Positions 1-64,000 of a DNA stretch of 64,000 nt are shown here, piece after piece. Both the position numbers and the translations under genes were made by a program. The stretch lies in NCBI GenBank assembly GCA_052327205.1, contig CM126209.1, positions 61,876,001 through 61,940,000 on the forward strand. Direction: 5' to 3'. The notes under the pieces were generated by a model. That model worked only from the letters and a program-made list of their open reading frames with translations. It was not told the DNA's origin and did not search any database. The first letter of the stretch is position 1, and each line of letters opens with the position of its first letter. This DNA is from Somniosus microcephalus. Its lineage: Eukaryota.

Positions 1-305
1 CTTAGTAGAGGGGTCAATAACCAGGGGGCATAGTTTCAAGCTAAGGGGCAGGAGGTTTAGAGGGATTGGAGGAAAATCTTTTCACCCAGAGGGTGGTTGG
101 AATCTGGAACTCACTGCCTGAAAAGGGTGGTAGAGGCAGGAACCCTCAACATTCAAGAAGCATTTAAGCGAGCACTTGAAACACCATAGCATACAAGGCT
201 ACGGACCAAGTGCTGGAAAATGGAATTTGAATAGGCAGGGCTTGATGGCCAGCGCGGACATGATGGGCCAAAGGGCCTCTTTCTGTGCTGTATAACTATG
301 ACTCT
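1..305 (+). mobile_element. CR1-clade LINE 3' end fragment
   Basis: Degenerate CR1 ORF2 C-terminus (TRGHSFKLRGRRF..FTQRVVGIWNSLP), followed by the typical 3' tail gggcctctttctgtgctgtataactatgactct. Confidence 0.8.
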
Positions 306-988
306 AGTTAAGTAAATATAGTAAAAAAAGAGAATGGGAAAGGGGAGCAAATAAGAGACAGAATCAGATGTAAACTTAATTTAAAAAGCTATTCCAAGCA
401 TTTAAAGCATTCCTATTTCTGACATGCAAGTAGCTTTATTGATGTATCATTCAAGGGGAAGGGAGGGTTAGTCATCAGATCATGCGAGCAGAGAACAAAA
501 TAGCTGGCCTGGGGATGTGAAGACTCCTAGAGCTACCGAGTGTTAAATCTACCAATTAAAAGATACCACGGTCTGTTGCGCTTTTCATACTGCTTAAGTT
601 TTTAATCTTTAGCATAGAGGTTATTTTCTTTGGGTGAAAGAAGGGGGAACAACTACCTGCAAAATTAATTGCAAACCAGAGTACATTCATAGACATAATG
701 CACTTTAAGATGTGCAAGATTGCTAGACATGACATACTTTTATGAATCAGGACCCTGAGTGAATGCTGAAGTTAATTGTAACAAAGTGAGCTTACAATTC
801 ATTCTAATTTAGAGATCAAGCATTTCTAGCAGAAAGTGCTAGCTACTGGCAGACAGCTTAACTACAAGACAATGTAGCAGATACTGGCACTCCCATAATT
901 TCATGTAACATAGTGGTAGAAAAAAATCCAGTGTAACCACCTAAACCCTGAATATTGTCATCTCTTTGTATTCACTTTCCATACATAC

Positions 989-1045
989 ATGCAGTGATGA
1001 TGAAGTAGTCATTTTGACGACTGCTTTGGTCATACTGTCTACAAA
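989..1045 (-). CDS. MYOF: Myoferlin 57-nt cassette-type exon (FVDSMTKAVVKMTTSSSLH), positionally like mammalian MYOF exon 38a
   Basis: ttcag acceptor and gtatgt donor, phase 0-0, no stop codon; resembles the 19-aa insert CLSSMSTALSKMASPATVH as I recall it from mammalian MYOF. Confidence 0.7.
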
Positions 1046-1654
1046 CTGAAAGTTAGAACACAGTGTGAGTTCCATCTAGTGTGGGTTTGAAAAATTATAC
1101 TTTTACCCACGCCACTCACTCGACCAATATTAAAATTTCTCAAAACATTTCATCAGCCCTACTCATTACAGTTTGCACAGATTACATAATGGGCCTAGCA
1201 ACACAGCAAACATATGATCTGTAAAATAATAGAAATACATTATGCAATCCATAGCATACAAAAACAAACAAGAAATATAATAGAATCCAGGCCTCTATCA
1301 ACAGAGACCAGACTCAGGTCTGTATTGAAAATGTCTCAAGAGTTGGTATTCTAAACTCTTATCCAAATTTGTCAACAATTTGCAGCATGATTTACCTCGA
1401 GCTAGTCAGTGTTTGGATTGAACAGTACTTGTTCATGGATTAACCACCTTAAACAAATCACATCCTGTAGCATGCCATTAATTCATCTGTTCAATTCACA
1501 AACAGATGTTAATCCTGAGCAAGTTGTCTCCTCACAGAATATTTAAGTTACTTCTTTGGTTTTGTGAGGGGAAAAAATGTGATAGCAGGAAGTTCACTTA
1601 AATACCAAAGCTTTGAATGATTTTTCCTGTCACCAAAAAGATGGAGCACATTAC

Positions 1655-1728
1655 CTGCGATTCCAGGAGAGGCTTTTGGTTGTCTTCCACATCAATGACA
1701 CAATCACGAGCGCTTGAAAGTAGAGATG
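1655..1728 (-). CDS. MYOF: Myoferlin exon (ASLLSSARDCVIDVEDNQKPLLESQ)
   Basis: tgcag/gtaat splice sites, phase 1-0; similar to MYOF ASLLSAPPCRDIVIEMEDTKPLLASK. Confidence 0.85.
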
Positions 1729-2043
1729 CTGCATGAAATGAAGACTACATCAGCATACTAGCAATTTTAGAAATTAATAAAGGGTAATGCCATGAAAGTG
1801 TATCCAGACAAACAGAAAGTGAATACATTATTCAAAAAATTATATTGAGTTTAAAAAAAGAACATGACCCACAGAACAACTGTACTTCAAAAGTAATCCA
1901 TAGGTCTTAAAGCACTTTGGAACACAGAGTTTGTGAAAGGTGCTATATAAATCCAAGCTTGTTCTTTATACTGAAGCTAATTTTCTCATCAAGTGCATGA
2001 GGTTGCAATTCCTTGGAGGAAAAAAGTGTGTTTTGGAAAATAC

Positions 2044-2209
2044 CTTTTGATTGCATTCCACCAATCTGCTTTGCAGCATGTGGATCGATCCGATATTCTT
2101 GCAGAGAATGAATTGTACACTGTCCGACGACTGGTTTACGTCCAAACGGCCTGTGGTCAATTATCTTTATGACAATAGGAGGGGTGTACATTTCTTCTTT
2201 TGGAAGAAG
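2044..2209 (-). CDS. MYOF: Myoferlin exon (LLPKEEMYTPPIVIKIIDHRPFGRKPVVGQCTI...)
   Basis: ctag/gtat splice sites; conserved ferlin C2DE motif DHRxFGRKPVVGQC. Confidence 0.93.
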
Positions 2210-3739
2210 CTAGAACCAAGATCAGAAATAACAAGAGTATAGATAGTTTTCCAGGTTCATCCAGTTAAATAAATTTCATTAATTGATACCGTCACTTGCT
2301 ACAGCCCAAATTCACTCCGACATTGACCATTTTCAAGCACCAGATTGGAAATTATGTTCAAAATAAATTTTTGATGGTAAATTACCTTTCCTAGGCCTTC
2401 AGTGACATCTTACCTGCAGAACACTTGTGCAGATTTCATCTTCTGAAATCTTCACTGATGGACTGATTTCCAAATCTCATCCCCACCCCAGTATAAAAAC
2501 CACCAGTTATAGATTGTGAATTATTTAACCCCCTTCCTATTCTGTGTGGTAAACAACTATCACATTTATGAGATTCGAGATTTTAAACATTTCTCTTCAA
2601 CCTTTCTAAACAATTAGAATTCCCAAGTTACTATGCCCAGTGAGCTAATCGAGGAAAAGACCCTTTGTTTAAACCTTGGATAGAGTGTGAAATTCCTTGA
2701 TCAGTTTAGTGAAAAAGTCAATCATTTTGTACCCATTTCAACTGTCGTTAAAAACGATCAAAAGTAGAAATTCTACCTCAATAGTTTTCAGCTGCCTCCC
2801 AAGAAGTACATTACCCAGGGGTATACTGGACATATGGCTATTGCGATAGGTATTTTGCAATGCCTAGTAACAGGTTAATCTTGCCAGAGTATATTTTATT
2901 ATAGCTAATAAAAAGGCTCAAGTGCTGTCCATAGAAATGGTTTTGTTGAACACTTAAAATATTAAAGTTAGTGCTCATCGCATCATTTATGCCAAGTTTA
3001 TACTGCACAAAATTATGCTCATTGACATTAGAAGTCATTTTATTAGTGGCATACTGACAAATGTGATAGTGGAAACCCCAAGCTTAAACCATTATATAGA
3101 GTTAGTCTATTCCAGCTTGTGCATAGAACTGTGCCAGTGTGAAGTCCAAACCATTGAGTTTTGTGCTCATTCTAGAACGATGCAGGAGAAGTATTGCAAT
3201 CTAGAGGAAACTGTTATATCCGGCACTGACGGGACTGAGCTGTTGCCGATCTATCAAAACTGCCGGACATACCAGCGTTAATGTTGAAGCATACGGAGGT
3301 TTTCATCTCCGTATCTGACAACAAACACTGTTGCTTAGCAACAGCTTCAAACAGTCGGCCCATACCTTGGAAGCATCTCTGTAGCTTAGCAACAGCTTCA
3401 GAGAGACTTTCCAGAGCCGGACTGTTGGGGGGGGAAAAAAAAGCCACGAGAAGGAAAAAAATCTAACAAAACGGCTCCTGATTTCTGCCAGTAGGTTGAG
3501 GTTTCCAGACATACAACCTCGGATAAACCAAGGTCTCCTGTGTTGTAATTTTATGTAGAGATGACAGTACATCAATGTTCCAATTAAATATTTCACAAAT
3601 CTTGTTGTGTTACTGGAATTCAGTTGGTCCACTATCCCTTTGCATTACATGCAGTAAAAAAGTCAAACAGTACCAATTCAACTATTTAAGGGGGATCTAC
3701 TGCATGGTGTCCTTGGTGATTCAGTATTCAAATACATAC

Positions 3740-3901
3740 CACTTTCATAAAGAGAACAGAGCTGGGAAAGTTCGGACATTTCTTAAGGCTCTTGATCACG
3801 GCCGATTCTAAATACTCGCCACCGCACTCCACAATAAGACTTGGGGAAGCAACAGCAGCCAGCTGGTAGCTCTTCATGTTCCGCAATCCCCATGTTAGGA
3901 T
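3740..3901 (-). CDS. MYOF: Myoferlin exon ([28 protein letters not shown]...[12 protein letters not shown])
   Basis: cag/gtatg splice sites, 162 nt; ferlin WGLRNMK motif. Confidence 0.93.
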
Positions 3902-5088
3902 CTGTAACAACACTTCAGTTAAATAATCTGCTCAACACTTCGATTAATGAACCCATTCACTCAGCCTTTAGTTTGAATGAGATGGTATAACTAGTTATTT
4001 CAGCAAATAGGCTACAAAATATAAAATTAATTTTGCTGTATTAATAATTTTATTACTGGGTAAAACAGACAGCAACTTTCCATGCATGTGCAGTTAAATG
4101 TGCAAATCCAGAAGTTCCAGTCAGTGATATCCTGTTTGCAGATTCCATCGATGGAATCTGCAGAGATTACCGTCACGGCGTGAACTTGGGTGAATTACCC
4201 ACTATTCTCACTTTAAAAACTACTGAAAAAGTTTGAATAAGCCCCATCAGGGGTTACTGACTTTTTAAATGGTGTAGTAAGTGATAATTACTGCTGAACA
4301 ACCTCTCCAACAAGTGTGGAGTCTCCTTTACAAAAGAAAGTTAATGTTGCAGAGTTTTTTAAAATTTAATTTTAATGTAGTTTTCCTCTCATGTATTTCC
4401 TTTAATCCCATGTGTATGTCCCAATCTTCATTTCGTTTCCTGTGCAATGATTTAAATGCAATTTATATTTTATTTTATTTTATTTTTTTTAAATTTCCTG
4501 CTTTGCTGTCTGTGTGTGTCAGTGAGGATTCTTCAATCTGATTGGTTGAACAGTTTCCCTGCTGCTGATCCTGCTCACAAACCCCCTGTAGAGGGCACTG
4601 AATTCAAAATGGATGCCGGAAGAGAGGACTTCTCCGCTGACCAAGGCCACTAAAAGTCTGTGGGCAACTGTACGCGAGGTGAATGGTGGAAGCGGTTCCT
4701 TTGCTGCTTACAGCAAAATCTGGGCCATAGCCAATTTAGTAACAGAAAAAATTCTGTGCATCAAAACACAATGATTAGTGAAATGTGTCCAGAAATGATT
4801 TCTGAACATTTGAAAATTCAAACACATCTCCTTTCAAGCAGCAAATGAACAATGTTGGCACATATGAAAACTGTTCCAATACTTACAAAATTTTACACTG
4901 AATGAATCGCTGCCAATTTTGTCTCTAAAGTAGCAAAAAGTCTGGACTTGAGTAGAACAATATTAAAGATAAATTAAATACACATTAGCAGCACACTAGT
5001 AAAAGTAACAGTGACTTGTGCCTCTTGAAAAACCAAGCAAACACACACCAATGCAGAGTAAAAATGACACAGGAGAAATGAGACTCAC

Positions 5089-5190
5089 CTCAATTGCAGT
5101 AAGCTGCACTACTGGTCTGATGCCCTGTGGCACCATGTACAGTACACCTGACCGGACTGCAGGAAGAATTGGCAAATTAGACCCATCAGG
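5089..5190 (-). CDS. MYOF: Myoferlin exon (PDGSNLPILPAVRSGVLYMVPQGIRPVVQLTAIE)
   Basis: cag/gtgagt splice sites, 102 nt, in frame. Confidence 0.93.
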
Positions 5191-5440
5191 CTGTTGGAAT
5201 GAAAGAAAAAAAAGTTCACAAAAATATTAAGAGTACAAACAGTACTATTAGAGTAAAAGGATTGCAGCGTTTAAGATTGCAGCTTTGAAAAATCATTTTG
5301 CCATAACAAGACAGTCAGATTTTTAAAAAAACAGTAATTTTCTCAGATTGAGGCCAAGAAAACAGGGCCAGGCATGTGGGGAAGGCCTGCTGAGGAAGGC
5401 AAGCAGCAGATAAGGACCAAAGCCAGTCAGGAGATCTGGA

Positions 5441-5537
5441 GGGACGAAGGGTCATCGACCTGAAATGTTAACTGTGTCTCTCTCTCTGCAGATGCTACTT
5501 GACCTGCTGAGTATTTCCAGCATTTTCTGTTTTTATT
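5441..5537 (+). mobile_element. Penelope-like pseudo-LTR fragment with a decayed hammerhead motif
   Basis: gacgaagggtcatcgacctgaaatgttaac...gatgctacttgacctgctgagtatttccagcattttctgtttttatt resembles a common elasmobranch Penelope LTR tail; CTGA of the core reads GGGA. Confidence 0.55.
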
Positions 5538-5961
5538 ATAGGATACCTGGCAGCTTCAGCTTAGGTGGTCGAGGGGCTGTGAGGGAAAAGGCCAGCAGGC
5601 CAGGTAGTGAAGGTACTCCCGAACCTGCCAACAGATTTTAGAATGGCAAGGTAGAAATTGTAACTTGGTGGGCCATTTGTGCAGATTAAAGGGGGAGGGG
5701 AAATGGGCAGAAATTTCCCATGTATCTAATTACTGATCAAACAGTATAAACACAACCAGTCAAAGCTCAGACACAAGTCTGCAGATGAAAAACAAGATAT
5801 AAATAGGTAAGCAATATTTCTAGCTCATTAACATTAACAATGTAAAGAGACAAAGCTACAGCATGTATTTATTTCATGTGCAAAACACATTACAATCAGA
5901 GCTGGAGAAAAATTTCATCTTATTGTAGTAGCAAAGTGCAAAGATACATCAATATATTTAC

Positions 5962-6120
5962 TTTATCTTTCAATATTAGTTCAGCAGCAACCAGGAGCTC
6001 CCCACATTTCTTTGTTCCATTCATTATTGGGTACCAGATGAGCCTGGGTGTCATATCGGTTTTTGGATTCAGCTTCACCATCGGAGGACAGATACATCTG
6101 CCCAAAAATTCATCTTTTCC
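5962..6120 (-). CDS. MYOF: Myoferlin exon, C2D (GKDEFLGRCICPPMVKLNP...GELLVAAELILKDK)
   Basis: cag/gtaaat splice sites, 159 nt. Confidence 0.93.
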
Positions 6121-6215
6121 CTGGGCAAACAACAAGTTAACAAATTTAACATCTTCCACTTTTCCTCTACTGACAGGCAAAAACACAACAAAACCAAAAT
6201 TAAAGCAACACTTAC

Positions 6216-6397
6216 AACTTGGTCTTCATCATATATCTCAATCATCACATTCGGTGAATTTTTAATGATGTTTTCAGGGCTGCCGTAGATATCAATATCA
6301 TTGAAAATAAGGGTCTGGTCCCAGGTTGGGTTCAGAGTGGATTTTTTGACTTCGGTTGTCTTGCTTTGATGAAGAAATGAAACATGAGCGTATGGAT
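6216..6397 (-). CDS. MYOF: Myoferlin exon, C2D (DPYAHVSFLHQSKTTEVKKSTLNPTWDQTLIF...YDEDQV)
   Basis: cag/gtaag splice sites; C2 motifs DPY, TLNPTWDQ and YDxD. Confidence 0.95.
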
Positions 6398-7784
6398 CTG
6401 CAAAAATAAAAAGTATTGTTCAAAAACACTTCAGGGGAGATTGTGCAGTCCAGTACTCCGAGCAAAGACCAGTGCACATAGGGATTGAAGTTTGGGAAAC
6501 CGGGGAAGAGGTGCAGCTTGTGATAATTGTAATGGATTGATTGGAAAATCACAACCCGTATCTCCGCTGCTTCCCAAGCTGCATGCCCCTAGAGTGCTAG
6601 ATTGAAGAATCACCCCTATTGAGGAGAAGCCAACATAAAAGCTGAAGTTTTTTTTAATCATATTCCATTAAAAGCAAAAGTGCAACTCATGCAATAGAAT
6701 GACTGGAATCAAAATGAACAGCTACACAATTGAATCGGTTCAGATTTCAAAACAAGAGCAATCTTGAATGATTTACAACTATATTAAATTGATGCCTGCA
6801 ATTGTCTGGAGCTTATTGCTAACCTTTTATACAATGCTACACCCCTTCATTCACTGCCCCTCCTCATTGGAAGGCTGCCGATTGCAGTTGAAGCACAACA
6901 ATTGGTCTCCGCACCTCTGAGCTAGGAAGAGTGCAGGGCAAGGGCGAACAAAAAAACAAGGCTCTCGGTCCCGATTGCTATCCAGTGACTCGTGTTACCA
7001 GGTGCCTTTGTGCAGAAGTCGAGTGAGGACAGGGTCATGCTTGGCTGGGATATCCCCCTCGCCTCAGCAGTTAAAAGGCTTGCTGACAATTCACTGTCCC
7101 AGCTCACATGAAGAATGGTCACTTAGGCCAGATACCACACACTAGCACACACAACCTGGAAAACCCAAAAACTGACAACTCAAGCACAGTCCCAAGCATA
7201 AATCTGCGACGTTTCTTTAGAGTGTAGCGAGGCACAGGCTGGTCATAACTTCAGCTGCAGGTGTATGCAACACTCCAGTTATGTTGTGCAAGACAGAAAA
7301 ATTCAAGGGTTTTCCTGAAATGGTTTATAGAGTTCCTGAAATGACAAGAGGCACCCTCCCTCACCAGACTGAAATTCCCACCCACAGCGTGCGGTGACAT
7401 TCAATCCTGGAGGAACAGTAGATGGGAGTTGGATGTGCTACTGGGGCCTTTTGTTGTCTGCCAACACAAACAAGCAGATACTGCCCTCAAATGCTGACCA
7501 TTTGGTGAAAGACAAACAGTTGATATGCAGCATGAGTTAACACCTTCAGGACAAGCGAGGAGAAAGTTAGATGAACGGAGGGGAAAAAGGATGAGAGAAT
7601 TTGCAATTGCTATGGAGTTGCGCAATGTTTCTCCTCACAATACAGCCTTCCCTCAAAAATATCCCAAACTAATTTATAACAAAAGATATGCAGCTGGCTA
7701 GTAACTGTTGGCCTCCAGCATATACCGTCAAATACTTGGAGGAAGTTCATGACTTATAACTAACTATTTGGTACAGATGGACTG

Positions 7785-8016
7785 TGGGGTGTATGTAACC
7801 TGTTCCACCTTAAGAGAACTACCTTAAGAGATGTACTACTTTCTCTTGGCTGCTGTATACTGTAATACCGGTGGTGACCACACCGGTATATAAGTGTTGT
7901 GTAGGGATTTGCTGGGCAGTTCAGCCCTGACCTCCGAATAGTAAAGACCTGTTAAAAGTTATTCTTGTAGTCTGTGTCCAGTGATTGACCATAAGCATAA
8001 CTGGGACACAGACTCA
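7785..8016 (+). repeat. 5' LTR of the Gypsy element
   Basis: Near-identical to 12680-12912; contains TATATAA. Confidence 0.93.
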
Positions 8017-8020
8017 ACAG

Positions 8021-8030
8021 TGGCGACGAG
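8021..8030 (+). other. Primer binding site, probably tRNA-Ser(GCU)
   Basis: TGGCGACGAG just after the 5' LTR is complementary to the tRNA 3' end CUCGUCGCCA. Confidence 0.7.
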
Positions 8031-8689
8031 TCCGATCTTACCCTGCGGCAGTTTTACATCCAAGGCAGCTTCGTCCTCAGAACGGGCGTCAAGAGGAGGC
8101 ATCCGCCCTCATCATCCTGCTGAGCACAATCGCACGGGAGGAATCGAGAACCCGGGTTAAAAAGAAAAATTCTGACCACGAAGCCCTCCATCAACGACAG
8201 GCAGTGATCATCCCTTCTACCACGGTGGTGGGTAAGCCGATCAGCGACACAAGCAGAAAGTCGGCCGCGTTGGCTGTGGAGTAGGGGAGGGAAAACGGAG
8301 GAATAAGGGCGGAGAACTCTACCACAGCCGGTAAAAAGGGCCGGGCTGCAATCGAGGCCGAGGCGCGCAGCGACTGGGGCAGCTTAAGGCACGAGAGCCG
8401 CGGAGAACTCAAACGCAGCCGGTGTAAAGGACCGGGCTGCAAGGCAAAGCAGCGTCGGGGAATTGAGAACCGCTGGGGAGGCGAGAATGGCAGCAGCAAG
8501 GCAATCGCCATTGCAGCCAGCGGGGGAAGAAGGCAAACGCGGGAATCCGCCATTGTAGTCGGCGGGGGAAGAAGACGAGCGCGGGAAAGACCACCAAGCG
8601 CGGGAAGCCGCCATTTTAGTAGGCGGGGGAAGAAGACAAGCGCGGGAAGCCACCATTTTGAGAAAGAAAAATTTAAAAAACTTGCAAGG

Positions 8690-9658
8690 ATGCCTAAACA
8701 TGGGAACATTAATACCTTTGATAGCGATATCGAAGATTGGACCACGTATGTAGAACGCATGGAAGTTTATTGTAAAGCAAATAAGGTACCAGATGATGAG
8801 AAAGCACTAACCTTATTAAGCTCAATGGGTGCGAAGACATACGGGCTATTGAAGCACCTTCTATCACCAGATAAACCGGCGGATCAGACTTTCGCGAATA
8901 TTGTTACTGTCCTGAAAAATCATTTAAACCCCACGCCGCTGATGATAGCGGAACGATTTAAATTTTACAGAAGAACGCAGCTGAAAGACGAAAGCAACGC
9001 TGAATTTTTAACTGAACTGCGTAAGCTATCGAAGTACTGTCAGTTTGGAACAGGACTAGCAGATGCGCTGAGAGATAAATTTGTGTGTGGATTGTTAAAA
9101 GGAACACAAAAGCGACTGCTCGAGGAGAATGATCTTACGCTTGATAAAGCGGTCACTATTGCAGCATCGCAAGAAGCCGCAGCGAGAGGCACGGCGGAAA
9201 TGCAGCTACGGTCACCGGAACTCAGCACCAATCAAATGGTCTTGGGTACAGTAAAATGTTATCGTTGTGGAAAGACAACGCACGATCAGAACCAGTGCTG
9301 GTTCAAAAATCAGGAATGCAGAAAATGTGGCAGGCTTGGTCACATAGCTAAAGTATGCCGGTCAGGAAAGAAGACCAGCAACAAAAAGTCACCGCAGGAA
9401 AAGTACAGAAAGGTACACAAGGTGACAGAGAACAGTTCGAACGAACAGAAGTCAAATTCAGACTCCAGCAGTAATGAACTGGGTAGTCTAAGAGTACACA
9501 ATGTTGGTAAGGAAGCAGACCTCCAAATAATTTGGGTCACACTTCAGATAGCAGGAGTCCAAGTGAAGATGGAATTGGACACTGGATCGGCATTGACGGT
9601 CATGAATAAGCAAGATTACAAAAGGTTATTCCCCTACGGGATACGGAGATTGTATTGA
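8690..9658 (+). CDS. Gypsy Gag with two CCHC zinc knuckles plus the start of the aspartic protease
   Basis: CYRCGKTTHDQNQC, CRKCGRLGHIAKVC, LRDKFVCGL and MELDTGS motifs. Confidence 0.9.
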   Translation: MPKHGNINTFDSDIEDWTTYVERMEVYCKANKVPDDEKALTLLSSMGAKTYGLLKHLLSPDKPADQTFANIVTVLKNHLNPTPLMIAERFKFYRRTQLKDESNAEFLTELRKLSKYCQFGTGLADALRDKFVCGLLKGTQKRLLEENDLTLDKAVTIAASQEAAARGTAEMQLRSPELSTNQMVLGTVKCYRCGKTTHDQNQCWFKNQECRKCGRLGHIAKVCRSGKKTSNKKSPQEKYRKVHKVTENSSNEQKSNSDSSSNELGSLRVHNVGKEADLQIIWVTLQIAGVQVKMELDTGSALTVMNKQDYKRLFPYGIRRLY

Positions 9659-12622
9659 AAACATACACGGGGCAAAGAGTATACCCCATCGGGAAGATAG
9701 AGGTAAAGGTGGTCCACAAGGGCAAAGAAAGCCGAGGAATGGACTTATATGTGCTACCTGAGGGAGGTCCACCACTACTGGGACGGGAGTGGATTAGGAA
9801 AATAAATATGGACTGGCATCCCTTAAAAGCACCAACGGTAGATTCCGGTAAAAAAGATGTCAAACCTAAACGATTGTCCAGAATATTGGACGATGCTAAA
9901 GAGGTGTTCCAACAGGGACTGGGAACACTGAGAGGAATTACGGCAAACATCAAGGTTGAAGAACATGCAAACCCGAAATTTTTCAAAGCCAGACCGGTAC
10001 CTTATGCGATACGGCCGGCTGTGGAAGCGGAGCTGGAAGGGCTAGAACGTTCAGGAGTACTGTCTAAGGTAGACTGGAGTGAGTGGGCTACGCCCATTGT
10101 TCCCGTCATGAAGCGTTCATCGAGCAACAAGCCGGGGGAACCGGGGAAGGTGCGCATCTGTGGAGATTTCAAGATCACTGTTAATCCGGTGCTTCACACG
10201 GTGCAGTATCCGCTTCCGCGGATTGAGGATATCTTCGCTTCGTTGTCTGGCGGGAAACACTTCAAGATAGACCTGGCGCAGGCGTACTTACAGATGGAAG
10301 TTGAGGAAGAGTCACACCAGTATCTCACGATCAACACGCATTAGAGGCTTGTACCGGTATAATAGACTGGTTTTTGGAGTGGCATCGGCTCCAGCAATTT
10401 GGCAGAGGGCCATGGAGCAGGTATTACAGGGAATTCCAGGCACACAATGTTACCTGGACGATATTCTGATTACAGGAGAGGGTGACGAGGAACACCTTGC
10501 AAATTTGGAACTGGTGCTCACCAGATTGAAAGAATATGGACTTCGAGTTAATCGCCAGAAATGAGAGTTCTTTCAGAAGCGGATCTCGTACTGTGGTCAT
10601 GTCATTGACCAGGAGGGGCTTCCTAAGTCTCCTGACAAGATCGAAGCTGTTGTGAAGGCTCCCGCTCCGGATAATGTATCCCAGTTGAGGTCGTTCCTAG
10701 GGTTGATGAACTATTACCATAAGTTTCTGCCAAATTTATCCACGGTGCTGCACCCGCTGAATGCTCTTTTGCAGAAGGGAGTACCATGGAAGTGGAGCGA
10801 GGACTGTAAGAGGGCCTTTCGCAAAAGCAAGGCATTGATCACCTCAGAGGAAGTGTTGGCTCACTTCAACCCAACGCTGCCTATTCGTTTGGCTTGTGAT
10901 GCTTCTCCATATGGTATTGGGGCAGTACTCTCACACAAGTTGCCAAATGGCCTGGAGAGGCCAGTCGCGTTCGCATCCAGATCATTGACCTCCGCGGAGC
11001 GCAACGCAACTATGCTCAGATAGATAGGGAGGCTCTCAGCCTTGGGAGTAAAGAAGTTTAATCATTACCTGCAGGGCCAAAAGTTTATGCTTCTGACAGA
11101 CCACCAGCCATTGGTATCCATTTTTAACCCTAAGAAGGGTGTTTCGGTGATGACAGCACAGAGACTCCAGAGATGGTCCCTTTTCCTAAGGGCACATCAA
11201 TATCAGATTGAATTCAAAGGTACAAAGCAGCATGGTAATGCTGATGGGCTGTCGCGCCTGCCACTACCTACAGAGGAGGAGGCACCGACGGTTGACCCTG
11301 TTGAGTTATTTCACTCGACCATCGTCGAATGTTTACCAGTCACCAATGCAAGTATTGAAAGAGAAACCAGGAACGACCCGACACTGTCCTGGGTCTACGA
11401 AGTGACAGTGAAGGGATGGCCAGCACATGGTGATCCACTGTTACCGGCATTCTCAGCAAGACGAGAACAGCTGCCCGTCTGTCAAGGAACATTGATGTAT
11501 GGAACAAGGGTGATTATTCCTCCTAAGTTAAGAGAGAGAGAGTTCTAACTGCATGAAGGTCATCTGGGGGGAGTCAAGATGAAAAGCCTTGCTAGGGCTT
11601 ATGTGTGGTGGCCGGGTATCGACCAACAGATAGAGGAGCTGACGAAAAGCTGCTCAGGGTGCCAAAAAGTGCAAAATGCACCTCCGATTGCACCGCTGCA
11701 TCCATGGGAATGGCCTTCAACCCCATGGCAATGTGTACATATTGACTTTGCTGGTCCATTCATGGACTCCATGTTTTTAATTGCGGTGGACGCACATTCT
11801 AAATGGCCAGAAGTGATTAAGATGACTACCAGTACCTCGGAAAAGACGATCGCGGTGCTAAGAACGATATTTGCAAGAAATGGATTGCCAGAACAAACAT
11901 GTTCAGACAACGGACCGCAGTCCATGTCAGAAGAATTCCAGAAATTCATGAAGAAGAATGGGGTGAAACATTATACCTCTGCCCCATATCATCCGGCTAC
12001 AAACGGGTTGGCCGAGAGATTTGTACAAACGTTCAAAAAAGCGATAAAGGCCATGAGCGAAGATCAGATTCCACTACAACACAAGGTGGACAAATTCCTA
12101 CTGGCATATCGAAACGCCACTCATGCAGTGACAAACCAAAGTCCTGCCATGATGTTCTATAACAGGAGGTTGCGGTCCAGGTTGGACTTGTTAAAACCAA
12201 ATGTGCGGAGGGAAGTTGAAAACAAACAGTTCCAGCATATAAATAACAAGGCCACTCGGAGTTTCGAAATAGGACAACCAGTGTTAGCCCGGGACTATAA
12301 AAACGAGAAATGGCAATCTGGAACAATTCGGGCCAGACAAGGACCCCTGATGTACACGGTAGATATTGGGGAAAATGTAATACGGCGTCATGCTGACCAA
12401 CTGGTAGAATCGAGAACAAGGGTCGAACCCATGGTTACGGCAGAGACAACCGTGGAAGAAGTTAGTGAACCTGAAGCATCTACCTCAGAAGTGAATGTAC
12501 CTGATGATGTCCAATCCATAAGAGACCAACTAGCTGAGTCACCCCAGCAACGAGAATCAGAGACCCCTGAAAGGCGTTATCCAACTCGAATCAGGAGGCC
12601 TCCTCAGAGACTGAATCTTTGA
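9655..12622 (+). pseudogene. Gypsy Pol (RT, RNase H, integrase) broken by frameshifts and a stop codon
   Basis: SEWATPIVPV, RICGDFK, YLDD, LACDASPYGIGAVL, TDHQPL, HEGH..CSGC, HIDFAGP, SDNGPQ and NGLAERFV motifs spread over five ORF pieces; TGA at 10562. Confidence 0.92.
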
Positions 12623-12679
12623 ACGTCTGTCTGTGATGTTAAATGGGGATATAACTGTTAAGCTAAAAAAAGGGAGGAT

Positions 12680-12912
12680 TGTGGTGTATGTAACCTGTTC
12701 CACCTTAAGAGAACTACCTTAAGAGATGTACTACTTTCTCTTGGCTGCTGTATACTGTAATACCGGTGTGGTCACCACCGGTATTACAAGTGTTGTGTAG
12801 GGATTTGCTGGGCAGTTCAGCCCTGACCTCCGAATAGTAAAGACCTGTTAAAAGTTATTCTTGTTGTCTGTGTCCAGTGATTGACCATAAGCATAACTGG
12901 GACACAGACTCA
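12680..12912 (+). repeat. 3' LTR of the Gypsy element
   Basis: Follows the polypurine tract, ends in CA before the TSD, matches the 5' LTR. Confidence 0.93.
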
Positions 12913-14330
12913 GACTGCAGCCCACTAAACACTGCAATTTTGTATGACCAGGGTAGGCTAGAATTTCTACCTGTTGATATTTATGGTTGCTTCCATCTCA
13001 TTGGACATCGAGGAGCAAACATCTTTGGGCTCTGGCATTATCTACAGCTCTTAATCACCCTTATCTGTACAGCAGGTACTTGCTGAACATGACTATTTCC
13101 TGTACAAGCGCTCTCAACCCAGTTCCAGAAGTTATTGTTTAGGTCATCTACAGGTCAGCCTTCAATAACCAACTAGTTCAAGGCATTTAACTCTTCTTTT
13201 GCCAGCTACTTTTTCATGCAGCAAATTTTTTTTATTTTAAAAAAAATAATAAAAAACAGGAAAATTTGAAAGCTTATTCAAGTAATCCTATTTTATTATA
13301 AATGCACCTAGCAACTACTGCCACACAATTGCCTAGAATTGAGAGTCAGGGAGCACAAACTGAAATTTACAGCAGTACTGCATTTGCATTGGACCCCAGA
13401 GAAATGCAACAACTTAGAGTTGCAACAGTGACACTTGAGCCTAGATATTCAAAACCTAAAACATGAAGAGTGAGTTTTCTCCCAGGTGTCAGAGTCACAA
13501 GGTACCTGCTGCACCTCAGCGTGCAAATGTCTGCTCAATTTTCCTGGCTTAGGCCATTTGCATGGCACAGGTCTGCCCTTGGCTGCACCTTATGCTGGGA
13601 TTGACTGGTTGAAACAGGAGCATAACTCTACACCCAAGAGTCCAGTCACCAGCATCCAGGCCTATTAGAGCAGCAGCAGCCAGAAGGCCCAAAGATTGCA
13701 CTGGGGATCAAAAAGTTAGTTACATTCTGTCTCCTTTATCTTTGAGATGCTGCAGGACACCCTACAAACACCTCTTCCTGCCTTATTAGCATCCTTAGTG
13801 CCCCTATAGCAAGTTATTTTGCAAAACCCTAGAAATCCCAGGGTGATGTAGTGGAGGCACGGACCGGAGGCAACAAGTCTCCGTGCCCATGTCCTCCTCC
13901 CTGGACCTGGGAACTGAGCACACCCCACACTCACTATATAAACTTTACAATAGTATTTGTAAAGATCTAGTCGCATGTTAAAAAAGAGAACACGGAAACA
14001 ATTTCTTGTTAAAAAGATCCTGAACTGAAGGATTGGAGACAAGTGATCAAAAGCGTGGCAGAGCTATGGTTGAACTCCCGCACTTTCCATTTTGTACTGG
14101 AGGTTTTACTACAGTAGATCAGCTACTCCTTTCTGTAGAATTAATTCTCAGAATTTACACATTAGTGGTAGCACATCACTACTGTGGGATAGAATACCCA
14201 CAAAGAAGACAGGGTCAAGTTTTTAAAAAATATACATCCAAGACATTTGGGAGCTCAGATACAGAACATGACAATATTTCTAACAGTTTGTTAAATAAAC
14301 TTTACTGGATGAAGTTCGACAAGCACATAC

Positions 14331-14408
14331 CTGAAAAGCTGTCTTTGTCCATCGCAACTATGGCTCTTGCTTGATAAACATAGCAACGAAGGTGATAGAT
14401 TAAAGGCC
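14331..14408 (-). CDS. MYOF: Myoferlin exon, start of C2D ([26 protein letters not shown])
   Basis: cag/gtatg splice sites; YHLRCYxYQAR motif. Confidence 0.95.
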
Positions 14409-14998
14409 CTGGAATAAAACACCAGCATTACCAAAAGGGTGCTCTAGTCTAGATTACGCTCCTAAATTAAGTGTCAGTGTGAATCCAGCATGAAGGCCCA
14501 AACTGATACTGAAGTGAAGCAGAAAAAAAACTCCTCCTCTGGAGAGCCCCACCCTGCTTTGCTCCACTGGTTGGTCAAGCCCCAACTCCAGATTCAGCCA
14601 GCATCTACATTATAACTAATACTGGTGCAAAGTGAAGCACACACACGCACGCACGCATATAAATTGAAGAGCAAAAGTAAATGGGAATAGCCTAGTGCTT
14701 AAAATACACATTTTTATTCAATATCTATCAGGGTAAATACAGTAGCTTTAAAACATTATTACAAATTGGGAAAAACAGGAAGACAGAGATTTCTGGGTAA
14801 TGGTGCAGTGGAGAGGGAAGAGGAGGCAGCGATGGGAGAAGCACAAAACACACAGTATTCAGGCGTTAGTGAAAGACATTAGTTTTGGTGAATAATTTCA
14901 CAGGAAGATCAGCCTTTACTCTGCCACACAACTATTGGTGGAAGATACAGTCTATGGCATTGTGGCAGGATGCTCAGAACAGTGGGGTTTTTACTTAC

Positions 14999-15080
14999 GG
15001 TCAAACACACAGGAGATCATGGGGGCACTTGCTCCGAACACAGATTCTGTAGTTGGTGATTCCTCACCAGAAGCTGGAGC
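14999..15080 (-). CDS. MYOF: Myoferlin exon (APASGEESPTTESVFGASAPMISCVFD)
   Basis: aag/gtaagt splice sites, phase 0-1; matches VFGANTPIVSCNFD. Confidence 0.88.
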
Positions 15081-15605
15081 CTTAAAAAGACAGAACAAAC
15101 CACAAAAGATATCTTTAGGGTCATTTATTTTGCCCAGACAGCTCCACTCCATAGCCACATCACACAAAGGAAGTGAAATTTTCATGTCAAACTTTGAAAA
15201 CATTACATAATGCAAAAGCAAATATACACCCACAAATCTTGGAATACACCAGTTACAACTACAGGTGAACATTGCAAAATGTTGTTTGTGCTGAAATGGC
15301 TATGAAGCAATACAATAATCCTTGTTGCACAGCTCACTAGATCCTTAGAAAGCTGAATAAATTTTTTTTGTTTGGAAGTAAAGTACTACATCTTGCACCA
15401 CATGGAATAAACCAAGTATAGAAAATTGCATTAATTAAAAAAAAATTGCACAAATTAACAGATTAGAACAGTTAACCTTTGTGAGAACGACAGTTCCTGA
15501 TCTAGTGCTACCCCATCCAGTAATTTAACTAACTACAAGAATATGCAAGTTTTACAGACAGAGAAGGTGTTACCTAGTTTAAAAAAAAGAGATCCCAATA
15601 CTTAC

Positions 15606-15779
15606 AAGAGCACCTTCGAGTTTGAAGACTGCTGCAGCCCCAAGTCGTCCAGATGGGGCCATTTTTCTTCTCCATCTTCTGCGTCTGTAAGTATCTGATT
15701 TCCGCTGCTTTAAGTGAAAGTTCCAGCCGATCAGAGATGCATATTCCCACCCTTCGGAACCCTGGTCAGGCGATTTGCT
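15606..15779 (-). CDS. MYOF: Myoferlin exon, outer DysF C-terminal part ([11 protein letters not shown]...RRRRWRRKM...FKLEGAL)
   Basis: cag/gtaagt splice sites; DysF GWEY and RRRRW motifs. Confidence 0.95.
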
Positions 15780-16182
15780 CTGCAAGTTGGAAGCAAGTCA
15801 AAGCCAACAGAAAATGCAAAATATCAGCAACAGATAGTGACGTTTTAGATTAACAATATTGCCAATATGCTGCTGTTGCTATTTTAGGTTTTATCACTAG
15901 AATTAACTTGGTTTCTGCAGCTAAAAGCACACATCCAGTAACATAATGAACTACATGAATATACAAGTTTCACAGACAGGAGGTCAGAGGGGAAAGCATC
16001 CAAATATAAATCATGGAACAAAAATTGATTTTTAGGAGAAATATTTCAATGGACTATTTCTACAATCCAAGAGCTTTAGGATCACACCCAAACCCTTTCA
16101 GCACGATAGGCAGCTTTGACATCACCCTACTGCTTGTTGCAACTTTCAAACAACACAGTTTCTACAGACTGTCAGAACTCAC

Positions 16183-16325
16183 CTTTGATGGCAGTTCAGT
16201 TTGCTGACTGTCTCTCTTGCGCCGTCGCACCCAGCGCCTACGCTTGTGGGTATGATACATTTTCTCTGTTGAGACCCAGGATTTGGGTTTGTCATCTGGG
16301 GGTATTGTTATTCCGTACTCCCAAC
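16183..16325 (-). CDS. MYOF: Myoferlin exon, inner DysF ([36 protein letters not shown])
   Basis: cag/gtgagt splice sites; DysF motif. Confidence 0.95.
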
Positions 16326-16661
16326 CTGCAATGTATAGAAGTGGGGGAAAAAAAATTGGAAAAAATGACAAAATGGATCCAAGATTTTAAAACTCACCAA
16401 CAATTTTGAAACAGTAGCAAGTTACAAAAGTCACACACAGTTTGGAAAGCAGAGTTATTCCATCATGTTTGTCATGGTATTAGGAGGGTGAAGGCAACTC
16501 CGTGCAGATTGGGTCTCCCACCGTTTTCAAGCGAGGAGAACAAAATGTGATAAGTGAACTTAATTATGAATTACGGTGTAAGATAAAACCAAGGTTATTG
16601 ATTTGTCACAGCATGACAGACCATGACAAATCCTGTGATTTGTTACCTAACTTGAGAAGCA

Positions 16662-16700
<39 letters not shown>

Positions 16701-16934
16701 CCACTTTTCTGGAAATTAGAAAAATCTGCAATAAAACAAGAGAAACAAACTTGAGTGGGGTTCTGTACTGTAACAGCAGTAGCCATTAAGATACCGTTTG
16801 GTTTGAGCCATGCCAGTGCTGGCAGCTCCTGATGTGCGCAGCCAGTGGCAGCTCCGGAGTAAACTTGCCAGATTTGCCATTTGCTGGTGGTCTTTCTGGC
16901 CTTTGTGAATCTGTCACGTTTCCTTTGGGACAGT

Positions 16935-17160
16935 ACCCCTCCAAGTCACACACCATCCTGACTTAGAAATATATTGCTGATCCTTCATCACTGGCTCAAA
17001 ATCCTGGAACTCCCTAACAGCACTGTGGGAGTACCTTCACCACATGGACTGCAGCAGTTCAAGAAGCCGGCTCACCACCACCTTCTCGAGGGCAATTAGG
17101 GATGGGCAATAAATGCTGGCCTCACCAGCGACACCCACATCCTATAAACGAATAAAAAAA
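16935..17160 (+). mobile_element. LINE 3' end fragment (CR1/L2-group), same family as 36345-36890
   Basis: cacaccatcctgact..tcctggaactccct..ttcaagaag..gggcaataaatgctggcc; the reverse complement recurs at 36345-36890. Confidence 0.65.
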
Positions 17161-17164
17161 AAAG

Positions 17165-17480
17165 CTGGGATTGTTCTCCTTGGAGCAGAGAAGGTGAAGG
17201 AGAGATTTAATAGAGCTATTCAAATGTCTTCACTGGCAGGAGGGTCAGTAACTAGAGGATAAAATCGGCAAGAGAACCAAAGGCAAGATGAGAATTTTTT
17301 TTTAAGCAAGTTATGATCTGGAATGCACAGCCTGAAAGGGCAATGGAAGCAGATTCAATAGGGAATTGGATAAATACTTGAAAGGAAAAATCTGCAGAGC
17401 TACGGGGAAAGAACAGGGGAGCGGAGCTGGCACAGGCACAATGGGCCAAATGGCCTCCTTCTGTGCTGTACCATTCTATG
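17165..17480 (+). mobile_element. CR1 LINE 3' fragment
   Basis: LGLFSLEQRR-like coding remnant and the tail gggccaaatggcctccttctgtgctgta. Confidence 0.7.
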
Positions 17481-17804
17481 AAGTGCACGAGACAAAAGCC
17501 TGTGGCACTAGCAGGGCAAAAAATATAAAAGCTACTGCCAGTGTGCCATACAGCCCTCACGGATACATTAGCACCACCAACACACTACAGTTGATCCCAC
17601 TTAAATATTTCTACTATTTAATAAAAACCATGATTCACAACCAAAATAGTGTTGAGTAGCAAAGGTTAAAACAAATCCCACTAGAATTGTTGCATTACCT
17701 CCCTTCAAGAAAAAGGATGCTATTCAACAGCACTTTCTTGAATGCAGTTCTGCCCTGTAATTTTTGGGTAAATTTCCCCATGACAAATCATTAGGGTTAG
17801 GTAT

Positions 17805-20800
17805 GAATCATACAATAGTACAACACAGGAGGCCATTCTGTCCAGAGTCTCTGCCAGCTCTTTCGAAGAGCAATCCAGTTAGTCCCACTCCCCCGCTCTT
17901 CCCCATATCCCTGCAATTTTTTTCCTTCAAGTATTTATCCAGTTTTCTTTTGAAGGCTACTATTGAATGCGTCAACCACCATCAGGCAGTGCATTCCAAA
18001 TCCTAACCACTCTTCTAAAAAGGTTTTTCCTCATGTCGCCTCTGGTTCTTTTACCAATCACCTTAAACCTGTGCCCTCTGGTTATTGACCCTCCCGCTAT
18101 GGGAAACAGTTTCTCTTTATTTACTCTCTCTAAATCCTTCATGATTATCTCAAATCTCCTCTTGGCCTTCTCTGCTCCAAGGACAACAACCCCAGCGTCT
18201 CCAGTCTATACACACAACTGTAATGCCTCATCCCTGGAACCATTCTAATAAATCTCTTCTGCACCCTCTCCAAAGCCTTCACATCCTTCCTGAAGTGCAG
18301 TGCCCAGAATTGGACACAATGCTCCAGCTGGGGCTAAACTAGTATTTTATAAAGGTTTAGCATAACTTCCTGGCTTTTATACTCTATGCCTCTATTTATA
18401 AAGCCCAGGATCCCATATACTTTATTAACTGCTTTGTTAACCTGTCCTGCCACCTTCAAAGATTTGTGCACAAACACTCCTTGGTGTCCCTTTTCTTCCA
18501 CCCCCTTTAAAATTGTACCATTCAGCTTGTATTGTCTCATTCTTCCTACCAAAATGCACCACCTCACACTTTACTGCATTGAATTTCATCTGCCATGTGT
18601 CCACCCATTCCAGCAGCTTGTCTATATCCTCTTGAAGTCTATAACCATCTTTCTCACGGTTTACTGCATTTCCAAGTTTCAGGGCATCTGCAAATTTCAA
18701 AATTGCAACCTGTATCCCCAAATCCAAGTCATTAAATGTACATCATAAACAGCAGCAGTTCTAGTACTGATCCCTGGGGAAACATAGAAAATAGGAGCAG
18801 GAGTAGGCCATTCGGCCCCTCGAGCCTGCTCCGCCATTTAATGAGATCATGGCTGATCATCCAAATTCAGTACCCTGTCCCTGCTTTCTCCCTATATCCC
18901 TTTAGCCTTAAGAAATATATCTAACTCCTTCTTCAATATATTTAATAAGTTGGCCTCAACTGCCTTCTGTGGTAGAGAATTCCACAGGTTCACCACTCTC
19001 TGGGTGAAGAAATTCCTCCTCCTCTCTGTCCTAAATGGCTTACCCCTTATCCTTAGACTGTGAACCCTGGTTGGGGACTCCCCCCGCCATCGGGAACATC
19101 CTTCCTGCATCTAGTCTGTCTAGCCCTGTTAGAATTTTATAAGTTTCAATGAGCTCCCCGCTCATTCTTCTAAACTCGTGAATAAGCGCCTAATCGACCC
19201 AATCTCTTTTCATATGTCATTCTTGCCATCCCAGGTATCAGTCTGGTGAATCTTCGCTACACCCCCTCCATGGCAAGAACATCCTTCCTCAGATAAGGCG
19301 ACCAAAACTATACACAATACTCAAGGTGTGGTCTCACCAAGGCCCTTTACAACTGCAGCAAGACATCCTTGCACTTGTACTCGAATCCTCTCGCTATGAA
19401 GGCCAACATACCATTTGCCTTCTTAACCGCCTGCTGCACCTGCATGCTTACCTTCAGCGACTGGTGCACAAGGACACCCAGGTCTCGTCATACTTCCCCT
19501 TTTCCCAATCTATTGCCGTTCAGATAATAATCTGTCTCCCTGTTTTTGCCACCAAAGTGGATAACCTCGCATTTATCCACATTATACTGCATCTGCCCAA
19601 TCACCCAACCTGTCCAAATCATACTGGAGTTTCTCGGCATCCTCCTCACAGCACACATGCCCACCCAGCTTTGTGTCATCTGCAAACTTGAGATATTACA
19701 TCTAGTTCCTTCATCTAGATCATTAATATATATAGTCAATAGCTGGGGTCCTAGCACCGATCCCTGCGGTACCCCACTAGTCACTGCCTGCCACTCGGAA
19801 AAAGAGCAGTTTATTCCAACTCTCTGCTTCCTTTCTGCCAACCAGTTCACTATCGAAGTCAGTACCTTTCCCCCAATCCCATGTGCTTTAACTGTGCACG
19901 CCAATCTCTTATGCGGGACCTTATCGAAAGCCTTCTGAAAGTCCAAATACACCACATCCACTGGTTCTCCCTTATCTATTCTACCAGTTACATCCTCAAA
20001 AAATTCCAGTAGATTAGTCAAACACGATTGACCTTTTGTAAATCCATGTTGACTTTGTCCGATCCTGTCACTGTTTTCCAAGTGCTCTGCTATTACATCT
20101 TTTATAATGGACTCTAGCATTTTCCCCCACTACCGATGTCAGGCTTACCAGTCTAGAATTCCCTGTTTTCTCTCTACCACCTTTTTTGAATAGTGGGGTT
20201 ACATTAGCTACCCTTCAATCCATGGGAACTGTTCCAGAATTCTATCATATTAGGATTGCTCCTCCCCAAGGAGCCTCACAGAACAGTGTTAATTAATCCT
20301 CTCTCATTACATAATACCCAGTCTAAGATGGCCTGATTTCTAGTCGGTTCCTCGACATTTTGGTCCAGGAAACCATCCCGTATACAGTCTAGGAATTCCT
20401 CCTCCACATTACTACCAATTTGGTTAGCCCAATCTATACGTAGATTAGTCACCCATGATAACTGCTGTGCCCTTATTGCACACGTGTCTAATTTCCCGTT
20501 TAATGCCACCCCCAACCTCAGCATTACTGTTTGGGGGGTCTGTATACAACTCCCACTAATGTTTTCTGCCCCTTGGTATTTCTCAGCTCTACCCATACAG
20601 ATTCCACATCATCAGAGCTAATATCGTTCTTTACTATTGTTAATCTCCTCTTTAACCAGCAATGCTACCCCACCTCCTTTTCCTTTTTGCCCATCCTTCC
20701 CGAATATTGAATTTCCAGCCTTGGTCACCCTGAAGCCATGTCTCCGTAATTCCAATTACATCATATCCGTTTACATCTATTTGCGCAGCTAATTCATCCA

Positions 20801-21320
20801 CCTTATTACGAATGCTCCTCGCAGTAAGACACAAAGCCTTCAGGCTTGTTTTTAAACACTTAGACTTTTTAGAATTATTATTTACTGTAGCCCTGTTTGA
20901 TTTGCACCCTTGATTTCTCTACATTCCACTTTTGCTTTTCTACTTCCCGTCTTTTGTTTCTATCCTCGCTTCCCTTTCCTCTGTCTCCCTGCACATGTTC
21001 CCAACTCCCTGCCATTTTAGTTTAAACCTTCAACAAACACTAGTAAACACTCCCCCTAGGATATCGGTCCCAGTCCCGCCCAGGTGCAGAACATCACTGT
21101 ACACCTCCCTCCAGTCCAAAACCACAACGGTTTTCTATCCCGTAGCCAATTTTGCATCCCTACTGCCCCTTTTATCCCATGGGCTTTAACTTTGCTAACA
21201 AGCCTAAATATGTGGCACTTCATCAAATGCCTTTTGAATGTCCATATTCACATCAACTGCACTGCCCTCATCCACCCAATCCTAGCGCATCAAAAATCTC
21301 AATCAAGTTAGTCAAACACA
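17805..21320 (-). mobile_element. Degenerate CR1 LINE (outer: 17805-18780 and 21089-21320) interrupted by a second CR1
   Basis: RT remnants KFADALKLG, WQMKFNAVKCEVVHFG and ILGFINRGIEYKS; the GVPQGSVL-coding segment is split at 18780 and resumes near 21089. Confidence 0.8.
18781..21088 (-). mobile_element. Inner, younger CR1 LINE with APE endonuclease and RT remnants, internally deleted
   Basis: ARSIRNKVDEL..IGITETWL (APE); QHGFTKGQSCLTNLLEFFE, YLDFQKAFDKVPH, GVPQGSVLGP (RT); 3' tail begins at 18781. Confidence 0.9.
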
Positions 21321-22482
21321 TATGGCAGAAGAATCATTTGTTAAATTTATCAGCTCCAAACCAATAATGCTTTAAGCAGTTTAACAGGTACAGCAAGATT
21401 CATTAATCACTAGTTCCTGGGCTAGTGTGGGATGAGCACCCAATATTTCTATTTTGGGCACCAACACATCTCTATAACACTGCATGCACAATTTTATATT
21501 TAGAAAAAGCTTCGCAAAGCAGAACATGCCATAAAAAACCTCCAATACAGATTCAGGCCAACTCAAAACATGCAAGAGGCTGCTAAGGGTTTTTCATCAG
21601 ACCAAGATTACTGAGTTTTAAATCAATTTACAAACATTTCTTCACATCAGCATAATTGTGTCAGTAAGTACTTTCAATGCCTCATGGTTTCCGTGTTAAT
21701 TGAACTCATTGCGAGCAGCCCTCCACAAATTCCCAACAATCGGAGTTTGGGTTTTATCGTGGTTGGCTCTACACTCAGTATCCAAGACCACCTGCATTTT
21801 GTCCAGATGCAACAAATGGCAACAGAAACATGCTCTGCCCAACCTTAGCCAGCCACAAAGACATCCTACACAATTACTTCACGTAGCATTATCTAGTAAA
21901 CAGATCAAAGCATTTGGCTTACACACCAAAACAGGCACAAAATGATCTTTTAAAAAGTTTGTCAGCAGTGTTACAAGAAATGCAACATCTCACAGGTAAC
22001 GTTGTTCAGCTGGTGCTTTGAAATCATGCACTTGCAAATTATTAAGTCTTAAAAAGTACATTTACAGGTGAAACAACTATACAGAATTGAGGATGCAGCA
22101 TATTGAATAAAAGGATGGCACTTGACCCATCAACATGACTAATCAATGAGAAGGAACTAACATTAAAAAGGTTATTATTGAGGTATCTGAACTTTAAAGA
22201 TATGGTTACATCCCAATATTTCCATTTTTGAAACTATTGCAAAGTGATGAAAGGAAATGATAAAGATTGGGTTGAAAATAAAATTCTTTAGATAGCTTGT
22301 TACTACTTTAGATGGACACCAGTGGAAGATAAACTCTTTCTCCCCTTTTCTCTTCCTGCTTTTCACCTCAAAACATTTATTGCAAGTTAAGAGGAAATTT
22401 ATTTTAAAAATCCAGCCTGGAACAATTAAACAAGAAACATTTTCCCCACATACAACAGTAGGTTGATATCAAAAAAAATCAC

Positions 22483-22585
22483 CTCTCTCATCCACAGCTC
22501 GATTGACATCATACTCCCACTCCGCCACCCAACGCCAGCCAGGTGGAACCTCAATCTCCTCTTTTGACAAAGACTTTTCACCATT
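22483..22585 (-). CDS. MYOF: Myoferlin exon, DysF ([34 protein letters not shown])
   Basis: tag/gtgat splice sites, phase 0-1. Confidence 0.92.
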
Positions 22586-23520
22586 CTATTAAAGAAAATA
22601 AAAGCAATCCTTAAGGAACTCTTAGCTAAACAGGATTAGAAAGAGCCTTAGTTAGTAAATTGTATAGTCACAAAAGTTGACTTCAAGTTAGTAGTGTATA
22701 ATTTCTTAAAAGCATTAAATAAGAAAACCATAATACAAAAGGTAACCAAGTGCACAGAAAGACTTGCAGAAATTGCATTAGGCTATCTGTCGGCAAATGG
22801 TTTCAGAGCTTGGTTCAAGCAGTTGTCAACTTAGTATTTAAATTTCAGTTTGCAAATGACCAAGCCGCAGGTAGCAACACTGTCGGAGTACGAGCAACGC
22901 TGCCCCAAGGTCTGTCATTAGTATTCTGGGAAAATATTTTGAATGAATGTGTGTTCAGGTACACCTGTAACAGTATTTGTATTCTTGGTATGAACATCTC
23001 TCCTGGCCCAGTAACACTGCACAGGGTGGTGCAGTAGCTTGTAAATCTGTAATAATGTATGGGTCTATTCACAGTCTGCTAAAAACAGTCACTTTTCAAA
23101 CGATTGCAAGAGTTGAAGAGCTCATGGGATCATTAAATCATTAACTACACCAGTGGCACAGGGGCCAGGTGAGCTTTATTAAAAACACACGTGTGGGTTG
23201 CATGGTTTGTGCAGTGAGACAGCTTACTCAATCGGGGTTTGAACTTACACCCATGCCAGACTAGCAGCATTTCCAGGTTCCCCACAATTATAATGCAACA
23301 CTCAAAATCCAATTCAAATAAAAGCAGATTAATAAGTTTAGGACCTTGAAATATTGCTTTAAATGTTACTAAGTCTTATCCAACTACAGATGGCGAACAC
23401 GCCATCACTGTGCAAGAGAACTCTCACTCTTGGTTGATAGCTTTCCCTTAATTGCATGATTTATGTCACATACGATTGTAGTGCAATAAATGCAGACACT
23501 GGAAATATTACAATACGCAC

Positions 23521-23635
23521 CAGATCAGTGTAAGGCTCCTCTGCTACTTTCCATTCACCTCCAGGATAGCTGGTGTTATTTTCATAAACTTCATCAATAA
23601 ATTCTGTGTGACCAGCATCAGCTTCTGTTAGCAAA
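23521..23635 (-). CDS. MYOF: Myoferlin exon (SLLTEADAGHTEFIDEVYENNTSYPGGEWKVAEEPYTDL)
   Basis: tag/gtgcgt splice sites. Confidence 0.93.
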
Positions 23636-24889
23636 CTATTCGCAAAAAAAAAAGCCAAGTTATGGTATATTTTATTCTATAGGAAACGCAAATCTTTTTC
23701 TTTACACTATTTATCTTGCCTCTCCTCTACCCTTCATTTGGTCTAAAGCAGGGGTTCTCAACAGCAGATCTGCAAGAGGGTTTCAGGGGGGTCTGGCATA
23801 TTCCAGGATTTAAAAAAAAAGAAAAAATACACCATCGTGTAAAGGTGGGATCGAGCAGAGAAAACTGGCAGCTCTGGTCCAGACTTGAACCTCTGTTTCT
23901 CCGCCCAATCATCTGTGTGACGACAGTGACAGCTGCCGCTGAACCCAGGCCCCCGCTTGCTGAGAAGGGAGACACAGCTGGTCTCGGTCTTCTGCTCTCC
24001 TCTCGCCAGGTCCCACTGTAGACTCTAAAGGGCTTGCCCACCGCTCCCATTCCTCAATGGAAGTGAATGAGTGCACTGCTGGCTCTGGTCCCAGTAGTGG
24101 CACTGGTGGGGTAGCATTGGCATCATTCCTCCCCTCTGACAGATTATTCATCCAGACCAAAGGAAAGTGGGAGTGGTGGGGAGGTGGGAAGAGGGGAAAA
24201 AAAAATTCCCAATAGGGCTGGAAAAGTCAATTAAGAACTAGTGTCTACAGGGAGGTTTTAAAGTTACCAGAGGCAAGAGAGTTTCCTAAAGATACAGGAA
24301 AAAGGAAAAAAATAGATCTTGCCCAAATCAAATGTTTCAAACTTCAAGCAAAAAGAAACCAGCCCTGAACAAATGCAGCAACAAAAAATCAGAAGGAAAC
24401 CATGGAGGACTGGAGGCGAGATGTTAGAAACTGGGGAAGAGGCATGGTTCGTCAGTTCAAAGCTGGAGAGTAAGTAAGCCTCTGGCTAGTTGAGGAATTT
24501 TCCACTCCTCTGCAAGGCTGTAGAAGTGAGAGTCCAACAATAACAATTAATAAGTTGGTCAGACTTTAGAAGCAGCAATCTAGAGCCATTATTCTGTTTT
24601 CCATTTATAAGATTCCATTAGAATTGAACCCTTACATTTTTAATCTATGGAAAATTAGATTTTCAGTTCGGTTTTGACAAAGGCTAAAAATCATTTCCTA
24701 GGTGGGGTGGATCATTGCACTTGGTTCTAATCAGCACCAGTAAGTGTAGAATACAGAGAGGTAGTATTTTAAATATTAGTTTTTCAAAATCAGCACAAGT
24801 GGAGATAAAAAATGTATCCTTCCTAAACATCTATGAAGTGCTCATTAAATGGGAAGAATACTAATTGAGCTTCAATATTTCTGTTCTAT

Positions 24890-25290
24890 GCCACCCACAT
24901 TCTGTCCCACACTAACTCCTACTTGCCCATTACCCCATTTCTCAACCCGCCTCCACTGGCTCCCTGGCCTCCTAATGCACAGAATTCAAAATCTTCATTT
25001 ACAAATCTTCCCACGGCCCCAACTCACCAACCTTCTCCAACAGAATGTTCAGTCCAATGTCCATCCTTCCCTCCCTCTGCTGCATCACCGTGGCAGAGGT
25101 GTCGGCCACCTCAGCCCGATTCTCAAACAGCTTATAGGGGTTTAGGAAGGGAGTTCCAATCTCTCCCTTCCTTTAAAAGCTTCCTCAAAATCTCACTTCA
25201 AAATATCTCTAATTATGCCATCAATCATCTCTCCTAAATCAGCTACTATTGTTTCCCATCCCTTTCTCCTCTCGATCAGCTTGACACATT
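24890..25290 (+). mobile_element. L2-like LINE 3' remnant
   Basis: HITPFL..LHWLP..RI.FKI-like coding remnant; boundaries approximate. Confidence 0.5.
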
Positions 25291-25829
25291 TAATATTAAA
25301 TACACTGGATAAATACAAGTTACTTATTACTCCACACTATCAGAAACACCAATGCCACTTCTTGAACTGTATCTTGTGTGGTTTGCTGCCACCAGCTGGC
25401 AGTGCACTGGCATAACCAGAATGGTTTCAAATTAGTTTATTCAGGCGCACTTCTAGTACAACTGATGAAAACATGGTCAGTGAATGCCCCCTTCTGGGTA
25501 GAAGAGTTAAGTGCAGTAGCGAGAGGCAGCAAGAGGTGGTTTTCCTTAAATGGGAAAAGTTCCGTGGGGGGGGGGATACAACGATGAGTATTTGGCCATG
25601 TTGGACAGGGGAGGGGGAACTTAACAGACAACCTGCTGCTGCTCAGGGAGGGGTGAAAAAAAAGGAAACAGACAACCTGCTGCTGCTCAGGGAGGGAGAT
25701 ACAGGTGCACAGGAGTGTAAAATATTCTAACACATTGCTTTACTTCAGTAAATTATTTTTCTAATTTAGGCCAAAGCACGAGAGTTATTGGAGCCAATAA
25801 ATATTTAGATTTAAAAAAAAAAGTCTGAC

Positions 25830-25993
25830 CTTCTTTCAGGATCAACAAACCAGTCGCCTTCCCATTCCCACCCTCTCGGGGGCATGAAGCTTTCCCTCTT
25901 CAGTTTTATTTTGCCAGTTACATCAGAAAACTTGTAGCGACCCACAAGCCCACCAGTGCCCCATTTGCCCAGTATCTGTGCTTGGTTTTCATA
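25830..25993 (-). CDS. MYOF: Myoferlin exon ([54 protein letters not shown])
   Basis: tag/gtcag splice sites; start of outer DysF. Confidence 0.95.
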
Positions 25994-26892
25994 CTATATT
26001 CAAAGAAAAAAGATTAACAGGCATAAAAAGTGGGTAAAGGAACATTAAATGCCTACCCCTAATTTGAGACATTTGCCAAGTGTAAATTTAAGATGTGTAT
26101 AATGAGAGCAATTATTCATTAAGAGAGGAAGTAAGTAACTTAGTCATTGAAAAAAAATGTATCCGTGTCTGGTTAAGCACAAACAGATTAAATAAAATAC
26201 TGTATATCTTACACAAACAAAATGATTAAGCACCAGGACAAATTCAAGAGCTCAAGAGTCCAAGAGCTAAAACTACATGGGACTGGTGGCCCAAATTAAT
26301 AAAAAAGATATTATATAGAAAGTGTGCGAGCTGCTCCCAGGCCTCTGACAATGGTGCACCTGACATGAGAGCACAACCAAGACCACAGTTAAATCTATCT
26401 TTTGATTTTCCTTCCCTCACTGCAAGGAGATGACATGAATACTGCCCATGACAAAAAAGTCCAAAATGGCAAACTGTGGGCTTCAATGCGAAGGAAGAAA
26501 CATATTGGGAGCGACGTCTACCACACCACTTGGATTAAAAATGTTGTATAGCGCAACTACAGTAGGGCCAAGTTAACTCCCCTCGACTGGCCAATGTGAT
26601 GTAGGAATGTGGAATCCCATTGACGTTCAATGCACAACATTGAAAATAGCTTTTCTTGCTTCCCCCCACAAATTCAGCAGCATTCCCAATTGTGTGAGGG
26701 GACTGTTGTATAATGACAGAGAATTTAGTGACTAAAGGTCTGGAGTCCTGCCCATTGATGAGGGAAAAGTCATGTGCCACATAGGTACAGTACTGGACAG
26801 GTATTTCTATTCTACATTTACAATGTCCTATCTGCAACTTTGTATTAACTCATTCTACTGCAAAGGAATAAAAAAACATGCTTCTGGTTTAC

Positions 26893-27024
26893 CAATTCAG
26901 AAAATACACTGAAGTTTCCTTCCGAAAAGCTGTTGAATTTGCTCTCAACAGCAGAGAGTCCAAGCCAAAAGCGGACACGTAACTGAGTTGGAATTTTGGA
27001 ATCTCTGCGCTTGCCTTGCACGTA
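26893..27024 (-). CDS. MYOF: Myoferlin exon (YVQGKRRDSKIPTQLRVRFWLGLSAVESKFNSFSEGNFSVFSEL)
   Basis: tag/gtaaac splice sites, 132 nt; end of FerB. Confidence 0.93.
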
Positions 27025-28458
27025 CTAGAAGAACAGAAGTAAGGGTTAGCCTGTCTGAACATTTTCTTTAAAACCAAACACATTCTGAATCGTCAATGTA
27101 CCAATTATCTGGTACCATATTGTGATCACTAAGATTTATTTAAATTAATCATAATCTTCAAAAATCCTACCTCAGTAGTCAATGACATTGTGGTATGGTA
27201 GTGACCGACACAAACCAGGTTTGGTCTTTGCGGAGTTAACTTATTTCAGGTTGGGTGGCAGTGGGGCACTACATTTGGTGGCAGAATCCCTTAGCTTAGG
27301 CCAGGATTTGGGGAGGGGGTGGGGAAGACAGAAAACTAAAGAAACATAATTTGGACAATGTTACTGCCCACAAAATTTATCCAGTAACTCTTGCTGGAAA
27401 ATCTTCATGTATGCAAGTTGGGCAAAGACAGGATGAACTTGGTGGTGACGTCCCCCACTGTCACTAACCTGCAGATACTCCTTATCCAACCTCAAGGAGC
27501 AGCCACTTGGTTCAGAGGCTGTCAGGTGCCTGTGGAATAGGGCCCAGTGCAAGTCATTGTCGTCAGGGGAAATAAAAAGGTGTCAATGGAACTGGGCCCA
27601 TTATAATCACTCACCTGGAATTTCCAACCACTTCTCCCAATCTCTTAACAGAACGTCAGCTGGAGATTGACAGAACCTCTAGAAAAACAGCACAAGTGAT
27701 CGTTTGCACTGTTTCAACAGGGTTTCCACTGCAATTACGGCGAGAGAACTTTGCGGAAATTCTAACCCATCGGCTTCAGGTGGCAAAGTACAAGAGGAGC
27801 AATTTTGAGGGATCTATACAGAAAACAGCTAGAATATTTTGGCCTTGATAATAAATTGTTGGCTTTTGTAAAAACAGCCCAATCACTGAATGAGGTTATA
27901 ACGATCAAAAACTAAATAGCATTTGGGTTCCAACAGTTGCTAAGTGACCAGTTTTAACAAGTTTCTTCAGTACCATTTAGTAACTGGTTGGAACAGATAC
28001 TGAATTAATAATGAATTGTCTCCTCATTGGCAAAACAATGTGCAATTTAGCACAGAAGAAACCCAAATTGTTAAAATTGATTTGGTTGTTAAACAAGTTA
28101 CTTGAATATATTTCTCAAAACCAAATTAACAAGCACCAGACAATACAAGGCTTAATCCAGCTGTGCAGTTTAAACATGTGTACAATGAACTACAACAAGA
28201 GCAACAATAGAGAGTTAGAAAATAAGTAAAACAGTATCCCAGGTAGCAAGACCAAAAAAGCCAATGAGAATATTTTTGTGCCTAATATGGCAAGATGTAT
28301 TATCCATACAGGGCAAATCTCGAACACACACGATACCATAATATTAATTTATGTAAGGCTTTGCAAAACAAAAGCCAAATAAATGAGTTCTGCATTCTTT
28401 AAGTGAAGAGTATTAAATAAACAGAGTTATTAATGCCAAGTGCCAGACTCAAATCTAC

Positions 28459-28614
28459 CTTCAGAAATATGGTCTGTGTCTTTCCACAGTATCTGCCACA
28501 GGCTTCTTCGCTGGTAGTTGAGTAAAGCACCTCATGAGCCGGGATTCGTGCATATGCAACTCGTTTCTCATCGCATATCATCCAGATGATCACGTCAGGC
28601 ATGCTATTTTGTGG
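28459..28614 (-). CDS. MYOF: Myoferlin exon, FerB (PQNSMPDVIIWMICDEKRVAYARIPAHEVLYS...CGKTQTIFLK)
   Basis: cag/gtag splice sites, 156 nt. Confidence 0.95.
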
Positions 28615-29194
28615 CTGTTAAGGCAAAAAAAAAAGCTTTGCCATGGTAATAGGCTCTTTCCAACTAAGCCAAGTATAGAAGTTAATCTAGCAAATTCAGC
28701 CTCCCCTGGTGGGTTAGTGGATGAATACACTTCATAGTCTAGGAGAATCTGTACTGAACGAAGCAGCTCCCCAGTTCAAACCCTGGCCTGTGCGGAGTTA
28801 GCACTCAGCTAGGGCAGAGATTGGTCTTCGACAATTGCCCAGAGTTACTTGGATTAAGGGCAGGAAGAAAATGAAATCAGCAAAGTGCGTGCATATGGAT
28901 GCTAGATGCGCGGCTATGATACATCCTGGCAGTCAAATAATCAGCTTATACTCTAAGCTCATGCATGAAGAATGACCATTTGGAGAATTGCCAGCAGCTG
29001 TGAAACTATTCAGAATGAGGGGGGGGGGGTAAAAAAGACAAAAATGGGTGAATGCCAACTATTATACCACACATGTAATGACTCATTACTTGTGACTTTA
29101 ATCTTGCATACAAGATCAAAATTCTATTCAAACAGTATCCATTGTATTCAGATTACTTCCAATCTCTAAGGGTACAGTTACACTACAATATATC

Positions 29195-30442
29195 TGTAGG
29201 ATTCACAAAATTCCAGGACCCCCTACTCAATGGACATGTGTCTGGAATTTAAAAAAAGGGACTGTGTTGGACCTTTTGGAGGAGAAATATCTCACTATTA
29301 GGTGCCTTTGGACTAAACTAGGGCCTATTGGATTGAGTTTGGACATTTTAAATTGTATGCTGGGTCTGCACAGGAAAATGGGATCCTTATAGGGCTGCTA
29401 ACCCACCTGGGAGGCAGACTGGCCCCCAGGGAGACATTAGCAGTCTAACAAAAGCCCACTTACCAGGGACCCAGATACATACATATTTTAATAGTTCTTA
29501 AAACAGCTATACAGAAAAACCCTGGCATCAGCAAAACACAATGGACAGTATCAAGGCCTGATTACATTCTAACAGCACCATTCAAAAACCTCATCAACAC
29601 CTTTGGGAATTTTGTATCATGCTAATGCTCAATCAGCCCACCAAAATTCTCAAAGGGATCACATCAGAGTTGATCAGCCTGCCAAAAATCACACAAAAGG
29701 GAGTCATCTAAAATCAATTGTGCACCCGAGGTTTTGGCACAAAAGTTTAAGCAGCCTCTCAGGGGGCTTGCTAGTAGCTAAAGAGACCTCAACAGACAGG
29801 CTGAAGAGAGCGCCGGCGGGCAGCAGCAGCAGCACACCGGAGCAGAAGAAACGTACCAGAGAACACGCTGGAAAAGCACTTGGACTCTGGGCTCTTTGAC
29901 TCTGGCTTTGAAACATCTAACTTGCCACACGAGGTTACAGCAACGCAACAAGAAAACCTAACAAGAAGCCTGGGAGTCACTGAAAGATCAATCATCCAGC
30001 GCTGACTCTAGGAAAAACTTGTTTATCAAAACGTCGACTAGTGCTAATACCGAAGGCACCACAACCAGCCAAGGAGTCCACAAGATTGAGAGAGAAAGCG
30101 GTGTGCAACTGGTCTAAACTGTGGAGAAATCCTTTGGTGAGCATAGTCCCTGTAACTTCAGAGCCTAACTTAGTGTAGTGGTGGGAGGTGGTTTTATTTT
30201 GTTTTGGTTTTTTTTTCCCCCCCCTTCACTGCATAACCTCTGTACCCGTTGCATATCCGTTTTTGTTTAGTTAATTAGTGTGGTGTGCGATTTCTAAATA
30301 AAATATTTGTTCTTGCACCAAACAGTTGTCTGCCCATATCCATCACATCCCCTAAATAATTCCAAGCCCCAGAACCAGGGAGTGGGATGATTCGAACCGT
30401 CAAGTTCAATTTAAAAGGCCGACAAACCCACCACCCCCTACA
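29195..30442 (+). mobile_element. Solo LTR, ~1.25 kb
   Basis: Inverted termini TGTAGG...CCTACA; 4-bp TSD TATC (29191-29194 and 30443-30446); AATAAA near 30297. Confidence 0.8.
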
Positions 30443-30879
30443 TATCTGGGAGTACAAGTACACCACAATAGTAGGTGAAGCAGTTTCACTGCACACCAAC
30501 ATTATAGTAACGGAAATCCAGAGTCAGGATTTAACCTGGGGTGAAATGGAGCAAGACAGCTCCAACACTAAATTGCTTCACAGCAACATTACTGTTACAG
30601 TATAAATGCACCTTGCAATAAGAAAAATGCACAGGAGAGACTATGAAATGTGAAGAGCAGGATAAGAGTTTGCCCCCAATGTATTTTTTATTTTCTATTC
30701 AACACTGAAACAACTCAACTGCAAAGACTAGTGTTCAAAATCTAAAGATTATGGATTTTGAATGTCATCGATCTAATGTTAAGGTGCCTTCACAGTACAG
30801 CAAATTTTTAGAAAAGTTTATACAAGGCAATTTAAATTTTATTAAAAATGTATCAAATGCTATAAAATGTTAGTTTTAG

Positions 30880-31230
30880 CTCTACCTCACCAGCCCCTCT
30901 TGACTCCTCCATTACCTTGGATTTGTCACAGCTTGTCTGACATCCAGTACTGGAAACACAGCAACTTCCTTCAATTTTGGCCTCCTGCGAATCCCCAATT
31001 TTAATCACTCCACCAGTGTCGGCCGTGCCTTCAGCTGCCTGGGCCCCAAGCTCTAGAATTCCCTCCCTAAACACCTCTCTCCTCCTTTAAGACGCTCCTT
31101 AAAACCTACCTCTTTGATCAAGCTTTGAGTCACCTGTCCTTATATGGCTCAGTATCAAATTTTGTTTGATAACACTCCTGTGAAGCACCTTGGGATGTTT
31201 AACCATGTTAAAAGGTGCTATATAAATGAC
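30880..31230 (+). mobile_element. L2-like LINE/SINE 3' tail
   Basis: ggccgtgccttcagctgcctgggccccaagctctagaattccctccctaaa..cctttaagacgctccttaaaacctacctctttga..gtgaagcaccttgggatg..ggtgctatataaatg. Confidence 0.65.
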
Positions 31231-31390
31231 AGCCATTTTAAAATACTGTTATGTTAGAGGAAACTAAGTATAGATATTGCCCCCAAAAAATCAAAGCTCC
31301 TTTTAAATGATTGGACTAAAATGAACACTCATGCAGATAGGTAGATGGAAGAGAATACTAAGTTTAGCCATTGCAAGTTTGACCACTAAC

Positions 31391-31583
31391 CTCTTCAGCC
31401 AATGACTGAAGTCTGTCTAGCCAGTCTTCAATATCAACGATTGTCTCTTTCAGATCCTCTGCCTCCATCCGCATGCGTTTTGCCGAGTCAAGAATACCTT
31501 CCAGAGTGTTTTTACGAAGCTTTAGGATTTGCAGATCAAGCTGTGTTACGTTAGGTTTACCTTCGATCTTCAGCAGAGGTTGG
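31391..31583 (-). CDS. MYOF: Myoferlin exon, FerA (QPLLKIEGKPNVTQLDLQILKLR...IEDWLDRLQSLAEE)
   Basis: cag/gttagt splice sites, 193 nt. Confidence 0.93.
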
Positions 31584-32842
31584 CTGAAATCAGAAGGCAG
31601 ATTCAAGGACAAGACTTGCAGCAGAGGGATCACCAACCTCAACCAACTAACTGGTTTGCTAAAAATTAACTGAATTAAAAAAAGTGAGGAGGGAATAGCT
31701 AGTACTCAATGCTTGAATAGAGAATGAAGAATGCAGTGAAAACAGAAGGTAACAATCCTGTTGCAGGTCTATGACTTGTTCAATAACTTCAACCAGATCT
31801 TTCATTAGCAGCTAAACCAAAGAAATCTATTTGAGAGTTAATAAACTATATAGCACTCCCATGAACAATATCAACCAAGGTGTCTGAAGCATAACAATGG
31901 GCTCTGGAAAACTTTAACCTTGATTTTTGGTACTGCAGAATAGAATTTCTCCAAGTCTTTCTATACTCCCAACAAGTACAAGAGTCAACTTTTAGAGATG
32001 TCTGCGCTGATATTTTCAACTGCTTATCCCAGCAGATCATTTAAACGACTGCAATCTAATTTATTAATGCACACTGTGAACCATAACACTTAATCTACTG
32101 GTGCTGTAAATATTAAAGCGGCATAGATGATTTGGGGGGGGGGGGGGGAAAAAGTGAAAACAGGTTTATAAAAAGTTTTGCTGTTCAACCAGCCACAAGA
32201 TGGGACATTTCATCTCAGGATACTTGCTAGAATGTCTCCTGTTGGAGGATAACATTTACAGCAGCTATGGAGAAACTTGTAACCAGCTGCATTCCAGCTA
32301 CCCAGTAGTTGTTTTTTTTTGTTTTTTTTAATTCTCAGGTTGGGAAACACCAGCAAGGCTGTATTTATATAGTTACATTCTCATCCCCTTCTTAATTCAT
32401 AGCAATTGTTTAGGCAACTGAATGGCTTCAGGGAGGTCATCAAGAGTTAACCATGTAGCATTGGACTAGGCCGTTAGTGGACCAGTTGGGGTTTGTTTAT
32501 ATGGGGGGGAAAAAAACACAATCTAGCAACTTTCACTGTCAATTTCTCTGGTGCCAGCCCATAACTTAACATATATTTAATTCAATTTCACAATTTACCA
32601 CGGTTGGAGCTGAACACAATCTTTGGATTGCTAGTCTAGTACTATAGCCACTGCACTACCACATCCAATTGTGCTGGAGCAGCAATGATGGTGAAGTTTA
32701 ACTCCTAAATATGCAAGGTATTACAAGGATCTGTCCATTCATACAATCCAGTTGTATCAATATCCCATCAGGAGACTGCACAGCTCTCTAAGCATCTCGT
32801 ACAGGAAATAGTTTTACAATGCTGGGTACGATTTCTTTTTAC

Positions 32843-32949
32843 CTGCAATCTTCTATGACTTGTTCAATAACTCTCAACCAGATCTCAGCCAGGCGTTCTT
32901 CACCAAATCTGGCCTGAATAGCACTCTTCAGCATCTTTAAGCTATCTTC
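32843..32949 (-). CDS. MYOF: Myoferlin exon, FerA (EDSLKMLKSAIQARFGEERLAEIWLRVIEQVIEDC)
   Basis: cag/gtaaa splice sites; phase 0-2 fits both neighbours. Confidence 0.88.
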
Positions 32950-34074
32950 CTGGAAGAAAGGATAAAGATTTTTTTTTATTTTTTATTAAATGGACTTCTA
33001 TTTTTAGTCAACCACTGTAGGCAGAGTTGCAGTAAAGTGCTGGCTTTAAAATGCTGTGTTTATGTTGGTGAACTGCCTCCTGAAGCAATGCTTCAACAAT
33101 GACCCCCAGTTTTACTGGAACGGTAACTGCTCCCTTTAAATTACAGGCAGTTGCTACTGCAGCTGGAGCAATTTTCAGACAACTCTGCATGTAAAAGTTC
33201 TCGTGTGCAGTTGTTTTAAAGTCAGAGAGAGAGAGCGCGAGAGAGAGGAGAACGCATTTCACTAGAGACAGTGCCTTCACCAATGGCGAGGGAAGGTCAG
33301 CACACAGTGACTGCAGATCCCCTTCACTGTCCTATGCAGAGCCAAGACCCCTTCAAATCATTCAACCTACTAGCAACTATCTTTTGGCCACCTTCACCTG
33401 ACAGCAAACTGCTTTGAGGCAGCATTCCCATTGATGGTGCATGTGGTCTTCAGCAGGAGGAGCGCGGCTTGGTTTATATTTGCGGTTGGTTGCTGACTTT
33501 AGGGGTACCGTCAATGGGAAATTGAACATGAATGGGCGATAACGTATGCTGATCGGGTTATCACCCACTTGTGCGAAAATCCTTTTCTTACTTCAAATGA
33601 AAATAGAAGGGAGTCAAGTGAATATGTTGATGGCAGAGAGGATCACCATAATGGTCATTTTTTCAGCGATCTAGAAGGAAATGGATGGTTGTGTCCAGTC
33701 AAAATTGAAAGGACCAATAGAGCTGGCATGCCCTAATTGGTGAGCAGGACTGACAACTTTAAAAAACCAAGTACACAAGGTGAAAATAAAATCAGTTACT
33801 GTCAGTTGATCAGGGATGGCTGGAAATGTCACAAATTAAGAGATGCAGCATAGAACATCTGATGGTATTGTGATTTGGTTAGCCTTTACAGACATTGCAA
33901 CTGAAAAAATAAAAGCAAGGCAATTTATTTGCAGCAGGAGGCAACTTTAGCTGGAAAAACCCACAAGGAACTTCTTGTCATTTATGCTACACAAAATGTA
34001 TCAAGATGAAAAGGCTTCATGGTAAAAATCAGGGGAGGAGACGGGTGGAAAGAATAAAAAAGGGAAATGCTTAC

Positions 34075-34199
34075 CACTCTGCGGATCATTTTTAGGATGA
34101 TGTTCACCGAATCCAACCGATGACTAATATCTTCCCAGTAAGAGGTCAGCGTCACCACCGGTTTAGTGTTGGCCCATGGTAGAAAATAGTAATAGTTAC
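34075..34199 (-). CDS. MYOF: Myoferlin exon (GNYYYFLPWANTKPVVTLTSYWEDISHRLDSVNIILKMIRRV)
   Basis: cag/gtaag splice sites. Confidence 0.95.
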
Positions 34200-35239
34200 C
34201 TGACAGAAATAAAGAGGATCGTGACTTAGCAGATAGAATGACGACCCCGCTCGTGTCTAGAGTGTTCCCTGCTGTCTTTATAGAAATTGCAGCACAGAAG
34301 GGAGCGATTCAGCCCACTGTGCCATTGCTGGCTATCTACTCTAATTACCTGCCCTTTTTCCTTTTACATTCTTCCTTACTGAATACTTGCCCTTTAAACA
34401 ACATCTTAGCCTCAGTAACCACTTGTGGCAGATATAAAATCCAGACTGCTATTGGCTTTTTAGACCTGCACTCCCACCTTCAAAAATCTATGCATTTGAA
34501 GCCCAAGATCTCAACAGTCTTGCCATTTAGGGCAGGAGTGTGCAAGCTTTGGTCTTTGAGCCACATAGGGGTTTCAATGGAACCTTGGGGGCCAAATATA
34601 AAAAGTTTAAATCAAATGTTCCAATTTAGGAAATATCCATCAGTAAGAATAGTAAAACCTAAAAACAAAAAAAGGGTTTTCTTAACCTCCAGACCCACAA
34701 AATTTGAACAAACCAGGAAACAACATTGTGACCAGAGGCTGCAGATTGGACACCCCAGATTTGCTTCCTTTCACTATAGCTTTGCTCAGGATGTAACACC
34801 TCATTTCTTGAGGCACACCACTAGCCACATCCCCATCAATTGGAAATGCATCCTTGTACCCCCTACCCTCAGTTGTGTCCTTTAGCCATGCATACATTTT
34901 CGCCCCTCTGATGGGCATTGAATCCTTGCTGGGTTACGGCTCCACAGGATCACCTGTCCAGGTGTCATTATATGAGCCTTGATGGCCAGTGTCAGCAGAC
35001 TAATGCTATACTCGCAGAAGGAATTACTGGATAGCATTTAGGAACAAGAATCCTGGTCAATTTTCCCCTTGGCCCATGGGTGCAGATGTCAATTACCCAC
35101 CACCACTTAGAACCAGCTAGCAGTACGGATTGCGATCAAACAGAACAGCTAACCTAATGCAGCAATACACCATTTTGTACAGCCTCAACTGCTGGAAATA
35201 GATGATTACAAGATGCGCAACGTTCAACTATTGTTTTGA

Positions 35240-35630
35240 TCTGGTTATCACAAATGAGGTGCTTGGTGCCAGAGGGCAGAGCCATGAAAAATCATTTGAT
35301 AAGCTTGGGCTCTTCAGCCTTGAAAGGGGCTCAGTGGGGACCTTGTGGAGGTGTAGAAATTACTTAACTGAAATCGAGAAACTAAACCCAAAACAATATT
35401 TATAGACATGCCAGGGCCGCAGGACAATTGGGGGGCGGGGGGGGGGGGGGTCACAGGTTCAGGGCTGCGAAGGGCAGATAGCAGGAAGTATTTCCTTACA
35501 CAGATGAAGAATGGCTGGAGCAGGTTGCCAAGAGGCTTGGAGGTCAGGACCCTGAACTTGAGAAAGTCAAATGCCATTATGGGCGTTGTGGAAGGATAAG
35601 ACGAGATGGCCGAGGGGCCTTCAGCAGATC
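35240..35630 (+). mobile_element. Old CR1-like 3' fragment
   Basis: KLGLFSLER..RKYFLTQ..WSRLP coding remnant. Confidence 0.5.
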
Positions 35631-35827
35631 CTGCTACAAAATATTTGTGGGATTATAAAAGCATTATTGTAGTAAATTGGCAAGTGTTTCAAATGAACAA
35701 ATTTCTTCAATTCAGTATTACTAGCTTATTTAGCATATTGACCAACTTGCCATTGACCAACTTGCCATAGAACAGGGAAATACATTTCAGCAAATGTATT
35801 TAAAAAAAAAAAAATCAATTAACCATT

Positions 35828-36232
35828 TTGGTAGCACTCACGTCGGAGTCAGAAGGCAATTCAAGTCCCACTCCAAAGGACTGGAGCACATAATGTAGGC
35901 TTATATTGCAGTGATGAGGGAGTGCTGCATGGTCAAAGGTGTTGCCTTTTGCAGATGTAAAGCCAAGGCCCGGTCTCTTCACGTGGCTGCAAAAGATCCT
36001 ATGCTGCTATTTTGAAGAGAGTGGGGAATTGGAGTCATGGCCACCACTTGCTCCTCAATTAACACCTCCAAAAACAGATGAAGTCATTTATCTCAAAGCT
36101 GTCTTCAGGAGTTTGCTGTGAACAATTTGGCTGCTACGTTTGCCCATAAAACAGTGGACTACACTTGAAAAGCAATTAATTTGCTGTGAAGAGCTTTGGA
36201 ACTTCTGGCACTATACAACTGAAAGTTCTTTC
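35828..36232 (+). mobile_element. tRNA-derived SINE, DeuSINE/SacSINE1-like
   Basis: tRNA-like head (ggtagcactc..gagtcagaagg..ttcaagtcccactcc), Deu-domain-like core (gagggagtgctgcat..gccttt..agatgtaaagccaaggccc) and an L2-like tail. Confidence 0.6.
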
Positions 36233-36344
36233 TATTAAGCAATGTGCTTCTGGTCGGATATGTGACTGATCACCTTAAATTGTTCTCAGCAATAGCGACA
36301 GACTAAATTAATAGCGCTTCATCCAAGTACTTCAAAAAAAATCA

Positions 36345-36890
36345 CTCATGCGATGTGGGAGTCACTGGCAAGGCCAGCATTTATTGCCCATCCCCAATTG
36401 CCCTCAAGGAGGGTGTCTGCTTGAACCTCAGCAGTCTGTGTGGTGAAGGTACTCATACAAAGCAACTTTTTCATTTATTCATCCTTGGGATATTGGCATC
36501 GCTGGCAAGGCCAGCATTTATCGCCCATCCTAATTGCCGTTAAGGTTGTGGTGGGCCTTCTTGAACTGCTGCAGTCCATGTGGTGAGGACACTCAATGCT
36601 ATGGCGGTAGGGAGTTCCAGGATTTTGACCCAGAGACAATGAAGGAACGGCGATGCACGTCTAAGTCAGAATAGTGCGTGACATGGAGAGGAATTTGAAG
36701 GTGATGGTGTACCCATACGCCTGCTGCCCTTGTCCTTCTAGGTGGTGGAGGTGCTGCTGAAGCAGCCTTGGCAACTTGCTGCAGCGCATCCTGTAGATAG
36801 TACACACTGCAGCCACGGTACGCTGGTGGTGAAGAGAGTGGATGGTTAAGCTGGTGGATGGGGTGCCGATCAAGTAGACTGCTTTATCGG
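36345..36890 (-). mobile_element. LINE 3' fragments (two stacked 3' ends), same family as 16935-17160
   Basis: KAVYLIGTPSTSLTIHSLHHQRTVAAVCTIYRM and KSWNSLP remnants; ggcaaggccagcattta..gcccatcc..aattgcc occurs twice. Confidence 0.7.
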
Positions 36891-37203
36891 CACTACACAG
36901 CTCAAAATGTTCTACATATACAACCTGAAGTTTGGAAGGACACAATCCATTAATGTACTGCTGGGTACTTTTGCACACTTCAAGGTGATCAAAGTACAAA
37001 AATTTAGTGTGGCCATTATGCTTAACAAACATCATAATGAGAGAAGACAACGCTTTGCTATAAAATAATTATGGTTCGAAATTAGTTTGCAAAGAATACA
37101 CATCTTTGCTTAAAAAAAAAAAATTCATTTGAAGATTAGCACGGATGTGTTTTATAATGGAAATTAGTCTCAACTGCCATGGATTCACAGTACTGATACT
37201 CAC

Positions 37204-37381
37204 CATCAAACACTGCTCGACTGTATTGAGTAGTAGAAGCTAAAGGCCTGCATGTTTTGTCAAATTTGTTGCCATAATTGCCAATGCTGACTTCAAACTG
37301 GATGGCGTCTCCAATTTCTCGCTGCATTGTTGCTGCATAAAAAACAGCAGAAAGACTATACTTGCGCCGGCGTTGATATTT
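37204..37381 (-). CDS. MYOF: Myoferlin exon ([19 protein letters not shown]...[31 protein letters not shown])
   Basis: cag/gtgagt splice sites. Confidence 0.95.
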
Positions 37382-38795
37382 CTGGAATAGGAACAGGAGG
37401 ATTTGGATTAACTTCACCCAAGACCCACAAATAATTTAAAACTTCTGAAAAAGATAGTATAAATGATGAAATGCAGTATCACTTACAAAACCCACATCTA
37501 TTATTCAAATGGGTGTCTCCAGCCCCAAAAATATAGCAGCCCCTACCCCAGTTTGCCACCAAATTGTGCAGCAGTGGGACAAAAACAGGAAGCTTTAATA
37601 GTTTTGTATGTCTGTTACGTGGATTCAGCTGCAGCATGACTGCAAGGAGTTTTGATTTCTGGATTATATATTCCAAGTTGTCATCATGTTATTGAATGAT
37701 GCGTTCTATGGTGAACCTACACATGCACCCTAAAAGGCAAAATCTTTCTTCACAAGGCCAGCGAAATTGTCCTGCAAGATAGCCACGAAATTATAGCAAT
37801 TTTCTCCCCCACTAGATTAAACCACCAGCTTTGCATTTCCTTAACCTTGTAGTAATAATCAAGTAAGGAAATTGAGAGAGCACACTCATTTTGCACAGAC
37901 TCCAACTTATCAGGGCTAAATTAGGAGGATTATAAATGGGAGTAAAAGGAGAAAACCAGTTTCTGAACAGGATAATGGAGTGTTACATGACTTAAATGAT
38001 TAAGGAACCTACACAGAGGTTTGGGGGGGGGGGGGGGGTGGTGGTGAAGAGGCAGCCGTGAAAGAGAAAGGTGGAGAGAAGGAAGCTATATTAGACTGGT
38101 TGTACGATATTCAGGCAATACTTGAGCAGGTTACCTTGGAAATAGTGATCACAATATGAAGTATAATGTCAGACTTGCACTATTGAAAGAGAGGAGTCGC
38201 ACATCAACCATCAATTTTGCTAAAGTGGATTTTGATGGAATGAGGGGACTGGGATGAAAAGATAAATGGATCACTTTCAAGAATACACTATTGTCAACAC
38301 CACTTGGAAAGCAGTAGAGAAAAAAACACAACGTGGGCATCAAGGCAAGTACTGCAAGGACAAAAAAGCCTTCCTCAAGTACAAGAAGTCATGCACAGAC
38401 CAGAGAACAAGGATGAGGTTAGGTTCCATCACATGCAGGTGGTTAGTGTAACTGCCCGAAGCTGGAAAAAATCTGCATTTGTGGATTTATATTGGACTAG
38501 CTGGAGTGCCCGGCGGTGCCAAGGGTTTTTTGAGGGCATGTTGTTGTGGGAGAAGGGGGGGGGGGGGGGGGGGGGGGGAGGGGAAAGAGGGAGAAGAAAA
38601 AAAAAAAAGGAACAAAAAAAAGAGCGAGCGAGCACTGGATTGAGTTCGGGATTAGCCTGGAGAGGAGGGGGGGGGGGAAGGAGCGCCTCAGGCCTGGCCT
38701 GATCGACCCCTGCGAAGGAAGGAAAGAAGAAGGCGAGCTCTCCCTCCCTGTCCCACCCCCTCACTCTTTCCCTCCCCCTTTCTCCTCTCCCTCCA

Positions 38796-39045
38796 CCTCC
38801 GCGGATCAGTGCCTCAGGGCCGGTGCGCGGCCTAGCACGTGAGGCCCGGCTGGACTCACGTTAGCTCTCTCCCTCCCTCCCTCGCTCCTCTCCTCTGTGG
38901 ATCAGCGCCTCAGCCGGCCGGTGCACAACCTAGTGCGTGAGGCCTGGCCGGACTCTCCCTCCCTCCCCCTCCGCGGATCAGCGCCTCAGAGCCGGCCGGA
39001 GCACGACCTAGCGCGTGAGGCCCGGCGGGACTCACCTTAGCTCAT
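38796..39045. repeat. Three GC-rich tandem units of ~75-95 bp
   Basis: ggatcagcgcctcag..ccgg..cctagcgcgtgaggcccgg..ggactc repeated three times. Confidence 0.8.
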
Positions 39046-39625
39046 GTCGCGCTCCGGGCCGACGTTGACGCGCACACTGACTCCCACCTCACCCACTTTT
39101 ACTAAGATGGCGGCGATGGCTACCCTCGGCACAGTCCCGCACCGCCAGCCTTTACCAAGATGGCGGCGATCGCGGGGCGGGACGGGCGGTGCCTAGCTCG
39201 GGCGTGGCTGGCGAGGAGAGGTCGAGGCTTCGAGGCCGGAGGCCTGCAGGCAGCTCATCCACCGCCGAGGGGGGTTTTTGAGGGGGGGGGGGGAAAGCCC
39301 GAGTCCCCTTTGGAAAAGGATTTTTTTCCCCTTTAAAACCAATTTTTTTTTTTGCTGCAAATCTATATTTCAAAAGAAACACGCAGAAAGTGGGAAAAAG
39401 AAATGAAGTTAGGAATCAAGATGGTGGCCACTCAAAGTCAGAAGGATTAGGCCCGCCCACACATGCAATGTGACGCAGCGATTGGTCAACCATCAGGTCA
39501 CTCAACGCTATCCCTGTAGGATGGCCCACCCCCACACGCAATGAACCTCCCCCCGGTGACGCACCGATTGGCATCAGGTTAATCACCTGTACGATTGGTC
39601 AACCATCACGTCACTCAACGCAAAG
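39030..39625 (-). promoter_or_regulatory. CpG-island promoter-like region with a candidate first exon
   Basis: Repeated GATTGG (CCAAT) and GTGACGCA (CRE-like) motifs at 39470-39620; two YY1-type AAGATGGCGGCG motifs (~39104, ~39158); donor-like AAG|GTGAGT at ~39030-39038 on the minus strand. Confidence 0.5.
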
Positions 39626-39839
39626 GAGCGGAATGTTGCCGTTTTTTGAACCTTTTTTGTATACGGTCCGAACAATTTGTCTGACCAAAAAGTAAATACG
39701 CCTGAGAGTCCCCTAATGATAAGCTTTCTTTTGATATAACATGTGTAGGTACGCTCTATAACTTTTGATTGGTTATTCTCTGCAAACCTGTGACTTTTTA
39801 AACAGTTAACTGAACACTTAAGCGTGCTGTACAACTGAC

Positions 39840-39953
39840 CTGAACCACCAAAACATCATCGCTAGGTATGTCCTCCAACTTCTTCTCTGGATTACCATCA
39901 AGTTTGGTGATTAGTTCAACCAGTAGTCTACCACGATATGCAACTCCCTCACC
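39840..39953 (-). CDS. MYOF: Myoferlin exon ([38 protein letters not shown])
   Basis: tag/gtcagt splice sites, 114 nt. Confidence 0.95.
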
Positions 39954-42727
39954 CTAAAAGCAAAACATTTTTTATTAGCACCAGTTTAAAAAAACTCTTC
40001 AGCTTCAAATTCTAAGCAATCTAGAAATTCACAACCAAGTTGATTAGTATTATAAATTAATTTTTCCTCCATCTCCTGATCAACAGGATGATAGGCAGTC
40101 TGCTCTCTGGCCTCAGTCAGTATTTAGAGGAATTGTCAGTGGTTTCTGCTCGGACACCTGGAGTGCATCAAGGTTGCCTGCTTGTTGTAAGGCAATGCAG
40201 GCACTGATTCACGTTTCAAGGCTGCAGGCCGAGCAGTTTGATTATGTAGTTGCTGCAAGTAGTGATGCTTAAACTGTTCAGTGATTTGCAGCTGGATACA
40301 ACATGGTTGAAAGAAACATCTGCGCCATCTCATCTATAACCAGTTACGTTCCTGATGCAGATCAGAACTTTCAAGTACCTCACTCAATACAAGTGCCTGA
40401 CATATGTCTGGATTGGTTAGAAAGCTTCAACAGAATGCAGGAAAATTAGCAAAATGTGCTTGAAAGTCACCATCAGAATGCTCAAGTGTGGTTCCTGGTG
40501 ATCAAAGTGCCAACAGATCCAATCTATGGCCACTTGAATCAAATTCACCTTCCCACCATAAATCAAACGAGTCACAGGCTGCATCCAGGATTTTAAAACT
40601 TTTATCGCTCCTGGCCTGAAGATGTTGATTTCTGCAGTGGTACAGCTCTGCAGGTGATAGTCATCTTGAGACGACACCATTGAAGCAGACAGGTCATGCC
40701 GTCAGCCTAGGGAGCATTTGCAAGCTGGTTGAGCCTGGGGGTGGGGCGTGGGCAAGAGGTGGTGAAGTCTTCAGACATACAGCCACACTTCCCACCCAGC
40801 ATGGTGCACTGGACAATCAGGCCCAGGAACCCTGGCTGATTTCTCTTGCGAAGTCCAGGGTCCCAGAGGCCAACTGGATTAGAGAAGGAAAAGCCAACGA
40901 TCTGACCAAGACCAGCTAAGTCAAAGACCGAGCCCCTTCTACCGTCGGACTCAGTTACAAGTTTCATTTACCAGCTGGGTTAACTCCGTAGTACTTATTC
41001 TTGCATTTCTAAATCAGCAAAACAGTAACTTTTGACCATCACTTAGCCATTTGTGGCATTGGGTAGAAATGCTCACGGCGGGGTCAAGGGAACAGGAGGT
41101 GGGTCTCGGACAAGATGAGCTCAGGAAAAAAAAAAAATAGGAGAAAAACAAACTCGAAAAAGACACAGGTTCATGGCTGGGTAAGGGACTAGCAGAGTGG
41201 CTTTGATCTTAGTGACAAAGAAGCCCATTACTTCCTCACACTTGGAAGAGTGTGAGGAGGGGCCAGGGGAGAGGAGTTTAAGGAGATGGTTGGTAGTGGG
41301 GAAGAGTTAGAGGGTTATCTTGGCTCTCCAGGCTGATCCTGGAGTAGTGGGCAGTTTTGGCAGAAGAAAGTGAGGCCAGATATTGCTCATTGTGGTCCAA
41401 CCAGATTTGGTGAATGATGGCTAAACCAGCTGTATGTGTCAGATATGCTCAGGTCTGCAGCCCTTAAACTTGAGGGACTGAAGGTGATGCATACCAGGAT
41501 GAATTGACAAGGATGGGAGAGTAAAGGTTTTGTTGGGGACAAGGGCATCAAAGGGTGGAATGGTTAAGCAGATCAGTGGCTGTGGTGAATGGAGGGCCAA
41601 AAGCATCCCTCGGCTCGGACTTATACTTGCGCTATTAAAATGTATTAAAAGAAACAGAAAATACAGAGCAGGTCTCAGTGGGGATAAAGTTCTAAAGAAC
41701 GCAGGAAAAATTGCAACAAAACACCAAAAGAATGACTATTTCCTGCTGTGTGTGAAATTCTGGTTGCAACCTGGGATACAAGGAGCATTCAAGAGCTGGG
41801 GACATGGCCAGTTTTATGGGCAGAGATTAATCTGGGCCATAAAAGATAGAGGATACTTTGGTATATTGTAGTTACGCACGTAACTCACTTGCACTCAATT
41901 TCTGATCTTAAGATATGTAATTGGTTTGGGTCCAGATTACGAGGCCGGAATTTTAAGGAGAAAGGCAGGTGGGGGCTCCGAGGCGGTCGGGAAGCCAGGT
42001 TTCCCACAAGCCCTGCCGACTTTAACGAAGATAGTGGCCGGCCTCAGCATCATTGCTTGGGGGGGGGGGGGGGGGGGGGGTCCTGGTTGCAGGGGATTGG
42101 TTAGCTCGGGACCCTGGATCCAGGATCCCAAGTGTAAAGGCACTTGCTGTAACTGCTGGGTTTCACAAAGTGTAAAACCCATCCACATGCAGTTAAAAAC
42201 AAAAAAAAAGGTTTAAAAAGTCTTCCATTCTTATTGTAATATTTAAATTGACATCTTGCTCCCTGGGAGCAAGTTGGTTGCCCGCCCGCGTTAAAACCAG
42301 AACTGGGTGGGTTGGAGGCAGGTTCCGGTCGAGAATCTGATTTTTAACAATTTAACTACATCCATGCTCCAAACCTACCTGTTTTTTTTTTTAGGTCAAA
42401 ATCCCCCCCACCCCACCCGCCAAGCGTCTGTGCAAATATGAAGACAACGCCAGGCCTACCAGTACAACAACATTAACGGCATGTGACAATTAGCAAGGTT
42501 TGCTGCAAAAATATATCCCACATGGCTATTTTTTCCATTGCATTATTTCAATAAGACTGCCATCAATGATGCCAAACAATGTGTGTCGATACACTTTCAT
42601 GGTCAACCACCTACCAATTGAACTCAGACACATGGCAATGATTTTCTTCGTACAAGGGATGAGATATATTTACATTTTGTGGCTAATTCGGATAGTGAGT
42701 ACCAAACAGATGGTATTTCTAACTAAC

Positions 42728-42852
42728 CTGCCCCTTGTTCAAGTCTTCATAAGGATCAGCAAAGCCCGTGAATTCCCTGGGGCTCCCATAAAAGTTTATA
42801 TAACAAGGCCCAAAGGCTGGAAGAAATCCTACTTCTTTGTCTCCTGTTTCCC
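42728..42852 (-). CDS. MYOF: Myoferlin exon ([42 protein letters not shown])
   Basis: tag/gttagt splice sites; ferlin GFLPxFGPC motif. Confidence 0.95.
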
Positions 42853-44593
42853 CTATCAAAACACAGAAGGTGATCAACAAAATATACATCACTGGTATTT
42901 TTAAAAACACAATCTCTAATAATTGGTTAGTAAGTTAGTTTGTAAGCATACGCAGAGGATGCATAATATGCGCTTGCAATTAAGGAGGTTGGTTTATCTC
43001 AAGAGGGCCAAAATAAGTTTTTCCTGTTTATCATTTGAAACGAGTATTGTGATGCATTAATAATTCCCTGCTACGGCAGTAAAGTTAAAGTTCTTTGAAC
43101 AGAATGGTTTCTAGCCAGGAACTGTTGCTTTCATTTACCAGACTCACTTGGAGGCCCCACTGATTTGGGTTGGCTATTGTCGTTTGCCATTGTTGGGGCA
43201 GGTACAGGGTGGGAAGAGGAAAAGGAATATTCAGTTTTATTTAGTACTGGATGGAAAAATACTTCCCCAAAAAAGTCTGCAAATAATCTCTCGAATCAGG
43301 CAACAAACCCATTTATACTTCTTGCACAGTTATGCAATTGTGCAAGCAAATCTAGCCTGCTAATTGCATCATTTGCAGTTAATTGCATTTTATCAGTTCC
43401 CATCAGTGCACTTGGCAAGATGGTATTTTTCAGCCCCCACCAAGTAGGCCGAGAAGAGAAAATAAAAACCAGAAGCTGCAGAGTGAGAAGTCTTTTGTAT
43501 AGTTGCTGTTGCTCCATGGCCAAGTGTCACTTCCACTGGAAAAGCATGGAATCACAGAAAGTCAATTGCTTGCTTTTTCCCTTTCAGCAGATGATGTATA
43601 AAAGGTCTGAGGCCCCAAGGAAAAAATCTGAAGCAAAATATTGAAACTTTAAAACCAAAAATGCTGCCATGAAATCATCTAACCAGAACCCAAGCATCCC
43701 GTTTCAAGTCAACATAAACCAAGTTTAACAGAAAGCATGTAGCTGTACTGAACTGGACAAGGACAGTTTTCAAAATCAAGAGACTTGTAATGCTACCACA
43801 GAATTCAGTAAACTACAAACCAGCATCAAGAGTTAGACACAATTTCTTTTAAATTCCTTTAATAAACTTTAAAAATCCAAATTAAGAGGAAATTGCATGT
43901 TGTCCAAACTCTTCCAGACATTAGGTCAAGTTGCATTTCAGAGTATTAAGAAAAAAGAGGCTCCACCAAGAGTCACAATAAAATTGTAGCTGTCCTTACC
44001 CAAGAATGCAAAGGACTATAGAACTGCTATAATTAGCACTTGTTGGCTATGCAGTATGTGCTGAATTCTACCTGGAAAGTGCATAGGGAAGAGGTAGTAA
44101 GTCATTGAGGTGCAAATCAGCATGGATCTGCTGCCAGTGAAAACTAAGAAAGGGGGAAGAGCAAGAATGTGGTGCAAAATAGGAGAAATGATGCAATCAG
44201 ATGCACAAGAGACAAGAAGCCCACAGAACTGACAGATAGAGGAATGTGTTATGGCTGTTATAGCTTGGGGGGGGGGGGGGGGGGGAGAAAGAGAATGGGC
44301 AGATTTTCAGTATTTTCTAAACATCACTGGGAATCATCATTTAATGGTAACTCCAGGAAGGTATCCAAATGAACCCACAGGACCAAGAGTTATTCACAAT
44401 GACAGAAAAATAGTTTGGGCAAACATACATAAATAGAAATTTCAGTACAAGGAGGCCAAATGTGCCTGTAAGTGCTATCTCCATATCAGAGTCATCTGCT
44501 GTAATCCCATGCCCTTGTTTTTCCCCTATATAAAAAGGGAACTTACAGCTCACGTCTGTTGGTTAAGATCAAACCAATAAAATACTGCTGAAA

Positions 44594-45958
44594 TGTAAGA
44601 TTTCGCAATAATTTACAGCTCTGAGGATTCATTTTTGATTAAAGAATCCCTGGGTGATGTGCCTTTTAAAAGATTCCAGGGATCAAAAATGGCCGTCAGA
44701 CCACATGGCCGAAGGCACGTGCGTGCGTCTGAAGAAAGGTTCAATGGCAGTCAAATCTGTCAAAGGGGAGTTTCCCCCCCCGCCCTGCAGCAGGACAATC
44801 GATGCCTGTTTACAGAATGTTCTACAATGTTGACTCTAAGATCAAGTGCTTGAAACTGCCAGCATGAACAAAGGAACTTTGTTTGCTAAGCACTCAAGAC
44901 TGTCAATCAATTGCGGTTCCAGATGACCACAGGACAATGCTTTGTTTACAAAGAAATTGAATGCTATTAACATTTGTTTGTAGATCAAGTGGACACATCC
45001 AAACTGATAAACCGTTTAAATGAATGGGAGAACACATTCAAACCCATTACTGGACAATGGGGCAGTTGGATCCCTTTTGTTTTAGCCTAGAAACATCCAG
45101 ATCTAGGCAGGCCCCAAAAGGGGGTATAAAAGATAGCTTCCTAGAAGCTCTCTCTCTTTCTGGCCTCACCTCCGTGTCCCTCTACAGCGTGGGAGTCTGC
45201 CTGTAGAAGTGAAACACCAGCAGTTTACTTTTAAAACACTGGGGTGTTTTTCACTTCGGGGCAGTGAAGATCGAAGTTCGCAGGACACGGAGCAGGCATT
45301 TCCAGTGGTGAGCATATATTTTTCTGGCCTTCCACAAGGCAACTTAGAATAGGTATAGGGGTGGGAGTAAAGTGGGAATTTCATTAGAATTGTGATTTTA
45401 GTCAATTTCCTTCGTTGTGTCCGTTTCGCCTCCCCTATTTAAGCAAGACAGTGTTGCACCTAGCAGAGAAATGCTATAGTGAACATTGAATTCGGTATTT
45501 AAAACAGCATTAAAAAAGGAGTAGCTGTTTTAAAGTACTGTATGTAAAACTGTATTAAAAGGGGTGTTGCATCAAGCTGAAGTGCTGTGAACACGGTGTA
45601 GCTATTTTTTAAAAGTCTATATAAAGTACTGTATTTCAAATAAAGCAGAGTTGCACTGAGCAGGGAGCCCTCTAGTGGACACTAAGTGTACTGCGTTTAA
45701 GCAAGTGTTGTACCAGGCATAAGAGCCATATCGATTTTTCTTTCTTTTGTTTTCAATAAATACTGGTCTGTTTTGCACCCAAACCACGAGTCACATGGTT
45801 TTCTGTCTACATCGCCACCGAATAAGTCCGGAGGTCAGAATTCAGGAATAGGGGAGCGTTTCAAAACTGCAAGGGGGTCCCTGGAGCAGCTCACATGCTT
45901 CTGACTGGCCAGAGACAAATAACCCCAGCCCAGCTAGCGTGTGTGCTAATTCCTTACA
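44594..45958 (+). mobile_element. Solo LTR, ~1.37 kb
   Basis: Inverted termini TGTAAG...CTTACA; 4-bp TSD GAAA; TATAAAA near 45125 and AATAAA near 45755. Confidence 0.8.
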
Positions 45959-47923
45959 GAAACTCCCTTCAATTGCTCAAACACTGGGCAGCACAGTTGT
46001 AGTTGGCATAGACCACCTCAGGCCTGTTCCCTTTGAGGGCACTAAAGGGTCATCAAAAAAGGTGCTAAAGTTGGGGAAAACTTATAAAATCAACTAACTT
46101 ATGATGCACCACTCAAGTCTCACGTCTAAATGCAGTACAGTGCACACGTACAGAGGTGGGACTAGAGTAATGGACCCAGAGATAGGATAATAGACAGATG
46201 AAAATGAAAAATTCTAAACAAAATGGAGGAAAGAAAAATGATGAGGAAAGAAAACAATGTCCTTATACATGCCCAGGAAACATCACATTGACAATCATAA
46301 TTCTTTGAAAAGATCAAATAGTAACCAGTAATTGTGTCTAATCTTAAGCAGTCACAAATGTATATTTTCTAGTCATGATTTAAGTTTGTTTCTGTGGAAC
46401 AACAAGATTTTTAGCACAACAATGCAAAAAGCCGATTTGGTGTACAAGGTGCTTGCAAGCAATTCAAGTAGCTTTCAGCCAAAGCATGTAGGACCAATGT
46501 GCATTTTGGCAGCATAGTGGAATTCCACCCTGGATAATAGAGTGGCAGATAACAGTTTTCATAATTTAGTTTTGCTCAAATAATTGGGTAGGAAAAATGA
46601 AAAGTACAATACAAATTTTAAAAATTATATAATGTTATTCATCAAATGGCAAGAATAGTAAGCTGCTACTGTATATGATTGTATCTCGTACAAAACACTG
46701 TCCTATAAAAATTTCAGAAGATAATTGGGAAGCAGCTAAAGATCTATTTGAAACAACTATGTACTAGAATTACTGTGATGGACTTCAATTGGTCAGCGAG
46801 TATATGCACCTTGTGGTATCAAACCAAGCTGTACAAGCCAGGAAGGTCTCAAGTACAATCCAAGGCCTGCACTAAATTAACCAATCTCAGCTAGGAATCA
46901 CAATTATCTTCAGTATCTTTGGGTCCAGAGTGGAAAAAAAAGCTAACTTGGCCAAGGATCCCACACCTGATTTCTACTCAGTAACTCCTGCTGGGAGCAC
47001 ATGTTTGTGGACAGGATCAGTTGGCACTGTACAGGTTCACCAAGGTACTGGAGGGCTGCCGACAACAAATAGCCATAACTCAGTTATGAGCCACTACATT
47101 CAGAAATGGAAGGGAAAGGAGAAAACTGGAAAGTAGTTTGAGGGCAGGCAGGTAAAAACAAATGTTGCCAGGTAGTTTTAGCAGTGCCAGTTTCCATCCC
47201 AATCTGGCACTCAAGTGGGATATATAAACAGAGTTTAAAATATTACCATTTAATGCACAGTTGGGTCTACATTGAAAAACTTGTATACCTAGTATTACAG
47301 GTTGCAGAGCCTATAAAAAAGCAAAAAGATTGCCAAGCCAGCCAAGAAGCTCAAGTCCAATAGCCATCACGTGTGAAAACATCCATTGCCAAAAGTCTCT
47401 GCATTATTGTATAATTTTTAAAGTCAAATTCACCCAGTCAGTAATACATCAACTTTATCCTTCCCCAGCCCACATGAAATCCCCCTTTTGGTAATGGAGG
47501 TTCAAAGATTAGACCAAGAAATAAAACCTTCATTTGCTGGAGAAGCCCCAATTCCCTCATCATCTGGATTGTAGGGAAACAAAAATAAGTTAGAACATTA
47601 CAAAAAGTTAAATGTCATCAACCAGTCACTGAATGTTTTAGGTACTGCATACAACCAGCTTCACAATTCACTTATACTACATCACCATGGAGCACCAACG
47701 TACAGCACCACTGTGTAATTAATTGCCAGGCTAGATTCTCATTCCTCTTCCATATTGTGCTGTGGGTAGGTATCAAGTGAAACCATGCACCTTGTGAAGT
47801 TGGGGAGTGGGGGTGGGGGGGGGGGGGGGGGGGTGGGGGTGGGGAAGTGATGGTCATTTGCAGGCTGCTGTTGCACACCCCCATACCATCAGCTCGAGAG
47901 GCGGTAGTCTGGAATTAAGTTAC

Positions 47924-47962
47924 CTGGTGTACACGCCACAGGCCTGCAGCTTCTGAGGGAGT
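47924..47962 (-). CDS. MYOF: Myoferlin 39-nt cassette-type exon in C2C (DSLRSCRPVACTP)
   Basis: ctttctag acceptor and gtaact donor, phase 1-1; same size and position as the alternatively spliced 13-aa MYOF exon. Confidence 0.7.
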
Positions 47963-50588
47963 CTAGAAAGAGATGATGCCGTTTAGAAAACAGATGTCCT
48001 GCCTATACTTCTTCCAGTAACCAGCTAACAAAAACCATAGGTGGTGCTTGGTTTCAGGGGGTGGAGATGCAAATTTGATGCTAGAGTAAAAAATATCCTG
48101 AATGCCAGAAAATTCTATTAATTTGGCAACAGTTACTCCATACACTTCAAAATGGATGCTACTAAACAAAGGCTCATTAGTATGACTAGGTACCTTACCC
48201 TTGAAGTTGAAGGTGCTGTAATGGCTAAAATAAAAATGCAACATGTTTACAATGCTTTATATATTAGTTAACAAGATAATGTATCAGTTGGAAAGTAAAA
48301 ATGCAAGTTTAACCATAGACACCATATTGTAAAATAATACAATTTTTTGAAGGGGTGCTCTACAGTAACTTTTTTTCTGTACAACAATTTGTTGCTAAAC
48401 CTTAGGCAAAAGCAAATCTTCTGATCTTTCCATTTAAATAGCAGGCCATAAACAAAAGCCTGTATTATGGGAGCATTGACCAGTCCATCAGCAGGTCATC
48501 ATACAGTGTTTGATGGCAAGGTACTAACAAGACTACCAAGCTTTGCAAAGTACATTATTTCTTTTAAAAAAAAGAAAAAAGTTTTGGAAAGGTTGCTTGA
48601 TGGAGGTACATTGGAAAAATAAATCTGCATCACAATGTCTGGACAACTTAATGGTCTTAAAGAGCAGCATGTGAAATGCTCCATTCCTCATTTTCTTCTA
48701 AAACCAGTAAGAAAGTGGAGTTTTATGAAGTACAGAATTCTTGCAAACATGGTGGATCATTGGGCCTGAAGGAATGCCTGCAGTCCTGCACTTCATTTAT
48801 TATGCAAGACAGATTTCAAATGCAGCTCGAGGCATTTATGAATTACCTCCTGTTAACAATACTACAGTTGTAGAAATGAAATGGCTTTTTCAAACCAAGG
48901 GGAGGAGGAGGAGAGAAGAGGGCTGGAAAAAAAAAAAAAAAAGGAGGAACTGAAGCCATCACAGCCTACTTGTTACTCCTCCAGTATATTATTCCCCTTT
49001 TTACTCAGTATTAAGTGNNNNNNNNNNNNNNNNNNNNNNNNNNNNNNNNNNNNNNNNNNNNNNNNNNNNNNNNNNNNNNNNNNNNNNNNNNNNNNNNNNN
49101 NNNNNNNNNNNNNNNNNNNNNNNNNNNNNNNNNNNNNNNNNNNNNNNNNNNNNNNNNNNNNNNNNNNNNNNNNNNNNNNNNNNNNNNNNNNNNNNNNNNN
49201 NNNNNNNNNNNNNNNNNNNNNNNNNNNNNNNNNNNNNNNNNNNNNNNNNNNNNNNNNNNNNNNNNNNNNNNNNNNNNNNNNNNNNNNNNNNNNNNNNNNN
49301 NNNNNNNNNNNNNNNNNNNNNNNNNNNNNNNNNNNNNNNNNNNNNNNNNNNNNNNNNNNNNNNNNNNNNNNNNNNNNNNNNNNNNNNNNNNNNNNNNNNN
49401 NNNNNNNNNNNNNNNNNNNNNNNNNNNNNNNNNNNNNNNNNNNNNNNNNNNNNNNNNNNNNNNNNNNNNNNNNNNNNNNNNNNNNNNNNNNNNNNNNNNN
49501 NNNNNNNNNNNNNNNNNCCTGCAGCTTCTGAGGGAGTCTAGAAAGAGATGATGCCGTTTAGAAAACAGATGTCCTGCCTATACTTCTTCCAGTAACCAGC
49601 TAACAAAAACCATAGGTGGTGCTTGGTTTCAGGGGGTGGAGATGCAAATTTGATGCTAGAGTAAAAAATATCCTGAATGCCAGAAAATTCTATTAATTTG
49701 GCAAACAGTTACTCCATACACTTCAAAATGGATGCTACTAAACAAAGGCTCATTAGTATGACTAGGTACCTTACCCTTGAAGTTGAAGGTGCTGTAATGG
49801 CTAAAATAAAAATGCAACATGTTTACAATGCTTTATATATTAGTTAACAAGATAATGTATCAGTTGGAAAGTAAAAATGCAAGTTTAACCATAGACACCA
49901 TATTGTAAAATAATACAATTTTTTGAAGGGGTGCTCTACAGTAACTTTTTTTCTGTACAACAATTTGTTGCTAAATCTTAGGCAAAAGCAAATCTTCTGA
50001 TCTTTCCATTTAAATAGCAGGCCATAAACAAAAGCCTGTATTATGGGAGCATTGACCAGTCCATCAGCAGGTCATCATACAGTGTTTGATGGCAAGGTAC
50101 TAACAAGACTACCAAGCTTTGCAAAGTACATTATTTCTTTTAAAAAAAAGAAAAAGTTTTGGAAAGGTTGCTTGATGGAGGTACATTGAAAAATAAATCT
50201 GCATCACAATGTCTGGACAACTTAATGGTCTTAAAGAGCAGCATGTGAAATGCTCCATTCCTCATTTTCTTCTAAAACCAGTAAGAAAGTGGAGTTTTAT
50301 GAAGTACAGAATTCTTGCAAACATGGTGGATCATTGGGCTGAAGGAATGCCTGCAGTCCTGCACTTCATTTATTATGCAAGACAGATTTCAAATGCAGCT
50401 CGAGGCATTTATGAATTACCTCCTGTTAACAATACTACAGTTGTAGAAATGAAATGGCTTTTTCAAACCAAGGGGAGGAGGAGGAGGAGAGAAGAGGGCT
50501 GGAAAAAACAGAAAGGAGGAACTGAAGCCATCACAGCCTACTTGTTACTCCTCCAGTATATTATTCCCCTTTTTACTCAGATTAAGTG
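47943..50588. other. 500-N assembly gap (49018-49517) flanked by a near-identical ~1.07 kb direct duplication (47943-49017 and 49518-50588)
   Basis: Sequence after the gap restarts at cctgcagcttctgagggagtctag and differs mostly by small indels. Confidence 0.92.
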
Positions 50589-51354
50589 TCCTGTACATGC
50601 GTCTGTGCAGTGAAGGGTGACCTGCTAATAACCTGCTGCAGCACTTTTAAACCAGGGTCCAGCTTTTGGAAAAAAGGTAGCAAAACAATTGGAACAAGAC
50701 ATTGACTGAAAATTCACTTGTGCTACAGCAAAGAACAGGACAGGCAGCAATAGTCTGCTTTAGCAACCTACTGCGATGATCATTTTGCTGCTACAGTATA
50801 TTCTTCACTACCTTCATATAACAACGGATTTCCTAAGAAAAACTGGCTATGCTTAATAAGTGCAGTCCTTTCACAAAATCACAATCTGAAACATTTGGAA
50901 TTCCTGGAATATACAATAATCAGCTTCATGTCAGGAACTACATGGCACACAAGCAGTCACTTGGTAAATTATTTTTGCATACTCCACAAAAGGCCTATTG
51001 TGCCATTATAGAATATTCAGTAAGAGAATGCAGATTGGCATCTAACCAAACAATGCATATAGCATTCAATAGTGGTTGCACACAGCAACCACGTGCATTT
51101 TCAGGCACATCTCGCTTGAGCACCCAAGAAATCCAACATGGCTGAATGGTGGTTTGTATAAATTCTAACATATTACTATCGCTCCAGGTGTGGTCATCAT
51201 TCATCAGGAACATCACCACCACATTTGGCCCCCCTGAACACACACTGGATTAGAGACTAGAGCACACTATCTGCTATCCAGAACCAACAGTGGAGGTTTC
51301 CAGCTGTAACTAGTCCAGAATACCAGTACATTGAGAGAAAAAAAAAGCACCAAC

Positions 51355-51437
51355 CTTCAACTTCACCTCCAGATGAAGCGATCTTGGAGAGGAACAAATA
51401 TGCGGTTCCAATAGCATCATTTCTGGTCATCCGATCC
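51355..51437 (-). CDS. MYOF: Myoferlin exon, C2C (DRMTRNDAIGTAYLFLSKIASSGGEVE)
   Basis: cag/gttggt splice sites, 83 nt. Confidence 0.93.
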
Positions 51438-52461
51438 CTGGAAGGTATTGGATCACATTTTTTGACATTACTGGCAAGAATTGAAGCACCATGGAGCATA
51501 GCTCGAAGCAGTATGCATCCAACATTCTCGTGCTTGCACGAGCAGGGGGTGGGTCACTGGATAGCCAACAGGAAAAAGGAACTCTGCCCAATTTGCCACC
51601 CCAAATCACTGCGCCAGCTGAGATCAGGTAATGCAGTCTACTGGTGACTGAACTTAGAGCTTGGTGTATGGCCCAGCTACTTGCCACTTCATCAATCAGT
51701 TGAGTGATCAGAAAGGCTCTGAAGAAATTACAGAAAAACAGCAGTTTCTACCTCCATGCCATGAAAATTGTAATGGAGTCTGTGGCTGATATCTATTACC
51801 CCTCACAACATCACTTCTTGTCGTTTGTTTAATTTCTAACGGTGCTTGGCACTGAAGTGGAAATTGCTTTATTTTTGTAATTTTTGCATTAATACAAAAT
51901 TTTAAAAGTTCATACAATCCAAAGATCATTGTTACATATGCAGTTCAGACAACGGGGTGGGGGGGGGGGTGAAAATGCTGTATATTTACATTCCCATATA
52001 AAAAGAGAAACAAAGCTGCTTAAATTTGATGATAAAAGGATGGTAGTGATTAGCTGCACACACTGAATAAGTGATGAGAACTGCTCAAGTCAGTCAGATC
52101 TGGAGAACAGAGCAGTCTAATGCATACCCGAACTAAGTAAGAGTTAACTATTAACTAGCACCTAAAGACTGTGCTTCAGTGGCCAAACCAATCCTTCATT
52201 AGCAAATTGGTGCATTTTATAACACACTAAATATAAAGCAGAGTATTGCCACTTCCCTTTAAACAGCAGTTTTTCTGCCACACCTCTTCTTGGCTTCCCT
52301 GTACCATTCACCATCAGCAGCGGAGAAAGGTGACCCAATCCAAGCTTCCGAGAGCTCAAGCATTTCTAGAATATCTATTCTTACACGCTTACTGCTAGTT
52401 AAACCCACAAAAAAAAATCACTTAATGAAATTCAAAATACAAGCTCTTGCTTCGTACTCAC

Positions 52462-52505
52462 CAATCAAACACCGTCAAGCTTATTCTTTCACACATAGAT
52501 GGAAA
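52462..52505 (-). CDS. MYOF: Myoferlin exon, C2C (FPSMCERISLTVFDW)
   Basis: cag/gtgagt splice sites, 44 nt. Confidence 0.93.
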
Positions 52506-54254
52506 CTGTAGAAGAGAAAAATTAGCTGTTATTTCAGATATTCTTCAATTGCTATTGCACTGCAAAATCCCAGAAGAACAGTTATGAGATTGAATTTAAT
52601 TAACCTTGCTGGATTTCATTATTTACCAGGCAACTGGGTGAGTGAATGTATCTGTGCAACCACCTTAAGTCAGTCACATGCCCAACTGTAGTTCAAGTTG
52701 TCTACCATCAACCTGCTAAGCATGTGGGCACAAGGCCAGCACCCCACCTACAATATGATAACCACCCTCATCATATTCTTACTACTACTGGATGATGGCA
52801 TCTGAAGGAGGTTTATAAACACCCTACTTTCAGCAGAGTCCGCTCACCCTCCCAACTAATATGCGTAGCAGGTTTCTTTCCCTCCCCCCCCCCCCCCCCC
52901 AAAACAGTGCACCACAACACAAAAAAGGTCTCATCTGTAACACAGTCACTGTGGAAAGTTCTCATTCCATACATGCACAACTTTTCTAAGCAGCTTGCTA
53001 CTTTTAACCACATCACATTCTAGCAGGAGATGATAGCACTTCAAGTTTGCACCCAACTCACGAAAATCTCAAATCTACAATTTGCCCATTGTTGACAGCT
53101 CGATTGTCCCTTGTGGTGGTTCCCAAGCTGACATGTCTGTTGCTATTCCATCAAGTTTTTCCTTAAAAAGACTTCAGCACCACACCTAGCATAGCCTCAA
53201 GTTATATTACTGTATTGGACCATTTCACACTCACCCTGTACTAGTAGTTTGATATTAAATATACAGCTCTATTAATTTTGAGGGGGGGGGGGGGGGGGGG
53301 GGTGAGGAAGAGGAAGGAGAGAAATGCACAATATATAATTTTCTCCTTTTGCCTCCTAAGTTTATGTACAAAGCACAATAAAGCCCTGCATCCCACCTGG
53401 ACTCCAAGGTGTTGAAAAGCATAGATGATGCAGCTTTAAGGCCAACTATTTGGCTTAATGGCAAGTGCAGAACTAAAGGATACATGTTTCAAATTTAGTG
53501 CTCAAGTGAGACTAGAGATTAAAAAGAACATCCCCTTTGAGTAGTTGCATGTTTGAACCCAACTCAAGGAAAGACCAACTGATGCGGTGTTGATTAGCAT
53601 CTTCAGAAAAAGGAACTGGAGAAATACCAGATTAGGAACAGGTTTGGAGATAAGCCAAGTCAAGAAGTCTATGCTACCATTGTGCTAACGGAAGTGGGGT
53701 GGGATGAGGTGTAGATTCCACCCGCCACTCTGAACTGCTGCCGAACAGGTCCCAAATTATGGGAATAGCCTTTAATAACAGGGAGTGGGCCCTCTGCGTT
53801 CAAGCATCATGCCTCAGTAGTGGTGGAAACAAACAGGTCTCAAGATACTTGAGTAGATACTGCACATTTCACCAATTTTTCATACAAATAATTTAAAAAT
53901 CTTCCATCCTCACCGCTTTGTTGGCACCACTTGACTTCCTGTGGTTAGATTTGTTACATTCCCCCTCAATTGTTTCCACTATAAATGTCTATTTGCACAT
54001 TTATAATGGACACTGCTTTGTAAACTTGTCATGCTGTAATTACACCCTCCTGCCATGGTGAAACTGCAGCACCTCCACTGGTTGGGGTGGGGGTGCATGT
54101 AATTAAGTTGCGACAAGTTTACAGAGGCACTTTCTATTGTAAATGGTGGACATGGAGATTGATCATGTTAAATTAAAAAAAGGACAATGCATAACTTTAA
54201 AATGGGGATTTAATTACATCTGCTTAATCTGGTTTAACTATCTCTACATTCTAA

Positions 54255-57200
54255 CCCTAATTCAATTCAATTTTATTTGTCATATATGCAGCCGACATGT
54301 GTACTGCACAATGAAATGTTGATTAAGAGTCCTCCCAACATTGGAATAAATAGGGCATAACAATGAAAAATAATAGAAATACAGTAATAAATAATAATAA
54401 ATTATACGTTAGAGTCTTATGGCCTGGGAGTAGAAGCTGTTTCAAAACCTGCTGGTACGAGACTGTATGCTTCGGCATCTCTTACCGGACGGGAGCAGGG
54501 CGAAGAGGTTGTGTCTGGGGTGGCTTGTGTCTTTAAGGATTTTTCAGGGCCTTCCCCCGGCACCTCTCGGGGTAGATATCCTGGACAGCAGGTAGTTTAA
54601 TTCCTATAGTATGTTGTGCAGCTTTCACCACCATCTGGTAGAGCCTTGCGGTCTGTGGCGGTGCAGTGCCATGCCAGGTAGTGATGCAGCCGGACAGGAT
54701 ACTCTCGATGGTGCGAATCTGGGGGGCCATTCCAAATTTCTTCAGTTTCCTGAGGAAGAACAGGAGTTGGCATGCCTTCTTCGTTACGGCGTTGCTGTGA
54801 TGTGACCACGTTAAGTCCTCCGTAATGAATACACCCAATGATGTGCCTCAATAAATCCCGAGACTCGATGTTAGCGAAACAAAACAAGGCTTTTATTGAC
54901 TTAGATGGTAACACAGAGGAGAATGTATCTTCCATCCAGAGGTCTGCCGTACTGGATGTGCTGCAGGCTGGGCCAGCTTACATAGGAGCCAGGTATGGGC
55001 AGAGCCCTACACAGTACAATACAATGGAAAATGAAACTGAAACCAACCACAGTCACAGGCAGAGAAATACTGATGAGTGATGAATGAATATTTCATCACA
55101 CCCAGGAATTTGAAGCTTGCTGACCCTCTCCACCTCAGCCCCTTCGATGTAGATTGGGCTGTGTCCCTCCCCTTGCCACTTCCTGTAGTCCACGATCATC
55201 TCCTTTGTTTTGCTGATGTTGAGGGAGCGGTTGTTGTACTTGCACCATTCTGCTAGAGCTCTTATCTCCTCCCTGTAGCCGGTCTTGTCGCCATCTGTGA
55301 TCAGGCCTACAACGGTAGTGTCATCAGCAAACTTGATGGAGTTGTGCGTGGCCACGCAATCGTGAGTAAACGGAGTACAGAAGGGGGCTGAGCACACAAC
55401 CCTGGGGAGCTCCTGTGTTCAGGATCAGAGTTGAGGTGTTGCTGCCTATTTTCACCACCTGGGGTCTGCCTGTCAGGAAGTCCAGGATCCAGTTGCATAG
55501 GGAGGTGTTAAGTCCCAGCTCACTGAGCTTGTTGACAAGCTTGGAGGGGATAATGGTATTGAATGCTGAACTATAATCAATGAACAACATTCTCACATAG
55601 GTGTTCCTCTTATCCAGGTGTGATAAGGCAGTGTGCAGTACAGTGGCGATGGCATCATCCCTAGATCTTTTTGGGCGGTAAGCAAATTGGAGTGGGTCCA
55701 GTGTGTCAGTTAGTAAGGAGCTGATGTGGGTTTTGACCAGCCTCTCAAAGCACTTCATGATGACAGGAGTGAGTGCTATGGGGCGGTAGTCGTTTAAACA
55801 GGTTACTTGTGTTTTTTTGGGGACTGGAATAACCGATTTCATCTTGAAGGAGGTGGGGACTACAGACTGGTACAGTGAACGGTTGAATGTATCCGTAAAC
55901 ACAGCTGCCAGCTGGTCAGCATATGCTCTAAGGACACACCCAGGGATTCCATCTGGACCAGGTGCTTTGTGGGTATTTCACTCTCAAGTCTTGCTTACGT
56001 CAGCCACGGAGATTGAGAAGACCCGATCGTCCTGAGCTGCAGGTGCCCTTGTAACAGGCCAGTTGTTGTTGGCCTCAAACCGGGCGTAAAAAGTGTTAAG
56101 CTCGTCCGGGAGAGAGGCATTGCTGGGCATGACACAGCTGGGTTTCCCTTTGTAGTCTAATAGATTGTAGTCCACTCCACATCCTTCGAGAATCTGAGCT
56201 AGGAGTGTGACTCCACTTTATCGGTGTATTTTTTTTTGTTGCATTTTTGATGGTTTTTCTTAGAGGAGTACAAGAAATCAAAGTACGAGCTATGTCCCCA
56301 GAGTTGAATGCGATGGACCGTGCTTTTAGCATAGCACGATATCGGCATTTACCCATGGTTTCTGGTTGGGAAATGTTCGTACAACAATCCTCGGAACAAC
56401 GTCATCTGTGCACTTGTTTATGAAACTAATGACTGAATCTGTATATGTGTTGATGTCATTGTCTGAGGCATTCCGGAACATATCCCAGTCAGTGGAATCA
56501 AAACAAACAGTCTTGTAACATAGCGTCTGATTGATCCGACCACCGTTGTAGAGATCTCATCACAGGCTTTTCCTGTTTCAGTTTCTGCCTATAGGTGGGT
56601 AGCAGCAGGATGGAGTAGTGATCTGATTTGCCGAAGGGAGGGCCTTGTATCCATCCCGGAACAGAGTGTAAATGTGATCATGTGTTCTTGGCTCGCGTTG
56701 GGCAGGTGATATGCTGATGGTATTTAGGCAGTACTTTCTTCAGATTGGCTTTGTTGAAATCACCAGCCACGATGAATGCAGCCTCTGGATGGGAAGTTTC
56801 AAGCCTGCTAATGGTCCCATACAGCTCGTTTAGTGCCCTATTTGCTTCAGCCTGCGGTGGAATATACACCGCTGTAATGATCACGGATGAGAACTCTCTC
56901 GGGAGGTAGAAGGGGCGGCATTTGATCATCAGGTGTTCAAGATCAGGTGAACAAGAAGATGCAAGTAGTTCCACGTCGGAACACCAAGAATTGTTGATCA
57001 TAAAGCATAACTCCACCCCCTCTATTCTTCTGAGTCCTTTGTTCGGTCTAGCCGGTGAATGTTGAATCCCTCTGGTTGAATGGCCGAAGCCAGTATCGAT
57101 GGATCAAACCAAGTCTCAGTGAAAATCAAGACGTTGCAGTTTTTAATGTCTCACTGGAAGGTGAGCCTCCCCCTGAGTTCGTCCAGCTTATTGTCCAGTG

Positions 57201-57908
57201 ACTGCACATTCGCCAGGAGAATACTCGGAAGGGGGGGGGGGGGGGGGGGGGGGGGGGGTGTTCATGTCGCCTCAGCTTCACTAATGCACCTGCTCGTCTG
57301 CCCAGCTTGCGCTGTCGTCGCTTCCTGATCACAGGAATGAAGTCAGGTAAGCAGGTGGGAGGGTAGATGGTAGTAGCAGCAGAATCCCAGTTCGAAAAAT
57401 CAGGGGTAGGTCCTATATCTCCGGACGATCTTATGTCCAGAAGTGATTGACGGTCGTAGCGGATAAGCGAAGAAAACAGTACTTACAAAATTGTTTAACA
57501 ACAATAAAATAATAAAGTGGAAAGTTGTGGACGAGCTCGTAAAACAGCGGCTACCCTCATGAGCCACACAGGTCGGTTAAACAGTAGAACATTTAAAAAA
57601 CTAAACTAAATACTAAAACTAGAATGCTAAATAAATACTAAAACAGTACGATATTAAAATACAACATTAAATACAACATTAAAATACCAGTTGGGGAGGA
57701 GCTTATAAAACAGCAGCCACACAGGTCAGTTAAACAGTAGAATATTAAAAAAAAACTAAATTACTAATACTAAAACTAGAGTGCTAAATACTAAACAGTA
57801 GAATACTAAAAACTAACAGTACAATATATTAAAATACAATAATACATTAAATACAACATTAAAACACCAGTTGGGGAGGATCTCAAAACAGCAGCCACAG
57901 GTCGGCGC
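54255..57908 (-). mobile_element. Rex1/Babar-type non-LTR retrotransposon, near full length and frameshifted
   Basis: APE motif [27 protein letters not shown]; RT motifs [57 protein letters not shown]; ttcaa-repeat tail near 54260; tandem repeats in the 5' region (57480-57905). Confidence 0.88.
54839..55100 (-). mobile_element. 262-bp solo LTR inserted in the Rex1 RT
   Basis: TG...CA termini; flanks CCCAA/CCCAG form a 5-bp TSD with one mismatch; AATAAA on the minus strand near 54892; splits the FKFLGVFITEDL coding segment. Confidence 0.7.
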
Positions 57909-58383
57909 TGAAATCACTATTTCACCTGAATACCACGCGACTCCCATGTTCAAAGCCACAGGAGATTAATATCTCAAAAATGTTATGTATGCACACTTGT
58001 TTAATTACCTTGCTGTCACCATTTTTTGTCATGCTTTTGTCAACATTTAACACTGAAACTGCCCTTGTAAACATTGACTGTAATGATTTGGTTTCAGGCT
58101 TTGGCCACTAGGTGACACTCTGGCACATCTCCCAACAATGTCTAGCTACTCAATCTGCCATGCAGTTTCTCAGCCAATCTACAAAAAATCTTGTGGACAA
58201 AAGGTAAGCAATAGACCAATACAGCAACAAAAAAATGTAGATCGGAATGGGCAGTAAAAGAAACGAATATGGCTACTCCTCTGACTCGCCAGGACCAAGG
58301 TCACAGGGCATCTACTAGTACATCAAAAACAATTGCAAGAAGTCACACAACACCAGGTTATAGTCCAACAGCTTTATTTGAAC

Positions 58384-58420
58384 TCACAAGCTTTCGGAGC
58401 GCTGCTCCTTCTTCAGGTGA
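58384..58420 (-). ncRNA. Mirror copy of the minimal hammerhead motif, in the MYOF pre-mRNA sense
   Basis: Exact reverse complement of 58585-58621. Confidence 0.65.
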
Positions 58421-58584
58421 AGTGGAGAAATGCATAAAGACACAGCTTATATAGTCAGAGAATCATGTCAGATGTTTACAGGTAACCTTTCCAACTGCCA
58501 TTTATGGCAGTTGGAAAGGTTACCTGTAAACATCTGACATGATTCTCTGACTATATAAGCTGTGTCTTTATGCATTTCTCCACT

Positions 58585-58621
58585 TCACCTGAAGAAGGAG
58601 CAGCGCTCCGAAAGCTTGTGA
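58585..58621 (+). ncRNA. Minimal type I hammerhead ribozyme motif (Penelope type)
   Basis: tcac-CTGAAGA-a-ggagc agc gctcc-GAAA-gc-TT-gtga: stem I, CUGANGA core, stem II, GAAA, palindromic vestigial stem III and UH site. Confidence 0.65.
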
Positions 58622-58753
58622 GTTCAAATAAAGCTGTTGGACTATAACCTGGTGTTGTGCGACTTCTTGCAATTGTCCACCCCAGTCCAACTCTGGCATC
58701 TCCACACCATCAAAAACAATAATTGCAGTTAATGAAACAGAAGCAGATCCTAC

Positions 58754-58822
58754 CTTGACTTGAAGGTTGATGGTTTGATTCCACTCAGGATTTGCATTTT
58801 TTTCTATTATCTTTGTACAAAG
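58754..58822 (-). CDS. MYOF: Myoferlin exon, C2C (LCTKIIEKNANPEWNQTINLQVK)
   Basis: tag/gtagg splice sites, 69 nt. Confidence 0.95.
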
Positions 58823-58924
58823 CTACAACAGAACAAAGAGTCAGTGTGGCACATGCAGGGCAATGGGTAGGAAGCTAGAATTCCATGCTGAAGTCACAGG
58901 ACATGGACACGGCCAGACTCTCAC

Positions 58925-59028
58925 CTTTTTCCCAGCAAAGCCAACTTCCACATATGGGTCCACGAGGTTTTTCTTGTCAGTCCCTGTTCCAAATAATGAC
59001 TTGATAGTTTCTGCAAAGGCATCATCCA
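58925..59028 (-). CDS. MYOF: Myoferlin exon, C2C (MDDAFAETIKSLFGTGTDKKNLVDPYVEVGFAGKK)
   Basis: tag/gtgaga splice sites. Confidence 0.95.
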
Positions 59029-59234
59029 CTAAAGAGAGGAACAGAAGGACATGAGTTTGATCACAACTTGCCACTAATGTGTTTCAATAGTGCATTAATT
59101 TCAACAGTTAAAGAAAGCCAGAAATAACCAATTGACAGATAGACGTCTAAAGAACAAGACAGATTAAACACCACACACAATCTAGTATAAATGCAGTGGA
59201 TACCCTGCAACAGTAACAGACACTAAAATAGAAC

Positions 59235-60520
59235 CTAACACACACATCAAAGTTGATATGGCCAAACTGGAGTAAGGAGGGCTAGGGAGAAAAGATAGGG
59301 AAAGTGGTCAAAAGCAGTATTGAAGAGGAAGCCTTTTTGAAGGTGGAGACATAGCAAGGCAGCACAGTTGGGGAAGTGAATTACTGAGTGCAGATGCAAG
59401 ATGGCTGATGGTTCTACCACCCATGGTGAAGTGGGGAAAGGGGAAAACACACAGTAGACCAGAATTGATATAGAATAGTGGAGCTCTGTCCAAGTTGAGG
59501 CATATGGTAAGGGTGGAGCTCAGGAGGCTGTTGAGCATTGGAAGAAGTGGAGCCTGGCTATGGATCAACATTTCACCAGTGATTGGGGTAAGGCAAAAAT
59601 GGGTGACATTTGGGAGATGGAATTAGATGATTTAAGGCTCAGCTCAGGACCAAAGAAAGCACCATGGCTCTGCACCATGGGGTGACATTGAAGTAAACAA
59701 TCAGAAAGTGTGATGGAACCGAGGCCTAAGGCGCAATGTTTGACATGAGCCAAACAGAATGGCTTCAGTCTTCCCAATGTTAAGCTGAAGATTGCAGCTC
59801 ATCCAGGCTTGATGACGGTCAAGCAGGTGGATAACACAGCCAGAGTAAGGGAACCAGCAGGGGCAAAGTTGGGCATCAGCTGACCCTATGCTTACAATGT
59901 CACTAAGCAGCAACATAGAGGAGCAGTCCAATGATGAAACCCTGGAGCACACAGGTGACTGAACAAGCATGGGAAGCCTCAGTGCAGGAGATGGGGTGTT
60001 AACATTGGGACAAGCAAGAATGGAATTATGGGAGGGCAATGCCATAGAGTTGATGCAGCTGACTACCAAGATGATGAGGGAGAGAATAGGGACAGTAGAT
60101 AACACACCATTACAATTGCATAGGATATCATGTGCATCTTTGACCAGGTTTCTTGGTCAAATGGAAAGCAGATTGAAAGTAATTGAATAGGAAGTGGCAG
60201 AAGAAATTTGGGTGGTGCTACACATTTAGAATCTAGGGAGGAAGAGGTAGAAAATGGGCTAGTAGTTAAAGATGAGGAAATCATGGCCTATTTGAATAGA
60301 AAAGGTGGGGGGTGGGTGGTGGAAGAGAGAAATGTCAAAGGAGAGGGTACCTGCTGACAATATCAGCTATCACTGGGTGTGGGGAAGAGGTACTCGAGTG
60401 GTCAAGAGCTGGGGCAGGAAGGGGGCAAGAAAGCAGTTGGTGGGTCTAATAAGTGCTAGGGATGAAGATGTCTAATAAGTGCTAGAGATGGCGATCAAGG
60501 GCAGGAAGATGGTGAGGTAG
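59235..60520 (-). mobile_element. Old L2-clade LINE fragment
   Basis: WMSCNLQLNIGKTEAILFG remnant and an L2-like 3' region; boundaries approximate. Confidence 0.6.
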
Positions 60521-61617
60521 CCAAGCAGATAAAAATTGGTACACTACAAAATCCAGAAGCTGTTTGTAACTTCTGTCGTACGAGAGGACAGAGGGTACTA
60601 AGGAGATGTGCACCATGTCCATGGCCCTCAGATTTGAGGATACTAAAAGGTGGGCATTCATTACATTAGGAAAAATCATAGGGCGAGAGGCTACAAGCAA
60701 TTTGATTGGGAGGGAGGAAGGTAGTTATTGCACATGTACACAATAGCAACATTCCCAAAACTAGGTGGGGGGTGAAGAGGAAGGAAAGAGGACAGTTGTT
60801 TGTACATTTCAGAAAATTTCTCATTTCACAATGCTGTCCTCTTGAATGTTTAGGACCAGGAATATTGTTGCAAAATACTTCATGCCTGGTTTCAGAGTTG
60901 ATTCTTCTCACATCCTACTTCCTTGCTCACCTTGTCCAGTGGTTGCTTATGCTGGGGATTGGTTCCACTGATACAAGCTGCACTCTAGCACCTTGTTCAA
61001 GTGGCAATTCTACACATGAGCTTGGACAAGGAGTGTCAATAGGCTAGGTTAACCGTGGGAGGAAGTTAGGCAGCGCAGCCAAGCCCAACAATATCCTCAG
61101 CCCATGTCTGTACACATGCACTTTCAGCAGGAGTTCACTGGATAGCAACAGGGAGTTGGAATCCAGCTGATCTGTCAGCTACTGATGAAAGCACGCAATT
61201 ACAGGAAGCAACCAAACTTCAGGAGAATTCAAGGTTGCGTACCCGAGGTTGCATTCAACAGCTGTTTTACAAACACCACACAAGACGAGGAGAAAAAGGT
61301 ACCAAGTTAGATTCCACCACCACCCATACAAAAAGCACAAGTTCTGTCACCTTTCAACTACTTAATGTGGATTCACTATAGTGGATCTATAGGATGGCTC
61401 CTGTTAGAGAAACCTGGGACACTGAAAGCTATTAAATCTGTTAATCAACCCCACCAAGAGTTAGTTTTTGATTCAGAAACTGCATGAAATGAACTTGAAA
61501 CTGAAAGTAGATCACTGAAGGCAGGACACTGCAGCTGAAGCAGGATTTTTGTTGCAATATTTATTCCTAGTTACTAAAATTACTATATTCTTCTCTTCAA
61601 CCAGAAATGTAACTTAC

Positions 61618-61744
61618 TCTGTGGAATATCCTCTGCTCTGTAAATCTTCAAAAGGAATGTCGCCCATCGAAGCGTGAGGCCTGCGGGGAGCAGCAGGTTG
61701 CTTTCAACATCGTCCCGCTCTTCATTTGTCTCTTTTTTCTCAAT
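61618..61744 (-). CDS. MYOF: Myoferlin exon, FerI/start of C2C (IEKKETNEERDDVESNLLLPAGLTLRWATFLLKIYRAEDIPQ)
   Basis: tag/gtaagt splice sites; DDVESNLLLPAG and YRAEDIPQM motifs. Confidence 0.95.
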
Positions 61745-63483
61745 CTATTGAACAGAAGATATTTTTTTATTTTTTAAAAAGGCTGATGCATTAATAGTCA
61801 GATAGAAGCTGCAGTGAAGCATAACATTACTTTGTTGTTCCTGCCGCTCACCAACTTCTTAATCTAGCCCATCATGTGAGGGGCTTTGGCAGGGAGATGT
61901 TCCACTGTGACACCAACATCACCCCTTGGTATTCAATGATAGTTTAGGTGCAGTTCAGAGCCTTCGTTCCCTGTAGCCATTTCATTGCCACAAATCCACT
62001 CCACAGTTTGGCATTTGGTCCATTAGATCTTTTGTCACTGAGAAAGAGTGCCCTTGCCTTTCTCTGTAGTGCTGGAGGACTGTGTTCAGGCCGAAGTGGG
62101 CATCGATCAGGATCCCCAAGTATTGATATGAAACAATTGGATCAGATGCCTTCCTAGTTTCCCACTATACCTTGGAGATTCCCTTGACTTGTGCAAAGCC
62201 TTCGTAGTGCACTTTCCAAAACTTTGTGCACGCCAAGGTGGCCACGGAACGAGATCACATGGTATCCACCCATTCGCTTGAAGCCTTCTGCGACCATCGG
62301 GAACCACTGTACACTCCATCTCAAACAATATCACAATCTAACACTTTTAAAGTGTACTTTTAATTTGAGTGGGCCACTTACATTAGTGGTGGCCCTCCTT
62401 TTGAAGGGGTCACTTGTAGTGGTATTTGTCCTGGTGACATTGGGCTCATGGCCAGATCAAAATAGTCCTTCGTACCACACTTGGGGCACCCAACACCATA
62501 TCCCACTGGCTATCCCATTATTCAAACTGGTGAATGGAGCACACCAGATCGAAGCGAGTCTGGCAGCATCACAATATCAAGCAAGAATAAGCCCTGCAAT
62601 TCTTCCACATACTCTCGAATAGACATGCCAAGGCCATCGCTTCTAATGCTATTCAACACATCAATGATTTTAAGTTTTATTCACTTTCTGCACACATCCA
62701 TCTTGAAGTACATCCCTATATGCAATATACTGAATAGGAATGCCATAATTAGCATTACTAGCTGGAAGTGCTCAAAAGCCATTACTACACCCCATTACTA
62801 TAAAGTAATTATAACATTAACCCTGCACATGCATGGATATCTCGCCATCTTTAATATTGAATAAACAGGTTATTTTGTAGTTGGCAGCTTTCCCCTGCCC
62901 GTTCCTGGAGTACCAAACTGAACTTTCCAGTTAGATAGTTGAGAAAATGTGTTACTTTGCAGTTTTGGTTTCAAACAAAAAACAGACTATTTCTACTGAC
63001 TCCACCTTCACTTATATTAACTTATCCTCCATCTAACAAATTTAAAAAACTATTTTACTCTTTCCTGAATCTCTGCCCTCATCATCTATTCTCCAGATAG
63101 GACCCATACCATTCAAAACTGGCCAATTTGTGGTCCATTTTCAGTCATGGCTCATATGATGCATTGTTTGGGTCGTATTGATTTTTTCCATCTGTTTTTG
63201 CAGGCCAAACTATCAGAATTCTCATTAGCAATCACAGCAACACAAGAATGCCTTACAACACACAGTAGTGATGCAACACACAGTAGTGATGCTCTAAGGG
63301 TCAAGATTTGTATTCTAATGAATGCAGATATCAGCAAGTGATCCTAAACATTACACGCAGCTCAGTGGCCTGGGGACGCTATTGAACCATTTATAGAACC
63401 AGGGAACATGATACACAACCATTCGGGATAACCCTCATTTTGTTACAAGGATGAATTCATACACATTCCACAAAATAAATTAC

Positions 63484-63599
63484 CGGAGGCTCATCTCCTG
63501 TTGCCAAGACAAATAAGCTGACTTTCATGTATCCCTTGGATCCTGTACTTGGGTCTTCAGGATCATGAAGGAGTAGCCATTTCCTTAGAATAGCATGTC
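63484..63599 (-). CDS. MYOF: Myoferlin exon, end of C2B/FerI (GHAILRKWLLLHDPEDPSTGSKGYMKVSLFVLATGDEPP)
   Basis: cag/gtaat splice sites, 116 nt. Confidence 0.95.
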
Positions 63600-63794
63600 C
63601 TGTGGGGGAGTAAAAAACTTGCTTAAATAACTTTATCCAACACCAATCACACTACACTGCCCAACAATAGCTCACAGAACTTAAAGCAGAAAATGCATTA
63701 GGTTATGCTCAGCAGTGTGGGGAACATTTACCATTATGTATCTTTTATTCCATTTTGAATTAAACCATTCCATCACCACAACCAGGTCACAAGA

Positions 63795-64000
63795 TAGAGA
63801 TCTGGCCCAGGTGGACTGGATCAAAAGATTGGAACATCAGACAGTAAACGAGCAATGGGAGGCCTTCAAAGAGAAGGTTCGGGTACAGACCAGACACATT
63901 CCAGGAAGGGGAAAGGAAGGGCATCCAAAGCTAGAGTGCCCTGGATGACTAAAGATGAAAATGAAACAGGAAAAGGAGGCTCATGATAAACAGCAGGTTC
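63795..64000 (+). mobile_element. CR1 ORF2 internal fragment
   Basis: DLAQVDW..TVNEQWEAFKE..HIP..PWMT-like linker between APE and RT. Confidence 0.55.

What the first reader, a model, noticed from the sequence alone, without database searches (positions are those of the whole stretch)
38497..39780. Helitron-like element carrying an apparent captured CpG-island promoter and first exon inside MYOF
Seen directly: an abrupt CpG-rich island in an AT-rich intron, ending on the minus strand in hairpin + CTAG|T. Reading the minus strand 5' to 3' it has repeated CCAAT and CRE-like modules (39620-39470), a GC box, two YY1-type GCCGCCATCTT motifs, a short exon-like stretch ending ATGAGCTAAG|GTGAGT (~39036), and then three tandem GC-rich units that partly repeat the donor region. 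Established: Helitrons end in hairpin-CTRR, insert before T without a TSD, and in bats have captured and dispersed promoters and first exons. Inference: a housekeeping-type promoter and 5' exon were transduced here in the MYOF sense orientation. Splicing to the exon at 37381 could give an N-terminally truncated myoferlin lacking C2A-C2C. I could not fix the 5' TC end or identify the donor gene.
Basis: partly seen in the sequence, partly recalled or inferred. Interest (0 to 1): 0.7.

Follow-up and report, generated by a model that had tools for sequence, protein, structure and literature searches.

The report
Truncated Helitron carrying its own promoter
A broken copy of a common rolling-circle jumping gene sits in an intron of the myoferlin gene; its promoter-like stretch matches the front end of the transposon's own transposase gene, so it was likely not taken from a host gene, is unlikely to make a shortened myoferlin, and is ordinary transposon anatomy.

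Summary
The element is real: a 1,275-bp non-autonomous Helitron1 copy (38497-39771, minus strand) in MYOF sense orientation, 68 bp inside a 2,458-bp intron. Its 3' end has 8,947 exact matches in the genome and its splice-donor motif 310. The capture reading is not supported. The terminus, CCAAT/CRE/GC-box block, first donor, second-exon block, YY1 doublet, second donor and GC unit all have counterparts in the 5' leaders of RepHel-coding Helitrons of the same genome. The element also ends in a relic of the RepHel acceptor and start codon fused to the terminal palindrome, so it is best read as an internal-deletion derivative. This copy is decayed: 5' TC end gone, native first donor destroyed. 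The ATG before the second donor is a private mutation followed by a stop after two codons. RNA showed only the normal MYOF junction, at too little depth to exclude a rare chimeric one. No host parent was found, though searches were swamped by copies. The scan has read this family the same way elsewhere. Side finding: a sister subfamily amplified a spliced RPL36 retrocopy.

The parts
38497..39771 (-). 5'-truncated non-autonomous Helitron1 copy (1,275 bp)
   Evidence: Family matches end at query 7 and 1282 of 38490-39860; ends aligned over 30 loci; the 347-bp left flank is single-copy
39622..39771 (-). Subterminal 5' region; the family's TC/TATATA/TCTG-repeat terminus upstream of it is missing in this copy
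   Evidence: matches 22 of 23 RepHel leaders at 70-88%
39432..39621 (-). CCAAT/CRE-like/GC-box module; likely the RepHel promoter, ending in a very short first exon
   Evidence: Matches 21 of 23 RepHel leaders; GC box followed by a donor in 12 of 23. Promoter activity is inferred from motifs and position
39428..39446 (-). Native first splice donor of the leader, destroyed in this copy by a small deletion and substitution
   Evidence: L001 lacks the GAG|GTGAGT that most other rows show; RNA reads from other copies restore the missing letters (table 4)
39182..39274 (-). Block homologous to the leader's second non-coding exon; the branch point and pyrimidine tract seen in relatives are absent here
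   Evidence: matches 7 of 23 RepHel leaders
39104..39167 (-). YY1-type motif doublet (motif name recalled)
   Evidence: present in RepHel leaders L046, L052, L099, L100 (77-82%) and in L126 across an N gap
39030..39045 (-). Second splice-donor motif with a private ATG (C>A at 39045) followed by TAA
   Evidence: 310 exact genomic matches of the donor pattern; 45 of 56 identical to the RepHel leader of L139, 0 of 500 shuffles as good
38772..39035 (-). Three tandem GC-rich units that repeat the sequence after the donor
   Evidence: related repeated units in the leader of L139
38524..38548 (-). Relic of the RepHel splice acceptor and start codon (ATG at 38539; acceptor AG changed to AA)
   Evidence: 21 of 25 identical to the RepHel start of L048; the intermediate L084 keeps the T-rich tract
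38497..38523 (-). 3' terminus: short palindrome and CTAG, followed by T
   Evidence: Last 24 nt identical to the end of RepHel element L066; 8,947 exact pattern matches, 0 for the reversed control
39840..39953 (-). MYOF exon upstream of the element (114 nt, phase 0)
   Evidence: spliced to 37381 with GT-AG ends in RNA
37204..37381 (-). MYOF exon downstream of the element (myoferlin 618-676); first in-frame ATG at 37327

Best explanation
This is a 5'-truncated copy of a non-autonomous Helitron1 family in a MYOF intron, and its promoter-like cassette is likely the inherited 5' leader of the family's own RepHel transposase gene, not a captured host promoter. Shown: multi-copy family, shared termini, module-by-module homology to RepHel leaders, and a RepHel start relic next to the 3' end. 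Inferred mechanism: an autonomous element lost almost all of its ORF by an internal deletion that joined the first ~16 nt of RepHel to the terminal palindrome. The derivative kept the promoter and spliced leader, duplicated donor and GC units inside it, and was spread in trans by RepHel rolling-circle transposition to several hundred sites. One copy landed before a T in an A/T-rich spot of the MYOF intron and lost its 5' end and first donor. It probably cannot move any more, is probably methylated like its family, and is probably removed with the intron.
For: Family: 40 of 40 scored candidates match in each (7,572 and 2,680 first-look candidates); 310 exact donor-2 matches; 8,947 terminus matches. 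Partner: 150 of 150 scored PF14214 candidates pass the cut-off (407 candidates); Rep and PIF1 domains confirmed; L066 has the same last 24 nt, and L070 and L073 end in the same ~55 nt directly after the RepHel 3' region. Leaders: of 62 stretches near RepHel hits, 37 had a recognisable start and 23 of these a 5' module upstream with no 3' end between; of the 23, 22 match the 5' region, 21 the CCAAT block, 11 the first-intron block, 7 the exon-2 block, 5 the YY1 block and 1 the GC unit, and 12 show GC box plus donor. The second donor region aligns to L139's leader, gap-free to its RepHel start (45 of 56; 0 of 500 shuffles). RepHel start relic: 21 of 25. Family-level splicing: 8 reads of run X5 join the first donor to the exon-2 acceptor of a sister subfamily (table 5c), and that junction has 0 genomic matches. 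Decay: CpG transitions at 232 of 2,479 CpG positions against 74 of 4,512 other C/G positions in 29 other copies (p 5e-49). Reads over the element carry family letters, not this copy's (39222: 103 of 105 in X5, 83 of 85 in X6; 39622: 62 of 62 and 259 of 261).
Against: No single RepHel element in the sample is collinear with the whole copy; the modules are spread over several subfamilies, so the family is a mosaic. 14 of 37 stretches with a start showed no 5' module and 25 of 62 gave no start with my pattern. Four of the 23 leaders hold a 500-N gap, and in L126 the YY1 match may belong to a stacked element; three of the four firm YY1 leaders are one subfamily. About 25 nt before the second donor (39091-39063) matched no leader. 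Two apparent full matches (L118, L135) proved to be stacked non-autonomous copies and were dropped. This copy's own CpG excess is not significant (6 of 86 vs 5 of 158, p 0.20). These Helitrons do take up host sequence (RPL36), so an old capture into the autonomous lineage is possible. The splice evidence is 8 reads in one run.
Confidence: 0.85

Rival explanations
1. The YY1 doublet, second donor and GC units were captured long ago from a host CpG-island gene into an autonomous Helitron's leader, and were then inherited by this non-autonomous family.
For: These blocks are in only a minority of RepHel leaders (YY1 5 of 23, GC unit 1 of 23). Leaders of sister subfamilies carry different GC-rich inserts and one carries a proven host RPL36 cDNA. 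Capture of promoters and 5' ends is documented in bats and Xenopus (PMC4224331, PMC12001565; passages).
Against: No parent among the 40 scored hits. The RPL36 promoter does not match. The second donor differs from the family's first donor at 1 of 17 positions in some copies, which fits internal duplication. The YY1 module is already present in diverged subfamilies (75-82%).
Confidence: 0.12
2. Whatever its origin, this copy works as an internal promoter of MYOF. It would start near 39450, splice from 39036 to 37381 and translate from the Met at 37327, giving a myoferlin without its N-terminal C2 domains, as HelibatN3 does for bat genes.
For: Sense orientation, intact CCAAT/CRE/GC motifs and a consensus donor; an in-frame ATG 54 nt into the next exon; precedent for N-terminally truncated transcripts from intronic Helitrons (PMC4778049 passages); this copy's CpG loss is not significant on its own.
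Against: No 39036-37381 joint among the 15 of 18 joints shown; the only MYOF joint is the normal 39840-37381 (2 reads, 1 start, in X6; one contig in X1). Three out-of-frame ATGs would precede the in-frame one. Reads on the element come from other copies. The test has little power: MYOF exon depth was 0 in X5 and under 2 in X6.
Confidence: 0.04
3. The region is a native, single-copy internal promoter of MYOF.
For: CpG-island composition and promoter motifs.
Against: Hundreds of dispersed copies with sharp shared ends, while the 3'-side flank is single-copy.
Confidence: 0.01

Closest known systems
Canonical non-autonomous Helitrons (Helitron1), e.g. bat HelibatN elements moved by Helraiser (PMC4778049; passages)
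   Same: Family has 5' TC and CTAG 3' ends, a subterminal palindrome, A|T junctions, no terminal inverted repeats, and RepHel partners with the same ends.
   Different: This copy lacks the 5' end. The host is not a mammal. The family keeps a long spliced leader and a relic of the RepHel start.
HelibatN3 carrying the NUBPL promoter, first exon and donor (PMC4224331, PMC4778049; passages)
   Same: A promoter-plus-donor cassette spread to hundreds of sites; a sense intronic copy could in principle trap downstream exons.
   Different: HelibatN3 has an identified host parent, six host codons before the donor, and shown chimeric transcripts. Here the cassette maps to the transposon's own leader, the ATG is a private mutation followed by a stop, and no chimeric junction was seen.
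Heli1Xen1 of Xenopus laevis (PMC12001565; passages)
   Same: Non-mammalian vertebrate Helitron1 family with autonomous and non-autonomous members, a presumed promoter at the 5' end of the autonomous copy, and captured host fragments.
   Different: Sequence relatedness was not tested. The passages seen describe no spliced leader, and 'shark' and 'Chondrichthyes' do not occur in the main text; supplements were not read.
Helitron-amplified nested retrogenes, e.g. RPLP0 in HelibatN424 (PMC4224331; passages)
   Same: Applies to the sister subfamily, not to this copy: a ribosomal-protein mRNA copy inside a Helitron, amplified with it.
   Different: Here it is RPL36, at 40 or more sites, and it also rides in RepHel-coding elements.

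Membership tests
Helitron1, non-autonomous (family level) | 5' TC terminus | tested here: met
   20 of 38 5' ends examined show TC directly before the TATATA tract, 18 of the 20 preceded by A; the rest are stacked on another CTAG, eroded or unresolved
Intact Helitron1 copy (this copy) | 5' TC terminus present in this copy | tested here: not met
   The copy begins about 40-110 bp inside the family 5' end; it is filed as a truncated copy of the family, not as an intact element
Helitron1, non-autonomous (family level) | 3' CTRR terminus followed by T | tested here: met
   CTAG|T here; T follows in 38 of 38 distinct unstacked flanks; 8,947 exact terminus matches
Helitron1, non-autonomous (family level) | Subterminal hairpin | tested here: inconclusive
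   A short conserved palindrome with a 3-nt loop is visible, but this copy's last 44 nt fold at z -0.33
Helitron1, non-autonomous (family level) | Insertion between A and T without target-site duplication | tested here: inconclusive
   A|TC and CTAG|T junctions are seen in other copies; this copy's 5' junction is lost and no empty allele was available
Helitron1, non-autonomous (family level) | No terminal inverted repeats | tested here: met
   None of 13 inverted pairs in 37500-41000 joins the two ends
Helitron1, non-autonomous (family level) | RepHel-coding partner with the same ends | tested here: met
Captured host promoter and first exon (HelibatN3 type) | An identifiable host parent gene | tested here: inconclusive
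   None among 40 scored hits in each; RPL36 promoter ruled out; searches are swamped by copies
Captured host promoter and first exon (HelibatN3 type) | Cassette foreign to the autonomous element | tested here: not met
   Modules found in RepHel leaders
Captured host promoter and first exon (HelibatN3 type) | Host start codon and open frame up to the donor | tested here: not met
   ATG in 1 of 30 aligned copies, stop after 2 codons
Captured host promoter and first exon (HelibatN3 type) | Chimeric transcript with the host gene | tested here: inconclusive
   No such joint listed; MYOF depth 0 to 1.8 in the two raw RNA runs
Captured host promoter and first exon (HelibatN3 type) | Open, unmethylated chromatin and a mapped start site | not testable with these tools
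   No CAGE, ATAC or methylation data on hand

The most novel reading that the evidence does not exclude
A Helitron clade of this (probably cartilaginous-fish) genome uses its spliced transposase leader as a cargo bay and has scattered hundreds of ready-made promoter-plus-donor cassettes into introns. This copy serves as an internal MYOF promoter that makes a myoferlin starting at the Met in the 37381 exon, a non-mammalian case of Helitron exon trapping driven by the transposon's own promoter.
Probability: 0.05. Interest if true: 0.6.

Novelty: new member of a known kind. Interest (0 to 1): 0.2.

Why it matters
As it stands this is ordinary: a decayed copy of an abundant transposon family that the scan has already met several times in this genome. 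It is a useful caution that a promoter-like cassette inside a non-autonomous Helitron need not be captured host DNA; it should first be compared with the leaders of the autonomous partners. The family map (two-exon leader, acceptor next to the RepHel ATG, deletion point) and the RPL36-carrying sister subfamily are small additions. Four searches that paired Helitron or rolling-circle terms with shark or cartilaginous-fish terms listed no paper whose title describes such elements in these fishes; I saw listings only, apart from one passage search. It would matter if copies were shown to drive truncated host transcripts.

Tried and rejected
Parent-gene search by DNA similarity: only family copies among the 40 scored, so no verdict. 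RPL36 promoter as parent of the YY1 doublet: no match better than E 0.07 in about 34 kb around the gene. L118 and L135 as RepHel leaders holding the whole cassette: rejected, they are stacked non-autonomous copies. A first strict pattern for the RepHel start found none of the real starts and was replaced. Terminal hairpin as a significant fold: not supported. Paralogous empty site through a repeat in the flank: the flank is single-copy, so no test. Run search: no RNA holder listed; two raw RNA runs were added by species label and laid. DNA-run contigs of X2 and X3 reach 29 and 20 letters into the element at its two junctions, under the tool's 31-letter bar, so they only suggest that the same truncated insertion is in those samples. 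The broad lay was dominated by poly-G artefacts and other repeats. Literature searches gave the bat and Xenopus precedents; the dogfish genome paper names Helitrons only in its reference list. A look-up of earlier notes by sequence gave one unrelated bacterial note. The host lineage was not tested; 'cartilaginous fish' comes from earlier scan notes and my recall of repeat content.

Full report
Observation. The described features are in the sequence. 38497-39780 has GC 57.9% and CpG o/e 0.74, against 42.3% and 0.35 for the window. On the minus strand it shows three CCAAT boxes (39598, 39571, 39485), CRE-like half sites, a GC box (39458), two YY1-type motifs (39167, 39114; 0.03 expected), a consensus donor at 39036/39035, three GC-rich units and CTAG|T at 38497. 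The motif labels are recalled, not tested. The downstream exon is myoferlin 618-676. The terminal hairpin is weak (z -0.33).

A repeat family. The window is G000:C8:61876001-61940000 in a 6.45-Gb genome. All 40 scored candidates matched in each, and matches stop sharply at window 38496 and 39771. Exact patterns give 8,947 copies of the 3' terminus and 310 of the second donor, with 0 for the reversed controls. So the subfamily has several hundred copies within a much larger group. Other copies begin TC-TATATA-(TCTG)n: 20 of 38 ends examined, 18 of them after an A. T follows CTAG in 38 of 38 distinct unstacked flanks, and some copies are stacked head to tail. This copy lacks the 5' terminus. Its 3'-side flank is single-copy. 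It differs from the majority of 29 other copies at 21 of 356 core positions (two subfamilies are mixed, so this overstates its age).

The autonomous partners. PF14214 gave 407 candidates, and all 150 scored pass the cut-off. Rep and PIF1 domains were confirmed. L066 ends in the same last 24 nt as this copy; L070 and L073 end in the same ~55 nt directly after their RepHel 3' region. I examined 62 stretches near RepHel hits: 37 had a recognisable start, and 23 of these had the family's 5' module upstream with no 3' end between. Of the 23, 22 match the 5' region, 21 the CCAAT block, 11 the first-intron block, 7 the exon-2 block, 5 the YY1 block and 1 the GC unit; 12 show a GC box followed by a donor. 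Four of the 23 contain a 500-N gap. L118 and L135 first looked like full matches but are stacked non-autonomous copies and were dropped. The second donor and the start of the GC unit align to the leader of L139, which runs without a gap to a frameshifted RepHel start: 45 of 56 identical, 0 of 500 shuffles as good. About 25 nt (39091-39063) remain unassigned.

Anatomy of the leader. In the RepHel elements the order is: terminus, CCAAT/CRE boxes, GC box, a very short exon and donor, an intron of about 190 bp ending in branch point, pyrimidine tract and AG, a second exon, a long low-complexity intron, and an acceptor one base before the RepHel ATG. Eight reads of run X5 join the first donor to that acceptor as found in a sister subfamily (table 5c), and the junction has 0 matches in the genome. 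This is modest evidence, from one run, that the leader is spliced. The last 55 nt of the element hold a relic of the RepHel acceptor and start: 21 of 25 identical to L048, with L084 as an intermediate that keeps the T-rich tract. This points to an internal deletion that joined the start of the ORF to the terminus; the order of events is inferred, since some RepHel elements also end in this relic.

State of this copy. The first donor is destroyed and the exon-2 pyrimidine tract is absent. The ATG before the second donor is a C>A change seen in 1 of 30 aligned copies and reads Met-Ser-stop. A hypothetical splice from 39036 to 37381 would put three out-of-frame ATGs ahead of the first in-frame one at 37327. 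Across 29 other copies CpG positions mutate at 9.4% against 1.6% for other C/G (232 of 2,479 vs 74 of 4,512), which implies germline methylation of the family. This copy (6 of 86 vs 5 of 158) differs neither from chance (p 0.20) nor from the family rate (p 0.57).

RNA. About 24% and 31% of two raw RNA runs and one contig set were laid. The only MYOF joint listed is the normal 39840>37381: 2 reads from 1 start in X6, and one contig of depth 319 in X1, which has another organism label and is RNA only by guess. No joint from 39036 is among the 15 of 18 shown. MYOF depth was 0 in X5 and under 2 in X6, so this cannot exclude a minor chimeric form. Reads on the element lie on both strands and carry family letters at this copy's private sites, so they come from other copies.

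Comparison. The family meets the Helitron1 tests for termini, lack of inverted repeats and a RepHel partner; hairpin and target site are inconclusive for this copy, and the copy itself is truncated. It works like HelibatN3 in spreading a promoter-plus-donor cassette (PMC4224331, PMC4778049; passages seen) but fails two membership features: the cassette is not foreign to the autonomous element, and there is no host start codon with an open frame. Heli1Xen1 (PMC12001565; passages; supplements not read) is a non-mammalian precedent with a presumed 5' promoter. Eight earlier scan notes on Helitrons in this genome were shown (of 12 that fit); several reach the same reading. I had stated mine before seeing them, and they are not independent support.

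Side finding. A sister subfamily with the same YY1 doublet carries a spliced, 5'-truncated RPL36 copy with an A-rich tail in its leader: 40 of 40 scored hits at 93-97% over 419-471 nt, 60 PF01158 matches among 70 candidates, pieces and the parent included, and a parent with introns on C13 at 98%. It occurs upstream of RepHel-type frames (L046, L099, L100) and in short non-autonomous versions (L083, L084). So these Helitrons do carry host sequence, which keeps old capture of the YY1 block open, but the RPL36 promoter is not its source.

Verdict. Real element, known kind; capture not supported; truncated myoferlin unlikely and poorly tested. Interest 0.2.

Noticed in passing
L046:5293-5640 (G000:C9:118078.8 kb), L082-L093, L099-L101; parent L095:2407-9542: A sister Helitron subfamily, RepHel-coding and non-autonomous, carries a spliced, 5'-truncated RPL36 mRNA copy with an A-rich tail in its leader; at least 40 copies at 93-97%, many with the frame still open but no upstream Met seen; the parent gene with introns is 98% identical. 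A word look-up found no earlier scan note on it.
   Followed up: partly
L005, L006, L007, L011, L012, L013, L046, L118, L135: Family members are often stacked head to tail, including non-autonomous copies directly upstream of RepHel elements; unstacked 3' flanks are T followed by an A/T-rich run that resembles the element's own 5' end.
   Followed up: partly
L050, L139, L135, L081, L059 leaders: Sister subfamilies hold different GC-rich inserts with repeated donor motifs and, in L081 and L135, X-box-like palindromes (label recalled); some may be captured host fragments.
   Followed up: no
G000: Many RepHel hits lie in open frames over 1,000 aa, some inflated by N gaps or simple repeats; no fully intact element was verified.
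   Followed up: no
L066:2850-3400 (minus-strand numbering), L070, L081: The 3' region after the RepHel stop contains what looks like a degenerate second copy of part of the helicase sequence.
   Followed up: no
window 8285-12622 (+): A CpG-rich LTR retrotransposon (gag/pol-like frames, Gypsy-like by recall) in another MYOF intron.
   Followed up: no
window about 48900-50700: A 500-N assembly gap; contigs of DNA runs X2 and X3 suggest that the sequence on its two sides is duplicated or misjoined (table 8).
   Followed up: no

What the first reader, a model, noticed from the sequence alone, without database searches (positions are those of the whole stretch)
58329..58676. 348-bp near-perfect palindrome with a hammerhead ribozyme motif in each arm, ~77 nt from a MYOF splice donor
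Seen directly: 173-bp inverted arms (one mismatch, 2-nt centre), a flanking catcaaaaacaat direct repeat, no coding sequence, and in each arm cac-CTGAAGA-a-ggagcagcgctcc-GAAA-gc-TT-gtg plus an AATAAA. Established: Penelope-like elements carry minimal hammerheads in their pseudo-LTRs, often form inverted LTR structures, and such minimal ribozymes are thought to cleave as dimers. Inference: this is a tiny non-autonomous ribozyme-bearing retroelement, recently inserted or homogenised. Either strand's transcript contains one ribozyme plus its perfect antisense, so hairpin formation would sequester it. In MYOF pre-mRNA it would form a long dsRNA (ADAR or Dicer substrate) and place a potential cleavage site and poly(A) signal next to the 69-nt exon; the DNA could extrude a cruciform.
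Basis: partly seen in the sequence, partly recalled or inferred. Interest (0 to 1): 0.7.

Follow-up and report, generated by a model that had tools for sequence, protein, structure and literature searches.

The report
Mirror-image Penelope stub in myoferlin intron
The palindrome is real but ordinary: it is two back-to-back end-pieces of a common Penelope-type jumping gene pasted once into a myoferlin intron, one of thousands of such mirror-image insertions in this genome, likely built at the moment of insertion and probably harmless.

Summary
Observation confirmed, boundaries corrected. The insert is 387 bp: the 348-bp palindrome, a 34-nt one-sided 'tail' and a 13-bp target duplication. It ends 33-43 nt from the MYOF donor, not 77. 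It is no read artefact: two related organisms hold the empty site, and a third holds both junctions. It is not a self-copying mini-element: it is a 5'-truncated, head-to-head insertion of an autonomous 3.15-kb Neptune-type Penelope-like element (intact 891-aa ORF; 6,575 exact ribozyme copies). Its centre is unique in the genome. Tailed plus tail-less inverted arms of 0.1-3 kb are the family rule (64 of 73 pairs), a layout already published. The minimal hammerhead core is intact and family-wide; cleavage is untested, and no genomic sign of cutting was found. Likely mechanism: both nicked target strands prime on one source's RNA at two start sites, and the truncated cDNAs are joined by microhomology. 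The two arms of an insertion share rare variants (33 of 70, against 1.0 expected). No RNA evidence bears on MYOF. This scan reported the same layout before (21 notes, at least 7 genomes).

The parts
58321..58333 (+). Target-site duplication, left copy (13 bp); its last bases double as microhomology with the tail-less arm
   Evidence: empty sites in organisms C and D keep one copy
58334..58505 (-). Tail-less inverted arm: 3' end (pLTR) of the PLE from position -208 to about -37 (0 = window 58708)
58383..58421 (-). Minimal type I hammerhead motif, left arm (sense to MYOF pre-mRNA); predicted cut between 58388 and 58387
   Evidence: mirror of 58584-58622
58504..58505 (.). Central junction: 2-nt overlap (AT) between arms truncated at -208 and -204; unique in the genome
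58504..58710 (+). Tailed arm: 3' end of the PLE, -204 to the CAT that begins the element's ORF start codon context
58552..58558 (+). TATATAA, candidate TATA box of the pLTR (mirror 58447-58453 on -)
   Evidence: sequence; function inferred
58580..58586 (+). Initiator-like CCACTTC 30 nt after the TATA box; arm 5' ends pile up here across the family (-125 to -127)
   Evidence: start site inferred
58584..58622 (+). Minimal type I hammerhead: stem I TTCAC/GTGAG, CUGAAGA, extra A, 5-bp stem II, GAAA, palindromic GC, UU; predicted cut 58617/58618
   Evidence: activity untested
58627..58632 (+). AATAAA, family-wide (mirror 58373-58378 on -)
   Evidence: use untested
58677..58710 (+). 34-nt PLE 'tail', present on one arm only
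   Evidence: feature described in PMC8557442 and PMC11167929
58708..58720 (+). Target-site duplication, right copy; first 3 nt (CAT) shared with the element end
58754..58822 (-). 69-nt MYOF exon (C2 domain, 23 codons); donor at 58753; host intron 52506-58753

Best explanation
This is a single, dead-on-arrival insertion of two head-to-head 3' ends of an autonomous Penelope-like retrotransposon, likely made when the element's enzyme primed reverse transcription on both nicked target strands and the two short cDNAs were joined end to end. Shown: parent element, boundaries, 13-bp duplication, tailed/tail-less asymmetry, empty sites, unique centre, and rare variants shared by the two arms of one insertion. 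Inferred: the GIY-YIG domain makes nicks about 13 nt apart; one strand primes at the tail end (3-nt microhomology CAT), the other at the internal start about 36 nt upstream; both copy RNA of the same source; both stop near -205; the 3' ends anneal over AT and are filled in. The hammerhead and AATAAA are passengers of the pseudo-LTR; in MYOF read-through RNA the ribozyme would be paired to its antisense and is predicted to be inactive. Identity about 0.97, two-primer mechanism about 0.65, no host function about 0.9.
For: Parent: the arm has 1,299 first-look candidates, 40 scored, at 98% identity; upstream of many lie RT+endonuclease frames; L041 holds an 891-aa ORF with RVT_1, E 9e-10. Layout: among the first 100 of 6,575 exact ribozyme matches, 24 neighbour pairs within 7 kb are head-to-head, 3 are tandem, none tail-to-tail; spacings 188-5,445 bp. 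Of 85 loci examined, 73 have adjacent inverted arms; 64 of 73 pair a tailed arm with one ending at -25 to -50; 52 of 73 have a 12-14-bp duplication; 42 of 73 overlap by 1-10 nt at the centre. Either arm can be the longer (tailed 34, tail-less 21, within 12 nt 13, of 68), which fits two primers. One source: 33 of 70 variants seen in exactly two arms lie in one locus, 0.99 expected. Real: contigs of organisms C and D join 58320 to 58708 (387 bp absent); organism B has both outer junctions. In vitro precedent: a PLE protein nicks and extends both strands and starts at two sites bounding the tail (PMC11167929).
Against: Near-equal arms are in excess (10 of 41 within 12 nt, 1.8 expected, p<1e-4), and this locus is one of them; fold-back copying explains that just as well. 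Both arms here share three non-family bases: one unique in the genome, one in 8 matches, and one found in 29 against 9,104 copies that on the left is the last base of the target duplication. That hints at arm-to-arm copying at this locus. No listed contig spans the centre, and junction contigs reach only 21-24 nt into the element, short of the tool's 31-nt bridging rule. The in vitro precedent is a Poseidon-clade element, not Neptune.
Confidence: 0.85

Rival explanations
1. Same element, but the mirror arm was made by fold-back: one cDNA stopped at -208, its 3' AT paired back, and it copied itself; or one arm later overwrote the other (quasi-palindrome correction).
For: Excess of near-equal arms. 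The top strand reads as cDNA then a turn at AT-TT-AT. Three shared non-family bases in 168 bp, one matching target DNA; the family rate of shared private variants predicts 0.2 (p about 0.02 for two or more). Self-priming was proposed in PMC3846280.
Against: Across the family near-equal and unequal pairs share private variants at the same rate (7/5,554 vs 26/20,250 bp) and diverge alike (38/5,554 vs 162/20,250). The apparent 9 of 11 mirror matches shrink to 2-3 convincing loci of 64 on inspection: two are common subfamily variants and three are isolated matches. Fold-back alone does not explain the precise tail-less end near -36.
Confidence: 0.3
2. A dedicated non-autonomous double-ribozyme mini-retroelement that is copied as a 348-387-bp unit.
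For: Short ORF-less palindromes are frequent; 45 are centred just upstream of the ribozyme. Non-autonomous PLE derivatives (retrozymes) are described (bioRxiv 2026.07.22.740005).
Against: Only 5 palindromes are centred near -204 and each has a different junction. Sizes are continuous. Most of the 45 short ones have different centres, though a few centres recur. Retrozymes are tandem direct repeats, not inverted.
Confidence: 0.03
3. The hairpin, 33-43 nt into the intron, alters MYOF processing: skipping of the in-frame 69-nt exon, A-to-I editing, small RNAs, or premature cleavage and polyadenylation.
For: Position and a very stable predicted hairpin (z -35). The insertion is kept in two organisms. 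Each arm carries an outward-facing TATA/initiator-like site.
Against: No positive evidence. The insertion is young (A-B flanks differ at 5 of about 1,170 letters), thousands of similar inserts exist, and donor and exon are intact.
Confidence: 0.07
4. Fold-back sequencing or assembly artefact.
For: No listed contig spans the centre; perfect palindromes are a known artefact class (own knowledge).
Against: 13-bp duplication, one-sided tail, collinear MYOF exons on both sides, empty sites in two organisms, both junctions in another organism.
Confidence: 0.01

Closest known systems
Insertions of endonuclease-bearing Penelope-like elements with an inverted 5'-truncated copy, a 30-40-bp tail and a target duplication (PMC8557442; Pen2a_Av in PMC3846280; D. 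virilis Penelope in PMC2377424)
   Same: Head-to-head inverted pLTR, tail on one end only, inverted arm shorter by about the tail length, short duplication, TATA plus initiator-like site in the pLTR.
   Different: Here both arms are pLTR only (no ORF); duplication 12-14 bp against 8-10 bp in Adineta; thousands of young copies allow statistics.
Neptune-clade PLEs (Cx2-5CxxC linker before the GIY-YIG domain; PMC8557442)
   Same: [quoted passage not shown]
   Different: No tree was built; no named Repbase family could be assigned with these tools.
Minimal hammerheads of metazoan PLEs (Cervera and De la Pena 2014, PMC4209133)
   Same: CUGANGA and GAAA boxes, extra nucleotide between 9 and 10.1, G10.1-C11.1, palindromic 15.2-16.2, no helix III, short helix I.
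   Different: Helix II is 5 bp; N17 is U; two copies face away from each other, so the dimer fold of tandem copies cannot form within one strand.
Poseidon element of Anolis carolinensis, PAc (Frangieh et al. 2024, PMC11167929)
   Same: Two reverse-transcription start sites bounding the tail; both target strands nicked and extended; ribozyme cleavage not needed for insertion.
   Different: In PAc ribozyme and tail overlap the ORF start; here the tail ends at the start codon and the ribozyme lies about 90 nt upstream. Different clade.
Animal non-LTR retrozymes (bioRxiv 10.64898/2026.07.22.740005)
   Same: ORF-less, pLTR-derived, hammerhead-bearing, 50-970 bp.
   Different: Retrozymes are tandem direct repeats amplified as families; this is a one-off inverted truncation.

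Membership tests
EN+ Penelope-like element insertion | [quoted passage not shown] | tested here: met
   891-aa ORF in L041; RVT_1 E 9e-10. Pfam gave no hit on the last 167 aa; the Atlas put residues 730-891 next to clusters with GIY-YIG in 18-22% of members, score 0.95-0.96; motif VVYLIRC...WYIGET seen directly.
EN+ Penelope-like element insertion | Partial tandems forming pseudo-LTRs | tested here: met
   587 exact tail+ATG junctions; L032, L033, L041, L084, L099; 3,148-bp spacing.
EN+ Penelope-like element insertion | Inverted 5'-truncated copy with a 30-40-bp tail on one end | tested here: met
   This locus and 64 of 73 inverted pairs.
EN+ Penelope-like element insertion | Target-site duplication with an empty ancestral site | tested here: met
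   13 bp here; 12-14 bp in 52 of 73; empty sites in organisms C and D.
Neptune clade | Cx2-5CxxC linker between RT and endonuclease | tested here: met
   PCHSNLCNTC / CKTC; definition from PMC8557442. Nematis shares the motif.
Neptune clade | Placement in an RT phylogeny | not tested
   No reference PLE proteins were fetched.
Minimal type I hammerhead (min-HHR) | Intact core C3 U4 G5 A6 N7 G8 A9, G12 A13 A14, A15.1-U16.1, H17 | tested here: met
   Both arms; in 111 arms not selected on the ribozyme each core position is kept in 108-111, and only N7 varies by subfamily (A 43, C 43, T 22, G 3).
Minimal type I hammerhead (min-HHR) | Helices I and II form, supported by compensatory changes | tested here: inconclusive
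   The minimum-energy fold gives both helices but z is only -0.74; no compensatory change in 111 arms or in the 100 listed of 19,172 degenerate matches; Rfam gave no hammerhead hit at E up to 5.
Minimal type I hammerhead (min-HHR) | Self-cleavage as dimer or with protein help | not testable with these tools
   Indirect test negative: no pile-up of template 5' ends at the cut site; 52 of 69 run more than 10 nt past it.
Non-LTR retrozyme / non-autonomous amplified family | Many copies of the same unit, typically in tandem direct repeats | tested here: not met
   Centre junction unique; arms inverted; sizes continuous.

The most novel reading that the evidence does not exclude
This young family records how Penelope elements build their mirror halves in vivo. 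A dimeric enzyme primes both target strands on RNA from one source, at two sites about 36 nt apart; the cDNAs often run to the same RNA 5' end, including a transcription start directly at the ribozyme's first base; and end-joining with microhomology or templated patches fuses them. The locus is one clean specimen; the statistics (33 of 70 shared doubleton variants, 5-fold excess of equal arms, 36 of 88 arm ends at -125 to -127) would be genomic support for a step that the 2024 in vitro work left open.
Probability: 0.4. Interest if true: 0.5.

Novelty: new member of a known kind. Interest (0 to 1): 0.2.

Why it matters
The locus itself matters little: it is one of thousands of inverted PLE stubs, a layout in print since at least 2008 (PMC2377424, PMC3846280, PMC8557442) and noted repeatedly by this scan. 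It could serve as a presence/absence marker (organisms A and B carry it; C and D do not). The family is more useful than the copy: it is young, has intact ORFs and thousands of insertions, so the open question of how PLEs finish integration and make inverted copies can be tested on this genome by counting junctions.

Tried and rejected
Rfam: no hammerhead model matched; the 7 hits (microRNA, lncRNA) are below gathering score, and the microRNA ones reflect the long hairpin. RNA: no RNA holder listed. In two raw RNA runs of the same species label, reads on the element carry family letters rather than this locus's (58622: 64 of 64 and 110 of 111; 58669: 29 of 29 and 47 of 48), MYOF exons are almost uncovered and no MYOF splice joint is listed: no evidence either way on expression, editing, splicing or cleavage. 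Ribozyme-cut templates: 70 loci given, 69 scored, 58 with a visible 5' end; 5 fall at -85 to -97, none at -90, no denser than neighbouring stretches. General arm homogenisation: rejected. Flank-to-tailed-arm copying as a rule: 4 of 9 mirror matches, 3.2 expected, in 10 variant-selected loci; 1 of 3 in 47 unequal pairs; the 9 of 11 in 64 near-equal pairs is inflated by how the arm end was defined. A truncation hot spot at this centre: not seen (5 loci). Pfam on the endonuclease region: no hit. Literature searches: (0 papers with all of Penelope-like, microhomology, inverted, polymerase theta, truncated). None of the papers read gives a junction census of a vertebrate PLE, but the library lacks most subscription papers and I opened no supplements. 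A sequence look-up in earlier findings gave nothing, nor did a word search on truncation at the start site.

Full report
OBSERVATION. The palindrome is as described: arms 58329-58501 and 58504-58676, 173 nt, one mismatch, and it is the only such long inverted repeat in the window. The ribozyme-like motif occurs twice, once per strand, against 0 in 100 shuffles. The translation of the upstream exon matches myoferlin better than dysferlin. Further ferlin-like exons lie collinearly on the minus strand on both sides, located with recalled motifs. The host intron is 52506-58753. The insert is therefore 387 bp plus one copy of a 13-bp duplication, ending 33-43 nt from the donor.

IT IS REAL. Four contig sets were laid on 57900-59400. 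In organisms C and D one contig joins 58320/58321 directly to 58708/58709: the empty site. Organism B has contigs entering the element from both flanks (to 58354; from 58687), and organism A has the right junction. These reach 21-24 nt into the element, below the tool's 31-nt bridging rule, and no listed contig spans the centre; X1 may be the assembly's own sample. Flanks differ at 5 of about 1,170 letters between A and B and at 58 of 1,095 and 47 of 1,097 from C and D. The insertion is thus younger than the split from C and D and probably older than the A-B split. One mismatch between arms fits that age.

WHAT IT IS. The tailed arm matches many places at 98% (1,299 candidates, 40 scored). Upstream of many of them lie long frames with YIDD, a C-x4-C-xx-C linker and a GIY-YIG-like end. 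L041 holds a complete 891-aa ORF with RVT_1. Pfam did not recognise the endonuclease part; the Atlas gave GIY-YIG clusters as neighbours, a lead only. L032 shows the full anatomy: inverted stub, partial tandem, ORF starting at the ATG where the tail ends, terminal pLTR. The unit is 3,148 bp. The exact 38-nt ribozyme occurs 6,575 times, a degenerate form 19,172 times, and the tail-ATG junction 587 times. By the linker motif the parent is Neptune-type (PMC8557442); no tree was built. That the host is a shark is my recall of this repeat family and the wording of earlier scan notes, not a tool result.

THE MIRROR LAYOUT IS THE RULE. Of the first 100 ribozyme matches, 24 neighbouring pairs within 7 kb are head-to-head, 3 tandem and 0 tail-to-tail, with spacings of 188 to 5,445 bp. 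I mapped 85 loci, most of them picked because a pair was visible, so this is no estimate of frequency; 73 had adjacent inverted arms. Of these, 64 pair a tailed arm with an arm ending at -25 to -50 (mostly -34 to -37), 52 have a 12-14-bp duplication, and 42 overlap by 1-10 nt at the centre. Only 5 palindromes in the genome are centred near this one's centre, each with its own junction. So the unit was not copied as a unit. The literature describes this layout: an inverted 5'-truncated copy and a 30-40-bp tail at either end (PMC8557442, 12 passages read); Pen2a_Av with inverted pLTR, tail and duplication (PMC3846280, 12 passages); variable inverted repeats in D. virilis (PMC2377424, 12 passages).

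HOW IT WAS LIKELY MADE. Purified PAc protein nicks and extends both target strands, starts at two sites that bound the tail, is predicted to be a dimer, and does not need ribozyme cleavage (PMC11167929, parts 1-2 of 4 read). The genomic pattern fits. The tail-less end is sharply placed. Either arm may be longer (34 against 21, with 13 equal within 12 nt, of 68). Both arms come from one source: 33 of 70 variants seen in exactly two arms lie within one locus, 0.99 expected. Several centres carry templated repeats of nearby sequence (L003, L005, L087), which resembles polymerase-theta end joining (own knowledge; not tested). Against a pure two-primer model, near-equal arms are 5-6 times more common than chance (10 of 41, 1.8 expected). 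They may be cDNAs that reached the same RNA end, or fold-backs. This locus leans a little to arm-to-arm copying: its arms share a base unique in the genome, one seen in 8 matches, and one seen in 29 against 9,104 copies that on the left is the last base of the duplication. Family-wide, however, equal and unequal pairs share and accumulate variants at the same rates, and only 2-3 of 64 near-equal loci show convincing target-matching bases in the tailed arm.

THE RIBOZYME. The motif has every feature of the metazoan minimal hammerhead (PMC4209133, parts 1-2 of 4 read). No compensatory change was seen, and the fold is not more stable than shuffles. In that paper a single minimal motif showed no cleavage and dimers low cleavage. 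No pile-up of template ends at the cut site was found. In MYOF read-through RNA both arms pair completely. A TATATAA at 58552 and an initiator-like site 30 nt on, two bases before helix I, suggest a pLTR promoter. In support, 45 palindromes are centred just there against 18 matches at -170, and in 44 of the 45 (one duplicate left out) 36 of 88 arm ends fall at -125 to -127 against 4 at -129 to -131. Enzyme pausing or local microhomology could also cause this.

HOST EFFECT. None shown. The two RNA runs do not cover MYOF exons, and reads on the element come from other copies. The exon is in frame (23 codons), so skipping would be a small in-frame loss; that is possible but unsupported.

COMPARISON AND VERDICT. 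It is a member of the EN+ PLE inverted insertions (all four features tested and met). It carries a min-HHR by sequence, with activity untested. It is not a retrozyme or an amplified non-autonomous family (bioRxiv 2026.07.22.740005, abstract and first part of Results read). Earlier notes of this scan describe the same layout (21 notes in at least 7 genomes, 8 shown, one from this genome); I reached the reading before opening them and took one paper from them. Supplements were not opened; those of PMC11167929 may bear on inverted products. Novelty: new member of a known kind. Interest 0.2; the family-level mechanism, if confirmed, 0.5.

Noticed in passing
window 58552-58586 and loci L227-L270: TATA box plus initiator-like site immediately before the ribozyme; arm 5' ends pile up at -125 to -127 (36 of 88), suggesting that element RNAs begin at the ribozyme's edge.
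   Followed up: partly
L003:1177-1222, L087:591-649, L005:2103-2118: Central junctions filled with short templated repeats of nearby element sequence, resembling polymerase-theta end joining.
   Followed up: no
L031:3755-3764, L083:2797-2802, L102:580-581: Exactly symmetric insertions are centred on short natural palindromes within the element.
   Followed up: partly
window 54100-57900, minus strand: Broken LINE with endonuclease-like and RT-like frames, preceded by AT-rich 150-180-bp repeats at 57520-57900; RNA reads on it carry other copies' letters. Family not determined.
   Followed up: partly
window 58002-58103: About 100-bp dispersed repeat: contig depth several times that of the flanks in all four DNA sets.
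   Followed up: no
window 58100-58205, plus strand: Stretch bounded by tttcag and gtaagc that looks like an exon antisense to MYOF; no splice joint seen.
   Followed up: partly
window 16936-17167 and 36352-36691: Two diverged (76-79%) inverted copies of a dispersed repeat 19 kb apart.
   Followed up: no
window 49018-49517: 500-N assembly gap inside MYOF.
   Followed up: no
L062 and L063: Two loci 128 kb apart with identical insertion geometry, probably a segmental duplication or duplicated haplotype.
   Followed up: no
L041:3428-6103: Intact 891-aa PLE ORF; a candidate for in vitro work on a Neptune-type element.
   Followed up: partly
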